This document shows positions 1 through 64,000 of a DNA stretch of 64,000 nucleotides, piece after piece. Every line of letters starts with the position of its first letter. The stretch's first letter is position 1. A program made the position numbers and the translations under genes. The notes beneath the pieces are model-generated. The model was not told the origin of the DNA, made no database searches, and was given only the letters and a program-made list of their open reading frames with translations. Source of the stretch: an uncultured Candidatus Actinomarina sp. (GTDB taxonomy: Bacteria > Actinomycetota > Acidimicrobiia > Actinomarinales > Actinomarinaceae); NCBI GenBank assembly GCA_902566515.1, contig CACFIX010000005.1, positions 318-64,317 of the forward strand. Reading direction: 5' to 3'.

Positions 1-338
1 AAACATGGGCACACAGTTTAGATGTTTATGATGCAATGAAAAAAGATTATGAAGACACCGTACGAGTTGAACATGTAGCTCTTTTTGGATGGTTAAATGC
101 AGAACAAGCAACTAAAGTCAATAAAACTAAATATCAAGATCTAAGAATAGAACTAATCGGACCTGAATACAAAGCTTGGCAATTTGGAGACGAGCAAAGT
201 GAAAACAGTATAAAAGGAAATGCAAGTGACTGGTGTAGGGTTGTCACTGGTAGAGTCCCTAAAGGTCATAAACTTACACTTTCAACTGAAGGTGACTTTG
301 CCAAAAAATTCATTAAATTTAATCACGTAAAAATATAA
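1..338 (+). CDS. 3' part of a DinB/MDMPI-like (mycothiol maleylpyruvate isomerase family) protein; the 5' end lies outside the window
   Basis: The frame of ORF 36..338 stays open back to nt 3 (..TWAHSLDVYDAMKK..), so the gene is truncated by the window edge. The C-terminal '..GNASDWCRVVTGR' resembles the MDMPI C-terminal domain. This is a weak, memory-based similarity. Confidence 0.35.
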   Translation, partial: TWAHSLDVYDAMKKDYEDTVRVEHVALFGWLNAEQATKVNKTKYQDLRIELIGPEYKAWQFGDEQSENSIKGNASDWCRVVTGRVPKGHKLTLSTEGDFAKKFIKFNHVKI

Positions 339-1099
339 TGAAAGTTTATGGGGTAGTTCACTTAAAAAGTCTTCCTGGCTCTCCTTCTAATAGACTTTCT
401 ATTGATGAAATTATTGACGCTGCTCAAGAGGATGTAAATAGCCTGGTTTATGGTGGTGTTGATGGAATCATAATTGAAAATTTTGGAGACACTCCTTTTG
501 TAAAAAATGATATTTCTAAACGTACGCTTGCTAGTTTTACTACAGTTGTAGAAAATTTATCGATAGAACGAGATATCAAAGTTGGAATAAATGTTTTAAG
601 AAATGACGGTATTGCAGCTCTTGCAATTGCCGAAGCTACTAAATCTCAGTTTGTAAGAATCAATGTTTTAAATAACACTATGTTCACCGATCAGGGTGTA
701 ATAGAAGGTGATGCTCATGGTGTTAATCGGTTTAAATCAAGCCTCAATAGTTATGTAGAAATTTATGCTGATGTATTTGTTAAACATGCCGTACCCCCTC
801 CTGGTTCAAAAATTGAAAACCATGCAGAAGAATTGATTCATAGAGCTGGTGCGGATGTAGTAATTGTGACTGGAGACGGTACTGGTCACGAAATAAATAT
901 TGAAGATTTACAAAAAGTAAGAGATATCGTTCCAACAGGAAAATTAGCAATTGGATCTGGAGTAACCTCAACAAATGTCGACGCTTATTTAGATTTAGCA
1001 GACATACTAATTGTTGGTACTAGTTTTAAAGTTGATAATGATGTTGCTAAAAGGGTTGACATCAATAGAGTTGAAGAGTTAGTAAGAAAAATAAAATAA
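338..1099 (+). CDS. BtpA/SgcQ-family TIM-barrel protein
   Basis: 253 aa. The N-terminus 'VYGVVHLKSLPGSP...' and 'GVDGIIIENFGDTPF' are typical of the BtpA family. ATG overlaps the upstream stop (TAATG). Confidence 0.7.
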   Translation: MKVYGVVHLKSLPGSPSNRLSIDEIIDAAQEDVNSLVYGGVDGIIIENFGDTPFVKNDISKRTLASFTTVVENLSIERDIKVGINVLRNDGIAALAIAEATKSQFVRINVLNNTMFTDQGVIEGDAHGVNRFKSSLNSYVEIYADVFVKHAVPPPGSKIENHAEELIHRAGADVVIVTGDGTGHEINIEDLQKVRDIVPTGKLAIGSGVTSTNVDAYLDLADILIVGTSFKVDNDVAKRVDINRVEELVRKIK

Positions 1100-1149
1100 T
1101 TTTTATTACTACAATACAAATCTATTACCTAACTATCATTTTTATTTGA

Positions 1150-2088
1150 ATGGAAGCCATACTTAATCCAGCACTATTATTGTTCGTTTCAGGAATATTG
1201 ATTGGAACTATATTTAAATTAATCCTTCCCAACTCTATTTCTAGATACTTGGGATATTATTTACTACTTTCACTAGGGCTTAAAGGTGGTTCAAGCCTTC
1301 AAGAAAATGGATTTATAAATGAAGTTATAAGTGCACTAACACTTGGAGTGGTATTTGCCCTTTTAATTCCAGTTATTGCTTATTTTTATCTTAAAAATTT
1401 ACTCAATAACGACGATGCATCCGCACTCTCTGGAACTTATGGATCAGTAAGTGCAGTTACATTTGTGACAGCTATTTCATATCTTACGACTACTAATCAA
1501 AACTTTGATAACTATATGTCTGCTGTTTTAGTTGTAATGGAGTTTCCAGCAATATTTATGGCACTCTATTTAGTTAATCAAAACAAACAAAATAAAAGTA
1601 ATAATCTGGAAAATATAAAGACAGCATTTTTAGAAATACCAAATATTATTTTGATCTCATCGTTGTTTGTAGGATATTTTGTCAATCAAACACTTTTATC
1701 TAATTTAGACTTCATAATTGTTGAAATATTTGATTACATTTTATACGTGTTTTTATTTGTTATGGGAACTAGGGTTGCAAAAAGAATTGGAGAACTTAAA
1801 GGCAAAGGAGCCAGTCTAATTGCTTTTGCTTTATGGACTCCATTGATTGGTTCATTTATTGCTTTATTAGCATCTATAAACTTCAATTTTTCTGTGGGCA
1901 ACGCTACATTACTGATGGTGTTAACAGCAAGCGCAAGCTATATTGCAGTACCAGCAGTTGTAAAAGACGCTATACCAAATGCAAATCCTGCTATTTACCT
2001 AGGACTAAGTTTGGGCGTCACATTTCCATTCAATATCATTTTTGGAATACCTTTATATAACGAACTAGCTAAATACTTTATTGGCTAA
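1150..2088 (+). CDS. SbtA-like (sodium-dependent bicarbonate transporter superfamily) permease
   Basis: 312 aa, polytopic. 'LLLFVSGILIG', 'LLLSLGLKGG', 'DASALSGTYGSVSAVTF' and 'VMEFPAI' follow the pattern of cyanobacterial SbtA and the DUF897 family. Confidence 0.55.
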   Translation: MEAILNPALLLFVSGILIGTIFKLILPNSISRYLGYYLLLSLGLKGGSSLQENGFINEVISALTLGVVFALLIPVIAYFYLKNLLNNDDASALSGTYGSVSAVTFVTAISYLTTTNQNFDNYMSAVLVVMEFPAIFMALYLVNQNKQNKSNNLENIKTAFLEIPNIILISSLFVGYFVNQTLLSNLDFIIVEIFDYILYVFLFVMGTRVAKRIGELKGKGASLIAFALWTPLIGSFIALLASINFNFSVGNATLLMVLTASASYIAVPAVVKDAIPNANPAIYLGLSLGVTFPFNIIFGIPLYNELAKYFIG

Positions 2089-2796
2089 TTAGAGAAGGAA
2101 GCCCCCATCAATAGTTACGACTTCACCTGTAATCCATGATGCATCATCACTTGATAGAAAATAAATCAGACTTGCAATATCTTCAGGTTCTCCTAGTTTT
2201 TTAAGAGCGTGGAGATCAGCGCTTCCCTCCTCATTGCCTGCCCAAAGCATTTCTGATAACTTAGTTTTTACTACTGCTGGAGCTATACCATTTACCCGTA
2301 TATCAGGAGCAAGTTCCATTGCTAATTGTTTTGTCATATAAATTAATCCAGCTTTTGAGATATTATAAGCACCCATGTAGTGCGATGGTTTTATTCCTCC
2401 AACAGAACATACATTTAATACTGACTCCTTTAATCCTGCTTTTACTGCTTCTCTTGTCCACATCAAAGGTCCCATTAAATTTACATCCCATGTTTTTTGG
2501 ACGGCTGATAAATCAACATCAAGCAAGCTTCCTCCAGAAGGATTTGTACCAGCATTGTTAATTAAAACATCTAAAGACCCTGTTTCATCCACGATTTTTT
2601 TGCAAGTTTCAGTTGCGGCTGCAAGGTCATCTGCCCTGGCAACAAAACCCTTTAATTGTGAATTATCAGCAAGTATCGCCTCTAGATTCTCATCTTTTCT
2701 AGATGTGATATATACATTCCATCCTTGATCAATGAATTTTTGAGCTGTGGAAAGTCCTATACCTCTTGTTCCACCGGTTACTAGTGCAGTTTTCAT
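2089..2796 (-). CDS. Short-chain dehydrogenase/reductase (FabG-like)
   Basis: Has 'TALVTGGTRGIG' (Rossmann), 'NNAG' and 'YNISKAG' (YxxxK). I place the start at the internal Met (MKTALVTGG) rather than the longest ORF (2826). This leaves a 52-nt divergent promoter region. Confidence 0.85.
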   Translation of the reverse strand: MKTALVTGGTRGIGLSTAQKFIDQGWNVYITSRKDENLEAILADNSQLKGFVARADDLAAATETCKKIVDETGSLDVLINNAGTNPSGGSLLDVDLSAVQKTWDVNLMGPLMWTREAVKAGLKESVLNVCSVGGIKPSHYMGAYNISKAGLIYMTKQLAMELAPDIRVNGIAPAVVKTKLSEMLWAGNEEGSADLHALKKLGEPEDIASLIYFLSSDDASWITGEVVTIDGGFLL

Positions 2797-2848
2797 TATT
2801 GTTAAAGTATAGTAGTTATTCCTCATTTCAGTTACAGTTGAACTGCAA

Positions 2849-4081
2849 ATGGAAAATTTTCAAAAATATAGTGTATTGCTAACGCAAAATCAAAACTTTC
2901 GTAAACTTTTTGCTGCTCGTTTAATCACACTAGGTGGTGACTGGTTATTAACAGTACCTCTATTAGGTATAATTTATGAGTTAACTGAGAATCCCTTAAT
3001 TACTTCTCTTGTATTAGTCGTTCAGAGTGCACCGTTATTTATGCTTGGAAGCTTTGGTGGTTACTTAGCAGATAGATTTGATAGAAAAAAAATAATTGCT
3101 ATTTCAGAGTTCTTATCAGGTATGACTGTGTTGTTAATTCTTTATGCAGTCACAACTGAAAATGTAGCATTTATTTTATTTTCATTTGGATTACTTTCCG
3201 TTGTAGGTTCTCCATACATGCCTACTTCCGATGCAGCTTTACCAAATGTAGTAAAGAAAGAAAATTTAGCTGAAGCAAATGTTATATTTTTTTCTAGTTG
3301 GGGTGTTATGGCTGGTTTAGGCGCAGGTCTAGGCGGATACTTAACAACAGTAATCAGTAGAAATATGTTATTTGCAATCGATAGCCTAACCTTTGTTCTT
3401 TCAGCTTTAATAGTCTTCTCAATAAACAAAAATTTGAGCGAAAAATCTCAAAATAAAAATCAAGAAGAAGATATAAGTTATAAAGAAGGCCTTAAATATG
3501 CTGCATCAAAGAGAGAAATTTTTTCCTTAATTATTACAAAAGCAACATTTAGTATCTCAGCTAGCGGTCTACTATCTTTATTTACTGTTCTTTCATATGA
3601 TATATATAAAACTGGTGACTTTGGCACAGGTCTTATGTTCGGTGCAAGAGGCGTTGGTGCGCTGATTGGTCCAATTGCGATTAGATATTTTTTTGGAAGC
3701 ACAGATGGAAAACTATTGAACACAATCGGTATAACTATCATGGCCTGGGGTTTGTTTTATTTCTTTATACCATTCTCAATATCTTTATACCTAACAGTGT
3801 TGTTATTAATCCTTGGACACTCCGGTGGTGGATCTCAATGGGCATTTTCTACATATGGATTACAAGTACTCACGCCAGATAGGCTCAGGGGAAGAATTGC
3901 TGGGATTGATTATTCACTTTATTTTCTAATGAATACAATTTCAACACTAATGATTGGATACCTTGCAACTGTATATGGCGTACTTTTTGTCTTTAAACTT
4001 TTTCCAGTGATAGGATTTTTATTTGGATTTGTCTGGTATCTTTCCACAAGAAATATCTGGAAAAATTTAGATAAATCATAA
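2849..4081 (+). CDS. MFS transporter (EntS/MFS_3-like)
   Basis: 410 aa with about 12 predicted TM segments. N-terminal 'FRKLFAARLITLGGDWL' and 'GGYLADRFDRKK' (loop 2-3 motif). Confidence 0.8.
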   Translation: MENFQKYSVLLTQNQNFRKLFAARLITLGGDWLLTVPLLGIIYELTENPLITSLVLVVQSAPLFMLGSFGGYLADRFDRKKIIAISEFLSGMTVLLILYAVTTENVAFILFSFGLLSVVGSPYMPTSDAALPNVVKKENLAEANVIFFSSWGVMAGLGAGLGGYLTTVISRNMLFAIDSLTFVLSALIVFSINKNLSEKSQNKNQEEDISYKEGLKYAASKREIFSLIITKATFSISASGLLSLFTVLSYDIYKTGDFGTGLMFGARGVGALIGPIAIRYFFGSTDGKLLNTIGITIMAWGLFYFFIPFSISLYLTVLLLILGHSGGGSQWAFSTYGLQVLTPDRLRGRIAGIDYSLYFLMNTISTLMIGYLATVYGVLFVFKLFPVIGFLFGFVWYLSTRNIWKNLDKS

Positions 4082-4090
4082 ATAAATTCA

Positions 4091-4954
4091 TCAAATAGAA
4101 AAAAGATTTTTTCCTTCAAATTTTTTTGTACCATTTAAATAACTAAAGTACTTTCTGCATTCACAAGATTGATACTCTATGTCAATAGGATAAAACTCTC
4201 TTTTTGCTTCAGGCCAATACTCTCTTTGAAGTTCAATCATTTTATGACCTACATCTTGATGGCTATTTAAATTGAGAAAATTTTGGAGCCTGTCTAGATA
4301 TGGTTCAGCACCAATACCAGTGGGAACATCAGTTGTGATTGGTATAACATCTTCTCTAAACCAGGCAATATCTATCAAAGCCATAAATATTGGAAAGTCA
4401 TTATTCATCTTAAATTGCTTATTTACATTGTTTGTAGCAGTAATGACATTTCTATTAGAATTTAAAATTATTTCAGTTAATTCTTCTTTTTTTTCATAAA
4501 ATTTGTATGTGGCTGCATCTATTCGACTATATAAATTTTCATTCCAATAAGAATCTTCCACTGGATATGCTGTGTAATTCTCCCACTGCTCTAAACCAAG
4601 AAGTTTCTCTTTTAAGGCTTCTAGATTTCCTAAATCATTTATCGTTAACTGATCAATGGTTAAATCTCTGTTGCACCACCTACTAAAAAATAAAGATTGG
4701 ATTAACAAAGGTAGGTCTTCTTTTGCTGGTTCAGCAAATTTAATAATGGATTTACTTACTTTGTCATCCTCTCTAAAAACATTCAAAAAACGACCTTTTT
4801 GTAAAATTGGATCATCACTCCAGGGATATGCTTCTCCTGACTCTCTTTTTATACGTACTTCTTCACGTTTCTTGCAATAATCAAAAAAGCTTTGTACTGG
4901 GTCTTCTATTTCAAGACCATTTAGTGAGTGTGCATATGGATTCTCTAAAACCAT
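4091..4954 (-). CDS. Standalone aGPT-pyrophosphorylase / 5-hmdU-DNA-kinase helical-domain family protein (putative DNA base hypermodification protein)
   Basis: 287 aa. Family signature blocks are present: 'YPWSDDPILQKGRFLNVFREDDKVS', 'FFSRWCNRDLT', 'FMALIDIAWF', 'TGIGAEPYL' and 'YQSCECRKYFSY'. These correspond to PWT.DPIL..x.FTNVxREDDRVT ... LCExxKY. Recognised from memory only. Confidence 0.5.
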   Translation of the reverse strand: MVLENPYAHSLNGLEIEDPVQSFFDYCKKREEVRIKRESGEAYPWSDDPILQKGRFLNVFREDDKVSKSIIKFAEPAKEDLPLLIQSLFFSRWCNRDLTIDQLTINDLGNLEALKEKLLGLEQWENYTAYPVEDSYWNENLYSRIDAATYKFYEKKEELTEIILNSNRNVITATNNVNKQFKMNNDFPIFMALIDIAWFREDVIPITTDVPTGIGAEPYLDRLQNFLNLNSHQDVGHKMIELQREYWPEAKREFYPIDIEYQSCECRKYFSYLNGTKKFEGKNLFSI

Positions 4955-4988
4955 AACATTAATTTAAACAGATTACTTCATACTTTTC

Positions 4989-6254
4989 TTACTTCACAAC
5001 TGGTATTTGAAGCATATTTGTTGTGTAAGCAGCAGACTTCCTTTCCGACTTCATTCTCCAATCTTTTTTTATACCCTGTGCTCCCAGTATTAGTGTGCTT
5101 GATCCATACTTGCTATTAACGCCGTCCAGTACCTCCATGACACGGTCTGATTGATCGTAGTTCTCATATTCGTAAAAACTGTACTGTTCGTTCTCTGCGT
5201 CAGTGATGTCTAGCAGCATTACACCTATTTTCTGGTACTCATATCCGTACACAAAGAGTTTTCGCGTTAAATGTTTTGCCTCTTTGACAATCTTTGATGT
5301 GTTACTTGTTGGTATTGAAAAAAATGTACTCATACCGTTGCTGTATCTTTTTTCTGGATCCACAAATGGACTAGTTCTTAAAAATACATACAAGCCTTGT
5401 GCTCTAGAACCCTGCGCTCTCAGCTTCTCACACGCTCTAGCAACATAGTTAGAAACAGCTTCCTCTAACTCACTTACTAGCATTACTTTTCTACCAAATG
5501 ACTTAGAAGATATGATATTTTTCTTATTCTTCACCTCTTCTATACCAACACAAGAAATCCCATTTAGCTCATGATGTATCCTCTCCCCTACAATGCTGAT
5601 TGTTTTTCTAACATGACGAGCATTTGCCTGCGTTAAATCATAAGCAGTGTCTACTCCAATTTTTCGAAGCCTTCTTCCCCATCTTGTCGAGATTCCCCAT
5701 ATCTCTTCAAGTGGTAGATCTTTTAAAATCTCATCTCTTACGCTCTGATCTCTTATATCGAAGACATTAGATGTTGTGTATTTTTTAGCTTGTCTGTTTG
5801 CTACTTTTGCCAATGTCTTTGTTGGGCCTATACCTATAGAAACTGGAATCCCTGTCCACTGTTTAATTAATCTTCGTATCTCTTGAGCCGTCTCTTCTAA
5901 ATCACAGTAGTAAAAGCTACTGATATCGAGAAACGCTTCATCAATAGAGTAAATCTCTATATCGCTTACAAGAGATTTCAGTGAAGTCATCACTCTGGCC
6001 GACATATCACCATAAAAAGTGTAGTTTGATGAAAATACATGAACTTTGTTTCTATTGATAAGTTGTTTGTATTTAAAGTATGGGGCTCCCATCGGTATGC
6101 CTAAAGCTTTTGCTTCATTTGATCTAGCAACAACACATCCATCATTGTTAGACAAAACAACAATGGGCTTTCCTTCTAGCTTTGGATTGAATACTCTCTC
6201 ACAAGATGCATAAAAGTTATTACAGTCCACTAGGGCAAAAATTTTATTATTCAC
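4989..6254 (-). CDS. umuC: Y-family DNA polymerase, UmuC-like (Pol V catalytic subunit)
   Basis: 421 aa. '[48 protein letters not shown]' is the canonical UmuC N-terminus. GTG start preceded by AAGGAG. Confidence 0.9.
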
Positions 6255-6268
6255 TTACTTACTCCTTT

Positions 6269-6286
6269 GAATACTGTACAATATTC
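6269..6286. promoter_or_regulatory. Candidate operator: 18-bp imperfect palindrome GAATACTGTACAATATTC in the 55-nt umuC/umuD divergent region
   Basis: 16 of 18 positions are self-complementary. It overlaps a TACAAT -10-like hexamer and lies between the umuC RBS and the umuD-like start. It contains a CTGT half-site like gamma-proteobacterial SOS boxes. Confidence 0.45.
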
Positions 6287-6309
6287 TAAGAAAAAAGAAA
6301 GACATTTTT

Positions 6310-6825
6310 ATGCCACGAGGTGGAGCAAGAAAAGGAGCCGGTAGACCAAAAGGTCAAGGCAAGTATGGAGAACAGACAAAAGCTGTACGTATTCCTGTAA
6401 GTAAGGTTAAGTATATCTCTGAGGTCATCAATAAAGGACTATATGAAGTACCAATGTATAGTAATAAAGTTGCAGCTGGGTTCCCATCCCCTGCAGACGA
6501 TTATTTAGAAGACAAAATAGATTTAAATCAATATTTAATAAAGCATCCTGCATCAACATTTTTAGTAAGAGCATCTGGAGAGTCCATGATTAATGCTGGT
6601 ATATTTCCAGACGATATCTTAGTAGTAGACAGAAGCTTAAAAGCTGAAGATGGAAAAGTAGTTATTGCTGTCGTAGACAATGAGCTGACTGTAAAAAGAT
6701 ATCGTAAAAAAGGCAAAAGCATAATTTTAGAGCCGGAAAATAACGCGTTTGATCCAATTGTTATTCCTCGTGAAAGTGAAGCTTTCGTTTGGGGAATCGT
6801 TACAAATGTCATCCATAACTTATAA
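6310..6825 (+). CDS. umuD: UmuD-like / LexA-family S24 self-cleaving peptidase with a basic N-terminal extension
   Basis: 171 aa. Ala-Gly cleavage site in 'NKVAAGFPSP', catalytic Ser in 'SGESM', and Lys in 'TVKRYRKKG'. The N-terminus is 'MPRGGARKGAGRPKG'. Confidence 0.85.
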   Translation: MPRGGARKGAGRPKGQGKYGEQTKAVRIPVSKVKYISEVINKGLYEVPMYSNKVAAGFPSPADDYLEDKIDLNQYLIKHPASTFLVRASGESMINAGIFPDDILVVDRSLKAEDGKVVIAVVDNELTVKRYRKKGKSIILEPENNAFDPIVIPRESEAFVWGIVTNVIHNL

Positions 6826-6873
6826 ACTTCAAAATAAAGCTGAATGGACCAACGATAAATTGTAAAATAATGG

Positions 6874-7773
6874 TTGATGAAAATATTAAAAACAAATTTA
6901 GAAGATTTTAAAAATATTGAAAACTGGGAGTATAAAGAGAACTTTCATACTGTTAATTCACTTCACGGTGATATAAATATTCACTATGTAGACGAAAATT
7001 CAGACAAGGATGAAACGATACTTTTAATGCACGGTAATCCTACCTGGGGTTATTTGTATAGAAATATGATTAACCCACTCAAAGACGAAGGATATAGGGT
7101 TGTAGTACCAGACTTACCAGGATTTGGAAAATCAGATAAATTTACTTCAAGGTATCACTATACATATGAAGAATTTGTTGATTGGATGTCTCAGTGGATT
7201 GAAGGAGTTAATCTAAAAAATGTGACATTATTTTGTCAAGACTGGGGTGGTTTGATTGGATTAAGGTTGGCAGCAAAATATGATGATAGATTTAATCGTA
7301 TAGTTGCAGCAAATACAGGATTGCCGACTGGTAAAGCACCACTAAATACCGGTTTTTTAATCTTTAAAGAATTTATGAATATTAAAGAAGACCTACATGT
7401 AGCTGGTCAAGTTAGAAATGGAACTAACGGTTTGGATCAAACAGCTCTAGATGCATACAATGCACCCTTTCCAGATGAAACTTACAAACAAGGTGTAAGG
7501 CAATTTCCTAATCTTGTTCCTTCATCACCCATGACTCCAAGTAGAAAGTTTAATGAAGAAGCTTGGGAAAAATTAAAGAAATGGGATAAACCTTTTTTAT
7601 GTGCTTTTAGCGATAATGATCCAATATTTTCAGGTGTAGAAAATTCATTTTTAAAACACATTCCAGGATGTGAAAATATGCCTCATGTAACAATAGAAAA
7701 TGCAGGACATTTTTTACAAGAAGATAATCCTGATGCATGTGTAAAAGCTATCTTGTCAATAATGGACTATTAA
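6874..7773 (+). CDS. Haloalkane dehalogenase-like alpha/beta hydrolase (DhlA-like)
   Basis: 299 aa. 'LLMHGNPTWGYLYR', nucleophile block 'CQDWGG' and C-terminal 'AGHFLQED'. The TTG at 6874 is immediately followed by ATG at 6877. Confidence 0.75.
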   Translation: MMKILKTNLEDFKNIENWEYKENFHTVNSLHGDINIHYVDENSDKDETILLMHGNPTWGYLYRNMINPLKDEGYRVVVPDLPGFGKSDKFTSRYHYTYEEFVDWMSQWIEGVNLKNVTLFCQDWGGLIGLRLAAKYDDRFNRIVAANTGLPTGKAPLNTGFLIFKEFMNIKEDLHVAGQVRNGTNGLDQTALDAYNAPFPDETYKQGVRQFPNLVPSSPMTPSRKFNEEAWEKLKKWDKPFLCAFSDNDPIFSGVENSFLKHIPGCENMPHVTIENAGHFLQEDNPDACVKAILSIMDY

Positions 7774-8462
7774 ACTGTAGCTTTTCCCCAATAGTTGTAT
7801 CCTAGAAATTTTTGTGTACCTGGTAAATAAATATTATTCATTTCTAATAAGTTAAATCCATTTCTAATTAATAATTCTTTGATATTTCTATTTGTATGGC
7901 ATCCACCAGCAATTTTTGGATAGAAAAAATCAGTAGAATTTTGTATAAATGAAACAGTTTTATCCGGAGATAGGCCATGTTCACTGAAAATAAAAACACC
8001 ATCCTTTTTTAAAACTCTTTTTATTTCCTGTAAAGTTTTATTGGGTTCAGGAATTGAGCATAAAGCATAAGTACTAACAACAGTATCAATTGATTCAGAA
8101 TCTACTGATAATTTACTTGCAGATTCTATTAAAAATTCAATATCTAATTCTTTTGAATCAGCTCTTTTCTTTGCAATAGTGTTCAACTCCTTTGAAGGAT
8201 CCACTCCAATAATTTTTGAAACTTTTTCATTGTCATAATGTTTTAAATTTATACCAGGTCCAATACCTATCTCAAGAACTTTACCTGTAGCGTCAGGAAT
8301 TATTTTTTTTCTTTGGTAATCAATTGGCCTTGAATTGCATGTAAAATTTATTAATTTAGGAAGTATATTTTTTTCGTAAAACGATTTATTTAGGAGTCGA
8401 ATTATTGGAAAAATAAAAAAAAGCAGTAAATTAGAAACAAATAAGTAAATATATTTCTTCAA
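7770..8462 (-). CDS. Class I SAM-dependent methyltransferase with an N-terminal TM segment
   Basis: 230 aa. Motif I 'VLEIGIGPGINL' and Methyltransf_11-like 'DTVVSTYALCSIPE'. Confidence 0.75.
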   Translation of the reverse strand: MKKYIYLFVSNLLLFFIFPIIRLLNKSFYEKNILPKLINFTCNSRPIDYQRKKIIPDATGKVLEIGIGPGINLKHYDNEKVSKIIGVDPSKELNTIAKKRADSKELDIEFLIESASKLSVDSESIDTVVSTYALCSIPEPNKTLQEIKRVLKKDGVFIFSEHGLSPDKTVSFIQNSTDFFYPKIAGGCHTNRNIKELLIRNGFNLLEMNNIYLPGTQKFLGYNYWGKATV

Positions 8463-8466
8463 TATA

Positions 8467-9045
8467 TTAATCCTTTGAGAATGAGATTACCTCAGCCATT
8501 GAAATGTGGTCAATGGTAGTTTTTCCATATTTTACATCCTGCACTACCCCATTTTCATCAATTAATACATCGACTGGTAAACCTGTAAACGCACCACTCA
8601 TGCTAGTTAATGGGTTGAAACCCTTTATGAATATCGCTTTCATAAATCTGAAAAAACCAATAATCGAGCCAAGAAAAACGCCAAAAACACTTTTTTCAAC
8701 ATTATATTTATCAAAATAGAACCTGTTTTCATCAGCAAGTATGAAAATAGAAGAATCATGTTTAGTAGATGCTTTTTGCAAACTTTCTAATGAGCAATTA
8801 AATATAGCAATGGTTTCAAAATTTTCACCAAAATTATCCTTATTGTTGATAGTTTCATTAATTCTTAGATGACAAAATGGACAAGACGAATATCTATAAA
8901 AAGATATAAGTGCTTTCTTTCCATTTATATTTTCTAAGTCAAATACAGAGCCATCAATAGAAGGTAAGGAAAGTTCGTTGATTACATCATTTTTTTTTAT
9001 TTTCATTTTTTTAAATATTTCCTGATTATAAAGAGAAAAACTCAA
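8467..9045 (-). CDS. Peroxiredoxin-like (AhpC/TSA, thioredoxin-fold) protein
   Basis: 192 aa. 'KKALISFYRYSSCPFCHLR' (CxxC in a redoxin context) and 'LPVDVLIDENGVV'. Confidence 0.6.
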   Translation of the reverse strand: MSFSLYNQEIFKKMKIKKNDVINELSLPSIDGSVFDLENINGKKALISFYRYSSCPFCHLRINETINNKDNFGENFETIAIFNCSLESLQKASTKHDSSIFILADENRFYFDKYNVEKSVFGVFLGSIIGFFRFMKAIFIKGFNPLTSMSGAFTGLPVDVLIDENGVVQDVKYGKTTIDHISMAEVISFSKD

Positions 9046-9078
9046 AAGAACTATTTCTAAATATTAAATATTTGTAAA

Positions 9079-9585
9079 TTAGTGCCCTCCCCTTGGAACA
9101 CCACCATATTTCATACGAGTATCACCCATATAGGCAACTCTATCTTCAGGATTCAATGTTTTGCAATCAATTATTTCTCCCAAAAAAAATGTGTGAGTAC
9201 CAAAGTCAATTTTTTGTGTTGTTTTTAACTCAAACCATACTGTTGCATTTTGAAAGATAGGTACATTATTTTTAGTTAAAATAATGGGTTCTTTATTAAG
9301 AAAGCCTTTCGTGTATTTTGCAGGTTTAGAAAATTTTACAAATACTTTTGTGTAATCAGGCGAAAACATATTTAAAGTAAAATATTCGCTTTGATTCATA
9401 AGCTTAAAAGTTACGCTCTTATTATCAATACCTACACCGATTAAAGCTGGCTCCATACTAACTTGAGTTATCCAACTTGCTGTCATACCATTAAATTCAC
9501 CATCAGCATGACTTCCAATTATTCCAAGAGGACTTGGTATTTTCCATGTAGAAACATTTATATCTTCAGGGGTTAAATCACTCAT
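9079..9585 (-). CDS. Flavin reductase-like (FMN-binding split-barrel) protein
   Basis: 168 aa. 'GMTASWITQVSMEPALIGVGI' is typical of the flavin reductase domain. It abuts the LLM oxidoreductase gene (stop and start are adjacent). Confidence 0.75.
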   Translation of the reverse strand: MSDLTPEDINVSTWKIPSPLGIIGSHADGEFNGMTASWITQVSMEPALIGVGIDNKSVTFKLMNQSEYFTLNMFSPDYTKVFVKFSKPAKYTKGFLNKEPIILTKNNVPIFQNATVWFELKTTQKIDFGTHTFFLGEIIDCKTLNPEDRVAYMGDTRMKYGGVPRGGH

Positions 9586-10626
9586 TTACAAACAACTTTT
9601 TATAAATTTTATAGTTTCAATATCTAATGGTATTGCTACAGAAAGTTCAGTAACATTACATTTTTTCCAGTCTTCAAGCTTTTCTTTTATACGTTCTTTG
9701 GAGCCAACAAGTGTTAGATCATCTATCAATTCATCAGGAAATATTGATTCTGCTTCAGCTTTTTCTCCTCTTAGATATAATTCCTGAATCTGCATAGCAA
9801 TTTCTTCATAGCCGTATTCACACATCAAGTTAAAATAAAAGTTTTTATCTTTAGCTCCCATACCACCTACATATAGAGTGTAATTATTTCTTGCAGGTGC
9901 CAGATACGCATCTCTTTCAGATTCGTTGCACACCTTCGCAAAAACAGGAGCGGATATATTAAATTTTTCTTTTTTGTTTGGATCACCAGATTTTTCAAAA
10001 CCTTTTTCTAAAAATTGATTGAAAAATTTGTCTCCAAGAGTTGGTGAGTACATGAAAGGAAGCCATCCATCTGCAATCTCAGCAGTCAATTCAATATTTT
10101 TTGGTCCAATAGCTGCAAGATATATTGGTATATCGCTTCTAAGAGGTTGTTCAATTAGTTTTAATGGCTTTCCTAAACCAGATGCATCATCGCCATTGTA
10201 AGGTAAATTATAAAACTCACCTTCAAATGAAGTTTTTCCTTCCCTTCGTAATATATCTTTAACTATCTGAACATACTCTCTCGTCTTTTTTAATGGCTTT
10301 CCATAAGCAACTCCATGCCAACCTTCAACTACTTGAGGTCCAGAAACACCAATTCCTAACCTAAACCTACCACCAGAAAGTTTATCAATAGTAACAGCAG
10401 TCATTGCCGTCATTGCAGGTGATCTCCCAGGGATTTGCATGATGCCCGATCCTAACTTTATATTATCTGTCAATGCAGCAAAATATGAAAGTGGTGTAAC
10501 AGCATCATATCCATATGCTTCAGCAGTCCAAATACAAGAAATCCCTATTTCGTCCAATTCTTTTATTAATTTTTTCTCACTTGAAATATGAGGTCCAAAA
10601 TATCCGACGTTTACACTTACTTCCAT
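9586..10626 (-). CDS. LLM-class (luciferase-like) F420-dependent oxidoreductase
   Basis: 346 aa. 'IWTAEAYGYDAVTPLSYFAA', 'GSGIMQIPGRSPAMTAMTA' and 'RFRLGIGVSGPQVVEGWHG' follow the pattern of the actinobacterial F420-dependent LLM subfamily. Confidence 0.8.
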   Translation of the reverse strand: MEVSVNVGYFGPHISSEKKLIKELDEIGISCIWTAEAYGYDAVTPLSYFAALTDNIKLGSGIMQIPGRSPAMTAMTAVTIDKLSGGRFRLGIGVSGPQVVEGWHGVAYGKPLKKTREYVQIVKDILRREGKTSFEGEFYNLPYNGDDASGLGKPLKLIEQPLRSDIPIYLAAIGPKNIELTAEIADGWLPFMYSPTLGDKFFNQFLEKGFEKSGDPNKKEKFNISAPVFAKVCNESERDAYLAPARNNYTLYVGGMGAKDKNFYFNLMCEYGYEEIAMQIQELYLRGEKAEAESIFPDELIDDLTLVGSKERIKEKLEDWKKCNVTELSVAIPLDIETIKFIKSCL

Positions 10627-10638
10627 ATGTAAAGGATA

Positions 10639-11151
10639 CTACACATTTATGTCAATAAATTCATCGTGTGTTATCAAACTATGCATCTTAATATCATGAT
10701 TTTCAAAAGGAATTTCTTCTAATATATGGTTTTTATCTGTAATACCAATAAAAGTTGAATTTAAATGGTCAGCAAGTAATTGATCATAAATACCTCTACC
10801 CTTGCCAAGCCTAGTACCTTTTTTATCAAATCCCACTCCAGGTATTAAAAATATATCAACTTTATCAATAATTTTTAAATTAATTGGTTGATAAACATTA
10901 AAACTGTTTTTTTCAAACGGTTCTTCATAAATACATATATTTATTTCTCCATCCTTTATGCATGTTGTTGACAATACTGATTGTCCCTTTAAGTGCATAT
11001 TTATATTAATTTCGTTTTCGAGTGGTATGTACGTACATACGATCTTATTTTTGATTAAATTTTGTAACCTATTTACAACAGTCTTAGAGAAATCTGCATC
11101 GACCAAAGAAATATTTTTTAGTTTCTCTCTTAATTCTATTTTTTTCAACAT
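10639..11151 (-). CDS. 5-formyltetrahydrofolate cyclo-ligase
   Basis: 170 aa. 'IFLIPGVGFDKKGTRLGKGRGIYDQLL' is the MTHFS signature. Confidence 0.8.
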   Translation of the reverse strand: MLKKIELREKLKNISLVDADFSKTVVNRLQNLIKNKIVCTYIPLENEININMHLKGQSVLSTTCIKDGEINICIYEEPFEKNSFNVYQPINLKIIDKVDIFLIPGVGFDKKGTRLGKGRGIYDQLLADHLNSTFIGITDKNHILEEIPFENHDIKMHSLITHDEFIDINV

Positions 11152-11189
11152 AATTTATTATCTAGATAGTTCTACATTACACTTACAAC

Positions 11190-11921
11190 ATGTTGAAGAA
11201 CAAATTACTTACATGGTTCAATCTATTAATCATGGGAATATACACAATCCCGGTTACATACTCAATATGGTTTGTAGGATTGTTTAATAGATTCACAAAA
11301 TTAAAGTACTACATTGCTCAAAGTTGGACAATTCCCTGGATGTGGGCTGCTAGATCAAAAGTAACTTTGATTAAAAATTTTGATTACAAAAAAAATCAGC
11401 CTTATGTTGTTATTTCAAATCACTTATCAAACTTAGATCCAATGATGCAATTTAGATATCTTAAAATTAAATGGGTATTTATGGCTAAAAAGGAAGTGTA
11501 TAAACTACCTGTCTTTAGAACTGCAGCAAGGTCATTTAATTTCATAAAAGTTGATAGATCAGACAAAAACGATCGAAAAAGTATTAATGAACAAGCAAAA
11601 ACCTTATTTAGAAACGGATGGTCACTTATGGTCTATCCTCAGGGCACAAGAGCAAAAAAAGATAATTTTTTACCATTTAAAAGTGGTGCATTTCATATTG
11701 CTTTAGAAAATAATATTCCAATACTTCCTGTTGTAATTGCAGGTACTGGAGACATATGGCCAAGAGGTAAAAAATTTATGACCAGTGGAAAAGCAATTAT
11801 AAATACATTAGAACCAATTGATATGTCAAAACATACAAAAGAAACTATTGATCAACTTGTTGAGGATACATATCAAAAAATGTCTGAAGTGTACAAAGAA
11901 TTAACTGCTTCAATAAAATAA
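11190..11921 (+). CDS. plsC: 1-acyl-sn-glycerol-3-phosphate acyltransferase (PlsC family)
   Basis: 243 aa. HX4D block 'SNHLSNLDP', plus 'YPQGTR' and 'PILPVVIAG'. Confidence 0.8.
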   Translation: MLKNKLLTWFNLLIMGIYTIPVTYSIWFVGLFNRFTKLKYYIAQSWTIPWMWAARSKVTLIKNFDYKKNQPYVVISNHLSNLDPMMQFRYLKIKWVFMAKKEVYKLPVFRTAARSFNFIKVDRSDKNDRKSINEQAKTLFRNGWSLMVYPQGTRAKKDNFLPFKSGAFHIALENNIPILPVVIAGTGDIWPRGKKFMTSGKAIINTLEPIDMSKHTKETIDQLVEDTYQKMSEVYKELTASIK

Positions 11922-11942
11922 AATAAATCTTACAATACAAAT

Positions 11943-12458
11943 ATGAATATCTTAATAGCAGCGCTTTCTATTTTTCTTTTGAGATTGCTTGATCAAACAC
12001 TTGGTACCTTAAGAATACTATATGTGAACAAAGGAAAACCATTATTTGGTGCTATTTTAGGATTTATAGAATCAGCAATTTGGATAATTGCTATATCTCA
12101 AGTCATTCAAGATTTAAATGATCCATTTTTAATCTTTGGTTATGCACTTGGGTTTGCTGCAGGAACAATAATGGGATCATACATTGAAAACACAATAGCA
12201 ATTGGTGATATTGTTGTGAGAATTTTTGTACCTAAAGATAGTGACAGTGAGAAGGTAGCTAAAGAATTACGAACAAATGGACTAGGTGTAACAATTATTA
12301 ATGGAGAAGGTATGCAAGGAGAAGTTACCATTGCATGGTGTGTAACTCCAAGAAAAAGACTAAAAGATGTAATGAAAATTGTATCAGAAATTACTCCTGA
12401 TGCTTACGTAACTATTGAGCCTACAAATCCAACTAAATTAACTGCAAACAGAAAGTAA
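11943..12458 (+). CDS. UPF0316 / DUF2179 family membrane protein
   Basis: 171 aa. 'FLLRLLDQTLGTLRILYVNKG' plus a C-terminal DUF2179-like soluble domain 'GVTIINGEG'. Confidence 0.7.
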   Translation: MNILIAALSIFLLRLLDQTLGTLRILYVNKGKPLFGAILGFIESAIWIIAISQVIQDLNDPFLIFGYALGFAAGTIMGSYIENTIAIGDIVVRIFVPKDSDSEKVAKELRTNGLGVTIINGEGMQGEVTIAWCVTPRKRLKDVMKIVSEITPDAYVTIEPTNPTKLTANRK

Positions 12459-12459
12459 C

Positions 12460-14763
12460 CTAGAGACCCTTCTCAAATTCATCTTCAAAAGAGACTCTTT
12501 TTCTGTTTGAAGACTTTCCTCTATTGTCTAATTTTTTATCTCTACTGTTTCTATTACCATTTCTAGATCTAGAAGGTTTTCTATCACGGGAATTTTTTGA
12601 ATCCCCGCCTTCTGCTTCTTCTGGGATTACTAAATCTTCAACTGGCGATAGACTGACTTTTCCATTTTCAATTGAATCAACAGTAACCTTGATTTTATCC
12701 CCAACTGATACAACTGTTTCAGTATTATTTACTCTTTTAGAAGAGTGAAATCTTGATACATGCAATAACCCATCTCTACCTGGAAGAATATTTATGAAAG
12801 CACCGTAAGTTGCAACACTTACAACTTCTCCATCATATTCTGCCCCAACTTCTGCCTCTGGTGGGTCAATGATCATCATTACCATTGCTTTACCTGCTGC
12901 TATTGCTTCTTCTTCAGTTGATCCTAAAGTCAAAATACCATCATCATCAATTTCTACAGAACATCCGGTTTCTTCCTCGATTTTCTTGATATTCTTACCT
13001 TTTGGTCCAATCACCTCTCCAATTTTATCTTTAGGCAGTTCAATAGTTTCAAGTCTTGGAGCATTGCCAGATAGACTTTCTGAAGGTTCAGCTATTGTAT
13101 CTTCCATTATGTCAAGTATATGATGTCTTGCATCCATAGCTTGATTTAATGCTTTTCTTAAAACATCTGCAGGAAGACCTTCAATCTTCATATCTAATTG
13201 CAATGCAGTAATCACATTTCTTGTACCTGCAACTTTAAAATCCATATCTCCAAGAGCGTCTTCCGCACCCAATATATCTGTTAGAGTAACGTAAGTGTCA
13301 TCTTTAGAAATTAAACCCATAGCAATACCTGCAACATGTTCTCTGATAGGAACACCTGCAGCCATTAAAGACAAACTTGATGCACATACAGATGCTTGAG
13401 AGGTAGAACCATTAGATGAAATTGCTTCACTTACAACTCTAATGGTGTATGGAAAGTCAACTTTTGGTGGAATAACGGGTACTAATGCTTTTTCAGCTAA
13501 TGCACCGTGACCAATTTCTCTTCTCTTAGGGCCTCTCATTGGATAAGCTTCTCCTGTAGAATAAGGAGGGAAATTATAATGGTGCATATATCTTTTTGAT
13601 GTTACAGTATCAATAGTATCTAGCATTTGTTCAAGCCTTGACATACCTAGAGTTGTAACATTCAAAACCTGTGTTTCTCCTCTTAAAAATAATGATGAAC
13701 CATGAACAGTTGGAAGTAAGTTTATCTCAGCAGATATATTTCTAATATCAGTTGGAGTTCGTCCGTCTAATCTAGCACCACCGCTTAAAACTCTATCTCT
13801 AACTGTATTTTTAACGATCGACTTGAAAGCTAATTTAATTGCTTTAGTATTATCATCTTCTTCATCTAAGAATTTCTCTACAGTTTGATCTTGTAGCTCA
13901 CTTTGCTTTTCACTTCTTTCAGATCTATCTTTTATAGCCATTGCTGCTTCAATATCAGAGCCAAAAGCTTCAATTATTTGTGACTTTAGTTCTTCTGAGT
14001 AATCTTCAATAATAGGCCAGTCGATCTCAGGTACATCTCTTTTAGCAACTAATTCTTTTTGAGCTTCTATAAATTTCGCAATAAATTCTTTAGACATATC
14101 AATACCATCTGCAACAATATTTTCTGAAGGTGAAGCACTACCTTCATCAATTTTGGCAAATGCATTGTCTGTTGCCCCTGCTTCAACCATTACGATATCT
14201 ATTTCACCTTTAGGATTTAAACTTCCTGCAACAACCATATCAAATACAGAATCTTCCAATTCAGAATTTGTAGCCTGAACTACCCAGTTGTCATTGATTA
14301 AAGACATTCTTACTGCTCCAACAGCTGACTCAAGTGGGACTCCTGCAAGTTGAAGACCCAATGATGCAGCATTAAGCGCTAAAATATCGTACTCATTTTC
14401 ATTATCAACACTCAAAACTGTTGCGATAATTTGGGTTTCACATCTAAATCCATCTTTAAAGGAAGGTCGAAGTGGTCTGTCAATTAGACGACATGCTAAT
14501 ATAGCTTTTTCTGTTTGCCTTCCCTCTCTTCTAAAAAATCCTCCAGGAATTTTTCCAGCGGAATACATTCTCTCCTCAACATCTACTGTCAAAGGAAAAA
14601 AATCAATACCATCTCTAACATTTTTATTAGCCACTGTTGTGACTAAAACTGTTGTGTCACCTGAAGTTACTACTACTGAACCAGGTGCTTGTAGAGCTAA
14701 TTTACCCGTTTCAAATCCAATCTCTGCTTTACCAATTTGTACTTTTACATTATCAATCGACAT
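12460..14763 (-). CDS. pnp: Polynucleotide phosphorylase
   Basis: 767 aa. Two RNase PH domains, KH ('IGEVIGPKGKNIKKIEE') and S1 ('GEVVSVATYGAFINI'), then a basic Arg/Ser/Asn-rich tail. Confidence 0.97.
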   Translation of the reverse strand: MSIDNVKVQIGKAEIGFETGKLALQAPGSVVVTSGDTTVLVTTVANKNVRDGIDFFPLTVDVEERMYSAGKIPGGFFRREGRQTEKAILACRLIDRPLRPSFKDGFRCETQIIATVLSVDNENEYDILALNAASLGLQLAGVPLESAVGAVRMSLINDNWVVQATNSELEDSVFDMVVAGSLNPKGEIDIVMVEAGATDNAFAKIDEGSASPSENIVADGIDMSKEFIAKFIEAQKELVAKRDVPEIDWPIIEDYSEELKSQIIEAFGSDIEAAMAIKDRSERSEKQSELQDQTVEKFLDEEDDNTKAIKLAFKSIVKNTVRDRVLSGGARLDGRTPTDIRNISAEINLLPTVHGSSLFLRGETQVLNVTTLGMSRLEQMLDTIDTVTSKRYMHHYNFPPYSTGEAYPMRGPKRREIGHGALAEKALVPVIPPKVDFPYTIRVVSEAISSNGSTSQASVCASSLSLMAAGVPIREHVAGIAMGLISKDDTYVTLTDILGAEDALGDMDFKVAGTRNVITALQLDMKIEGLPADVLRKALNQAMDARHHILDIMEDTIAEPSESLSGNAPRLETIELPKDKIGEVIGPKGKNIKKIEEETGCSVEIDDDGILTLGSTEEEAIAAGKAMVMMIIDPPEAEVGAEYDGEVVSVATYGAFINILPGRDGLLHVSRFHSSKRVNNTETVVSVGDKIKVTVDSIENGKVSLSPVEDLVIPEEAEGGDSKNSRDRKPSRSRNGNRNSRDKKLDNRGKSSNRKRVSFEDEFEKGL

Positions 14764-14788
14764 ATAACCTCTTTCATGACCAAGGTTA

Positions 14789-14823
14789 TTAATTGTCAGC
14801 TTTCAACAAAAGCTCTCAATTAA
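14789..14823 (-). promoter_or_regulatory. rpsO-pnp intercistronic stem-loop
   Basis: TTAATTG-tc-AGCTTT-loop-AAAGCT-ct-CAATTAA: a 7-bp and a 6-bp helix around a small internal loop. There is no U-tract. The position matches the RNase III-processed pnp leader hairpin known in other bacteria. Confidence 0.45.
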
Positions 14824-14843
14824 CAACGCAAGGTCTAATTTAT

Positions 14844-15101
14844 TTATCTTCTTAAGCCAAGTTTTTCTATAATATCACGATATCTTTGAACATCCTGGTT
14901 TTGTAAGTATTGAAGTAGCCTTCTTCTTTTACCAACAAGCATTAGTAATCCCCTTCTTGTGTGGTGGTCTTTTTTATGTGTTTTCAAATGATCTGTTAAA
15001 TGATCGATTCTATTACTCAATAAAGCAACCTGAACTTCAGCAGAACCAGTATCTGTATCGGATTTACCGTATTCTTTTATAATTTCTTGCTTTGTTTTCA
15101 T
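14844..15101 (-). CDS. rpsO: 30S ribosomal protein S15
   Basis: 85 aa. '[37 protein letters not shown]'. Confidence 0.95.
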
Positions 15102-15143
15102 TCGAGCTAATAATAGTAGCTGCTATATCTAATGTGAGATTAT

Positions 15144-16037
15144 TTAATTTTTATTAATTTCTTCAATATCTTTAGATATTTGTTTAATTAATTCATCAAT
15201 ACTTGAAAATTTTATTTCTTCTCTTATAAATTTATTAAAGAATACACTTAAATTATCATCATAAATATCGTCATTAAAATCAAAAATATGTACTTCTATA
15301 CTTTGCTTAGTTCCTTCAGATACAGAAGGTTTATATCCGATATTCATAATCCCTTCATAAAGAATTTCATTTAAGCGCACGTCAACTTTGTACACTCCAT
15401 TTTTGGGTATTTGAATATTTTTATTAATACTTAAATTTGCTGTAGGAAATCCAATCTGAGAACCTTTTTGGTCACCTTTAATTACGGTCCCATTTAATGA
15501 GTACTTATAACCCAAAGCTTCATTAGCGTGTTCAATAAGACCATCGTTTAAAAAAGATTTAATTAGGGTTGAAGATATTTTTTCATTGTTGTGTTCATAA
15601 TCTTCTATAGTATGTACAAAATCTTCACCAAAATATTTTATTAAGTAATCTACGGTACCCTCACGGTTTTTACCAAATTTAAAATCCTTACCTACATAAA
15701 TATTTTTAGCTTTAATATTGTTTTTTAACATTTCACAAAAGGTTTTGGGTGAAAAATTCATTACATGTTTAAAATTGATGAACACTAAATTACTGGGCTC
15801 AAATTTGTTGAATAATTCAATCTTCTTATTATTGGTTGTAAGTAACTTATGCTCATTATTGAAGTATTTCTTTGGAAGTGTATCAAAAGTAACTATCTGA
15901 AATGTATTGCTTGATTCTTTTGTAAATTTTAATAGTTCTTGGTGACCTAAATGCACCCCATCAAATCCACCTATACACACAGCTGGAATATCATCATCAA
16001 TGAAATTGTCAGAAGTAAAATTTTTATATATTCTCAT
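15144..16037 (-). CDS. ribF: Bifunctional riboflavin kinase / FAD synthetase
   Basis: 297 aa. 'GGFDGVHLGHQ' and 'GFPTANL' (kinase domain). Confidence 0.9.
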   Translation of the reverse strand: MRIYKNFTSDNFIDDDIPAVCIGGFDGVHLGHQELLKFTKESSNTFQIVTFDTLPKKYFNNEHKLLTTNNKKIELFNKFEPSNLVFINFKHVMNFSPKTFCEMLKNNIKAKNIYVGKDFKFGKNREGTVDYLIKYFGEDFVHTIEDYEHNNEKISSTLIKSFLNDGLIEHANEALGYKYSLNGTVIKGDQKGSQIGFPTANLSINKNIQIPKNGVYKVDVRLNEILYEGIMNIGYKPSVSEGTKQSIEVHIFDFNDDIYDDNLSVFFNKFIREEIKFSSIDELIKQISKDIEEINKN

Positions 16038-16915
16038 ACGAGCACTTTTTCTGGTTTGTAATATTTCTCATTAAAAGGTTTATAAATTGCCACAATATTG
16101 TTCTCGATAGATATTACATGATTTTCTTTATTTGAAAACATATTTGTAGGTAGAAGTTGACCATTCTTAATTGTTCCAATCATTTCAACATTTAGTTCAA
16201 TTTTTGGTAAATTAATTACCTCTGCCCAATCTAATGACATTATTTTTGAATTGTAATTTAATGCTTCAACATTTGTATTTAGACTTTTATGATTAATATT
16301 TAAATTGCCAATTGATGTCCTTGTAAGAGTTTCTACAATTGCATAAGTATTTACATACTCACCTAATTGTTGAACAATGCTTCTGATATATGTTCCCTTA
16401 CTTACTGTTATCTCAAAAGTAACTTTATTATCATTTACTTCTAATAAATCAGTTCTTTCAACAAATATTTTTCTTTCAGGGATTTCTACATCTTGATTTT
16501 GACGTGCATATTTATATAATCGCTTACCTTTTACTTTTATTGCTGAATAAATTGGTGGAGTCTGGGTAGAATCCCCAACCAAATTGGTAAGAAATTCTTG
16601 TATTTGAGTTTTTAAGTTGTGTGCACTTATATCATCATGTTTTGTAATTTCTGAGTCCACGTCAAGAGTTGGAGAAGAGTAGCCTAATATTGCAATTACT
16701 TTATATGTTTTATTTGTATTTTCGATGTAATCAAATAATTTTGTATAACCATTAGTAGCAAGAAGCATTAAACCGTCAGCATTTGGATCTAAGGTACCTG
16801 AATGACCAACTTTTTTAAATTTAAAATTTTTTTTTAATTTAGTGCACAGATCTTGAGAAGTCCATGTTTTTGGTTTGTCTAATAGATAAAAGTCAGATTT
16901 TTGAATTAATTGCAT
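16034..16915 (-). CDS. truB: tRNA pseudouridine(55) synthase
   Basis: 293 aa. 'KVGHSGTLDPNADGLM' (catalytic Asp motif). Confidence 0.9.
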   Translation of the reverse strand: MQLIQKSDFYLLDKPKTWTSQDLCTKLKKNFKFKKVGHSGTLDPNADGLMLLATNGYTKLFDYIENTNKTYKVIAILGYSSPTLDVDSEITKHDDISAHNLKTQIQEFLTNLVGDSTQTPPIYSAIKVKGKRLYKYARQNQDVEIPERKIFVERTDLLEVNDNKVTFEITVSKGTYIRSIVQQLGEYVNTYAIVETLTRTSIGNLNINHKSLNTNVEALNYNSKIMSLDWAEVINLPKIELNVEMIGTIKNGQLLPTNMFSNKENHVISIENNIVAIYKPFNEKYYKPEKVLV

Positions 16916-17852
16916 TCTTTACTTTGTTTTTTATTTCTTCCATACTTAAATTTGTTGAAAATCCAGAAGCTGCTTTGTGTCCTCCACCACCAAATAAAGA
17001 AGCGATCTGCTGAACATCCAATTCATTGCGAGACCTTAAACTTCCTTTAAATGATTTATCTTGCTGTTCTTTTAGTAATAAAGCTATATTTGATTCCTTT
17101 ACTAATCTAATTGAGTCAATTAAAAAATCTGTTTCAGATGATTCAATATTGTAATTTAGATAATCTTCTTGTAAAACATAAGATACAACTAATTCTTCCT
17201 CTTCATATAATTCAATCCTGTTTAACACTTCACTTTGTAGCTTTATTGCATTCAAGGGAATGGACCCATAAATATTATCACTAATACTGGTTAGTTCAGC
17301 ACCACTTAACATTAGTTTTGAGGCAATTTCAAATACTTCATTGTCTGTATTGGAATATTGAAATCTACCTGTATCTGTAATTAATCCAGTCATAAGACAA
17401 TTAGCTATATTCTTATCAATATCTATCTTTGCGGAAAGAATTTCTCTGAACAGTACTTGTGTAGTGCTTGCAGCATTTGAATCAATAACTTGTATATCAC
17501 CAAAAGACGGATTGATGTGATGATCTACTACAATGACTCTCTTGGAATTCAATGCTAACTCTTCTAAATCCCCAAGTCTTTCTGAATTTCCACAATCAAA
17601 AACATAAACATTTTCATAATTTTTGTTTGGTCTATTTAAAATTAAATCAATAGGTAAATGATTTAAATTTGAAGGAACATTACCTTTCATATCAAAAGAA
17701 ACGTCTGATTCTACGCCCTTACTATCAAGAATCAATTTAAATGCTAAAGCAGAACCTAAAGCATCGCCATCAGGATTGATATGACCTGTAATTAGATTAG
17801 AAGAATTTTTTATATCTTCAAAAAGGTCACTCATTGTCTTTAGTCCTATCAA
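16893..17852 (-). CDS. nrnA: DHH-family phosphoesterase (NrnA-like oligoribonuclease/pAp phosphatase)
   Basis: 319 aa. 'GHINPDGDALGS', 'VVDHH' and 'GGGHKAASG'. Confidence 0.8.
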   Translation of the reverse strand: MIGLKTMSDLFEDIKNSSNLITGHINPDGDALGSALAFKLILDSKGVESDVSFDMKGNVPSNLNHLPIDLILNRPNKNYENVYVFDCGNSERLGDLEELALNSKRVIVVDHHINPSFGDIQVIDSNAASTTQVLFREILSAKIDIDKNIANCLMTGLITDTGRFQYSNTDNEVFEIASKLMLSGAELTSISDNIYGSIPLNAIKLQSEVLNRIELYEEEELVVSYVLQEDYLNYNIESSETDFLIDSIRLVKESNIALLLKEQQDKSFKGSLRSRNELDVQQIASLFGGGGHKAASGFSTNLSMEEIKNKVKNAINSKI

Positions 17853-18177
17853 TTAGTTCGTTTATTCTTTGTACATTATTAAATGTATTATCTACTTCAA
17901 AAATAATTTTAGGAACATTTTTTGTAGTCATTTCTCTGCCCAACACTTTCTGAATCTTTATTCTATTTTTTTCGAGTGAATTTTTTAATGAACCTTCATT
18001 TCCATCTAATGTAGAAACAAAAACCATTGATTTCTTAAGATCTGGAGATGTTGAAACATGTGTAATTGTTGCTTTGTTTAGTATTGGATCAGAACTTCTT
18101 AAGAGTGCACTTGAGATGATTTTTTGAATGAGAGGATTGATTCTATTTATTCTTCCACCACGTGTTTGATTACTCAT
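17827..18177 (-). CDS. rbfA: Ribosome-binding factor A
   Basis: 116 aa. It sits in the conserved position after infB. 'ITHVSTSPDLKKSMVFVS'. Confidence 0.88.
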   Translation of the reverse strand: MSNQTRGGRINRINPLIQKIISSALLRSSDPILNKATITHVSTSPDLKKSMVFVSTLDGNEGSLKNSLEKNRIKIQKVLGREMTTKNVPKIIFEVDNTFNNVQRINELIDRTKDNE

Positions 18178-18185
18178 TATTTGTT

Positions 18186-20186
18186 TTAGACTTCTACTTC
18201 TCCAAGTATCTCTATTGTGTCCCCTTCTTTAATATCTTTGAAATCGGATAAACCGATACCACATTCAAGACCTTCGTTAACAACTTCTACATTATCTTTA
18301 AATCTTCTAAGTGAAACTATGGTTCCTTCATAAATTACTACACCATCTCTAAGTAAGCGTGCTTTTGAATCAATTTCAACTTTTCCTTCAGAAACTATTG
18401 AACCGGCAACAACCCCTACTTTAGGCGCACGGAAGGTAGTTTTTACTTCAACCATTCCGATAATTGCTTCTTCAGTTTTTATAGTCATTTGGCCAAGTAC
18501 TGCTTCAGCGATATCGTCTAACAATTCATAAATGATATTGTATGTTCTTACGTCTATTCCCTTACTTTGAGCCATATTTCTAGCCTGACTATCAGGTCTT
18601 ACATTAAAACCAATAATTAAAGATTCTGTAGCACTAGCTAGATCTACATCGGATAAAACAATTCCCCCTACAGCTGAATGAACAACTTGGATATTTACAT
18701 CATCAGTTGCTAACTTGTTAATACCATCTTTAATAGCTTCAACTGAACCATTAGTGTCAGCTTTCAATATTATATTTACTGTATTTAACTCGCCTTCCTG
18801 TAAAAGTTTCATCATATCGCTAACTCGATTCTCAACTGAAAATGATGAGTTGTCATGTTCTTTTAATTTAGTTTTGTTTTCTTCAGCTTTTGCCTTGGCA
18901 TCTTTTTGATTTTTAACAGCAACAAATTGGTCGCCAGCAGTTGGTGATTCATCCCATCCTATAATATCTATCGGAGATCCCGGCTCTATAGACTTTACTG
19001 TTTTATTATTGTAATCAAACATTGACTTAACTCTACAAAATGCCTGACCAGCATAAAGAAAATCTCCCTGTTTTAGAGTACCTCTTGTGACTATGACTGT
19101 AGCTACATTTCCTCTACCAACTTCCATTCGTGATTCAACAATATACCCTGAAGCATTTGTATTAAAATTTGCTTTTAGTTCTTCTATTTCTGCTACAAGA
19201 GCAAGTGTTTCAAGCAGGTCATTAACTCCATCGCCTTTAAGTGCAGATACTTCAACTACAGGTGTGTCTCCACCTAAATCTTCAGAAATTACTTCATATT
19301 TTGTGAGCTCAGCTTTAATCATAGACGGATTGGCCTCAGGTAAGTCACACTTATTTATGGCAACAACTATTGGTACGTTTGCAGCTTTTGAGTGGTTGAT
19401 TGCTTCAATTGTTTGTGGCATTACTCCATCATCTGCTGCAACAACCAAGACAACTATATCCGTAACGTTTGCTCCTCTAGCTCTCATTTGTGTAAATGCC
19501 TCGTGACCAGGTGTATCAATAAAAGTTATTCCTGATTCTCCTACATCTACTTTGTAAGCACCTACGTGCTGAGTAATACCTCCTGCTTCACCTTCTGCAA
19601 CTTTTTCATTTCTTATAAAATCCAATAAGCTAGTTTTTCCATGGTCAACATGACCCATAACAGTAATTATTGGTGCCCTTAATTTTAATTTATCTGGTTC
19701 ATCTTCAAATTCTTGAAATTCTATAATATCTTCTCTTGAGATTGTTATTTCATCAATTAAATCAGGAATAAGATTGTATTTTTCAAAAAGCTTTTCTATA
19801 TCGTTATCTTCTAATGGTGTATCAATGGCTTTCATAATTCCTAATCCCATCAAATCACCGACAATTTGTGTAGCATCAACATCTATGAGAGAACTGATTT
19901 TCTCTGGGGATGAATTCCTAGAAATCTCAATAATTTGAACATCATCTTCTTCAACTTCTGCTCTTGGCGTATCCTGAATTGTATCTTCTTGTTTTTGGAC
20001 AACTTCTGACTCAGACTCAGGTTCATCTTCAGGTAATAAAGATAGCTTGAGTAATTCTTCTTCTTCCTCAGTTAAACCAGATGATGCTGTTTTAACTTCA
20101 AAACCTAACTCTTTTGCATGAAAAAGTACGTCAGCTGAAGCAATATCCAACTCCTTGGCGATTTGATGAATTCGCTTTTTTGCCAT
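18186..20186 (-). CDS. infB: Translation initiation factor IF-2
   Basis: 666 aa. 'MGHVDHGKTSLLD', 'DTPGHEAF' and 'NKCD'. Confidence 0.97.
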   Translation of the reverse strand: MAKKRIHQIAKELDIASADVLFHAKELGFEVKTASSGLTEEEEELLKLSLLPEDEPESESEVVQKQEDTIQDTPRAEVEEDDVQIIEISRNSSPEKISSLIDVDATQIVGDLMGLGIMKAIDTPLEDNDIEKLFEKYNLIPDLIDEITISREDIIEFQEFEDEPDKLKLRAPIITVMGHVDHGKTSLLDFIRNEKVAEGEAGGITQHVGAYKVDVGESGITFIDTPGHEAFTQMRARGANVTDIVVLVVAADDGVMPQTIEAINHSKAANVPIVVAINKCDLPEANPSMIKAELTKYEVISEDLGGDTPVVEVSALKGDGVNDLLETLALVAEIEELKANFNTNASGYIVESRMEVGRGNVATVIVTRGTLKQGDFLYAGQAFCRVKSMFDYNNKTVKSIEPGSPIDIIGWDESPTAGDQFVAVKNQKDAKAKAEENKTKLKEHDNSSFSVENRVSDMMKLLQEGELNTVNIILKADTNGSVEAIKDGINKLATDDVNIQVVHSAVGGIVLSDVDLASATESLIIGFNVRPDSQARNMAQSKGIDVRTYNIIYELLDDIAEAVLGQMTIKTEEAIIGMVEVKTTFRAPKVGVVAGSIVSEGKVEIDSKARLLRDGVVIYEGTIVSLRRFKDNVEVVNEGLECGIGLSDFKDIKEGDTIEILGEVEV

Positions 20187-21218
20187 TTACTCTTCCTCGT
20201 TTTTAGCTTCTTCTGTTTCCTCTATGTCTTGTTGGGGTGAATCTCCTAAGCCTTCTATGTCAATTTTATAACCAGTTAATTTTGCAGCTAATCTTGCATT
20301 CTGGCCCTCTTTACCAATAGCAAGTGAAAGTTGACTGTCTTTAACGACAACTCTTGCTGACTTTAAATCTTCATCAATTTCAACTTCATCAATATCTGCT
20401 GGACCTAATGCTTCTTTTATAAATCGAACTTTATCTTCTCTCCATTCAACAACATCAAGTTTTTCACCTCTTAACTCGTTTACAATTTGTCTAACTCTAT
20501 TACCTCTTGATCCCACACAAGCTCCTTTAGGATCAACATTTGGATCATTGGAAAATACAGCGATTTTTGTTCGACTACCTGGCTCTCTAGCAATTGCTCT
20601 TAATTCAACTGTTCCATCTGTCAATTCAGGAACTTCCAGTTCAAGCATTCTTTGTACAAATTCTGCTCTACTCCTGCTAACAATGATTGGTACTCCTTTA
20701 GCATCTTCTCTTACCTCTGTTATCAGTGCTTTGATCCTATTGCCTCTTTCAAGTCTCTCGAAGGGGACCCTTTCACCAGCAGGTATTACTGCTTCAGCAT
20801 CTTGTAGATCGAGTATTGTTTGATTAAATCTTGGATCAAATTGGGTTACTATACCGGTTACAAGTTCTCCTTCTCTTCCAATATAAGCATCAAGAACTGT
20901 AGCTCGTTTTGCATCTCTAATTTTTGTTGTCATCATTTGTTTAAAGGATTGTGCAGCAATTCTCCCAAACTCGTCTTCATCTAACTCAACTTTCCACTCT
21001 TCAATGACATTTCCTTCATTATCTAATTCTTGTGCATATATAAGAACTTCTCCTGAATCTGGATTTAATGTAACTCGAGCTTCTTCAGCAGCTCCAGGTA
21101 TTCTCATATAAGCTGACCTAAATGCTGACACTAATGCTTCATACATGCTTTCAACAGCTACACCTTTTTCTAGTGCTAATGCCTCTATTGCTTGTTTGCT
21201 CTCATTACCTAATTTCAT
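20187..21218 (-). CDS. nusA: Transcription termination/antitermination factor NusA
   Basis: 343 aa. S1 plus two KH domains ('GACVGSRGNRV', 'LAIGKEGQNARLA'). Confidence 0.97.
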   Translation of the reverse strand: MKLGNESKQAIEALALEKGVAVESMYEALVSAFRSAYMRIPGAAEEARVTLNPDSGEVLIYAQELDNEGNVIEEWKVELDEDEFGRIAAQSFKQMMTTKIRDAKRATVLDAYIGREGELVTGIVTQFDPRFNQTILDLQDAEAVIPAGERVPFERLERGNRIKALITEVREDAKGVPIIVSRSRAEFVQRMLELEVPELTDGTVELRAIAREPGSRTKIAVFSNDPNVDPKGACVGSRGNRVRQIVNELRGEKLDVVEWREDKVRFIKEALGPADIDEVEIDEDLKSARVVVKDSQLSLAIGKEGQNARLAAKLTGYKIDIEGLGDSPQQDIEETEEAKNEEE

Positions 21219-21220
21219 TT

Positions 21221-21694
21221 TTATCCTTTTACTTTTTCTTTAAATTGCTTAAATTCAATTTTTGCACTTTTAATATTTGAAAAATTAATTACTACCTCTA
21301 CTGAGTTAATAACTAATTTAATATCTTGTTCGCCAGCCGATTCTATATAACCTTCCAATACATATTCACCTTCTATAGGTTCAAATAATTTAATTTTTAC
21401 TAACTCACCCAGAGCTAACTCAAAATGCCTGTTTGTTTTTAGTTTTCTTTCAATTCCTGGACTTGAAACAATCATTTCATATGAACCTTTTTCAATACCC
21501 ATATTTTCGAGAAGTCTTTGAAATTGTTTATTTAATCTTGAAGTTAAATCTATGTCAATATCATTATCACTAACTATATAAACTTCAACTCTTGAAATAG
21601 AGGGATAATCTACAATATTTGTGTCGTAAAGTTCAAGATTTTCTTCACTTAGATATAAATCGAAAGCCTCTAAGATTTCTTTTTCAGAAACCAT
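21221..21694 (-). CDS. rimP: Ribosome maturation factor RimP
   Basis: It sits in the conserved position upstream of nusA. 'VSSPGIERKL'. I place the start at the second Met, which is preceded by GGAGG. The longest ORF starts at 21706. Confidence 0.85.
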   Translation of the reverse strand: MVSEKEILEAFDLYLSEENLELYDTNIVDYPSISRVEVYIVSDNDIDIDLTSRLNKQFQRLLENMGIEKGSYEMIVSSPGIERKLKTNRHFELALGELVKIKLFEPIEGEYVLEGYIESAGEQDIKLVINSVEVVINFSNIKSAKIEFKQFKEKVKG

Positions 21695-21710
21695 ATAAAC
21701 CTCCATTCAT

Positions 21711-21735
21711 AAAAAAAGTGGGCTTGAAACCCACT
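21711..21735 (-). terminator. Intrinsic terminator after proS, in the rimP-nusA leader
   Basis: The minus-strand RNA is AGUGGG-UUUCAAG-CCCACU followed by UUUUUUU. This is a GC-rich stem in an AT-rich spacer. Confidence 0.65.
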
Positions 21736-21797
21736 ATACATAGTTAAATTGTCTCTAAATAATATTAACAAACATTGGAGTTTATTTAAAGCCTTTT

Positions 21798-23228
21798 TTA
21801 ATATGCTTTTGAAAAAATTGCCTTTTTACCCTCAACAGACTCATTGTTTACAGCTTTTGCAGAATCACCATTTTCCATGAGATAACATCTGAGTGTAGCT
21901 TTGGTTAAATCTTTAATCTCAATCTCATCAGAAGTATTTTCGTCCCAATAACATGTAACGAAACCTGGAGTTGAATTCAAAGTATCAATTAGTTCAGCTT
22001 TATTGTCTACATGGATTGTATTATCTTTTCTAAAATTCTTTGAAGTCTCTAGTAGGTTAGATTGGATACCGTCTAAATTATCTTTTAATTTCTGAGAAAC
22101 TTCATTTATTGAAATAGAGTTCTTGCCATCAACACCATCTCTTCTCGAGAAAACTACAGAATTCTTTTCTATATCTTTAGGCCCTATTTCAATTCTTAAT
22201 GGTACTCCTTTTAATTCCCACTCATTGAACTTAAAACCTGGTGAAATATTATCTCTATCATCAATTTTTATTCGATAACTTAAACGCAATTCTTCGTGTA
22301 ATTTATTTACAGTTTCTAACACAACTGATTTGCTATCTTCATTAGGAATTATTGGAATAAGGACTGATTGAGTAGGTGCTAATTTAGGTGGGAGTTGCAA
22401 ACCTTTATCATCACCATGAGCCATAATAATCATTCCTATTAATCGAGTACTAACACCCCAGCTCGTTTGAAATGGATGTTGTAACTCATTTTTTTCATCA
22501 GAATATTGAATTTCAAAAGCCTTTGAAAAATTCTGTCCTAACTCATGTGATGTACCTGCTTGCAATGCTTTCTTATCTTTCATCATTGCTTCGATCGAAT
22601 AAGTAGTAGTTGCACCAGCAAATCTTTCATTAGCAGACTTAATACCTTTAACAACAGAAACGCCGGCTGCATTTTCTGCAAATTCAGCATATATATCTAA
22701 CATTTGCAATGCTTCAATTGTTGCTTCTTCTTGAGTTTTGTGTGCAGTATGACCCTCTTGCCAAAGAAACTCTGAAGTTCTTAGGAATAATCTTGTTCTC
22801 ATTTCCCATCTAACAACATTTGCCCACTGGTTAATTAACATTGGTAAATCTCTATGGCTTTTAATCCATTTTGCAAACATATGATTAATAATTGTCTCAG
22901 ATGTTGGTCTTACGACTAATGGCTCTTCAAGCTCTTTTCCGCCAGCATGTGTTACAGTAGCTAATTCAGGAGAAAAACCTTCAACATGCTCAGCTTCTTT
23001 TTGAATAAATGAGTTAGGAATAAAAAGTGGGAAATATGCATTTTCATGACCTGTTTCTTTAAATTTTTTATCCAAGTATGATTGAACACCTTCCCAAAGC
23101 GAGTAACCATATGGTCTTATTACCATCGTTCCTTTTACAGGAGAATAGTCAGCCAATTGTGCTTGTTGAATTATATCAGTGTACCACTCGTTGAAGTCTT
23201 CCGACATAGGTGTAATTTTTTCAACCAT
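21798..23228 (-). CDS. proS: Prolyl-tRNA synthetase, short archaeal/eukaryote-like type
   Basis: 476 aa with no INS editing domain. It has class II motifs and a conserved C-terminal Tyr ('...FSKAY'). Confidence 0.93.
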   Translation of the reverse strand: MVEKITPMSEDFNEWYTDIIQQAQLADYSPVKGTMVIRPYGYSLWEGVQSYLDKKFKETGHENAYFPLFIPNSFIQKEAEHVEGFSPELATVTHAGGKELEEPLVVRPTSETIINHMFAKWIKSHRDLPMLINQWANVVRWEMRTRLFLRTSEFLWQEGHTAHKTQEEATIEALQMLDIYAEFAENAAGVSVVKGIKSANERFAGATTTYSIEAMMKDKKALQAGTSHELGQNFSKAFEIQYSDEKNELQHPFQTSWGVSTRLIGMIIMAHGDDKGLQLPPKLAPTQSVLIPIIPNEDSKSVVLETVNKLHEELRLSYRIKIDDRDNISPGFKFNEWELKGVPLRIEIGPKDIEKNSVVFSRRDGVDGKNSISINEVSQKLKDNLDGIQSNLLETSKNFRKDNTIHVDNKAELIDTLNSTPGFVTCYWDENTSDEIEIKDLTKATLRCYLMENGDSAKAVNNESVEGKKAIFSKAY

Positions 23229-23246
23229 GACTATATATTAAAGGTT

Positions 23247-24470
23247 TTAATTTTCAATATCAGTATTTGAAGATATCTCCACGACTGATTTTTTTCTTTC
23301 CAAAAAATTGTTAATATCTCCCTGAGAATTTATAAGGTCATTTGCATCTTTACGTGCGATTTCTGCAGCATTTTTATCTGCAGCAGCTAGTCTTGCATCT
23401 ATCCCTTGTTCAACAATTAATTTTGCCTCTGATAGCAAAGCATCGACCATTTCTTTTTCATTAACAACTCTTACTACTTCGCCTTTTATGAATAAGTGTC
23501 CTTTATTTTTGCCAGCCGCGATACCTAAGTCTGCAGATCTAGCTTCACCAGGACCATTCACAACACAGCCCATAACAGCAACTTGTAATGGAATGCTTTC
23601 ATTATTTAATGCATCTTGAGCCTCTTCAGCGACTTTAATTACATCAACCTCTGCTCTTCCGCAACTTGGGCAAGCAACTAAATCTAAAGAGTTTCTTTCT
23701 CTAAGACCTAAATACTCCAATAAAGCTCTTCCACTTTTTGCTTCTTCAACTGGATCAGTTGTCAAAGAGTAACGGATTGTATCTCCAATACCTTCACTTA
23801 ATAACGTTCCAATTCCTGCAGTTGACTTAATTAATCCACCAGGTAGTGGTCCTGCTTCTGTTACGCCAAGATGCAGAGGGTAATCTACTTTATCAGCTAA
23901 AAGCCTGTATGATTCAATCATTAAAGGTACGTTCGAATGTTTAACTGAAATTTTTATGTCATAAAAATCAACATCTTCTAAATACTTTAATTCTTTTAGA
24001 GCAGATTCAACTAAAGCTTCTGGTGTAGCATCACCATATTTCTCGAGTAAATCTTTATCAAGAGAACCACCATTAACACCAATTCTAATAGGTATGTTTG
24101 CTGACAAAGCTTCTTTAGCCACTTCCTTAATCTGTTGTTCTTTTCTTATATTTCCAGGGTTAAGTCTTAAGCCATTCACACCAGCATCAATAGCTGCAAG
24201 TGCTAATTTGTATTGAAAGTGTACATCAGCAACTATTGGAACCGGGCTTCTTTGTGTGATTTCAACCAAGCCTGTAGCAGCTTCAACTTCATTACATGTT
24301 ACTCTTACGATATCTGCACCATTAGTAGCAAGTTCGTAAATCTGTGAAAGCGTAGATTCAACATCTTTAGTTTTTGTTGTAGTCATAGATTGAACAGATA
24401 TAGGAAAATCTGATCCAATTCCAACTTTACCTATTTGAATTTGTCGTGTTTTTCTTCTATTAAATTTCAT
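23247..24470 (-). CDS. ispG: 4-hydroxy-3-methylbut-2-enyl diphosphate synthase
   Basis: 407 aa. 'RVTCNEVEAA', 'LRLNPGNI' and 'ACPSCGR'. Confidence 0.95.
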   Translation of the reverse strand: MKFNRRKTRQIQIGKVGIGSDFPISVQSMTTTKTKDVESTLSQIYELATNGADIVRVTCNEVEAATGLVEITQRSPVPIVADVHFQYKLALAAIDAGVNGLRLNPGNIRKEQQIKEVAKEALSANIPIRIGVNGGSLDKDLLEKYGDATPEALVESALKELKYLEDVDFYDIKISVKHSNVPLMIESYRLLADKVDYPLHLGVTEAGPLPGGLIKSTAGIGTLLSEGIGDTIRYSLTTDPVEEAKSGRALLEYLGLRERNSLDLVACPSCGRAEVDVIKVAEEAQDALNNESIPLQVAVMGCVVNGPGEARSADLGIAAGKNKGHLFIKGEVVRVVNEKEMVDALLSEAKLIVEQGIDARLAAADKNAAEIARKDANDLINSQGDINNFLERKKSVVEISSNTDIEN

Positions 24471-25570
24471 AATTTTATTGGCTGCGTAATATCAAGGTAA
24501 AATGCTGTTATTCCTAAGAATACAAAGATAAAAATTACAAGAGCAGCGATTGGATATAATTTTTTATCTTCTACTTTTTTACCTGTAATTCCTTCGTACA
24601 AAGCTAAAACAATTCTTCCACCATCTAATGGAACAAGCGGTATCGAATTAAAAACAGCTAAGAAAATATTAACAAAAGCAAGTAAGCTAAATAAATTTAC
24701 ATATCCTCCCTCAGCTATTTGGTTTCCAGCTTGTGCTAAACCAATTGGACTCAACGGTCTTACTTCATCAGGTACATCTTCACCTGTATAAGTACCAAGT
24801 AGAGCTTCAAGAGTAGATGGGTTGAATAATGTAAAAATTCCTTCAATAGCTGCTTTAGTCATGTCAATTTCTATAAGAGTTGTTGCCGGTATAGCTTGTA
24901 GTAAACCAAGAGTTTGTCTTTCTAGTACAGGTGAGACCCCTAAATAACCAGAAAGTTCATTGTTTAAGAGTCTTGACTCTAATGTAGTTGTAGTTAAGTA
25001 CATTTGGGAATTTCGAATATATCCTATTGATACATTTTTATCAGGATTAACTTCAATAATTGAAACTAGCTCTTCCCAACTCTGTACCTCTGAACCGTTA
25101 AATGAATAAATTATATCTCCGGGTATCAAACCTGCTTTTTTTGATGGAGCATCATCATTTGGATTGCTTAGTGATTCACCAATTGTAGCAACCTCTAGCG
25201 TTGGTTGATCTATTCCATAAAAAGTAAATATAGAAAATAAGATTATCCATGCTAGAAAAAAATTGACCAAAATTCCTGAAGATGCAATGTATAATTTTTT
25301 AGTCCAGGACGCAGTATGAAATAATTGATCACTTTTATAGTCTGTTACCGGTTCGTTTTCATCCATGCCTGGAATCTTTACATAACCACCAAGCAAAATA
25401 GCTTTCAATCCATACTCAGTATTATTTCTCTTAAAAGAAAATATCTTTGGTCCAAAACCAACAAAAAATTCTGATACTGCAATTTTTGATCTTCTAGCGG
25501 AGATGTAATGACCAAACTCATGAAGTACCACAAACAATGTAAGTAATAAAATAGTTAATACAGCATTCAT
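24467..25570 (-). CDS. rseP: RIP (site-2) zinc metalloprotease RseP/Rip1 family
   Basis: 367 aa. 'HEFGHY', a PDZ segment, and 'NSIPLVPLDGG'. Confidence 0.85.
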   Translation of the reverse strand: MNAVLTILLLTLFVVLHEFGHYISARRSKIAVSEFFVGFGPKIFSFKRNNTEYGLKAILLGGYVKIPGMDENEPVTDYKSDQLFHTASWTKKLYIASSGILVNFFLAWIILFSIFTFYGIDQPTLEVATIGESLSNPNDDAPSKKAGLIPGDIIYSFNGSEVQSWEELVSIIEVNPDKNVSIGYIRNSQMYLTTTTLESRLLNNELSGYLGVSPVLERQTLGLLQAIPATTLIEIDMTKAAIEGIFTLFNPSTLEALLGTYTGEDVPDEVRPLSPIGLAQAGNQIAEGGYVNLFSLLAFVNIFLAVFNSIPLVPLDGGRIVLALYEGITGKKVEDKKLYPIAALVIFIFVFLGITAFYLDITQPIKL

Positions 25571-25586
25571 ATATTAATTATTACAC

Positions 25587-26501
25587 TTATTGGATTAAAT
25601 CTAAAAAATGTACGAATAGAACAAGAATTGGAAAACTTAATAATTGTGAATCAATTCTGTCTAATACACCACCATGACCAGGCAACAAAGTGCTTGTATC
25701 TTTAAGTTCAATAGATCGTTTAATTTTTGATTCGAATAAATCACCTAAAGTTCCAAATAACACAAATAAAATAGAAATTAAAATTTTTTGTGTAAAGGAA
25801 AGAGTTAAAAAATAATTTAAAACAAAGAATACAAAGATAGACCCAAAAAATAATCCAGCTGCAAAGCCTTCTACTGTTTTATTAGGTGATATGTTTTCTG
25901 AAAGTTTCCTTTTTCCATATCTTCGACCAAACTCATAAGCAGCAACATCATTAATTGATATTGAAATTAATAAAAGAAAAGTAAATAATGGCCCAAAATT
26001 ATTTAAAAAATAGCCAATAGAAGCTAAGCCCGTTCCAAACCAAACAAGAAATAAAAATGAGCTGCCAAATTTATCATAGACTCCATAATTAACAAAAGTT
26101 CCTGTGTAAACAATGACACCTATAGGAAAAATTAAATATGGAATGTGAAAATTGTTTAAACCAAAAAAATATACTACAAACAAAGGAGCGAGAGCTGCAT
26201 AAAGTAGCAACGGATAAGGAACAATTATTTCATATTCAAACATATCAAACCATTCTTTAGTAGCTAGAAGACCAACGATAACTAACAAAATTAATGCTGA
26301 AGTTTTATTAATAAACATTACAGCAACAAGAATTATCAAAGCTAAACCAGTTACAACTCTTGGATTCGATGAGAAAAATGAAGATTCTTGGTTTGTATTT
26401 ATCTCTGATGAGTCATTTTCATCAGGAAGTTCAATGTACCCAGGCCAAAACGTTCCATCATTATCTGATTGATATAATTTTTTATACCTCAAGTAATTCA
26501 T
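25587..26501 (-). CDS. cdsA: Phosphatidate cytidylyltransferase
   Basis: 304 aa, polytopic. 'SKIKRSIELKDTSTLLPGHGGVLDRIDS'. Confidence 0.88.
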   Translation of the reverse strand: MNYLRYKKLYQSDNDGTFWPGYIELPDENDSSEINTNQESSFFSSNPRVVTGLALIILVAVMFINKTSALILLVIVGLLATKEWFDMFEYEIIVPYPLLLYAALAPLFVVYFFGLNNFHIPYLIFPIGVIVYTGTFVNYGVYDKFGSSFLFLVWFGTGLASIGYFLNNFGPLFTFLLLISISINDVAAYEFGRRYGKRKLSENISPNKTVEGFAAGLFFGSIFVFFVLNYFLTLSFTQKILISILFVLFGTLGDLFESKIKRSIELKDTSTLLPGHGGVLDRIDSQLLSFPILVLFVHFLDLIQ

Positions 26502-27033
26502 TTTGTTTCACCAAAAGTAATTCATCAATTTTATTTACATATTTATCAGTTAACTCTTGTACTTTTGATTCCATTCTTTTTATCTCATCAGCAGAGTTTT
26601 CATCTTTTAATTTGGAAATTTCATCAATACCAAATCTTCTGTGTGATCGAATTGAAACTTTTGCATCTTCTGATGATTTAGAAGCTACTTTACCAAGTTC
26701 TTTTCTTCTTTCTTCTGATAAAGGTGGTATGGGTATACGAATTACTTCTCCATCATTTGATGGATTTAATCCAATATCTGCATTTAAAACGGATTTTTCT
26801 ATTTCTTCTAAAGCTGTTTTATCAAAAGGTTGTATAACTAATAACTTTGGATCTGGTACTGATATTGTTGCTAGCTGCTGAAGTGGTGTCTTAGTTCCAT
26901 AGTATTCTACATTTAATTTATCCACTAGTGATGGATTTGCTCTACCGGTTCTAATCGTTGAAAATTCATCTACCAAGTGATTTAGTGAATTAATCATCTT
27001 TTGCTCAATATCTTTTATAAGTATTTCACTCAT
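26482..27033 (-). CDS. frr: Ribosome recycling factor
   Basis: 183 aa. 'RTGRANPSLVD' and 'PPLSEERRKEL'. Confidence 0.95.
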   Translation of the reverse strand: MSEILIKDIEQKMINSLNHLVDEFSTIRTGRANPSLVDKLNVEYYGTKTPLQQLATISVPDPKLLVIQPFDKTALEEIEKSVLNADIGLNPSNDGEVIRIPIPPLSEERRKELGKVASKSSEDAKVSIRSHRRFGIDEISKLKDENSADEIKRMESKVQELTDKYVNKIDELLLVKQNELLEV

Positions 27034-27734
27034 TATTTTATTAAAGTTCCAAGTTTCTCACCCGTTAGAGCTTTGTAAATATTTTGCTCTTTAGTACCAT
27101 CGAATACTCTTATAGGCATTTCATTCTCTTCACATAGTGTTATTGCAGTTAAATCCATAACTTTTAATTTGCTTGAAACCACGTCCTTATATGAAATTTC
27201 ATTGAAAAGCTCAGCTTGCTCTTCAACTTCTGGGTCTTTATCGTAAACACCCTCTACTCTGGTTGATTTCAACATTAAATCTGCATCTATTTCTGCTGCT
27301 CGAAGCGAAGCCGCTGTATCAGTTGTAAAATATGGATTACCAGTACCAGCTGCAAAAATCACAACTCTACCTTTTTCAAGATGCCTTATTGCTCGCAGTC
27401 TAATATAAGGTTCTGCAACAGCTGTCATAGTTATAGCAGATTGGACTCGCGTTTGTGTTCCGTTCTTGTCTAAAGCATCTTTTAAAGCAACAGCATTGAT
27501 AACTGTTGCTAACATTCCCATGTAATCTGCATTTGCTTGTGCCATGTTTTTTGCAGATTCTTGTACGCCTCTAAAAAAATTTCCACCGCCTACAACAACA
27601 CCAATTTGTATATTCTCATTATTAGCTGTTGTAATCTCAGAAGCGATTCTATCAATTACCTTTGGTTCAATACCAAAATTAGTGTCAGGATTAGCAAAGG
27701 ATTCTCCAGATAGTTTTAGTAGAACCCTACTCAT
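27033..27734 (-). CDS. pyrH: UMP kinase
   Basis: 233 aa. 'RVLLKLSGE', '[10 protein letters not shown]' and '[13 protein letters not shown]'. Confidence 0.95.
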
Positions 27735-27736
27735 TA

Positions 27737-28345
27737 TTAAGTACCAACCTCAATTCTCGAAAATTTCTTAATGTAAATTTTTTCACCTAATTTTCCAGAT
27801 AGCTCTTCAATCATTGTACCAACTTGACCCTCATAAAATTCTGGATTGCAAAATGTTTGTTCATTCAAAACATAATCTTTGTAAAAAGATGAAATTTTAC
27901 CATCAACAATTTTTGTTATAACATCTGCAGGCTTTCCTTCATTTTCAGATTGCTTTTTTATAATTTCTTTTTCTTCTTCAATTCTTTCTGAAGGAACATC
28001 TCCAACATCTAAAAATTCAGGTTTTAGAGCTGCTATATGCATGGCTACTTGCTTAGCAACGTTCTTAAATTCATCTGATTTAGCAACAAAATCTGTTTCA
28101 CAAGCAAGTTCGACCAGTACACCAGCAACAGCTCTATCCTGTTGAAAATGTATATAATCACCGATAGTTCCTTGATTTGCTTCTTTATCTGCTCTTTTTT
28201 TTGAGTCTGCTAAACCTTTTTCTCTAAGATACTTAACAGCATTGTCAAAATCTCCGTTGCTTTCAGACAGAGCTTTTTTGGCATCCATCATTCCTGCACC
28301 AGTCATATCACGTAGTTTTTTTACATCAGCTGCTGAAATTGACAT
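27737..28345 (-). CDS. tsf: Elongation factor Ts (short form)
   Basis: 202 aa. '[19 protein letters not shown]' and '[10 protein letters not shown]'. Confidence 0.92.
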
Positions 28346-29055
28346 TATTTTTTCTCCTTATTTTCAACTTCACTTCTTTTTCCTGAACCTTTTAGACAAG
28401 CATCCGCAATTGCTGAAGCAATTAACTCGATTGATCTAATTGCATCGTCATTTCCAGGAATAACAATTTCAACTCCTTCAGGATCTACATTTGAGTCTGC
28501 TAAACCAATAACTGGTATGCCTAATTTTTGAGCTTCAGTAATAGCCGTAGATTCATTTGAGAGATCTACAACAAAAATTGCATCCGGAAGTTTGTTTAAA
28601 TTTACAATTCCGCCAATTGATTTTGTTAGTTTTTCGATTTCTCTTTTAATCCTTAATCTTTCAGATTTTGTATATGCATTTATTTCACCAGAAGAATCTA
28701 ATGATTTTAATTCTTTTAAATAAACTACACGTTTAATAATTGTTTTAAAATTTGTAAGCATACCACCCAACCATCTAAAATTCACATAAGGCATATCAGC
28801 TCGAATTGCCTGGTCTTCAATTACTTGTTGGGCTTGTGGTTTAGTTCCTACAAATAAAACTTTTCCACTATTTGCAACTAACTTTTGTACATAATCTTGA
28901 GCTTGTTCAATAGCGTCATAAGTGATTCTAAGATCTAAAATGTGAATACCACTTTTTGCTCCATAGATAAATTTTTCCATTTTGGGATTCCATCTTTGTG
29001 TTTGATGACCAAAATGTACGCCTGCTTCAAGCAGGTCTTTCATTGTTGTACTCAA
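28345..29055 (-). CDS. rpsB: 30S ribosomal protein S2
   Basis: 236 aa. 'LLEAGVHFGHQTQRWNPKM'. TTG start with AAGGAG 5 nt upstream. Confidence 0.95.
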   Translation of the reverse strand: MSTTMKDLLEAGVHFGHQTQRWNPKMEKFIYGAKSGIHILDLRITYDAIEQAQDYVQKLVANSGKVLFVGTKPQAQQVIEDQAIRADMPYVNFRWLGGMLTNFKTIIKRVVYLKELKSLDSSGEINAYTKSERLRIKREIEKLTKSIGGIVNLNKLPDAIFVVDLSNESTAITEAQKLGIPVIGLADSNVDPEGVEIVIPGNDDAIRSIELIASAIADACLKGSGKRSEVENKEKK

Positions 29056-29181
29056 TTTTTCTCCTTTGGTTAATTCATCCCATATTCCTTGCCTAAGCGG
29101 TTTCCAAACTTTCGTTCACCGAGGAAACTTGCAAATATGGTGTCTATTTTCATAAGAATTCTAATATCAAAAAGATATTAT

Positions 29182-30051
29182 TCAACCCCTCGGATGAGAT
29201 TGTTTGTATTTTTTTTGTAGTTGCTTTTTAGATACATGAGTATATATTTGCGTTGTACTAGGGTCATTATGACCAAGAAGTTCTTGAACTATCCTCAAAT
29301 CAGCACCACCCTCTAATAAATGTGTAGCAAAAGTATGCCTTATGCTATGTGGAAATGTTCCAGTTCTAAATTTAACAATCCTTCTAATTTCTCTGTCACT
29401 TAATTGACCCCCTCTTACACCAAGAAAAAGGTAATTTTTTGACTTGTCATTCTCAAATTTTGATCTTGAAATTTCAATATATTTTTTTATAGAGACATAT
29501 GCTCTTTTGGTCATAGGTAAAACTCTCTCTTTGCTCCCCTTACCTAAAACTCTTAAGGAATTATTTTTGTTAATGCTGGTTAAGGTTAAATTTGAGACTT
29601 CACTGACTCTAAGTCCAGATGAATACATTAATTCTAAAATTGCTTTATCTCTTACATCTTTTTGAGAAGATTCAGGAAGGCTGTCTAAGAGTCTATTTAT
29701 ATATGATGAAGTTAAAACATTTGGTAGTTTTTTTTCTACTTTTAGATTATTTACAATTTTTATTTGGTTTTGATTAAAGTAATCATTAGCAACAGCCCAA
29801 GATAAGAAAATTCTGATTGAAGTGATTTTACGATTAATAGAAGTTTTTGAATATCTATTTTTGTTTAAATGTTTTAGATAACTTGAAAATTCTCCAATAC
29901 TATCTGTATTTTCAAAATAATGTTTAATGTCAGAGCTGTATGATTTGATTGTATTTTGTGAATAATTTTTTACATTATTGATATATATTAAATATTCTTC
30001 AAGTACTTTTTTTCTATCCGATTGATTATTTAGATTCAAGTCTTTTCTCAA
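29182..30051 (-). CDS. xerC: Tyrosine recombinase XerC/XerD family
   Basis: 289 aa. 'SGLRVSEV', '[12 protein letters not shown]', '[16 protein letters not shown]'. It occupies the position near rpsB that xerC holds in actinobacteria. Confidence 0.8.
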
Positions 30052-30781
30052 GCCTTCTCTGTAGTCCTGACAGTATCAAAGTTATTATTAAATATAAAAC
30101 AGTAAGTACAAGATATGTTTCAGCAAATCTAAATGTACTTCCTGAATACAATCTCCCTCTGTAGGTCAAATCTTCAACAGCTAAAACTGATAACAAAGAA
30201 GAGTCTTTCATCATTGATATAAAGTCATTTCCTAAGGCTGGAAGCATATTTCTAAAAGCTTGAGGTAAAACTATAAATCTCATAACTTGCCTGTCTGTTA
30301 AACCAAGAGATGCTCCACCCTCTCTTTGACCTACAGGTACAGATTCTATACCTGCTCTAAAAACTTCAGCAATATATGCACCGTAAAATACAGATAAAGC
30401 AATTATTGCTCTTACAAGCATAGGAACATTACCATTGTTTATGTTGAAGAATTCAGCACCTCTTACAACTACTACAAATGCAATAGTAAAAATTAAAATT
30501 AGAACAGGTACGCCTCTTATAAACTCTATGTAAGTTCTAGAAATTGTACTTGCAATTCTATTTTTAGATATTCGCCCTATTCCTGATATCAATCCTAAAA
30601 ATAATGCAATAAAAAATGAAACAATTGTTGATAAAAAGGTTATAGATAGTCCAGGAAGAATAAAATTAAATGCTTTGTTATATTCTGGATTAGAAATAAT
30701 AACATAAATCATCCAAGAAATGATTCCAATCAATATCAGCAACCACCAATTGTCTGGTTTGAATAAATTTTTAATTTTCAT
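30026..30781 (-). CDS. Polar amino-acid ABC transporter permease (His/Glu/Gln/Arg/opine family)
   Basis: '[12 protein letters not shown]' and the EAA-like loop '[20 protein letters not shown]'. I place the start at Met11 (ATG 30781), because the longest ORF would begin inside the upstream hairpin. Confidence 0.85.
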
Positions 30782-30802
30782 GTATTTTTCTAATAATAAA
30801 GC

Positions 30803-30828
30803 AATAGGCACGGATTTCCGTGCCTATT
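30803..30828 (-). terminator. Intercistronic GC-rich hairpin between the binding-protein and permease genes (partial terminator or mRNA stabiliser)
   Basis: AATAGGCACGGA/TCCGTGCCTATT inverted repeat. On the minus strand it is followed by GCUUUAUUAUU. Confidence 0.55.
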
Positions 30829-30857
30829 ACAAATTTATATATAAATAAATTATTTAT

Positions 30858-31742
30858 TTATACGTCACAATCCTCAGGAAGATATTCAGCAGGAATGTTT
30901 TCATCACACTCAGCTATATCATCATAAGTAACTGTAAAATCTGGTGAGAAGAACTTTGCATTTATTTCTGCAAGTTTTCCACTTTTTTCCATAGCTGCAA
31001 GGCCTTGATTAACAACATCTACTAACGGGCTTCCATTAGGAAATGCGAAACCTAGTTGTTCAGATGTTAAATCTCCACCAACCAATTTAACTTGATCTTT
31101 ATTTGCACCCATATATCCTAAACCAGCAGTCTCGTCAATAATGGACGCATCTGCATCGCCAGAGATAACAGCTTGGATAGCAAAGTTAAAATCATCAAAT
31201 GCTTTAACTTTGTCTTCCCCTAATTCAGAAACTGCAAACTCATAGTTTGTAGTTCCTTTTTGAGTTGCAACTGTATAGTCTCCATTTTTAAGATCATCAA
31301 TACTTGTAATTTCGTCATTACCTACTGCTACAAGTACTCTTTGGGCAAGATTGATATAACCATTAGAAAAGTCAATGATTTCATCTCTCTCTGCTGTAAT
31401 TGTGATACCATCACCAGCAATCATAAATTGTCCATCAGCTACAGCCTGTATCATTCCATCCCAAGCTGCCGGTACATAAACAGGAACGAAATTCATTAGT
31501 TCGCCCATATGATTAAATACATCATAGTCCCAGCCTTTAGCTTCACCATCAGCTGCATCAATATAATTGAATGGTAAATATGCATTCTCTACAGCAAATG
31601 TAAATTCACAACCACCTAAATCAGGTAATCCGTTTTCTCCTGTTGTAATTTCTACTTCATCACATGGAGTTGCAGCGGTTGAACAAGCAGCAGCTACCAA
31701 TGCTAAAACAAAAATTAAAAGGAGTGATTTTCTAGTTTTCAC
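30858..31742 (-). CDS. Amino-acid ABC transporter substrate-binding lipoprotein
   Basis: 294 aa. Lipobox 'LVAAAC|S' and an SBP family-3-like core ('FAVENAYLPFNY', 'MIAGDGITIT'). GTG start with GGAGG upstream. Confidence 0.8.
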   Translation of the reverse strand: MKTRKSLLLIFVLALVAAACSTAATPCDEVEITTGENGLPDLGGCEFTFAVENAYLPFNYIDAADGEAKGWDYDVFNHMGELMNFVPVYVPAAWDGMIQAVADGQFMIAGDGITITAERDEIIDFSNGYINLAQRVLVAVGNDEITSIDDLKNGDYTVATQKGTTNYEFAVSELGEDKVKAFDDFNFAIQAVISGDADASIIDETAGLGYMGANKDQVKLVGGDLTSEQLGFAFPNGSPLVDVVNQGLAAMEKSGKLAEINAKFFSPDFTVTYDDIAECDENIPAEYLPEDCDV

Positions 31743-31816
31743 TTAGTAAACCTCCAATTTCTTAAGTACAAATTATTGCATAAAAATTCACTTATATGTA
31801 TATTTATGCAAATATT

Positions 31817-32572
31817 TTATTCATCTAATGTATTTTTATAATTTGGTTGTCTCTTTTCAAAAAAGGCATTCATACCTTCAATTACATCTGAATGCTGAAA
31901 CCTGCTATTTTGATTAATTGTTTCGTTAGCTATCGATTTTTCAAATGTTAAATCTAGACCGTCTTTAATTTGTTGTTTAACCATACATATAGATATGAAA
32001 CTTTGTTTATTTAGATTTTCAATTAAATTTTTAAATTCAGTATCCATGTTTTCAGCATTTGTTAGCTTGTAAAGGACGCCTAATCTATCTAATTCCTCCC
32101 CATTGATTTCATTGGATGTCATCATTAATTCTTTAGCCTTTTGAATACCTATTATTCTTGGCAATACCCATGATCCCCCGAAATCAACAACCAATCCCCT
32201 TCTGACAAAAACTTCAATAAACCTTGTCTGTGGGGTAGCAATAATAAAATCGCTAATAAGCATCATATTTGCTCCAGCACCTGCAGCAATTCCATCAACT
32301 AGAGAAATTATTGGTTTTTTGCAATTCCACAATTTTATAGCTGCTTTAGAGACATCATCCATAAGAGCATTTACTGTCTCTCCTAATTGAGCGCCAGCAG
32401 AATAATTTCCATTGATGTGTTTAATTACCAGATACTTTTGGTCACTATTTTCAAAAGAATCTATTTCTTCTTGCAATTTAATCCAGTCATCAGCACCGAT
32501 TGCATTCATTGCATTTTCATCATTAAATTGTAAAAATTTAATCTCATTTACAATATTCGATTCAAGTGTCAT
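31817..32572 (-). CDS. Enoyl-CoA hydratase/isomerase (crotonase) family protein
   Basis: 251 aa. 'SLVDGIAAGAGANMMLISDF'. Confidence 0.8.
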   Translation of the reverse strand: MTLESNIVNEIKFLQFNDENAMNAIGADDWIKLQEEIDSFENSDQKYLVIKHINGNYSAGAQLGETVNALMDDVSKAAIKLWNCKKPIISLVDGIAAGAGANMMLISDFIIATPQTRFIEVFVRRGLVVDFGGSWVLPRIIGIQKAKELMMTSNEINGEELDRLGVLYKLTNAENMDTEFKNLIENLNKQSFISICMVKQQIKDGLDLTFEKSIANETINQNSRFQHSDVIEGMNAFFEKRQPNYKNTLDE

Positions 32573-32698
32573 ATCTAGAAGTTTAATACAAATCTATTTA
32601 GAATGTATGTATGGGATTTGATCCGAATAAACCTTACAAAGCAAATAAGACAGACTATCTGAATATAGTTGCAGCTCTTTTTCTAACAATTATTGTTG

Positions 32699-33286
32699 TT
32701 ATTTGGGCATTAAATTAAAAGATTTACGATGGACATCTGAAAGCCCATATTTTTTTATAGCTAATCTATGCTCTTTAGTTCCATAACCTTTATTTTTTTC
32801 AAATGCATATCTGTTATATTTATTTGATATTTCAATCATGAAATTATCTCTAAGAACTTTTGCGATAATACTTGCTAGAGCAATTGGCCTACAATTATCT
32901 TCACCCCTGATGAGTGAAATAGCATTAAATTTGGAAATCTTAAAATGATCAACATATACAATATCTCCGTCTTGAAATATTGAAGAAATAGAATCTTCTA
33001 AAACTTTTTCATTTGCAAGCTTAATTCCATAAAGATCAATAAATTCATTATCACGTTCTACATACGAATATTCAATTTCACTTTCATGAACTAATTCAAA
33101 TATCTGATTTCTTTTTTTTGGTGATAACTTTTTTGAATCTTTAACGTCAAGTAATAAATCTATATGTTCGTAATTGATTCTTACGGAAGCTGCTCCAATT
33201 GGTCCAGCAAAAGAACCCCTTCCAACTTCATCACTTCCGATGATGTATGTACTTGGATTGTTGTTCCAAATTTTATCTTCAATCAT
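32699..33286 (-). CDS. rnhB: Ribonuclease HII
   Basis: 195 aa. 'GSDEVGRGSFAGPI', 'DSKKLS' and 'SIIAK'. Confidence 0.9.
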   Translation of the reverse strand: MIEDKIWNNNPSTYIIGSDEVGRGSFAGPIGAASVRINYEHIDLLLDVKDSKKLSPKKRNQIFELVHESEIEYSYVERDNEFIDLYGIKLANEKVLEDSISSIFQDGDIVYVDHFKISKFNAISLIRGEDNCRPIALASIIAKVLRDNFMIEISNKYNRYAFEKNKGYGTKEHRLAIKKYGLSDVHRKSFNLMPK

Positions 33287-33869
33287 CTAATTTTTTAAAG
33301 TTTTCTAATGGATAAATCAAATGAGTAGCTTTGCCAATAATATTTCTCATAGGAATAGTTCCAATATATCTTGAGTCTTGACTGTTTGGTCTATTGTCCC
33401 CCAATACAAAAATTTCGTTTTCAGGAATTAAAAATGTTTCTCTCTTGAAGTTCACTCCTTCATCAATATCAAATATTGTGAATCTTGAATTATTTACGAA
33501 AACTTCCCCATTTTCTAAGATTTCAACTGTATCGCCTCCTACTCCAACCACTCTTTTAATAATCGCAGTATTTTTTTGAGAATCTAGATCGCTTATTTTC
33601 CAGATTTGTAACCCATCTATATATTCTTGAAAGAAACTAATAGAATGTTCTGAGTCATTATTGTAAAAAACTACAATATCGCCGCTAGCGATATCTAATT
33701 GCATAATTGTATCTTTAACTACAAGGACTCGATCATCTATTTTTAATGTAGGTTCCATTGATGTTGACGGAATATAATATATCTGAATTAACAATGTTCT
33801 TACTAATGTAGCTACAAGAACAGCTAAAACGATTGTCGAAATTAATTTAAGTAGTTTTTTGATAATAAT
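33279..33869 (-). CDS. lepB: Signal peptidase I; the start codon is uncertain
   Basis: 'IPSTSMEPTL' (Ser), 'IKRVVGVGGD' (Lys) and 'GDNRPNSQDSR'. The TM anchor KKLLKLISTIVLAVLVATLV is encoded in frame upstream of the first canonical start (TTG 33794). The only codons preceding it are ATT/ATT/ATC. Confidence 0.8.
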   Translation of the reverse strand: MIIKKLLKLISTIVLAVLVATLVRTLLIQIYYIPSTSMEPTLKIDDRVLVVKDTIMQLDIASGDIVVFYNNDSEHSISFFQEYIDGLQIWKISDLDSQKNTAIIKRVVGVGGDTVEILENGEVFVNNSRFTIFDIDEGVNFKRETFLIPENEIFVLGDNRPNSQDSRYIGTIPMRNIIGKATHLIYPLENFKKLDD

Positions 33870-33883
33870 TTAATAATAATTAG

Positions 33884-34234
33884 TTAATTACGATCTTCTT
33901 TAATTTTTGCAGATTTACCTACTCGATCACGAAGATAATAAAGTTTTGAGCGTCTTACTTTACCTTTTCTAACTACTTCTAAGGAATCAACAATAGGTGC
34001 ATGTACAGGAAATATTCTTTCTACACCAACACCAAATGATAATTTTCGAACTGTAATAGTCTTGTTAATACCAACACCGTTGATGGCTATAATAACTCCT
34101 TCAAATGTTTGAATTCTCTCTCTATTTCCTTCAGAGACTTTAACATTAACCTTTACAGTGTCCCCAGATTTGAATTCTGGTAAATCTTCTTTTAAATAAT
34201 CTTTTTCAATGTTTTCGATTAGATCCATAATCAC
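33884..34234 (-). CDS. rplS: 50S ribosomal protein L19
   Basis: 116 aa. '[30 protein letters not shown]'. Confidence 0.95.
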
Positions 34235-34265
34235 TCCAAAAATAAATTATATAAGTAAATAGACT

Positions 34266-34901
34266 TTATATGTCTTTTAAATTATTCTTTTTCCACTCTT
34301 CGATGTCTTTATGGTTACCAGACAGCAAAACTTCAGGTACAGACAGATTTTTAAATGTTTCGGGCCTTGTATATACAGGAAAGTCATATTTGTTGTCATT
34401 AAATGTTTCATACTTTAATGAATCTGGATTTCCTAATACGCCCGGAATCCTTCTTATTAAAGCTTCGAGCAAATACATCGCTGGAACTTCACCTCCAGAA
34501 ATGACGGTGTGTCCAATAGAAACTTCATAATCTGAATGGATATCCAGGATTCTTTGATCAAAACCTTCATATCTGCCTGCAATTAGATTTATGGACTTAA
34601 ATGATAATAATTCAATTAATAGAGTTTCATCCAACTGCTCCCCTGATGGTGTTAGAAAAACATTAATTTCTGAATTTGAAGAGTTAATCGCATTGTCTAA
34701 TGGCTCAGGCATTAATACCATTCCAGGTCCCCCGCCATATGGAGCATCATCTACTTGTTTATATTCTCCAATTCCAAATTCCCTTAAGTTTGTAGTTTGA
34801 ATATTTACCAACTGATTTTTAATAGCTTGTCTCACAATGCCTATATTTTTCCACTCCTCAATTAAATTAGGGAATAGTGTAATGACATTATATGTATTCA
34901 T
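34266..34901 (-). CDS. trmD: tRNA (guanine37-N1)-methyltransferase
   Basis: 211 aa. 'DDAPYGGGPGMVL', 'GRYEGFDQR' and 'SIGHTVISGGE'. The ATG overlaps the cofH stop (ATGA). Confidence 0.9.
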   Translation of the reverse strand: MNTYNVITLFPNLIEEWKNIGIVRQAIKNQLVNIQTTNLREFGIGEYKQVDDAPYGGGPGMVLMPEPLDNAINSSNSEINVFLTPSGEQLDETLLIELLSFKSINLIAGRYEGFDQRILDIHSDYEVSIGHTVISGGEVPAMYLLEALIRRIPGVLGNPDSLKYETFNDNKYDFPVYTRPETFKNLSVPEVLLSGNHKDIEEWKKNNLKDI

Positions 34902-36733
34902 GAATATTGGATTAAAGTTTTAGGATTTTTAAAATCTGTATAAAGAGTGTTTCTTAAAACAGGTGTTTTATTACAGTTTTCAATTAGGTCTATAAATTGC
35001 TGCTCCGTAGTTTCTTGACCATGGTTGGCTCCAGAAGCTCTACTAATATTTTCATTAATTAATGTACCTCCTAAATCATTTACACCTGCATCTAATAATT
35101 TACCAGCACCATCATGCCCTAGCTTCACCCAGCTTGCCTGTATATTATTAATTACATTTGTAAAATATATTCGAGCAAGTGAATGAATTAGAACAACTTC
35201 ATCCCATGTAGGACCTCGCATGCTTTTTCCTTGCAAATAAATTGGAGATCCCATATGTACAAAAGGTAGGGGTACAACTTCTGTAAAACCCCCAGTTTTT
35301 AACTGGATATTCTTTATAAGCGAGAAATGATTTACCCATGACTCTACATCATCAATATGTCCAAACATGATTGTTGCTGTAGACTTCATTCCTAAACCGT
35401 GAGCTACTTCCATCACATATGCCCATTGAGATGACGTTATCTTATCTGGACACAAATATTTTCGGACTCTATCATCTAATATTTCAGCTGCAGTTCCTGG
35501 TAATGTATTCAGACCAGCATCAAAAAGAAGTTTTAAATAATCTTCAATACTCAAATTTATTGTCTCAGCACCTTGCCATATTTCTAAAGGTGTAAAACCA
35601 TGAATGTGTATTTCTGGTATTGATTGTTTTATTTCCCTTACCATATTTAAATAAAATTCACCTGTGTAATCAGGATGTATTCCTCCTTGTAAACATACTT
35701 CGGAAGCTCCCATTTCAAAAGCCTCAACGGTTCTATCTACTACCTCTTTTATATCAATAGAATATGGTTTTTCTTTAAGATTTAAACTTTTTGGACCTTT
35801 TGAGAATCCACAGAAACCACATTTGTAATAGCATTGATTTGTATAGTTAATATTCCTATTTTTAACAAAAGTTACTTTGTTGCCATTTTTTAGGAAATTT
35901 AATTGATTTGCAACATCAGCGATATCATTTATTTTTTCACCAGCAGTATTAAATAAAAGATTTAATTCATCATCATTAATTTGATAACCATTTAATACAT
36001 TATTTAGAATCTCATCTATACCGTAATGATTTATTTGGCTTTTATTGTTATATACAAAATTGTTTAACTGAGGTATATCTTTTCCGCTACCAGGAAACCA
36101 ATCGGTTTTCTCTCTTCTAAATCCTCTTACGTTTCTTGTGTTTAAATATCTAAAGAAACGCTCTTTACTGAATTCTTTCCTTGCTTCATCAATTGAAAAA
36201 ACTGGAGATAGTAATGTTCTCTCGTAAAAATTAAAACCTTGAATACTTTGTAATTCATCAATTTGTGCTGAACTCCAATCTCTCAGCAACAAATCAGAAA
36301 TTCCATTTTTAATGTAGCCAAGTGCTTCGTCAATAGTGTTTACGTATGCTGTTGTTATAAATTTAGTTTTTGTGTTTATTCCTTGTAAAAAATTTATGTC
36401 TAAAGGATCTGATACCAATACAGTGTAGGGCTTCAATCTATCTATAACTTCAAGTGAAATTTCTTTGTTATTTTTAAAATCATAAACAATTCTTTTGGGA
36501 TTTATATCCTTAAAGTCTTCCCAATTATTATCCTTAATTATCCAACAATCAGAATCTACTGATACATCTTTGGACAAAGTTTGAAAATCTTTTTTATGTA
36601 TTTCACTAATATCAAGATCTAATTCACTTTTAATTAAAAAAGCAGATGTGCCCTCTTTTCGTCTAGAATTTAGATAGATTTCATTATTGTTATCGCAGGG
36701 TCTTATTCTTAAAAAAGAAATATTTTCATTCAT
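34898..36733 (-). CDS. cofH: F0 synthase subunit CofH (FbiC C-terminal half) with an N-terminal extension of about 235 aa
   Basis: Radical-SAM 'NQCYYKCGFCGF', 'CLQGGIHPD' and 'GVNDLGGTLINENISRASG'. I place the start at ATG 36733, which overlaps the cofG stop by 8 nt. The longest ORF runs to 36796. Confidence 0.85.
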   Translation of the reverse strand: MNENISFLRIRPCDNNNEIYLNSRRKEGTSAFLIKSELDLDISEIHKKDFQTLSKDVSVDSDCWIIKDNNWEDFKDINPKRIVYDFKNNKEISLEVIDRLKPYTVLVSDPLDINFLQGINTKTKFITTAYVNTIDEALGYIKNGISDLLLRDWSSAQIDELQSIQGFNFYERTLLSPVFSIDEARKEFSKERFFRYLNTRNVRGFRREKTDWFPGSGKDIPQLNNFVYNNKSQINHYGIDEILNNVLNGYQINDDELNLLFNTAGEKINDIADVANQLNFLKNGNKVTFVKNRNINYTNQCYYKCGFCGFSKGPKSLNLKEKPYSIDIKEVVDRTVEAFEMGASEVCLQGGIHPDYTGEFYLNMVREIKQSIPEIHIHGFTPLEIWQGAETINLSIEDYLKLLFDAGLNTLPGTAAEILDDRVRKYLCPDKITSSQWAYVMEVAHGLGMKSTATIMFGHIDDVESWVNHFSLIKNIQLKTGGFTEVVPLPFVHMGSPIYLQGKSMRGPTWDEVVLIHSLARIYFTNVINNIQASWVKLGHDGAGKLLDAGVNDLGGTLINENISRASGANHGQETTEQQFIDLIENCNKTPVLRNTLYTDFKNPKTLIQYS

Positions 36734-37844
36734 GTGAGTCTTTTGGGTAACCATCTGTATCAATAATATTATTAACTTTTTCAAAAATTTCGTCATTTAA
36801 CCATTCTTTTTTTATAAATTCTGGATATATTGGAAGTCTTTTTTTAAGCACTTGACCAGTTAATGAAGTATCTTTTTTTAATTTATCAATATTTGGCCAA
36901 AGGTGATCTGGATTTACCCAATCTATAGTCAATGGTGAAATTCCACCAAGATCATTTATTCCACTTTTTAGAAACAAATTTATGTCTGGCGACAAATTAG
37001 GTGGAACTTGAATTGAAATATGAGAAGGAGAATATATTCTAGTGGTAGCAATTATTCTTAAAAATAAGTCATTTGTAATTTCAGAATTATTCTTCATAAT
37101 CGTATTTTTTTTAGCTCTAAAATTTTGAAGGATAATCTCCTGAATAGCCATATTATTTTGAATTAATAAAATGATGTTTGTTATATCATCTACCACTTCA
37201 TCTTTGGTAGAAGTAAGTCCTAAAAGAAGCCCTGTAGTTACTGGGTACTTTGCTTGTAGAGCATTTTCTAGAGATTCAATTCTAAGATCGATAAATTTTG
37301 TTTGAGTTTTGTAATGAGCTTGTCCCTTATCATATATATTTTTTGAAAATGTTTCAATCATTAAGCCGCCGGATGGTGAATATTTTTTTAACTCTTTTAT
37401 TTCTTCAAAACTCATCAATCCAGGATTTGCATGTGGAAATAATTTAAACGTATCATTAACTTTTTTCATTGAACTGATCAAGTAATCATGAGTTGAAGAA
37501 AATCCAAGTTGTTCGAGTTGAGTCAACGCAAAGTCCCATTTTAATTCTGGCTTATCCCCTAATGTAAATAAAGCCTCGTAACATCCTGCTTCATCACCTG
37601 CACTTGCAATACTTAAAACTTCTTCTTCGTTTAAATATGTTCCACCTTCATTTGGTGATTTAACAAAAGTACAATATCCACAACTATCTCTACACATTGT
37701 TGTAAGTGGTATGAATACTTTTGGGCTGTAAGTTATTGTATTCCCAAAATAATGTTTTTTTCTATCGAATGCTTTAGTAAGCAAATCTTCAGTTTGTTCA
37801 GGTCCAAAAATTGAATCGTGAATATTTCTTCTTAATTCTCTCAT
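36726..37844 (-). CDS. cofG: F0 synthase subunit CofG (FbiC N-terminal half)
   Basis: 372 aa. Radical-SAM 'MCRDSCGYCTF' and 'GINDLGGISPLT'. Confidence 0.9.
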   Translation of the reverse strand: MRELRRNIHDSIFGPEQTEDLLTKAFDRKKHYFGNTITYSPKVFIPLTTMCRDSCGYCTFVKSPNEGGTYLNEEEVLSIASAGDEAGCYEALFTLGDKPELKWDFALTQLEQLGFSSTHDYLISSMKKVNDTFKLFPHANPGLMSFEEIKELKKYSPSGGLMIETFSKNIYDKGQAHYKTQTKFIDLRIESLENALQAKYPVTTGLLLGLTSTKDEVVDDITNIILLIQNNMAIQEIILQNFRAKKNTIMKNNSEITNDLFLRIIATTRIYSPSHISIQVPPNLSPDINLFLKSGINDLGGISPLTIDWVNPDHLWPNIDKLKKDTSLTGQVLKKRLPIYPEFIKKEWLNDEIFEKVNNIIDTDGYPKDSHE

Positions 37845-37913
37845 ACTTAGTGTTTTTAAGGTATATTATTAGTTGATTGTAACAACAATTAATCAATAGT
37901 TTTGTGAGGGTTG

Positions 37914-38918
37914 ATGACAAATGTTTCACTTGTTGGTTTTGGAAGAATAGGTAGAGACCTATTCAGACAGACATTGGGAGACAAAGACATTAACATAGTC
38001 TCAATATCAGATACTGCTGATAAAAAAAACCTAATTTATTTGCTCAAATATGACTCTATATATGGAAAATTGAATACTGAAATCCATGAGACAGAAACAG
38101 GCATTGTTGTAGATGACAAAGAAATCATATTCAACTCTTGGAAAGATGGAGATGAAGCTGATTGGGCGAAAATTGGAACAGATGTTGTAATACTTGCAAC
38201 TGGTAAACCAAAAACAAAAAAAGAAGTTGATGTACATTTATCAAAGGGGTGTAAAAAAGTAATAGTTGCCTCTACACCAGAAAATTTTAAAGATATCCAA
38301 ATTTTTGTACCTGGTGCAAACGATGAAAATATTGATTTTAAATCAAATGTGTTTTCTCTAGGATCAAATACTGCAAATGCTGTTGCACCAATACTAAAAG
38401 CATTAGATAAAGACGTAGGCGTGGAGAGAGCTTTTTTAACAACTGTGCATGGATATTCGAACTCGAACAGATTAGCTGATGTAGCTGGTGAAGGATTTAG
38501 ACTAAATAGGGCCGCTGGCGAAAATATAATACCTAGTATTACTAAATCATCAGAAGTAATTGTAAATGTACTTCCTTTTTTAAAAAATAAAATAGCATCC
38601 TCATCAATGACAGTTCCAATTCCTGATGGAAGTACAGTAGACCTAACAATAGATATTAGAAAAGAAACAACTATTGAAGAAATTAACAATCTGCTAAAAA
38701 ACTATTCAGAACATGATTTAAAAAATATAATCGGAATTACATACGACCCAATTGTTTCTTCTGATGTAGTCAGAAGCACATTTTCTGGACTGATAGATGG
38801 TCTTGCTACAATGGGTATTAATAATAAGAAAATAAAATTAATAATTTGGTTTGATAACGGTTGGGGTTACGCTGCAAGAATAATAGACACTATCAAACGA
38901 TTGGGACAGGAACTCTAA
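37914..38918 (+). CDS. GAPDH-like paralog lacking the catalytic cysteine (predicted pseudoenzyme)
   Basis: Full-length GAPDH fold ('VGFGRIGR', 'TTVHGYS', 'WFDNGWGYA'). The active-site block reads 'SLGSNTANAVAP' instead of 'SNASCTTNCLAP'. 'TGAAKA' is 'TKSSEV' and 'MRVP' is 'MTVP'. Confidence 0.8.
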   Translation: MTNVSLVGFGRIGRDLFRQTLGDKDINIVSISDTADKKNLIYLLKYDSIYGKLNTEIHETETGIVVDDKEIIFNSWKDGDEADWAKIGTDVVILATGKPKTKKEVDVHLSKGCKKVIVASTPENFKDIQIFVPGANDENIDFKSNVFSLGSNTANAVAPILKALDKDVGVERAFLTTVHGYSNSNRLADVAGEGFRLNRAAGENIIPSITKSSEVIVNVLPFLKNKIASSSMTVPIPDGSTVDLTIDIRKETTIEEINNLLKNYSEHDLKNIIGITYDPIVSSDVVRSTFSGLIDGLATMGINNKKIKLIIWFDNGWGYAARIIDTIKRLGQEL

Positions 38919-39917
38919 ATGGGTAACGTAGCTATAAATGGTTTTGGAAGAATTGGTAGATCAATTCTAAGGATTATTGTAGAAAATGATTCTGATATAA
39001 ATGTTGTGGCAATCAATGATTTAGGGAACTATGAAAATCTTGCATATCTGCTTAAACATGATTCAGTAATGGGAATATTAGATAGAAATGTAAGCGTTTC
39101 TAGAGATAAATTAATTGTAGATGATAGGACTATACAATTAACTTCAATTAAAGACCCTGCGGAGCTTCCTTGGAAAGAAATGGATGTTGATGTTGTTGTT
39201 GAATCAACTGGAATATTTAGAGATAGTGAATCATTAAATAAACATCTTGATGCTGGAGCTAAAAAAGTATTGCTAACTGTACCTCCAAAAGACGATATAG
39301 ATGCGACAATAGTCCTCGGTGTCAATGATGGTGATCTTAAGCCTGAAGATAAAATAGTTTCAAATGCATCTTGCACTACAAACTGTTTAGCTCCTATAGC
39401 AAAAGTTTTAGATGATAACTTTGGAATTTTATCCGGATTGATGACAACTGTACATGCATATACTAATGATCAAGCATTAGCTGAAACTACCCATAGTGAT
39501 TTTAGACGAGGACGTAGTGCAACTCAAAATATTATCCCTACATCAACTGGTGCAGCAAAAGCTGTTGGTATGGTTCTTCCAGAACTTAATGGTAAATTAG
39601 ATGGAATGGCTATGAGAGTACCAGTTCCTGATGGAAGCGTAGTTGATCTTGTCGTTGAATTAGAAAAAAAAGTCTCTATAGATGATATCAATAAGGCAGT
39701 TAAGAGTGCTGCAGATAATGAGTTAAATGGAATATTAGAGTATTCAGAAGTTCCTCTTGTATCTACTGATATTTTGAACAATCCGCACTCAAGTATTTAC
39801 GATGCTTCTTCTACTCAGTTACTAGAAGGAAATCATGTAAAAGTAGTTTGCTGGTACGACAATGAGTGGGGATATTCAAATAGAGTTGTAGATTTAATTG
39901 GAAAACTTACTAGATAA
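38919..39917 (+). CDS. gap: Glyceraldehyde-3-phosphate dehydrogenase (type I, canonical)
   Basis: 332 aa. 'NGFGRIGR', 'SNASCTTNCLAP', 'TTVHAYTNDQ', 'STGAAKAVG' and 'WYDNEWGYS'. Confidence 0.93.
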   Translation: MGNVAINGFGRIGRSILRIIVENDSDINVVAINDLGNYENLAYLLKHDSVMGILDRNVSVSRDKLIVDDRTIQLTSIKDPAELPWKEMDVDVVVESTGIFRDSESLNKHLDAGAKKVLLTVPPKDDIDATIVLGVNDGDLKPEDKIVSNASCTTNCLAPIAKVLDDNFGILSGLMTTVHAYTNDQALAETTHSDFRRGRSATQNIIPTSTGAAKAVGMVLPELNGKLDGMAMRVPVPDGSVVDLVVELEKKVSIDDINKAVKSAADNELNGILEYSEVPLVSTDILNNPHSSIYDASSTQLLEGNHVKVVCWYDNEWGYSNRVVDLIGKLTR

Positions 39918-40333
39918 TGGATAAAGAATTACCAGTTGCACCATCGGCTATTGGAAATTATGTAACATATAAAAAAGTTGGAAATTACATATATACATCT
40001 GGCCACGTTCCATTTACTGAAAAGAAAAAATATCAAGGAAAGATACCTTCTGAGGTATCAATAGCAGATGGTTATCAAGCTGCTTCCCTATGTGCTGAAT
40101 TAACTATATCTACACTCTTAGCTAATGGTGAAATTGAAAATCTACAGCCTGTAAATGTATTAGGATTCGTAAATGCTGATAATGATTTTCAAGATCACGC
40201 AAAAGTATTGAATGGTTTTACGGATAAGCTTGCAGAATATTTTGAAGAAAAATCAACACGGTCTGCTGTTGGAGTTGCGAGCTTACCACTTAATGTGTCT
40301 GTGGAAGTTCAATGTATTTTTGTAAATGAATAA
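39917..40333 (+). CDS. RidA/YjgF/Endoribonuclease L-PSP family protein
   Basis: 138 aa. 'IYTSGHVP' and 'RSAVGVASLPLNVSVEVQCIF'. TAATG overlap with gap. Confidence 0.78.
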   Translation: MDKELPVAPSAIGNYVTYKKVGNYIYTSGHVPFTEKKKYQGKIPSEVSIADGYQAASLCAELTISTLLANGEIENLQPVNVLGFVNADNDFQDHAKVLNGFTDKLAEYFEEKSTRSAVGVASLPLNVSVEVQCIFVNE

Positions 40334-41030
40334 ATTAATTGGAATCTCAACTGGAATAAAAGATGTTCAAATGGCACCTGGAAATATTCCATGTGTTGTA
40401 ATAAACAATGATTTTATAAACTTATGTAACAAATTTGGGAATACTGCAATAGTTATTGGTCCACAAAATGATAATCTTGAAATTGATGCTTCAAAATTTG
40501 ATGCTTTGATAATTTCTGGAGGTGGAGATATAAACCCAGAAAGGTATAACCAAAAAATTGATTCTAAAACAATTCGAATATCAGACAATAGAGATTTTAC
40601 TGAATTGAATCTACTCAAATCTGCAGAAGAAAACAACGTCAAAACTCTTGCAATATGTAGAGGACATCAATTATTGAATGTTTATAAAAACGGTACTTTA
40701 TATCAAGATCTTAATGATTCAGGTTTTAAAGACATTGAGCACGATAAACCATTCGGAGAGGCTCGATCTCACATTCATGATATTGAAGTTTTTGAAGATT
40801 CAAAACTATATGAAATAATTCAAGAAAAAAACATAATGGTAAATTCTATACATCATCAAGGTATTGATAAATTAGGTAAAGATTTAAAAATAACTGCAAA
40901 ATCAAATGATGGTGTGATTGAAGGAATTGAAACTACTAATGAATGGAATGCTATTGGTATTCAATGGCATCCAGAAAATATGATAAAAGATACATATAGT
41001 AATTTAATTTTTAACTGGTTAAACAGTTAG
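40326..41030 (+). CDS. Class I glutamine amidotransferase, peptidase C26 / gamma-glutamyl-GABA hydrolase (PuuD-like)
   Basis: 234 aa. 'LAICRGHQLLNV' (nucleophile Cys) and 'GIQWHPE'. Confidence 0.8.
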   Translation: MNKLIGISTGIKDVQMAPGNIPCVVINNDFINLCNKFGNTAIVIGPQNDNLEIDASKFDALIISGGGDINPERYNQKIDSKTIRISDNRDFTELNLLKSAEENNVKTLAICRGHQLLNVYKNGTLYQDLNDSGFKDIEHDKPFGEARSHIHDIEVFEDSKLYEIIQEKNIMVNSIHHQGIDKLGKDLKITAKSNDGVIEGIETTNEWNAIGIQWHPENMIKDTYSNLIFNWLNS

Positions 41031-41501
41031 GTTGTCATTAATTAAAATAAGCTGATTATTCTGATATGAAAAAAACTTATCATTATATGGAATAGGAAAA
41101 TCAGTTAAATTAGAAACTTCGCAAAATGTAAAGTTTTGAGAAAAATTAAAGCCAAGTAAAACTAAATCTGATTTACCTAAGTTCTTATTTATAAAAAAAC
41201 CAGGCCAAGGTAATTTACTATCATTTAATAAATCACTTTTATACTTATCGGAAATAGAGACAACCTTATCCCTTAATCTCTCAATTGACTCAATTGTGTC
41301 AAAGTCTTTAAATTTAATTAGATTTCTATCTTTTAAGTGGGTTTTAAAATTCTCAACTATTAATTCTTCATTACCAACTTGCATTGATATATTGCTTAAG
41401 TCAAACTTTCTAAAAAAATTGTCTATGTTTATATATTGAAATCCCTTAAGTGAGTGGGGTTTACCTAATTTAGCAACTTGAAATAAAGTATTGTTAGTCA
41501 A
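41019..41501 (-). CDS. rimM: 16S rRNA processing protein RimM
   Basis: 160 aa. 'VAKLGKPHSLKGFQ'. It sits in the conserved position after the KH protein and rpsP. Confidence 0.8.
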   Translation of the reverse strand: MTNNTLFQVAKLGKPHSLKGFQYINIDNFFRKFDLSNISMQVGNEELIVENFKTHLKDRNLIKFKDFDTIESIERLRDKVVSISDKYKSDLLNDSKLPWPGFFINKNLGKSDLVLLGFNFSQNFTFCEVSNLTDFPIPYNDKFFSYQNNQLILINDNLTV

Positions 41502-41745
41502 TAAATTCTACGCTAGATTGAAGACCTTCTTCATCTGCTGCTGCTTGAGCTACTGTACGAATCGCTCTAGCAACTCTACCTCTTTTACCAATAACTCTTC
41601 CCATATCATCTGGAGAAGTCCTAACTTCAATTGTTACATTTTCATCATCTGAATCTGCAATGTCGACTTTTACAGACTTTGTGTCCTCCACAATTTGCGT
41701 AACAATATATTCAACTACGTTTTTTACAATTGAACCTGCGGCCAT
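41494..41745 (-). CDS. KH-domain RNA-binding protein (UPF0109/YlqC family)
   Basis: 83 aa. 'DMGRVIGKRGRVARAIRTV'. Confidence 0.88.
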   Translation of the reverse strand: MAAGSIVKNVVEYIVTQIVEDTKSVKVDIADSDDENVTIEVRTSPDDMGRVIGKRGRVARAIRTVAQAAADEEGLQSSVEFID

Positions 41746-41748
41746 AAA

Positions 41749-42141
41749 TTATTCCTCTTCTGTATCTTCTGAAGATTCTTCAGAAGTTTCTTCTTGAGTA
41801 GCTTCTTCTTTCTTTTTATTTGCCTTTGAACTACTTTTAACTTTTTCTGCAGGAGCAGTAGGAATAGAAACAACTTCTCCCTTTGATGATCTCCACTGAG
41901 CCCATGCCCCAGAAATTTCTAATAATTTTTGTGCGCGCTCTGATGGCTGAGCTCCCTTGTCTAACCACGAAACAGCTTTATCAACATTAATTTCAACTTT
42001 TGAAGGGTTATGATGCGGATCATAGTAACCTAGGTCTTCAATAAACTTTCCATCTCTTGGTGAGCGAGAATCGGCAACTACTACTCTGTACGTTCTATTT
42101 TTTTTCTTACCTCTTTGTGCAAGTCTTATCTTTACAGGCAT
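41749..42141 (-). CDS. rpsP: 30S ribosomal protein S16 with a charged C-terminal extension
   Basis: 130 aa. 'MPVKIRLAQRGKKKNRTYRVVVADSRSPRDGKFIE'. Confidence 0.95.
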   Translation of the reverse strand: MPVKIRLAQRGKKKNRTYRVVVADSRSPRDGKFIEDLGYYDPHHNPSKVEINVDKAVSWLDKGAQPSERAQKLLEISGAWAQWRSSKGEVVSIPTAPAEKVKSSSKANKKKEEATQEETSEESSEDTEEE

Positions 42142-42268
42142 TAATTTCCTTTTTTAAATAGCAATACATTATATTACATTAAGTAGAGCATAAAATGTAC
42201 TTTTATTAGATTAACTTCTTATCAAAAATAACTAGAAAAGATTTAATGTTTTGCTAACCTAATTTTTA

Positions 42269-42889
42269 ATGCAAGTAATTGAATTATCTCATCCACTTAA
42301 AAGTCACTATTTAACAATACTCAGAAACGAAAATACCAATAGTGAAGAATTTAGAGCATACGCAACCAAGCTTTCATATTTACTTTTTATTGAAGGCACT
42401 AAAAATATTTCATTAAAAGAAAAAAATATAACTACACCATTAGTAAATACTAAAGGTTATGAAGTAGAAAACGACAGTGTTGCTATTTCAGTACTTAGAG
42501 CTGGACTAGGTTTAATTGATGGAGTGAAAGAGCTTTTACCAAATGTTTCATTTGGATATATTGGTGTTCAAAGAAATGAAGAAACTGCAGAACCTGAATA
42601 TTATTATGAAAATTTACCTGATTTAAATAACAAAAATGTTTTTATATTAGAACCCATGCTTGCTACCGGAGGTTCTCTATCTTTTGCCATTGATAAAGTA
42701 AAGGAACAAAATCCAAAAGATATTATTGCTCTAACTGTTATTTCTGCCCCTGAGGGTATAGAGCGGTTAGAAAAAGAGCATGCAGATATTACATTGATAA
42801 CAGGTAATATAGACGAAAAACTTAACGAAAGTTGGTATATAGTTCCAGGCCTTGGAGATATGGGAGATAGGCTTTTTGGTACAACTTAA
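42269..42889 (+). CDS. upp: Uracil phosphoribosyltransferase
   Basis: 206 aa. 'VLRAGLGL', 'LEPMLATGGS' and 'YIVPGLGDMGDRLFGT'. Confidence 0.92.
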   Translation: MQVIELSHPLKSHYLTILRNENTNSEEFRAYATKLSYLLFIEGTKNISLKEKNITTPLVNTKGYEVENDSVAISVLRAGLGLIDGVKELLPNVSFGYIGVQRNEETAEPEYYYENLPDLNNKNVFILEPMLATGGSLSFAIDKVKEQNPKDIIALTVISAPEGIERLEKEHADITLITGNIDEKLNESWYIVPGLGDMGDRLFGTT

Positions 42890-44040
42890 TGAAAAGATGT
42901 TTTCTTGTAGTTATTGATTCTTTAGGTGTTGGTGAAGCACCTGATGCGGATAAATATGGTGATTTAGGAACAAATACTCTTTCAAATGTTGCGAATGTTG
43001 TAGGTGGTGTCAATTTACCAACTATGGAAAAGTTAGGTTTTGGAAAAATTACTGAAGTAAAAAATATGAATACTAACCATATTGCTACAGTTGGAAGATT
43101 GTCAGAAAAGTCAATTGGAAACGATTCTACTACTGGACATTGGGAGCTTGCAGGTTTAATAACTGAAGAAGATTTCTCAACATATCCTGACGGATTTCCT
43201 CAGGATTTAATTCACTCAATTCAAAAACAAGCAAATATTGAATTCATAGGCAACAAACATGCATCAGGTACTGAAATATTAAATGAACTGGGAAGAGAGC
43301 ATCTATCATCGGGAAAATTAATTTTATATACTTCTGGAGATTCAGTTTTTCAAATTGCCGCTCACGAAAATGTTTGTTCTGTTGAGGAACTTTACAAAAT
43401 ATGCGAAATTTCAAGAAAATATTGTGATCAATACAATATTGGAAGAGTAATAGCTAGACCATTTATTGGAGAATATGACAATTTTGTTAGAACTTATGAT
43501 AGAAAAGATTTTGGCATGAATCCTCCAGGTGAAACAATTCTAAGTTATTTATACAAAAATAATTTATCTACATATGGAATAGGTAAGATCAGTGATTTAT
43601 TTGGAGAAATGTATTTGACAACTGCTGTGCATACTGAGGGTGACTCAAATGGACTTGAATTCCTATATGATGAAGCAAAAAGTGGTAGCCATGATTTTAT
43701 TTTTGTTAATTTAGTTGATTTAGATATGTTGTATGGCCACAGAGAAGATCCGCATGGATATTATGAAGGATTAAAACTTATTGATAAGAAAATCCAAAGA
43801 ATTTTAAATGTAATGACTGAAAACGACCTAATAATTTTTACAGGCGATCATGGTACAGATCCAACAGACGGTAAAACAGACCATTCAAGGGAATATGTGC
43901 CGATGGTTGCTTATAAAAAAAATGGTAAAGCTGAATATATTGGTGATCTTGAAGGTTTCTTTAATGTAGCTTCAACAATATGTGATTTTTTTGAGTTGAA
44001 TAATATATTTCCAGGTAAAAGCTTTTTAAATCGAATTTAG
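42889..44040 (+). CDS. deoB: Phosphopentomutase
   Basis: 383 aa. 'VVIDSLGVGEAPDA', 'TTGHWELAG' and 'FTGDHGTDPT'. Confidence 0.92.
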   Translation: MKRCFLVVIDSLGVGEAPDADKYGDLGTNTLSNVANVVGGVNLPTMEKLGFGKITEVKNMNTNHIATVGRLSEKSIGNDSTTGHWELAGLITEEDFSTYPDGFPQDLIHSIQKQANIEFIGNKHASGTEILNELGREHLSSGKLILYTSGDSVFQIAAHENVCSVEELYKICEISRKYCDQYNIGRVIARPFIGEYDNFVRTYDRKDFGMNPPGETILSYLYKNNLSTYGIGKISDLFGEMYLTTAVHTEGDSNGLEFLYDEAKSGSHDFIFVNLVDLDMLYGHREDPHGYYEGLKLIDKKIQRILNVMTENDLIIFTGDHGTDPTDGKTDHSREYVPMVAYKKNGKAEYIGDLEGFFNVASTICDFFELNNIFPGKSFLNRI

Positions 44041-44059
44041 CTTATTAACCTAATATCAA

Positions 44060-44887
44060 ATGATTGAAAAAATAACAGAGTCGAAAGCCTTTATCTCAGA
44101 AATCATTGAAGGAAAAACTATAGAATCTGTGATTGTATTAGGATCTGGAATGAGTGGTTTTGAAGAAAACTACAAACCCTTATATCAACTAAATTATTCT
44201 GAGATACCAAACTTTTTACAACCTTCTATCGAAGGTCACTCTGGGAAATTAAGTATTGTTGAAATCGAGGGAAAAATAACTGCAATTCTGTCCGGACGTG
44301 CTCATTTTTATGAAGGTTATCCTATTCAAGAATTAGTTATACCAATAAGAACATTTATAACGCTAGGTGCAAAAACTCTAATACTCACAAATGCCGCTGG
44401 AGGAATTTCTTCAAAATACGCCCCTGGTGATATCGTTGCGATTACTGACCATATAAATTTGACTGGTGATAATCCATTAATTGGTAAAAATTTAGAAGAA
44501 TTTGGCCCAAGATTTCCAGATATGTCTAACGTGTACAATTCTAAATTATTGTTACTAGCAGAAAAAGTAGCAGAAAATCATTTTGAGTTTAAAACTGGTG
44601 TATATGCCTGGTTTACTGGTCCTTCTTATGAAACACCAGCGGAGGTAAATTTTGCTAAAAATATAGGGGCTGATCTTGTCGGAATGTCAACAGTTCCTGA
44701 AGCAATTGTTGCCAAGCATGCAGGAATAAAAACTGTAGCTTTTTCATTAGTTACAAATTTAGCCGCAGGGATAAGTGAAAAGCCTCTAGATCACAATGAA
44801 GTAATTGAAATTGCAGAAAAATCTAAAGTAAAACTTCAAAACTTTATGAAAGAATTTTTGTCTGAAATAAATATCGGTAATAATTAA
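44060..44887 (+). CDS. punA: Purine nucleoside phosphorylase (trimeric PunA type)
   Basis: 275 aa. 'LSGRAHFYEGY', 'TNAAGG' and 'VGMSTVPEAIVA'. Confidence 0.9.
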   Translation: MIEKITESKAFISEIIEGKTIESVIVLGSGMSGFEENYKPLYQLNYSEIPNFLQPSIEGHSGKLSIVEIEGKITAILSGRAHFYEGYPIQELVIPIRTFITLGAKTLILTNAAGGISSKYAPGDIVAITDHINLTGDNPLIGKNLEEFGPRFPDMSNVYNSKLLLLAEKVAENHFEFKTGVYAWFTGPSYETPAEVNFAKNIGADLVGMSTVPEAIVAKHAGIKTVAFSLVTNLAAGISEKPLDHNEVIEIAEKSKVKLQNFMKEFLSEINIGNN

Positions 44888-44907
44888 TCTTAATTAATAT
44901 AAAATTT

Positions 44908-45657
44908 ATGAATATCACTGTATGCGCTAAGCAAATTCCGGATCCAGCTAACGAAACGTCGTATGACAAAGGAATTATTGTTCGGCCTGAAGAACAAGTT
45001 TTAGATGACACTGACAGGTATGGTATTGAAGTTGCACTTCAGTTAAAAGAAAAGTTCGATGCTGAAGTAACAATTATTTCCATGGGTCCCGCAGGAACTA
45101 TGAAAGGCTTGCAACAAGCATTACAGATGGGTGCAGATAAAGCAATATACGTAGATGATGACTCCTTAAAAGGCGCAAATTCTCTTATGACAGCTAATGT
45201 GTTAAGTGAACTTGCAAAAACAACTAATGCAGATATTGTTATTTTTGGTACCGAATCTACCGATGGTTATTCAGGAACTGTACCGCAACAAGTTTCAAGA
45301 TTTTTGAACTTAGATTGCATATCTTATGTCAAAGCTCTAGAGATTGGAGACGATGTATCACTTACAAGACAAACATCAGAGGGTTCCGAAAAAGTAAAAA
45401 TGCCTCAAAATTGTGTAATATCAGTAACAGCTGGAGGTGTAGAACCTAGATATCCGAATTTTAAAGATATTATGGCAGCAAAGTCTAAACCAATAGAAAA
45501 AGTCGAATTGAGCACTCTAAACATCACTGCAGAACAAAATTTGGAATTTGTGGGCATTGAAGCACTTGAAAATTTAAAAAATGGTGAAAAAATTATTGAT
45601 GAAGGGGAAGCTTTCCAAGTTATTGTAGACAAACTTAAGGAACTTAAAGTTATATGA
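44908..45657 (+). CDS. etfB: Electron transfer flavoprotein beta subunit
   Basis: 249 aa. 'MNITVCAKQIPDP' and 'VIFGTESTDG'. Confidence 0.9.
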   Translation: MNITVCAKQIPDPANETSYDKGIIVRPEEQVLDDTDRYGIEVALQLKEKFDAEVTIISMGPAGTMKGLQQALQMGADKAIYVDDDSLKGANSLMTANVLSELAKTTNADIVIFGTESTDGYSGTVPQQVSRFLNLDCISYVKALEIGDDVSLTRQTSEGSEKVKMPQNCVISVTAGGVEPRYPNFKDIMAAKSKPIEKVELSTLNITAEQNLEFVGIEALENLKNGEKIIDEGEAFQVIVDKLKELKVI

Positions 45658-46571
45658 AAACATTAATATTAGGTGAAATTATAAATGACACGCTCAGTAG
45701 TGGAACATTAGAGATAATCAAAAAAGCACAGGATGAAAGTCTCGATTATCAAGTTGTAACAATAGGAAGTGACGATGCGCCAAGAATTGGCTGCGAATCT
45801 TTCAAACAAACTTATATCAAAAGAAGTAGTGAATCTTTACAATTCAATAAGGTTACTGATTTGATTACAAAAATTGTGAATGATGAAAGTATAAACCTAA
45901 TCTTAGGATCTTCCACATATCTTTGTAGAGATCTCATTTCTTTTATCTCTGTAGACTTAAATTCAAGTCCTGTTTCAAATGTGATTAATTTTGAAATTAA
46001 TGGAGATGTAGTTTCAACAATTAACTCCATAAATGGTGGTGAAAGTTTATATAAATCTAATATTGCATCTGATCATTCGCTTCTATTAATAAGACCAAAA
46101 TCTTTTGAACCCGCTGATGTTGAATTAAATAATAATTTTGAGACTATTGAAGTAGAAAATTCTGATGTTTCAATTTTTGATATTTATAAAGAAGAAAAAA
46201 CTGGTCCACAATTGGAAGATTCAAAAGTAGTGATATCAGCTGGAAGAGGTCTGGTAGAGAAAGAAAATTTAGTTATTGTTGAAGAATTAGCATCAAAATT
46301 AAACGCAGCTATTGGGGGAACTCGAGCAATTGTAGATGCAGGATGGATGCCATATTCACAGCAAGTAGGTCAAACTGGTAAAACAGTGAAACCAGATGTA
46401 TACATTGCCTGTGGAATATCAGGAGCTACGCAACACCAAGTTGGCATGAAAGATTCAAAATACATTATTGCAATTAACAAAGATGAAGAAGCACCAATAT
46501 TTCAATTAGCTGATTTAGGTGTTGTTGGCGATACTTTAAGTGTTATTCCGAAAATTAATCAAAATCTTTAA
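45654..46571 (+). CDS. etfA: Electron transfer flavoprotein alpha subunit
   Basis: 305 aa. 'SAGRGL', 'GGTRAIVDAGW' and 'YIACGISGATQHQVGM'. Confidence 0.9.
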   Translation: MKTLILGEIINDTLSSGTLEIIKKAQDESLDYQVVTIGSDDAPRIGCESFKQTYIKRSSESLQFNKVTDLITKIVNDESINLILGSSTYLCRDLISFISVDLNSSPVSNVINFEINGDVVSTINSINGGESLYKSNIASDHSLLLIRPKSFEPADVELNNNFETIEVENSDVSIFDIYKEEKTGPQLEDSKVVISAGRGLVEKENLVIVEELASKLNAAIGGTRAIVDAGWMPYSQQVGQTGKTVKPDVYIACGISGATQHQVGMKDSKYIIAINKDEEAPIFQLADLGVVGDTLSVIPKINQNL

Positions 46572-46951
46572 AATTTAAAATTATAAGGAAGTATTTCTTC
46601 AAAGGTATATTCTTTGAATCCATCTTTCTCAACAACAATTACTTTCTTTGTGTCAAATTCAGCTAATCTCTGACGAGAAATTCCACATGGGAATATTGCA
46701 GTGTCTGATTCAGCATCAATACATGCAACCGCAATTGTTTCAATACTCTTTTCACCTTCTGATATAGCCTTAACAACTGCAACATCTTCCGCACAAACTG
46801 TTGCTGGATATGATGCGTTTTCAATATTGCAACCAGTATATATATTTCCAGAGTCAGTAATCAGTGCTGCACCAACTCTAAAATTTGAATATGGTGCATA
46901 TGCTTTTTCTGCAATATTTCTAGCTAAATCAGCTAATTCGCTATTATTCAT
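46568..46951 (-). CDS. cdd: Cytidine deaminase (small homotetrameric type) with an atypical zinc motif
   Basis: 127 aa. 'APYSNFRVGAAL', 'GCNIENASY' and 'CAED'. The 'PCGxCRQ' motif reads 'PCGISRQ'. Confidence 0.8.
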   Translation of the reverse strand: MNNSELADLARNIAEKAYAPYSNFRVGAALITDSGNIYTGCNIENASYPATVCAEDVAVVKAISEGEKSIETIAVACIDAESDTAIFPCGISRQRLAEFDTKKVIVVEKDGFKEYTFEEILPYNFKF

Positions 46952-49592
46952 TAGTACCTATTAAACTTTCAAAATCTTCTTTTGTCTTTGTGAACACTCT
47001 AGATCCAGAACCTGGCTCCATAGTTACACCATATAACACATCTCCAGCATGCATGGTTTGTTGTTGATGTGTAACGATTATGTATTGCGCATCTTCTTTT
47101 ATTTTATCGAGCAAATTAATCATTCTATGAAGATTTGCATCATCAAGAGCTGCTTCAACTTCATCTAAAATATAAAATGGACTCGGGAAAGATTTAAATA
47201 TTGAAAATAAAAATGCAATTGCAGCCAATGATCTCTCTCCACCAGATAATAATGAAAGTTTTTTGATTTTCTTGCCCCTTGGTTGTACTGATATCTCTAT
47301 GCCAGTCTCTAAAATATTTGTTTTATCAGTGAAGGAAAGCGATCCTTTACCCCCTGGAAATAATGTTTCAAATATTTCAGAAAAATGTACAGATATAGAA
47401 TTAAATGACGATTCTATTCTGAATTCTATTTCAGTTTCTACTTCTTTAATGTTTAACAACAACTCTTTTTTTGAAAGCTGTAAATCTTGAATAGTAGACT
47501 GTATTTCTTCATATCTGAGATTTAAAGAATCAAAGTCTTCTTTTGCTAGGTAATTGACAGTACCTATCTCTTTTAACTTGTTTTCAAGAAGTTTAATTTC
47601 AGTTTCTAATTCACTTTGATTTGCAGCAATAATTCCATATTGATTAATTTGATCAATATTCAAACCATATATATTTACTAAATTAGAGTAATGATTGCCC
47701 TTAGAACTATCCGTTTCAGATTTTTTGATTGCTACATTAGTTAACTTATCTTTTATATTGAAAAGCTCATTATTTAAATTTTCAATCTGTTCATCTATTC
47801 TTTCAATTTTCTTATTAGAGTTTCCATATTTTTGATCAAATTTTTCAGATTCTATTTCTAATTTATTAGAAGCTGAGTTTGTGAACTCTATAAAAGTTTT
47901 TGCAGAATTTATTATGTTAGATAACTGTGACTTCAGATGTAATCTATCAATTCCCTCAAGATTATTTTTTACAATATTTAATTCAGTATTCTGCTTAGAA
48001 AGATTTTTTATTCTTTCTTGAGATGTAATAAGTTGATTGCTAATAAGACTAATATCTTGTTCTAATTTTTTAAGTTTATTTTCTAATTCATCTTTTTGTT
48101 TGTTTATATCAGATTTAAATTCTTCTTTATGAAAAATATTTGAAAGGAGCTCTTCTTTCCTAAGAAGTTCAGAATTTAAATTTTCAGAATCAAAATTAAT
48201 TTTAAGAATATTATTTTTATTGATGTCTAGTTCTCTTTGTATAATTTTTTTTGTATAAGCTGGAAATTCTTCAACTACATCTTTTGGAATTTGATACGAT
48301 TCTAATTTTATGTTTAAATCATTTAACAAAGATTCTGATATTTGTAGATCATCTTTCCACTTTGAAAATTCCTTTTCAAAAAGTTGTAAATCTTTATTTG
48401 TAATATCAATTGATTGTCTAATTTGTTTGATTTCACTTTCTAAAACTGCTTCATTTACCTCTGTAGAAGCAGATAGTTTTTTAATAATTTCTTCAATTTG
48501 ATACTTAATGTCTTCGCTTTGATTTTCTAGATTAATTAGGCTTTGCTTTTTATCCATCAACTGAGAGGTGAGCATTGATATTTGATTATTATTTTCATTT
48601 ATTTTATTAATAGTTTTATTGAGCTCTTCGGAAGCTTTAATTTCTTCACGTTCTAAATTATCTTTTCTCTCATTTGCAACTTGAGCTAAAGACCTAAGTT
48701 GCTCAGATAGATTTATAAATTTTCCAGAGTAATCTTTAAATGTTGAGCCTATTGAGTATCCATCACCAAGTTCATTATTTATATGACCTTTTTGATCTTT
48801 TAATGTTTTTAATCTTTTATCGATATCTGCTAAGTTTTGATATAAGGAATTTTCTTCAATTCCAAAACTTTTATATTTATCATCAAATTTTCTGAACATC
48901 ATAACATTCAGTTCAATAACTTTACTCTTTAGGAGCTTTGTACTCTCTTCATGTATTTTTGCTTTTTCTGCTTGATCTTGCAGAGGTTTAAGTTGTTTTT
49001 TAATCTCACGAAGAACATCTTTTGCTCTCTTAATTTCTTTCTCGCCAGATTCAATTCTTTTTAATGATTTTTCTTTCTTAACTCTAAGTGGAAGAATTCC
49101 AGCTGCCTCTTCAATGGTTGTTCTGTGATCTACAGGTTTAGAATTCAAAATTTCAGCTATTTGCCCCTGGGAAATAATGATATGTTGCTGCTTTCCAATC
49201 CCAACATCATTTAAAAATTCTTGAATATCTAACAAACGGCAATTTAATCCGTTCATAAAATATTCTGATGTACCATCCCTAAACAATTTTCTCCCAATAG
49301 ATATTTCAGAATTTCCATTGAATAATTTTTCATCCACTTCAAAATTCAAGTAAACTTCTGCAAAACCTTTTTGAGACAACTTTTCAGTACCAGCAAATAT
49401 AACATCTTCCATCTTATTAGTTCTTAAGGTTGCTGGACTTTGAGTACCTAATACCCAAGAAATTGCATCAACGACATTGGATTTACCAGAACCATTCGGT
49501 CCAACTATTACATTGACTTTATTTGATAAATCAACAATAGTTTTTTCATAGAATGACTTAAAGCCATTAATATCTAAAGATTTTAAATACAT
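46944..49592 (-). CDS. smc: SMC chromosome-condensation ATPase, shortened form
   Basis: 882 aa. 'INGFKSF', Walker A 'GPNGSGKSN', signature 'LSGGERSLAAIAF' and Walker B 'FYILDEVEAALD'. The middle is continuous coiled-coil-like sequence. Confidence 0.85.
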   Translation of the reverse strand: MYLKSLDINGFKSFYEKTIVDLSNKVNVIVGPNGSGKSNVVDAISWVLGTQSPATLRTNKMEDVIFAGTEKLSQKGFAEVYLNFEVDEKLFNGNSEISIGRKLFRDGTSEYFMNGLNCRLLDIQEFLNDVGIGKQQHIIISQGQIAEILNSKPVDHRTTIEEAAGILPLRVKKEKSLKRIESGEKEIKRAKDVLREIKKQLKPLQDQAEKAKIHEESTKLLKSKVIELNVMMFRKFDDKYKSFGIEENSLYQNLADIDKRLKTLKDQKGHINNELGDGYSIGSTFKDYSGKFINLSEQLRSLAQVANERKDNLEREEIKASEELNKTINKINENNNQISMLTSQLMDKKQSLINLENQSEDIKYQIEEIIKKLSASTEVNEAVLESEIKQIRQSIDITNKDLQLFEKEFSKWKDDLQISESLLNDLNIKLESYQIPKDVVEEFPAYTKKIIQRELDINKNNILKINFDSENLNSELLRKEELLSNIFHKEEFKSDINKQKDELENKLKKLEQDISLISNQLITSQERIKNLSKQNTELNIVKNNLEGIDRLHLKSQLSNIINSAKTFIEFTNSASNKLEIESEKFDQKYGNSNKKIERIDEQIENLNNELFNIKDKLTNVAIKKSETDSSKGNHYSNLVNIYGLNIDQINQYGIIAANQSELETEIKLLENKLKEIGTVNYLAKEDFDSLNLRYEEIQSTIQDLQLSKKELLLNIKEVETEIEFRIESSFNSISVHFSEIFETLFPGGKGSLSFTDKTNILETGIEISVQPRGKKIKKLSLLSGGERSLAAIAFLFSIFKSFPSPFYILDEVEAALDDANLHRMINLLDKIKEDAQYIIVTHQQQTMHAGDVLYGVTMEPGSGSRVFTKTKEDFESLIGTNE

Positions 49593-49656
49593 TTTTACCC
49601 TGTTGTTAACCTAATAATAGTAAAAAATGGAATAATTTGCTTTAAAATGAAAAAAT

Positions 49657-50592
49657 TTAAGAAACAGTTATCTTGACTGCCTTAGTGTTTTGAGAATTTA
49701 AACTATAAAGATTGCTTAAATATTGAAAGGGTTTTTCATTAACCATTCCTATTTCGTTTAAGTATTTAGTTGCAGCTAAATCTACTCCCCTTTTACTACC
49801 ATCAATACATTTAAACAAATATGATTCTTCGTTATTTGTAACAAATAGAACACCTTCAGCACCAGATTTAGCTAAAACTGTTCTGCTTGAATTGAGAATG
49901 ATATTTGTATCTGTTCGATTTTCACCACCAATAAGTAATGGGTTTGTATGGTAAGAATTAAACATATCAAACCAATTATTAGAGTATTCTGTAGTTTTTA
50001 TCTTATTAACCGCTTTTAGAAAAATATCAGTTCTTAAATGTATTGCTGGAAGACCACATCCGTCTGTACCAAAACCAATATCATTATCAGTGAAAATAAA
50101 TTGAAAGAACTCTTTAACTATCGATTGTGTTTTACTTTTAAAGGTATGATAAATTTTGTTATCTTCGTTGAGAATTTTTGAAAATAAAAGCATAGCAAGG
50201 TGCTTTCCTGAGCAGTTATGATGTAATTTTGTAAATTCTTTATTATTTTGTAGTAAATTATCAGCAGTAGGTTCATGAAATGGTCTTTGTTTTCCACAAA
50301 CTAATCTTTCAAGATCTAAATCATATTTTTTTGCAATTGTTTTAATTAATTCTGTATGAATTTCTTGACCAGAGTGAGAAGATGAAAATATAGCTATTTC
50401 TTCACTTGTTAATAATATATTTTGATTTTGGGCTTCATAAAGAAGAGGGATAAGTTGAAAAGGTTTAACAGCTGATCTTGGAAAAAAATAATCATATTCT
50501 TCTTGATCATTTTTATATACGTTAACAAAGTGAGTCGATTCAAGAGAACCGTCTCTATATAGTTGAACTTTTAATTTTTTAATTTTTGACAT
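49657..50592 (-). CDS. Asparaginase II family (Rhizobium etli-type) protein
   Basis: 311 aa. 'FPRSAVKPFQ', 'SSSHSG' and 'HHNCSGKH' fit the Asparaginase_II family pattern as I recall it. Confidence 0.6.
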   Translation of the reverse strand: MSKIKKLKVQLYRDGSLESTHFVNVYKNDQEEYDYFFPRSAVKPFQLIPLLYEAQNQNILLTSEEIAIFSSSHSGQEIHTELIKTIAKKYDLDLERLVCGKQRPFHEPTADNLLQNNKEFTKLHHNCSGKHLAMLLFSKILNEDNKIYHTFKSKTQSIVKEFFQFIFTDNDIGFGTDGCGLPAIHLRTDIFLKAVNKIKTTEYSNNWFDMFNSYHTNPLLIGGENRTDTNIILNSSRTVLAKSGAEGVLFVTNNEESYLFKCIDGSKRGVDLAATKYLNEIGMVNEKPFQYLSNLYSLNSQNTKAVKITVS

Positions 50593-51374
50593 TTCCTACA
50601 AAAATATGTAGCTCTTTGGTTAATGTATATTTTATCAATTATATGTTCGCAATTAAAACAATTTGTTTTGCTATATATTTTTAAATAATTCTGATTTGAA
50701 CCAAATTCACCATAAGGCAAAAAATAAGTCATATCACTTAAAGTTGTTCCATTGTTTTTAATTGCTAACTGCATAATTTTTTTTGTGTTATTAAAAAAAT
50801 CTTTCCAATTATTGCTACTTAAAGCATTTACTTTTGTTTCAGGGTGAATTCTTGACGCAAACAATATTTCGTTTGCATAAATGTTACCTATTCCACTCAT
50901 GTATTTTTGGTTAAGTATAAAATCTTTGATCAATAATTTTGATTTCTTACTTTTATCAATAATTATTCTTGATTGTTTTGTACTAATCTCCAACACATCT
51001 GGACCAATTTTATTCAAATAATCAATTTTTGATTCCGCTTTTATGATATTAATGAATCCAAATCTTCTAATATCATCAAAATTTACTGTATCTTTGTCAA
51101 AATAAAAACGGGCTCTTGTATGTTTATTTTTTTTATCGTTTACTTGGATTCTTCCGCTCATTCCTAAATGAAAGATGATCGAATAATGTTCAAAATCAAA
51201 AATTAAAAGTTTACCTTTTCTTGATATTCCTGATAAAGATTCTTTAATTGCTGGTTTTTTAGTATTATATCTATTTGTTCTATGATCATAAATTTTATAA
51301 TTCTCTAGTTTCTGACCAACAATATGTGAAGATAACGAACGTTTAATTGATTCTACTTCAGGCAGTTCAGGCAT
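50571..51374 (-). CDS. mutM: Formamidopyrimidine-DNA glycosylase
   Basis: 267 aa. 'MPELPEVE' and a C-terminal zinc finger 'CFNCEH...FCRKCQ'. Confidence 0.9.
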   Translation of the reverse strand: MPELPEVESIKRSLSSHIVGQKLENYKIYDHRTNRYNTKKPAIKESLSGISRKGKLLIFDFEHYSIIFHLGMSGRIQVNDKKNKHTRARFYFDKDTVNFDDIRRFGFINIIKAESKIDYLNKIGPDVLEISTKQSRIIIDKSKKSKLLIKDFILNQKYMSGIGNIYANEILFASRIHPETKVNALSSNNWKDFFNNTKKIMQLAIKNNGTTLSDMTYFLPYGEFGSNQNYLKIYSKTNCFNCEHIIDKIYINQRATYFCRKCQKLKN

Positions 51375-52044
51375 TTATTTTTTCTAGTGCTTGTTTCGCA
51401 GCTTCTTGTTGTGAACTTTTCTTTGACTTGCCTTCGCCAACTCCGATAATTTCTTTATCCAAATAAACTTGTGTTTTAAATATTTTATCATGATCTGGAC
51501 CAGTAGATGAGTCCATATAATTTACTTTTTTCCCAACTTTCGCATAATACTCTTGAAGTCTTGTTTTATAATCTTTCTGTCCAGGATTTTGAGAAAGCTC
51601 TTTTATGCTCGGATATATGTATTTAGAAACAAATCTATTTACTGCGGTTAATCCCCCGTCAAAATATAATGCTGCAATTAAAGCTTCTACTGCATCTTCA
51701 ATTATGGATGACTTGTTCCTACCTCCGGTAGAATCTTCTGCTTTACTTAAAAACATAAAAGATCCAATATTTATTTCATTACCTAATTTCACTAAATTCG
51801 TCTGATTAACAGCACTTGATCTTATCTTTGTAAGACTTCCTTCATCTAAATCTGGAAAATGTTTAAAAAGATATTCAGTTAAATCAAAATCCAAAATAGT
51901 ATCACCAAAGAACTCATAGCGCTGATTTGATATTAGATCTGGGTTTTCGTCTAAATAAGATTTATGAGTCAAAGCAATTTTTAAAAGTTTTTTGTCTTTA
52001 AAGCTATACCCTATTGTTTTCTCGAAATCTTCTATGCTTTTCAT
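51367..52044 (-). CDS. rnc: Ribonuclease III
   Basis: 225 aa. 'NQRYEFFGDTILD' plus a dsRBD ('GEGKSKKSSQQEAAKQAL'). Confidence 0.93.
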   Translation of the reverse strand: MKSIEDFEKTIGYSFKDKKLLKIALTHKSYLDENPDLISNQRYEFFGDTILDFDLTEYLFKHFPDLDEGSLTKIRSSAVNQTNLVKLGNEINIGSFMFLSKAEDSTGGRNKSSIIEDAVEALIAALYFDGGLTAVNRFVSKYIYPSIKELSQNPGQKDYKTRLQEYYAKVGKKVNYMDSSTGPDHDKIFKTQVYLDKEIIGVGEGKSKKSSQQEAAKQALEKINA

Positions 52045-53012
52045 AATTCACTTAATGCGGAGGAAAACTTACTGATTAAATCTTTTTTTACGGCAGTTTC
52101 TGTATATATAATTGCATTTTTGACTGCTTCAGAATTAGAAGAACCATGACCTATTGTGACTACTCCGTTTACGCCTAATAAATATGAAGCACCAGATTTA
52201 TCTGGATTAAGCCGATCTTTAACAGGTTGCAAAGCTTTTTTTACGGGAATTAACAAAGGTTTAAATAGATTATCTATCAGTGCTGAAGAAATTAGATTTT
52301 GCTGTAATTTTGCAGTACCTTCTAATGTTTTTAATACTACGTTTCCAGTAAATCCGTCAGTAACAAACACATCAGCTTTTTTTGTAGAAAAATCTCTTCC
52401 TTCTATATTTCCAACAAAGTTTAAATTACTATTTTTTAATAATTTATATGCTGCTTTTTCTACATCTCGCCCTTTAGTTTCCTCTTCTCCATTATTTAGA
52501 AGACCTACTTTAGGATTACCGATATCCATTATTACTTCAGCTAATTTTGCTCCCATTATTCCATATTGAAAAAGAACTTTTGGCTTTACATCTAAACTTG
52601 CTCCTGAATCAAGAAGAATTGTATTGCCGCTTAACGAAGGCAAGACAGAAGCTATTACAGGCCTAATAACTCCCTTGTGTTTTCCAAGAATTGAAATTGC
52701 ACTTATTAATGTGGCGCCTGTAGAACCTGCAGAAAATACTGCCTGTACTTTTTTATCTTTAAGTAATTCCATACATCCAACTATTGATGCATTTTTTTTA
52801 TTTCTTATAGCTCTTAATGGATCTTCATCCATAGAAATAACTTGCGGAAAATCAAAAACAGGTATTTCATGATTTTCTAAATATGGATCTATTAAATTTT
52901 TATCACCACATAAGACAACATCGACACCTTGCTCTTTCGCTTTTAGAGCTCCTTTAACGATATCGATTGGAGCAGAGTCTCCACCCATTGCATCAACAGC
53001 AATAGTATTCAT
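52041..53012 (-). CDS. plsX: Phosphate acyltransferase PlsX
   Basis: 323 aa. 'IAVDAMGGDSAP', 'FSAGSTGA' and 'TDGFTGNVVLK'. Confidence 0.93.
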   Translation of the reverse strand: MNTIAVDAMGGDSAPIDIVKGALKAKEQGVDVVLCGDKNLIDPYLENHEIPVFDFPQVISMDEDPLRAIRNKKNASIVGCMELLKDKKVQAVFSAGSTGATLISAISILGKHKGVIRPVIASVLPSLSGNTILLDSGASLDVKPKVLFQYGIMGAKLAEVIMDIGNPKVGLLNNGEEETKGRDVEKAAYKLLKNSNLNFVGNIEGRDFSTKKADVFVTDGFTGNVVLKTLEGTAKLQQNLISSALIDNLFKPLLIPVKKALQPVKDRLNPDKSGASYLLGVNGVVTIGHGSSNSEAVKNAIIYTETAVKKDLISKFSSALSEL

Positions 53013-53019
53013 AGCAAAT

Positions 53020-53202
53020 TTAACTTACTTCAGGTTCTTTTACTTGACGACCGTTATAAGTACCATCAGCAGGATTTACTCTATGTGATTGTTTTGCTAC
53101 GCCTGTTTCAGGGTCTACTACAAAATGAGGTCTAGATATTTTATGCTTAGCTTTTCTGCGTCTAGTTCTTGATTTAGACATCTTCTTCTTTGGTACTGCC
53201 AT
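53020..53202 (-). CDS. rpmF: 50S ribosomal protein L32
   Basis: 60 aa. 'MAVPKKKMSKSRTRRRKA'. Confidence 0.92.
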   Translation of the reverse strand: MAVPKKKMSKSRTRRRKAKHKISRPHFVVDPETGVAKQSHRVNPADGTYNGRQVKEPEVS

Positions 53203-53220
53203 AGCTATATTCCTTTCAAA

Positions 53221-53718
53221 CTACAAATCTAGCTGACTTAGGGAAGAAAATGGACTTTCTTTTAAGTTTTTTTCTTCACAATTACACTTAATTTTATTCA
53301 TATTATTACCGCAAATACCACATAAGCCTTTACATTTATTACTGCATATATAAAGTGTATCTAAATTATCGATTATTATTTCTGAAATAAATGGTTCTAT
53401 ATCTACATATTCTCTATCAAAATTAATTTCATAATCGTTCTCTATATCGATATTCAACTTAAATGAACTTAAATTTTTCATCTTATTTGTCTTTTTAGAA
53501 AGACATCTTGAGCATTCTGATTGATAAGAAAGTTCTAAATTAATATCGATATTTAATATTGAATCATCAACATAAAGTTCCGAAATTAAATTCACCAAAT
53601 CTTGTTCTTCTGTGAAATGATTTGCATAAGAAATTTCAAACTTCCCTGAAAGATTGACTACTAAAGGAACGGGAGAATTGACTATATCAATGATTTTTAT
53701 CTTTGAATTGAGCTTCAT
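53221..53718 (-). CDS. YceD/DUF177 family protein
   Basis: 165 aa. It sits in the conserved position upstream of rpmF. C-terminal Cys cluster 'CSNKCKGLCGICGNN'. Confidence 0.8.
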   Translation of the reverse strand: MKLNSKIKIIDIVNSPVPLVVNLSGKFEISYANHFTEEQDLVNLISELYVDDSILNIDINLELSYQSECSRCLSKKTNKMKNLSSFKLNIDIENDYEINFDREYVDIEPFISEIIIDNLDTLYICSNKCKGLCGICGNNMNKIKCNCEEKNLKESPFSSLSQLDL

Positions 53719-54221
53719 TAATTTTCTGGATTTTCTATGTTTCTGGGCTCACGTAGTTTATTTTTTTCATTTTCTAAAAAATTTGAAAGTTGATCAATTT
53801 TATTCTGAATGTCATCTATTCTCTGATCAATTGTATCTTCTATATTTGTTCTATATGTTTGCATCTCAACTTCAGCTTGTTTTATTATTGCATTTGCTTC
53901 AATTACAGCTTCCTGAATAACATATGAATTTGCAATCAATTTTTCAGATTCTGCCTTGGCATCATCTAAAAGAGCTTTCGATTCAATTTTGGCTTGATTG
54001 ATAAAACTTTCTTGTTCTCTTACAATCCATCTTGCAGTGCGCATCTCAACTGGCATAGAATCAATAATTTCATCAATACTCTTTAATATATCTTTTTTAT
54101 TAATTCTCCCCTTAAGAGTATTTGAATTTAATTGATTTCTTAAATTTTCTAATTTGTCTACTATTTCGATTTTACTTTCACCTTTAAAAACATCTTCAAA
54201 GTTTGTTTCAGAATTATTCAT
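53718..54221 (-). CDS. Coiled-coil protein of unknown function (ATP-synthase-b / DivIVA-like texture)
   Basis: 167 aa. It is rich in E/K/Q/I heptad-like sequence and sits between coaD and yceD. I recognise no diagnostic motif. Confidence 0.4.
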   Translation of the reverse strand: MNNSETNFEDVFKGESKIEIVDKLENLRNQLNSNTLKGRINKKDILKSIDEIIDSMPVEMRTARWIVREQESFINQAKIESKALLDDAKAESEKLIANSYVIQEAVIEANAIIKQAEVEMQTYRTNIEDTIDQRIDDIQNKIDQLSNFLENEKNKLREPRNIENPEN

Positions 54222-54678
54222 TGTTTAGCCTTTTTAAAACATCTGGTGGAACTAAAGAAGAAACATCCCCACCAAAAGAATGAATTTCTTTAACCATTGA
54301 ACTAGATAAATAACCAAATTCTGGTGAAGAAGGAATGAATATGGTCTCAAATCCAGCAAGTGTAGAATTTGCCTGAGCCATTTGAAACTCGTAATCAAAA
54401 TCTGTCATTGCTCTTAATCCTTTAACAATTGCATCTACAGAGTTTTTTAAGGCAAAGTCAACTAAAAGACCTTCAAAACTCATAACTTTTATATTTTTAT
54501 AGTCTTTAAATATTGCCTCAAGCATTGATGATCTCTCTTCACGTGAAAATAATGATTCTTTTGAAGGATTAACTACAACTCCAACAAGGATTTCAGTAAA
54601 GATTTTAGAACATCTTTTTATTACATCTATATGGCCATTTGTTGGTGGATCAAAAGAGCCTGGAATTAAAATTTTCAT
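54214..54678 (-). CDS. coaD: Phosphopantetheine adenylyltransferase
   Basis: 154 aa. 'PGSFDPPTNGHIDVI' and 'KGLRAMTDFDYE'. Confidence 0.93.
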   Translation of the reverse strand: MKILIPGSFDPPTNGHIDVIKRCSKIFTEILVGVVVNPSKESLFSREERSSMLEAIFKDYKNIKVMSFEGLLVDFALKNSVDAIVKGLRAMTDFDYEFQMAQANSTLAGFETIFIPSSPEFGYLSSSMVKEIHSFGGDVSSLVPPDVLKRLNNE

Positions 54679-55211
54679 AATTTCCTCAATATAAGAATAT
54701 TACTTTGACCATAATTTTTTTCTTTATGAATTTTATAATTTTTTAAAGTATCAAATTCTTTTGATGCTGTATGGCGGTGTATTACAACAAATCCATCATT
54801 ATTTAATATATTATAAATTTTCATGACCTCGTTTTTAACAACATCAGTTTCTATTTTGAAAGGAGGGTCATAAAAAACAATATCGTATGTACTCAAAGAA
54901 GTTTGTAAAAATTTATCGACACTAGATTTAGTGATTTTATAATTATTTTCAAATTCTTTTAAATTTTGCTTCAAAATAGTTATACAATCATTTGAATTTT
55001 CAATAAAAGTTACAAAATTCGCACCTCTACTCAAAGATTCAATTCCTAAACTTCCTGAACCGGCATAAAGATCTAAAATATCTTTATCTTCAATGTTGAA
55101 TTGTAGAGAATTAAATATTGATTCCCTTACTTTACTCATCATAGGTCTGGTTAATGGATCATTAATTGTATGAATTAATTTTGACTTATATTTTCCAGCA
55201 AGAACTCTCAT
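54675..55211 (-). CDS. rsmD: 16S rRNA (guanine966-N2)-methyltransferase RsmD
   Basis: 178 aa. 'DLYAGSGSLGIESLSRGA' and 'DPPF'. Confidence 0.88.
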   Translation of the reverse strand: MRVLAGKYKSKLIHTINDPLTRPMMSKVRESIFNSLQFNIEDKDILDLYAGSGSLGIESLSRGANFVTFIENSNDCITILKQNLKEFENNYKITKSSVDKFLQTSLSTYDIVFYDPPFKIETDVVKNEVMKIYNILNNDGFVVIHRHTASKEFDTLKNYKIHKEKNYGQSNILILRKL

Positions 55212-57334
55212 GTAGTTCCACTTGCTTTAAAATAATTTGGAAATAGAATTTGTGCTTCCTCAAACAGTAGTTTTTTAATATCTTCAGATTCAATTTTATC
55301 AAATATACTTTTTGATTCTAAAAGCAATTCATAATCATATCTCAAATCGGCTATCTTTAAATCAGATTGCCCAGATTGGCTTGTGCCAGTAACTTTACCT
55401 TCACCTCTAATCTCTAAATCAATTTCTGATAATTTAAAGCCGTCTTTTATATTTACAATCGCTTCTAATCTTTTCTTTCCATCTTCACTGATTGTATTTA
55501 GTGTTTTTTTCTTAGAAACATGAAAGATACATTCTGATTGTTTATCACTTCTCCCAACCCTGCCTCTTAATTGATGTAGTTGGTTTAGTCCAAATCTTTC
55601 AGCGCTTTCAATAATCATTAATGTTGCATTTGGTATATCTATTCCAACTTCTATAACAACTGTAGAAACCAAGATATCTATCTTACCATTCTTCATATCT
55701 TGCATTATTTGGTCTTTTTCATCAAAAGACATCTTTCCATGGAGAATTGAAACATTGTAATCCTTAAACTTTTCTTTATACTCAATGAAAACATTTTCAG
55801 CAGCTTGAATATCAACCAATTCACTTTCCTCGATGAACGGACAAACTACAAATATTTGTGATTTTTTCTGGAGATGAAAATTGCAAATATCATAAATAGT
55901 TTCGTTATCTTTTTTTGATCCCTCTATTAAATGGGAAGTGATGTCTTTTCTCCCAGGTGGTAATTCATTAATCGAAGAAATTTCTAAATCTCCATAAATT
56001 GACAATGCTGTCGTTCTTGGAATTGGTGTAGCAGTCATAACTAACTGGTCAGGAATATCTCCAGTTTCATTTATTAGCTTTTTTCTTTGCTCAACACCAA
56101 ATCTCTGCTGTTCATCAATAATGGCAAATCCAAGATTTGAAAATTTAATACTTTCCTGAATTAATGCGTGAGTACCAATATAAAGAGCTGGTTTACCTTT
56201 ATTTAAGTTGTTTAATATATTTTCTCTATCTCTAATTGATGAAGTAAGTAGATATATGTCACATTGATCTTTATTCATAAATTGATTAATTGAGGCAAAA
56301 TGTTGCTCAGCTAAAACCTCTGTTGGAGCCATTAATGCAACTTGATAGCCTGATTTAATTGCAGCATATGATGAAATAGTAGCCACGACTGTTTTTCCCG
56401 AACCAACATCACCTTGCAGCAGTCTTTTCATAGGATAATTTTTTCTAAAATCTTCTAAAATTTCATTTACAGCTTTTAATTGCGATTGTGTTAACTGAAA
56501 TGGGAGTTGGTTTATAAATTCATCTATGTCTGAATTAGAAAATGTGTAAACTAATCCTTTATTTTCATTCTTATATTTTGACTTTAGATTTTCAAATATT
56601 GACCTTAAATAAATAAACTCATCTAAAACTAATCTCCGTCTTGCATTTTTATAATCAACTTCGTTTTTTGGAAAATGAATCTTTTTTATACTTTGTAATC
56701 TATTTTCAAGAGAATGTTCTTTTATGATTTCAGAAGGTAAGACGTCAAATAATCCAGGTGTAAAATCATCTTTTGTCGACTCTAATATAGCGATAATTTC
56801 CTTTAACCCTTTTCTAATGCTTGCACTTGTCATGCCCTCTACTTTTTTGTAAATAGGTATAAAAGAACCCGTCTCATTTAATTCTTCAATATCAGTAAAT
56901 TTTTCAATAGCTGGATTTTTAAAATCAACACTTCCAGTTTTTTTAACTTCAGGCTTTCCAGAAACAGCAACTACTTCACCTTCTTTAAATCTAGACTCTA
57001 TATATTGAGGACCAAACCATTTAGCTTTTAAACTTCCTGATTCATCAGAAATACTAAGTGTTGCAATTCTCAATCTTGTCTTAGTAGTAAAAACAGAAAC
57101 TTTATCAATAGTTCCAAAGATAGTTACTTCATTATTTTCATCATTTTTATCGATTTCAGATATTAACTTAACCTTTGATCTGTCAATATGTGTTCTTGGA
57201 AAATAGCGAATTAAATCAGCAACAGTTTTTAATTTACTTTTTTTTAAACTTGCAAACTTTTTTTCGCCTATTCCCCTAACAAAACTAAGTTCTATTTCAT
57301 CTAAATATTTAAAGCTTCTTTCAACCACAATCAA
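55208..57334 (-). CDS. recG: ATP-dependent DNA helicase RecG
   Basis: 708 aa. 'LQGDVGSGKT', 'DEQQRFG' and 'QLHQLRGRVGR'. Confidence 0.93.
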   Translation of the reverse strand: MIVVERSFKYLDEIELSFVRGIGEKKFASLKKSKLKTVADLIRYFPRTHIDRSKVKLISEIDKNDENNEVTIFGTIDKVSVFTTKTRLRIATLSISDESGSLKAKWFGPQYIESRFKEGEVVAVSGKPEVKKTGSVDFKNPAIEKFTDIEELNETGSFIPIYKKVEGMTSASIRKGLKEIIAILESTKDDFTPGLFDVLPSEIIKEHSLENRLQSIKKIHFPKNEVDYKNARRRLVLDEFIYLRSIFENLKSKYKNENKGLVYTFSNSDIDEFINQLPFQLTQSQLKAVNEILEDFRKNYPMKRLLQGDVGSGKTVVATISSYAAIKSGYQVALMAPTEVLAEQHFASINQFMNKDQCDIYLLTSSIRDRENILNNLNKGKPALYIGTHALIQESIKFSNLGFAIIDEQQRFGVEQRKKLINETGDIPDQLVMTATPIPRTTALSIYGDLEISSINELPPGRKDITSHLIEGSKKDNETIYDICNFHLQKKSQIFVVCPFIEESELVDIQAAENVFIEYKEKFKDYNVSILHGKMSFDEKDQIMQDMKNGKIDILVSTVVIEVGIDIPNATLMIIESAERFGLNQLHQLRGRVGRSDKQSECIFHVSKKKTLNTISEDGKKRLEAIVNIKDGFKLSEIDLEIRGEGKVTGTSQSGQSDLKIADLRYDYELLLESKSIFDKIESEDIKKLLFEEAQILFPNYFKASGTT

Positions 57335-57418
57335 ACATTACCTAAAAAGTTTTAAAATGAAAGTACCTACAAATTAATAAATTAGTTATAGTTAGAATTG
57401 TATTTTGGAGGCAATATT

Positions 57419-57655
57419 ATGGCAAATAGGTGTCAAGTTACAGGAAGAGAACCACGCTCTGGTAAGAACGTAACCTTTTCTCATAAACGAAATCCACGAT
57501 GGTTTAAACCAAATATTCAAACAAAAAAATATTGGCTTGCTAGCGAAAATAGATGGGTAAAACTTAAAGTTAGCACAAGAGGAAACAAAATTATTGATAA
57601 GCGCGGAATAGAGTCAGTTGTTAAGGAAATTAGACAAAGAGGCGAAAAAGTTTAA
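57419..57655 (+). CDS. rpmB: 50S ribosomal protein L28
   Basis: 'MANRCQVTGREPRSGKNVTFSHKRNPRWFKPN'. GGAGG lies 7 nt upstream of ATG 57419. The longest ORF starts at TTG 57398. Confidence 0.93.
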   Translation: MANRCQVTGREPRSGKNVTFSHKRNPRWFKPNIQTKKYWLASENRWVKLKVSTRGNKIIDKRGIESVVKEIRQRGEKV

Positions 57656-57870
57656 TGGCACAAGGTGTTGTTAAATCGTATGACCCAAATACCGGAAACG
57701 GGATTATATTATTAGATACTGACAAATCAGAAGTTTTTATTATTCCAGGTTCTCTTAAAGGATCTATCTTTAGAACATTAAGACAGGGCCAGAGAATAAA
57801 TTTTGAAATTGAAGCACAAGATGACGTAAATGTTGTCAAAAATATCCGAATTGGACAAGATAAGTACTAA
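57655..57870 (+). CDS. Small cold-shock-domain-like (OB-fold) protein
   Basis: 71 aa. 'MAQGVVKSYDPNTGNGIILLD' parallels 'MxxGTVKWFNxxKGFGFI', but the RNP1/RNP2 aromatic residues are missing. TAATG coupling to rpmB. Confidence 0.4.
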   Translation: MAQGVVKSYDPNTGNGIILLDTDKSEVFIIPGSLKGSIFRTLRQGQRINFEIEAQDDVNVVKNIRIGQDKY

Positions 57871-57878
57871 ACAACTTA

Positions 57879-59078
57879 ATGTCCTTAATTAATCTAGACT
57901 TATCCAACGAAGAAATAATTAACAAATATTTTAATGGTTTGTGCTGCGATAAATATACAGAACCTTCAGTGAAAGGAGGACAATCTAATGCAGATAATGC
58001 TTTAAACACACTAGATATTAAAAATTATGCAAAAACAAGAAATAATGTATTGCCAATTGAAAAAAGAGGTTCTTCTTATTTATCAGCTTATATACGACAT
58101 GGTTTAATTTCGTTACCGGAAATATGGAATTTTGTAGAAAAATTTGAATACCAAGATAAAACAAAATTCAGAGATGAGCTGTTATGGCAAGAATTTTCGA
58201 GGCATTTATACGCAATTGTAGGTAAAAATTCAAATGATTATTTAAATTATTCAATTAAATCGAATAAAAATATTGAAAAAAACTATCAAAACATGAATTG
58301 TATTAATTCAATTAAAACAGAGCTTGAAAGTACTGGATACATGGTTAATCAAACAAGAATGTGGTTTGCATCCCATTTTTCGTTGCGAACTGGAGATAAC
58401 TGGAGAAATTATGAAGATTACATGTTTAAACATCTAGTTGATGGATCAAGATTTGCAAATAGATTAGGTTGGCATTGGGTTATGGGCTCTCAAACTGGAA
58501 AAGTGTATGGTTTTTCAAAATTCCAAGTAGACAAAAGAGCGAAAAGTTTTTGTGACAACTGTGAGGTCAAATACAATTGTCCTATACAAAATTGGCCTGA
58601 AGAAATCAACATAACTAAGAAAACAACAGATGTTGATTTGAATCTTGAAACTAATTTTGGACCTGAAAGTATAAAAAATAATATTGATTCAAAACCTGAA
58701 TTTGTTTGGATAACTGCTGAGTCACTGGGAGACAATGATCCAGCATTGAATTATTATTCAAATCTTCCAGCTGTTTTTATTTTTGACAAACCTTTATTAA
58801 ATTATTTACAACTTTCAACTAAGAGAATTATATTTTTATTGGATTGTTTAAGAGAATTATCTAATAAAAGAAGTACTCATGTGTACTTAGATAATCCAAT
58901 TGAATATCTTAAAAATAAAAATTTTGCATGCACATTTGCAGCAGTCCCAAAATACAAAAAAATAACTCGAATAAATATTCCAACTTCCGAATTCCCCTCT
59001 GTTAGATTAGTAAAGCCTATTAATTTTTATCCATCGAGTTATAGTTCATGGAAAAAAAGAATAGATTTGAATATATGA
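57879..59078 (+). CDS. Photolyase/cryptochrome-superfamily protein with inverted domain order (NewPHL-like)
   Basis: 399 aa. The FAD-binding helical domain comes first ('SYLSAYIRHGLIS', 'ELLWQEFSRH', 'TGYMVNQTRMWFASHF', 'NRLGWHWVMG'). An alpha/beta photolyase-N-like segment comes last ('FVWITAESLGDNDPAL..PAVFIFDKP..STKRIIFLLDCLREL'). Confidence 0.6.
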   Translation: MSLINLDLSNEEIINKYFNGLCCDKYTEPSVKGGQSNADNALNTLDIKNYAKTRNNVLPIEKRGSSYLSAYIRHGLISLPEIWNFVEKFEYQDKTKFRDELLWQEFSRHLYAIVGKNSNDYLNYSIKSNKNIEKNYQNMNCINSIKTELESTGYMVNQTRMWFASHFSLRTGDNWRNYEDYMFKHLVDGSRFANRLGWHWVMGSQTGKVYGFSKFQVDKRAKSFCDNCEVKYNCPIQNWPEEINITKKTTDVDLNLETNFGPESIKNNIDSKPEFVWITAESLGDNDPALNYYSNLPAVFIFDKPLLNYLQLSTKRIIFLLDCLRELSNKRSTHVYLDNPIEYLKNKNFACTFAAVPKYKKITRINIPTSEFPSVRLVKPINFYPSSYSSWKKRIDLNI

Positions 59079-59497
59079 AAAGATATTTATTATTTTTATT
59101 TCTTTTCTTTCATAACTATATTTATATTTACTCAAACGGAAGAATCGGTAAATTTTTAAATAACCGTCCTTGTTTAATCCTTCATACAACTGGGGCAAAA
59201 ACAGATCTGGAAAGAAAAAATGTTTTGGTTTTTCTCAGAGAGGATAATGAAATTTGCATTGTAGCCTCAAAAGGTGGGAGTGATACTAATCCAGGCTGGT
59301 ATCACAATTTAAAAAAATATCCTGAGTGTGAAGTCCAAATTGGAAGAGAAAAATTTAAAGCAGTATCTAGAGAAATATTTGAAGATGAAAAAAATGAGTG
59401 GTGGAACAAAATGGATTATATGAATAACGGTGGCTACTCTGCTTATCAAAGAAGAACGGAAAGAAAAATTCCAGTATTAATACTAGATATTTCTTAG
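59075..59497 (+). CDS. Deazaflavin (F420H2)-dependent nitroreductase/DDN-family protein
   Basis: 'LILHTTGAKTDLERKNVLVF', 'ASKGGSDTNPGWYHNLKKYPECEVQIG' and 'RKIPVLILD'. ATG 59075 overlaps the upstream stop (ATGA). Confidence 0.75.
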   Translation: MKRYLLFLFLFFHNYIYIYSNGRIGKFLNNRPCLILHTTGAKTDLERKNVLVFLREDNEICIVASKGGSDTNPGWYHNLKKYPECEVQIGREKFKAVSREIFEDEKNEWWNKMDYMNNGGYSAYQRRTERKIPVLILDIS

Positions 59498-59550
59498 TCA
59501 CATTTTGCGCCTAAGAAAGTTTTGTAATTTATTTTAAAAATATCCCGTGT

Positions 59551-60186
59551 TTATAGACTTTTTAATATCTGATTTATTATTTCTATATCTAACATTTCAA
59601 CTATTTGATCCGCCTCACTCAGTTGTTCTGTAGAAAACATACCTCTGTCTACAGCTAAAACATAAGAGCCTGAAGCTTTACCAGATGAAATGCCGGTCGG
59701 ACTATCTTCGATAACTAAATTATTAGAAGTTCCCAATTTTTTTATTGCCTTATTGTAAATATCTGGATATGGTTTGTTTCTACTAACCTGATCTCCTCCA
59801 ATAACAAAATCAAAATAAGAATCAACCTTGAACTTTTGAAGTTTTTTATTTAATAAATCATATGGACTTGCAGATACACAGGCCTGTTTATGTTCTAGTT
59901 GCGATAATTGAAAAAGAAGTTGTTTTGAATCTTGAAATATTATTCTTTCATCTAGAGAGTTTTCAATTATTGAACCTAGCTTCGACATCGTTTGATCGAA
60001 ATTTTCTAGATCTACCTGATCCGAATAAAACGAATGTACTATCCTGTCATCAACTCCAATAAATTGTTTTATTTCATCTTCAGGGATACTTAATCCAAAT
60101 GCTTTTAAGTGTGTCTGCCATGCATAGGCATAGAGTCGCTCAGTATCCATGATTGTTCCATCACAGTCCCAAAGTATACCGAGCAT
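59551..60186 (-). CDS. HAD-superfamily hydrolase (beta-phosphoglucomutase-like subfamily IA)
   Basis: 211 aa. 'ILWDCDGTIMDTE' (DxDGT), 'VSASP' and 'VIEDSPTGI'. Confidence 0.8.
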   Translation of the reverse strand: MLGILWDCDGTIMDTERLYAYAWQTHLKAFGLSIPEDEIKQFIGVDDRIVHSFYSDQVDLENFDQTMSKLGSIIENSLDERIIFQDSKQLLFQLSQLEHKQACVSASPYDLLNKKLQKFKVDSYFDFVIGGDQVSRNKPYPDIYNKAIKKLGTSNNLVIEDSPTGISSGKASGSYVLAVDRGMFSTEQLSEADQIVEMLDIEIINQILKSL

Positions 60187-61268
60187 TAACCTAACTTACT
60201 TTTAATATCTTTTGCTGATTTTAATGCAGTCCCATCAGATCCTTCTGTGGACCAAGATGACAAAGAATTTCTGGCTTCAGAAATCATATCGTTCATTAAC
60301 TCAAATTTGCTAAACCCTTTTGACTCCCATAAGTAAAGTGCATGGCTACCGGGTATTGTATTAACTTCATTTATATATAATTCTTTTTCTTTCAATAGAA
60401 AATCTACCCTTGCTATTCCTCTAATATCAACAATTGACATAAATAAATCTAAAATTCGATTAATTTCATCTTTAATTTCTTTCGATATATTTGCTGGCAG
60501 TTCTCTTTTTGAACCTTCTAATCCACCATTTTCAAGATATTTGTCAGTGTATGAAAACAATTCAAAATTGTTTGATCTAATTGGCTTTTCAATATCTGAA
60601 TACTCAATTTGAGGAAATGATTTTACAGCAACCAACAAATCCGAGGATTCTTCAAGATACTTTTCAATGATTGCACCTTGGCTATATAAATCTGAATTTG
60701 AAGAAATGGTTATTGCGGTTTTATAATCGTCTACAACTTCTACACCAATTGAAGATCCTCCAAATCTAGGTTTTAGAATATATGGTCCCTTAAATTTTGG
60801 AAGAACTTTTTCTGATACTAAATGTTTTTCTAGAACTGGTATGTTATTACTATTCATTAAGGCAAAAAAAGCATACTTATCCATACATAATTGAGATGTG
60901 GTTAACGAAGGACCAGTAAAATCTATCTCTAATAAAGCAAATAAACTCTGTAATGTTCCGTCTTCACCTGGACCACCATGACATGAATTTACGATTAAAT
61001 CTATTTCTATTTTTTTCTTTTTAATGTAAAAACCAGGATTTGAATCGTACTTAATTGTTATCTCTTTCTTAAAAATATTTTTATTTTCAATGAAATCCTT
61101 AGATTCAAGATCATTATCAACTAAAAACCATCTGTTGTTACGAGACCAATAGATGTTCAAAACTTCATATTTTGATGACAATATTTTTGCAGCTTGTAAC
61201 CCAGTCAATATTGAAATGTCGTGTTCTGGAGATGGACCTCCATAAATGACTGCTAATTTGTTACTCAT
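60186..61268 (-). CDS. ddl: D-alanine--D-alanine ligase
   Basis: 360 aa. 'LAVIYGGPSPEHDISILTG', 'KPRFGGSSIGV' and 'ARVDFLL..LYINEVNTIPG'. Confidence 0.88.
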   Translation of the reverse strand: MSNKLAVIYGGPSPEHDISILTGLQAAKILSSKYEVLNIYWSRNNRWFLVDNDLESKDFIENKNIFKKEITIKYDSNPGFYIKKKKIEIDLIVNSCHGGPGEDGTLQSLFALLEIDFTGPSLTTSQLCMDKYAFFALMNSNNIPVLEKHLVSEKVLPKFKGPYILKPRFGGSSIGVEVVDDYKTAITISSNSDLYSQGAIIEKYLEESSDLLVAVKSFPQIEYSDIEKPIRSNNFELFSYTDKYLENGGLEGSKRELPANISKEIKDEINRILDLFMSIVDIRGIARVDFLLKEKELYINEVNTIPGSHALYLWESKGFSKFELMNDMISEARNSLSSWSTEGSDGTALKSAKDIKSKLG

Positions 61269-61271
61269 AAT

Positions 61272-62795
61272 TTAAGGGTGATGGTCAGGTAAATCATTTT
61301 CAAATAATACAACATCATTATCTTTCACCACAGAGTTTAGATAAGAAACAGCTAAATCTCTATTTTTAAAAAATTTAACTGGAACATTGTTATCTTCAAA
61401 AGCAAGTGTAAGTGATGTTTTGTTTGTAAATCCTACTACAAGGGCTTCATCTATAATCTCACTTGCATTAAAAGCAAACTCATAATTATATGTAAACTGT
61501 TCGGAACCTAGCTCTACCATTCCTGGGGTAATTAAATATTTTTTACCATTAGTTTCATATGAATGCAATAGTTCTAAACTTGCTAGATTTGAAATTGGGT
61601 TTGAGTTAAAAGAATTATCAATAATAATTTGGCCCATGTTGCCTTTTAATACATTCTGACGATGAGAGGTTTTCTCTAAATTTTCAATCTTTTGGAAATA
61701 TTCTATTATGTCCATCTCTAAAGCTATTAATACACCAACCGTCAATGCAATAGAGAGTTGTAATATTTTAGAACCTTTTACAGAGGTTATGAATTTACCT
61801 GATATGTAAATAGAATGTAGTGAATTTTCATAATCAACAAAGACAGCAGCATTTTTTGATGTTACTGAACAATCGATAACCATCTTTTGTGCAGTCCATA
61901 ATCTAGCTTGATTAAGTAGCAACTCATCATCTCCATTAATTATGACTGTACCTGTAAGATCAACAATCTCTGATTTTGCGTCAAGAATATTTTCTAGTGA
62001 TTTCATTCTTTCTAAGTGAACAGGGGCTATACCAGTTATAACCGAAATATGAGGCTTAACCCATGCACAAATTTCACGTATTTCCCCAAATCCATAAGTT
62101 CCCATTTCAAAGACAGCAATTTCATGTGAAGAATTTAAATCTTCATTAATTGATTTAGATATTCCAAGTCGATTATTAAAACTTTCTGGTGTAGCAAACA
62201 CATTGCTTTTGGTTGAAATTACTTGAGAAATAGTATTTTTAGTCGTTGTCTTAGAATATGAACCAGTAATTGCAATTATTGGGCCGTTGAATGTTGATAG
62301 CTTCTTTTCTGCTTCATTAACATAAATTTGAGATTTATTTTTTTCATAACCTTTTGTGATTCTAATAGCTTGATCAAATACATAATGAGAGAAAACATTT
62401 GCAATGAGTGCAAGAAAATAACCAAATCCTGAGTTTATTGATATGACTGATATGGAAATAATTAAAATATAGTAAACAATATTTAAACGTTTTAATCTTT
62501 CAGTAAATTCAACCTTTGATGTTCTGTCTTTAAATAATAGGCCCCTTGGTAGGAAAAGATTTATTATGGCTAGGCCAATTGCAGTGTATGGAGTCCAGAG
62601 GCTTAAAAAAGCTAATATGATGCTAAACAAATAATAAAGACTGTTAAAAGGTACTAATCTAACCCATCTAAAGTAAAACTTTGTTACATACCCAGGGATA
62701 TAATGTTCTCTCTGAGCAATCCTACCCCATCTTAAAGAATTTACGCATGAACTTAATGTAAGTAAAATTAAAACAGTTGTGTAAAGAATATTCAT
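61272..62795 (-). CDS. MurF-like Mur ligase fused to an N-terminal polytopic membrane domain
   Basis: 507 aa. The first 170 aa or so carry 4-5 TM segments. Then come 'IIAITGSYSKTTTK', 'ESFNNRLG', 'AVFEMGTYGFGEI', 'IIDNSFNSNP' and 'ITPGMVELG', which match the MurF central and C-terminal domains. Confidence 0.7.
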   Translation of the reverse strand: MNILYTTVLILLTLSSCVNSLRWGRIAQREHYIPGYVTKFYFRWVRLVPFNSLYYLFSIILAFLSLWTPYTAIGLAIINLFLPRGLLFKDRTSKVEFTERLKRLNIVYYILIISISVISINSGFGYFLALIANVFSHYVFDQAIRITKGYEKNKSQIYVNEAEKKLSTFNGPIIAITGSYSKTTTKNTISQVISTKSNVFATPESFNNRLGISKSINEDLNSSHEIAVFEMGTYGFGEIREICAWVKPHISVITGIAPVHLERMKSLENILDAKSEIVDLTGTVIINGDDELLLNQARLWTAQKMVIDCSVTSKNAAVFVDYENSLHSIYISGKFITSVKGSKILQLSIALTVGVLIALEMDIIEYFQKIENLEKTSHRQNVLKGNMGQIIIDNSFNSNPISNLASLELLHSYETNGKKYLITPGMVELGSEQFTYNYEFAFNASEIIDEALVVGFTNKTSLTLAFEDNNVPVKFFKNRDLAVSYLNSVVKDNDVVLFENDLPDHHP

Positions 62796-63499
62796 TTTTT
62801 AATTACTTCAATTATAATCTTCGAGCTACTCATTAATACATTGTGGCCACCACCAGGGATTATCGATAATTCAGAATTAGGAATTATATCATTTGAATCC
62901 AAACCTACTTGAAGGGGTACTTCTAAGTCTTTTTCTCCCCACACAAGTTCGACTTTAGTGTCTATATAAGGAAGAATGCCTTTCAAGTCATCATTGACTG
63001 CCATTACTAGTGTGTCTTTTAAATATTTATTTGCATTTTTATAATCTTCAGAACCATATTTATTTTTCATCTGATCTAACTTGTCATTATCAACTAATTT
63101 ATATTTATTCATTAACTTATAAAGGTTAAAGGCATTAAATGATTTTTTTGTATTTTGTTTTCTTATCAAAGGTGTACCAATTAACACTATCTTCTTATAA
63201 TTTTTTATCTGAGATAGGTGGACAGCTATTCTTCCACCAAATGAATGTCCAACTAAAACCTCAACAGAACTAGGAATTATATCAGCGAGATATTCAGCAT
63301 ATTTTTTTGGAGATAGGCTTTGTGGAAATGGAACAGATTTCCCAAATCCAGGAATGTCTAAGGAGATAGATTCAAATTCATTTTCTATATTCATAAAATC
63401 TTTAGAGCTTCTACCCCATCCATGAAGAAAGCAGACTTTTGGTTTATCAGAATTAATATTCGCAAGCGTCAAATTATCATCAAGAACTTTATATCCCAT
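62792..63499 (-). CDS. Alpha/beta hydrolase
   Basis: 235 aa. 'CFLHGWG', nucleophile elbow 'GHSFGG' and C-terminal 'GGGHNV'. Confidence 0.75.
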   Translation of the reverse strand: MGYKVLDDNLTLANINSDKPKVCFLHGWGRSSKDFMNIENEFESISLDIPGFGKSVPFPQSLSPKKYAEYLADIIPSSVEVLVGHSFGGRIAVHLSQIKNYKKIVLIGTPLIRKQNTKKSFNAFNLYKLMNKYKLVDNDKLDQMKNKYGSEDYKNANKYLKDTLVMAVNDDLKGILPYIDTKVELVWGEKDLEVPLQVGLDSNDIIPNSELSIIPGGGHNVLMSSSKIIIEVIKK

Positions 63500-63867
63500 T
63501 AATTGAGTCCTAATCCTAAAGTTTGAATAGCCCTAATCTCCATTCCCATCAAAAAGAATAAAGCAAAAGACCAGTATAAATAATAATTTAATCTCATCTC
63601 ATTTCGGTAAATATATAGAAATGTTAAAACGAATAAATTTACAATATTATAGAACATACTGAAAGAGCCAATTTCATTATTTTGGGAATAATATACAACT
63701 ATCAATACTTGTAGTAATACTGTTGCAAGAGAAAATGTTATTAAATAGTTGGTGACAGTAATGCTTACTTCAAATTTGCTGAATTTTATAAATAATAAAA
63801 TAAGACCTACAAATGCACACATAACAATACTTATATATGAAGGTAATTCCATATAGTAAAAATCCAT
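63499..63867 (-). CDS. Small polytopic membrane protein, unknown function
   Basis: 122 aa with about 4 hydrophobic segments. It is the first gene of the tightly overlapped five-gene minus-strand cluster. Confidence 0.45.
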   Translation of the reverse strand: MDFYYMELPSYISIVMCAFVGLILLFIKFSKFEVSITVTNYLITFSLATVLLQVLIVVYYSQNNEIGSFSMFYNIVNLFVLTFLYIYRNEMRLNYYLYWSFALFFLMGMEIRAIQTLGLGLN

Positions 63868-63929
63868 GTATCTATTTTAGTGGCTACAAAATTGAGTATT
63901 AATAATTAATCAGTTACAGTATTCATTAA

Positions 63930-64000
63930 TGGTTAATCTAATGAACAATGCTATCACTGAAAATGTGCCAAGTGCATGGTATAGCACTCTAGAAAATTTC
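63930..64000 (+). CDS. 5' end of an unidentified CDS running off the window
   Basis: Open frame MVNLMNNAITENVPSAWYSTLENF.. with in-frame ATGs at 63930 and 63942. '..P.sW...L..' loosely resembles uracil-DNA glycosylase N-termini, and ung is syntenic near ddl in other actinobacteria. It is too short to call. Confidence 0.25.

Follow-up and report, generated by a model that had tools for sequence, protein, structure and literature searches.

Why would a bacterium with a streamlined genome keep, directly in front of an intact GAPDH gene, a second one that has lost its catalytic residues? GAPDH is among the most studied enzymes and is assumed to be a homotetramer in bacteria. The question is raised by a 64-kb stretch of a contig from an uncultured Candidatus Actinomarina sp. 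(the window), in which four open reading frames occupy positions 37914-41030. The host genome measures ~1.1 Mb and contains only ~40 paralogs (PMC7771536).

Tandem GAPDH-fold genes with opposite catalytic equipment

In agreement with an earlier description made from the DNA alone (the sequence-only reading), open reading frames together with Pfam and TIGR01534 scores define two full-length GAPDH-fold genes in tandem on the forward strand. Gene A (37914..38918, 334 aa from its ATG) was classified by Pfam, alignment and structural modelling as a GAPDH-like pseudoenzyme, here termed A-type, and gene B (38919..39917, 332 aa) by TIGR01534 and residue columns as a canonical type I phosphorylating GAPDH. 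Gene B has the canonical motifs ascribed to it, reaching 446.1 bits on TIGR01534 (equivalog cut-off 367.2 bits), and carries C149, H176, T179, R195, T208, G209, R231, N313 and E314, the same nine residues being present in 77/77 of its orthologues. Gene A is 37% identical to gene B and matches Gp_dh_N (87.9 bits) and Gp_dh_C (138.9 bits) in Pfam; with 280.4 bits it remains below the TIGR01534 cut-off, and it stays under the cut-offs of all nine NCBIfam GAPDH/E4PDH models. The AlphaFold2 model of its product (pLDDT 90.5, pTM 0.90) matched 1gd1 in Foldseek with a TM-score of 0.93 and represents a pure GAPDH fold, with no additional DNA-, RNA- or protein-binding domain.

Residue columns of gene A were numbered by alignment to B. 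stearothermophilus GAPDH. Direct reading and alignment confirmed that the catalytic Cys149 is replaced by Asn, encoded by AAT at 38367..38369 on the forward strand, and the alignment also bore out the other reported losses: the second Cys is gone (C153 to Ala), T208-G209-A210 of TGAAKA reads T-K-S (G209K, A210S), the phosphate-site Arg231 is Thr, and RRGR has become RLNR, i.e. R195L. The equivalents of Cys149, Arg231 and Thr179 are all changed, the last to Ser, and a further loss is E314 to Gly. The Ps anion site (T179, R195, R231) is not intact, reading S, L, T. The same holds for the Pi or 'new Pi' loop, which comprises S148, T150 and T208-G209-A210 (PMC2662861); gene A keeps S148, T150 and T208 and carries the two exchanges at 209 and 210. 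Lacking C149, R195, R231, an intact Pi loop and E314, the gene A protein is unable to run the GAPDH reaction. What it keeps are residues that form the NAD pocket and surround the nicotinamide, namely the GxGxxG motif (GFGRIGR), D32, S148, T150, H176 (in TTVHGYS), N313 and Y317, and it would probably still bind NAD(H). Across A genes, the phosphate-site residues vary and the NAD-pocket residues are kept, with the general base His176 found in every A gene aligned.

Gene A is conserved throughout Acidimicrobiia

The Asn-for-Cys exchange recurs in relatives of the source organism, Asn149 being present in 81/81 Acidimicrobiia orthologues; among A genes matched by motif search, it is encoded by AAT in 40 cases and by AAC in 13. 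N149, A153 and G314 are invariant in all 81 Acidimicrobiia A genes, at identities down to 43%, and so are H176, S148, T150, N313 and Y317. Positions 181, 195, 209 and 231 are variable within the class. Gene A is under strong purifying selection, with a dN/dS of 0.05-0.13 that is comparable to that of gene B, and its open frame is unbroken in nearly all loci. Because the exchange is found in every one of the orthologues and dN/dS is low, Asn149 is real and no error, and chance falls far short of explaining the pattern. That Asn149 never varies among the Acidimicrobiia genes may mean more than mere loss, namely a specific ligand or a chemical role.

An A-type subfamily paired with canonical GAPDH in several phyla

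Judged by its sequence, gene A is a member of a multi-phylum A-type subfamily of GAPDH-like proteins and no lineage oddity. The hallmarks of this subfamily are E314G, the replacement of R231 by N or T, and that of G209 by N, W, K or H. A-types separated from all canonical GAPDHs as a clade in 91/100 NJ bootstraps. A first tree had hinted that the B partners, too, form a single clean clade; this was dropped after the bootstrapped analysis gave no strict B-only bipartition. Against the NCBIfam GAPDH/E4PDH models and solved structures, gene A did not fall into a known functional non-GAPDH clade. Full-text searches of the freely accessible literature turned up neither a dead/live GAPDH pair in bacteria nor an A-type subfamily.

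The A-B neighbourhood extends well beyond the source genome, with the A-then-B tandem present in 76/80 genome loci. It was also seen in L081-L088 (Krumholzibacteria and other lineages). With Acidimicrobiia, Krumholzibacteria and Acidobacteriota all carrying the pair, it spans at least three bacterial phyla. In a metagenome sample, a canonical gap gene followed the A-type gene in 61/61 cases with at least 450 nt of downstream sequence. Residue losses, dN/dS and pairing thus all agree with the proposal of a catalytically dead yet selected paralog beside a live GAPDH. Candidate natural A-B fusions (P0390-P0392, 564-677 aa) were discarded, being frameshifted A genes read into B with out-of-frame junk between.

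Comparison within the subfamily revealed that Cys149 is missing in about half of the A-type lineages, where N, S, V, I, T, P, A or D takes its place. Because residue 149 thereby assumes nine identities (C, S, N, V, I, T, P, A, D) in A-types that all keep their B partner, the function of A would appear to be independent of this residue. Loss of R195 is almost restricted to A-types already without Cys149. Since the Cys149-retaining members retain T179 and R195 as well, the subfamily may be, or may once have been, catalytic in its own right, and its function may go beyond that of a partner.

The most conserved segment of gene A is the S-loop (68% identity vs 49-55% elsewhere), which is also the segment closest to its own gene B. 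In GAPDH tetramers, the S-loop of each subunit lines the NAD site of the neighbour. Of the A-types, 41/60 carry the S-loop motif RL[AS]D[VIA], as do 51/58 of the B partners and 0/41 other canonical GAPDHs, a likeness that points to an interface. When 123 A-B pairs (effective number 61) were scanned for covariation by mutual information with APC, the signal came chiefly from the termini and a handful of recurring B columns; it amounted to phylogenetic noise and outlined no interpretable interface.

Genomic context of the pair

The gene junctions read as first described. Gene A ends in TAA followed directly by the ATG of gene B (38916..38921, forward strand, gap 0 nt), with a purine-rich GGGACAGGA located 8-16 nt 5' of the gene B start; the next junction is TAATG with a 1-nt overlap, and the last two genes overlap by 8 nt. 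In relatives, A/B junctions are mostly of the ATGA (-4) or TGATG/TAATG (-1) type, with the -4 overlap in 34/35 non-Actinomarina Acidimicrobiia and either -4 or -1 in 52/61 other loci. As evidence for coupling, the tight junctions of the window were rejected. Its coding density is 97.6%, and in 33/61 pairs of adjacent same-strand genes the gap does not exceed 0 (median gap 0). Unrelated genes, upp/deoB and trmD/cofH among them, are packed equally tightly, and a median spacer of 2 bp has been published for the order (PMC7771536). Because such junctions are the genomic norm, they carry no weight here.

Upstream of gene A, a divergent intergenic region of 69 nt (37845..37913, forward strand) separates it from cofG. 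As read from the sequence, this region harbors a TATATTATTAGTTGATTGTAACAACAATT block at about 37860-37890, an inverted repeat TTGATT/AATCAA, and GAGGG directly 5' of the gene A ATG. The TATATTATTAGTTGATTGTAACAACAATT block is kept across Actinomarinales genera despite flanking proteins that are only ~65% identical, and the region is a probable promoter/operator. Besides cofG, the upstream side of the pair also has cofH, and L069 has a gene of the CofD/YvcK family on the downstream side. A link to F420 biosynthesis was considered and rejected: cof-type neighbours occurred only within Acidimicrobiia and in none of the other phyla, and because of this confinement we take them as lineage synteny.

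The local absence of the gap-pgk-tpiA arrangement, pointed out in the sequence-only reading, was confirmed by a motif scan of all 64 kb of the window, which detected neither pgk nor tpiA. In relatives, the A-B pair often lies within or beside lower-glycolysis genes (gpmI, pgk, tpiA, pfk). The order is gpmI-A-B-pgk in L096, A-B-pgk in L099, L100 and L103, and A-B-pfk in L088, and in 10 Acidimicrobiia loci tpiA and pgk are located upstream of the pair in divergent orientation.

Downstream of the pair follow two further genes on the forward strand. The first (39917..40333, 138 aa) encodes a Rid-family (YjgF/YER057c/UK114) protein with scores of 52.8 bits for PF14588 and 50.9 bits for PF01042. Its earlier label, RidA, holds at the level of the superfamily but not of the RidA subfamily, as TIGR00004 gave 50 bits vs a cut-off of 106. 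In its ...TRSAVGVASLP motif the Arg is retained, and the nearest solved chain, 3d01, belongs to an uncharacterised protein. The second gene (40326..41030, 234 aa) encodes a Peptidase C26 / class I glutamine amidotransferase-like hydrolase (PuuD/Lin1909-like). Here the C26 assignment stands, with 174.9 bits for PF07722 vs a cut-off of 20.5; the motifs CRGHQ and WHPE, read by eye, are present and align to 3fij (Lin1909), which along with 6vtv (PuuD) is the nearest solved chain. Whereas the dead/live pair is widely conserved, Rid and C26 follow it only in Actinomarinales (L001-L041).

A candidate partner subunit of GAPDH

A heteromeric or regulatory A-B partnership is the best-supported reading, drawn from gene order only, and we lean towards the view that the gene A product is a non-catalytic GAPDH paralog working with the canonical GAPDH of gene B. 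Because a conserved dead copy sits beside gap, with the same pair in at least three phyla, gene A probably encodes a non-catalytic partner subunit, and a physical A-B complex is suggested. The two proteins would be produced from a single mRNA in roughly fixed proportion and would join into a mixed GAPDH tetramer, whose simplest form would be A2B2 and whose B sites alone would turn over glyceraldehyde-3-phosphate. The inert, NAD(H)-binding A subunit could then tune the cofactor affinity, cooperativity or stability of B, for example its response to the NAD+/NADH ratio. Such a system may have arisen by duplication of a B-clade gap gene, as suggested by the S-loop motif RLADV, which is common only to A-types and B partners. 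The A copy would then have lost R231 and E314 and, once needed only as a partner, would have repeatedly lost Cys149 and subsequently R195, lineage by lineage. Extended to the whole subfamily, the idea is that many uncultured bacteria (Acidimicrobiia, including the abundant marine Actinomarina, Krumholzibacteria and Acidobacteriota) run glycolysis with an obligate heteromeric GAPDH composed of a catalytic and an A-type NAD(H)-binding subunit, to which we assign slightly less than an even chance.

Other roles would also be compatible with a retained cofactor pocket. The gene A protein could be a stand-alone, homo-oligomeric NAD(H)-binder (a redox sensor, regulator or moonlighting protein) that is co-expressed with B and forms no mixed tetramers. 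Its kept NAD-pocket residues and lost catalytic and phosphate sites would suit such a function, co-transcription alone could explain the conserved adjacency, and the dead GAPDH-like protein of trypanosomes, with a possibly kept cofactor site, has no live partner (PMC4106842). We nevertheless consider this unlikely, given that a fixed order with stop/start overlaps across phyla is rather what one sees with genes for subunits of the same complex, that the S-loop motif is specifically common to A and B partners, and that 334 residues of pure GAPDH fold leave no extra binding domain. It is less probable still that gene A encodes a true enzyme of lower glycolysis or its surroundings whose activity is new and needs no thiol, such as a hydride-transfer dehydrogenase or reductase in which His176 and NAD(H) act on a substrate that is non-phosphorylated or bound in another way. 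The invariance of H176, S148, T150, N313 and Y317, and of Asn149 in Acidimicrobiia, would fit an active site; T179 and R195, kept by the Cys-retaining A-types, suggest past or present catalysis, and the subfamily-wide changes at G209, R231 and E314 resemble a remodelled site, not random decay. However, such an enzyme is hard to reconcile with nine residue-149 identities among A-types having the same partner, or with variable positions 181, 195, 209 and 231 within Acidimicrobiia; moreover, gene A matches no known family or solved structure, and no further pathway gene is consistently linked to it across lineages.

The proposal that all four genes constitute a single functional unit, for example GAPDH plus metabolite-damage control, was not upheld and appears improbable. 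While every Actinomarinales locus with sufficient flanking sequence (L001-L041) has the order A-B-rid-C26 and the B/Rid and Rid/C26 junctions overlap, neither other Acidimicrobiia nor other phyla have Rid and C26 after the pair, and overlaps are the default in this genome (33/61 gaps of 0 or less; published median spacer 2 bp, PMC7771536), as the equally tight but unrelated upp/deoB and trmD/cofH illustrate. Finally, a decaying pseudogene or a sequencing or assembly artefact, as might be suspected from the loss of catalytic residues and from one frameshifted gene A copy, that of the single-cell genome L032, has a negligible probability and is ruled out by conservation and dN/dS (0.05-0.13): the frame is intact in nearly all loci, the altered residues are invariant class-wide, and the AlphaFold2 model is confident.

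Relation to known heteromeric enzymes and pseudoenzymes

The closest GAPDH parallel to the proposed partner subunit is the chloroplast A2B2 enzyme (GapA/GapB), represented by the structures PDB 2pkq, 7q53 and others. The likeness lies in two paralogous subunits per tetramer, as proposed here, one of them regulatory. In chloroplast GAPDH, however, GapA and GapB are both active, and regulation comes from a C-terminal extension of GapB with a redox Cys pair, whereas the gene A protein is dead and has no extension, its last residue being 334; the A-B genes are bacterial and co-transcribed, and their complex is inferred. Epd (NF010058) and ArsJ-associated GAPDH (NF033735) likewise are divergent paralogs of the same fold with altered roles, but they are active thiol enzymes with Cys149, the nucleophile that gene A lacks, and gene A falls far short of both cut-offs (213 vs 539 and 251 vs 450, respectively). 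A GAPDH homolog without key catalytic and substrate residues, which may bind a ligand in its cofactor site, is TbGAPDHL of Trypanosoma brucei (PMC4106842). In contrast to the strongly conserved and paired gene A, TbGAPDHL is a flagellar structural protein that is poorly conserved, unpaired and read as a relic.

A functional parallel is provided by trypanosomatid AdoMetDC and its prozyme (PMC6221367) and by the T. brucei HXK1/HXK2 pair (mentioned in PMC4106842), in which a dead paralog heteromerises with the live enzyme and is required for, or modulates, its activity. Like a prozyme, gene A is paralogous to an active enzyme (37% identity to B), has lost catalytic residues, is under purifying selection and is co-inherited with B (76/80 loci, 61/61 in the metagenome). 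The prozyme systems differ in belonging to other enzyme families, in eukaryotes and with no operon, and activation is demonstrated there and hypothesised here. Tentatively, A-types would represent a bacterial 'prozyme' for a textbook homotetramer, its nucleophile having been shed independently and repeatedly. Non-catalytic paralogs held as regulatory co-subunits of homo-oligomeric core enzymes are also known from plant PDX1.2, a pseudoenzyme paralog of the PLP synthase PDX1 (PMC6829848), and from the PRPS-associated paralogs (PMC13252144); these have other folds and are limited to eukaryotic clades, whereas A-type GAPDH spans several bacterial phyla.

If the partner-subunit reading is true, a conserved, non-catalytic and co-translated paralog would constitute a new control layer in central carbon metabolism, one maintained across several phyla and even in a streamlined 1.1-Mb genome. 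It would likewise offer a natural system for studying the long-debated inter-subunit cooperativity and half-of-sites behaviour of GAPDH, and a clear bacterial case of pseudoenzyme origin, leading from duplication via partner dependence to repeated nucleophile loss. In current annotations, A-type genes appear as "type I GAPDH" or "GAPDH NAD-binding domain-containing protein"; because they are annotated as GAPDH, gap copy numbers are inflated in metabolic reconstructions of metagenome-assembled genomes.

Gene A encodes a GAPDH-like protein without the catalytic residues

Gene A (37914..38918, + strand, 334 aa) and the canonical gap gene B directly downstream (38919..39917, + strand) both encode the two GAPDH Pfam domains, and their products are 37% identical. 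Scored on the NCBIfam type I GAPDH equivalog model (cut-off 367 bits), B passes with 446 bits and A fails with 280 bits. We aligned A with B. stearothermophilus GAPDH and with B, and read from these alignments, in standard residue numbering, the changes C149N (codon AAT, 38367..38369), C153A, T179S, R195L, G209K, A210S, R231T and E314G. A has neither the nucleophile nor the Ps phosphate site, and its Pi / 'new Pi' loop is only partly preserved (anion sites as defined in PMC2662861); it retains G7/G9/G12, R10, I11, D32, S148, T150, H176, R197, T208, N313 and Y317. Judged from these residues, A must be incapable of the GAPDH reaction. The sequence bears out what the sequence-only reading had described: the tandem genes, the residue losses in A and the gene junctions, with TAA directly followed by ATG at A/B, TAATG at B/rid and an 8-nt overlap at rid/C26 (rid, 39917..40333; C26, 40326..41030; both + strand). 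The 3' end of B shows a small difference between very close strains, the window gene encoding 332 aa with a 1-nt overlap with rid (39915-39917), and its 98%-identical single-cell orthologues 334 aa with an 8-nt overlap (Actinomarinales loci L001-L014:8003-8010).

Gene A is under selection. Its close homologues are abundant in marine metagenomes, and the gene is intact in nearly all of 80 reference-genome loci, the one clear exception being a frameshifted single-cell assembly. In that genome (AG-917-O09, L032:6001-7003), A encodes just 254 aa and the locus has one extra nucleotide compared with its relatives, probably reflecting a single-base assembly error. Compared to close relatives, dN/dS was 0.05-0.13 for A and 0.04-0.25 for B. 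The Cys-to-Asn change reported earlier recurs in relatives, as all 81 A genes encode Asn149, together with Ala153 and Gly314, including those of non-Actinomarina Acidimicrobiia at only 43-47% identity to the window protein. The AlphaFold2 model of A was confident (pLDDT 90.5, pTM 0.90) everywhere except the S-loop (model residues 182-201), and superposed on solved GAPDHs with a TM-score of 0.93.

The A-B pair is conserved across lineages

The dead and live genes are conserved neighbours in other genomes. A canonical gap gene lies directly downstream of A, on the same strand, in 76 of 80 genome loci. The pair is also present in loci L081-L085, from a Krumholzibacteria genome and related contigs, and in three further loci (L086-L088). 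Among metagenomic genes of the A-type, the GAPDH-like subfamily of gene A, a canonical gap gene came next in all 61 that had 450 nt or more of sequence after them; this B partner was full length in 56 and cut by a contig end or frameshift in five. Among non-Actinomarina Acidimicrobiia, 34 of 35 have an ATGA (-4) junction between A and B; of 61 other loci, 52 have a junction of -4 or -1. Such overlap is informative outside Actinomarina because those genomes are not streamlined. By the names given in the sources, some of which are clearly mis-binned, the pair is found in Acidimicrobiia, Krumholzibacteria and Acidobacteriota (Terriglobia, Polarisedimenticolaceae).

Loci L008 (NYXO01000074.1), L048/L049 and L070 form a set with the source labels Methanobacteriota archaeon, Gammaproteobacteria and Verrucomicrobiales. 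On L008, the gene block cofG-A-B-rid-C26-rimM of Actinomarina is present at 85% identity; L049 and L070 each have an A-B pair of the Acidimicrobiia type, and L048 gives gene A only, at a contig end. These contigs were probably assigned to the wrong genome bins. Three 'double GAPDH' gene calls of 564-677 aa (P0390, P0391, P0392) were rejected as fusion proteins: they are A-type genes with a frameshift, whose new reading frame remains open in the high-GC DNA and continues into B, and are artefacts or pseudogenes that resemble fusion proteins in databases. A 2089-aa protein in the representative library (P0124) comprises three to four canonical GAPDH modules.

The neighbours of the pair point to glycolysis. 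The gene order is gpmI-A-B-pgk in L096 and A-B-pfk in L088, pgk directly follows B in L099, L100 and L103, and pgk-tpiA lies divergently adjacent to A in ten Acidimicrobiia loci (L045, L046, L048, L049, L052, L054, L055, L068, L069, L077). Four of five sampled canonical gap genes lacking an upstream A showed the ordinary gap-pgk order. Given these lower-glycolysis neighbours, B looks like the housekeeping glycolytic GAPDH and A like an addition to its operon. Within the 64-kb window itself, a motif scan found neither pgk nor tpiA, matching their previously noted absence.

Stepwise loss of the active site in the A-type subfamily

Outside Actinomarina, the nearest relatives of A recovered by an exhaustive representative search include GAPDH-like proteins in which residue 149 is S, V, A, P or G and which have R231N and E314G in common. 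Defined by this search, two more searches and a metagenome scan, the A-type subfamily differs from canonical GAPDHs at E314 (G in 60/60), R231 (N or T), G209 (N, W, R or K), T206 (Q, N or S), H190 (S, A or G), N31 (S, A or V) and N6 (M, F or V). In neighbour-joining trees, the only kind we computed, A-types and one more divergent relative split from all canonical GAPDHs, B partners included (bootstrap 91/100).

Cys149 was retained in 93 of 117 A-type matches in one sample; the 68 A-type genes of a metagenome sample had C (30), S (22), N (6), V (3), I (2) or T (2) at this position, the remainder being P, A or D. Where Cys149 is present, R195 is retained as well (113/117), and R195 is absent almost only where Cys149 has already been lost (90 of 94 cases, all 80 Acidimicrobiia genes among them). 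As read from these patterns, the A-type active site has evidently decayed stepwise and repeatedly, which places the window's A among the most degenerate members. Some A-types with C153 and R195 intact carry Asn149 as well (signature NCHTRT...; L088, L111), and the Cys-to-Asn change thus seems to have occurred more than once. Ser149 is encoded by both AGY and TCN codons.

Many A-types and B partners share an S-loop motif

In the GAPDH tetramer, S-loops lie at the interface between subunits, each lining the NAD site of the adjacent subunit. The D32/L187/P188 cofactor-specificity mutant 1dbv is consistent with this. No segment of A is better conserved than the S-loop (mean pairwise identity 68% vs 49-55% elsewhere), and none is more like the cognate B. 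The S-loop motif RL[AS]D[VIA] was present in 41 of 60 A-types and 51 of 58 B partners, and in 0 of 41 other canonical GAPDHs sampled, which suggests that a B-clade gap gene was duplicated to give rise to A, that the A and B S-loops are co-constrained, or both. In Actinomarinales B (L001-L041; window 39462-39533), QALAETTH replaces the B-partner motif QRLADVPH, and Actinomarinales A retains RLADV with changed residues after it (VAGEGF); divergence has thus affected both partners' S-loops in this one lineage.

Possible roles of A

The role of A is tied to B and independent of residue 149, since A-types retain the same partner whichever of nine different residues occupies this position. With moderate confidence, we propose from the sequences that A is a non-catalytic subunit, probably binding NAD(H), which would be co-translated with B, co-assemble with it (A2B2 being the simplest form) and, in the mixed assembly, modulate B's cofactor binding, cooperativity or stability. 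Across Acidimicrobiia A proteins, the NAD/nicotinamide-pocket residues are essentially invariant (GxGxxG, D32, S148, N149, T150, H176, N313, Y317), and the phosphate-binding positions 181, 195, 209 and 231 drift. Inter-protein covariation between A and B (effective 61 pairs) yielded noise only. A might instead be a stand-alone NAD(H)-binding protein merely co-expressed with B, an option we consider unlikely. Less likely still is a remodelled, thiol-independent enzyme, a reading favoured by Asn149 and His176 being invariant in Acidimicrobiia and by T179 and R195 persisting in A-types with Cys149.

The downstream genes could also be considered partners of the pair, an idea to which we attach very little probability. 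Their tight junctions had been taken as a sign that all four genes are coupled; this argument falls away, since 33 of 61 same-strand neighbour pairs in the window abut or overlap and the A-B-rid-C26 junctions therefore carry no special weight. Moreover, rid and C26 lie downstream of the pair in all Actinomarinales loci with enough flank, and none of the other lineages examined has them there; we treat them as its lineage-specific operon neighbours. The rid product belongs to the Rid family (PF14588/PF01042), scores under the RidA subfamily cut-off and has uncharacterised closest solved relatives; those of the C26/GATase-like hydrolase are Lin1909 and PuuD.

Returning to A as a proposed subunit modulating B, several near concepts exist: trypanosomatid prozymes, plant PDX1.2, chloroplast A2B2 GAPDH, but with both subunits active, and TbGAPDHL, which is dead but unpaired. 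Full-text searches of the literature outside subscription-only journals found no account of a bacterial dead GAPDH paired with a live one. We therefore class A-B as a pseudoenzyme partner of an active paralog, a known principle for which we found no description in this enzyme family and domain of life. Database names of A-type proteins are GAPDH or "GAPDH NAD-binding domain-containing protein"; no NCBIfam model covers the A-type, and the best PDB matches of A and of the A-type profile are ordinary GAPDHs, with no solved A-type structure among them.

Locus layout in a compact genome

The window has a G+C content of ~31%, and its proteins are 98% identical to those of single-cell genomes of Candidatus Actinomarina (OCS155 cluster, class Acidimicrobiia). 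Published genomes of the order Actinomarinales are ~1.1 Mb with 32.5% GC and 97% coding sequence; the spacers between their genes have a median length of 2 bp, and paralogs number only ~40 (PMC7771536). A, B, rid and C26 all lie on the + strand, flanked upstream by divergently transcribed, split cofG/cofH (F420 biosynthesis) and downstream by a convergent rimM-KH-rpsP cluster. The F420 FO-synthase is encoded by cofG (372 aa) and cofH (632 aa) as split ORFs overlapping by 71 nt (34898-37844, - strand); the ~315 N-terminal residues of cofH have no Pfam match and could reflect a mis-set start, a true extension or a broken fbiC fusion. Upstream of A, the non-coding block TATATTATTAGTTGATTGTAACAACAATT (37860-37896), containing the inverted repeat TTGATT/AATCAA, is kept across Actinomarinales genera whose proteins are only ~65% identical, and is a candidate promoter or operator common to A and the divergent cofG. 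C26 and rimM, which are convergent, share 12 nt at their 3' ends (41019-41030), a further mark of extreme genome compaction.
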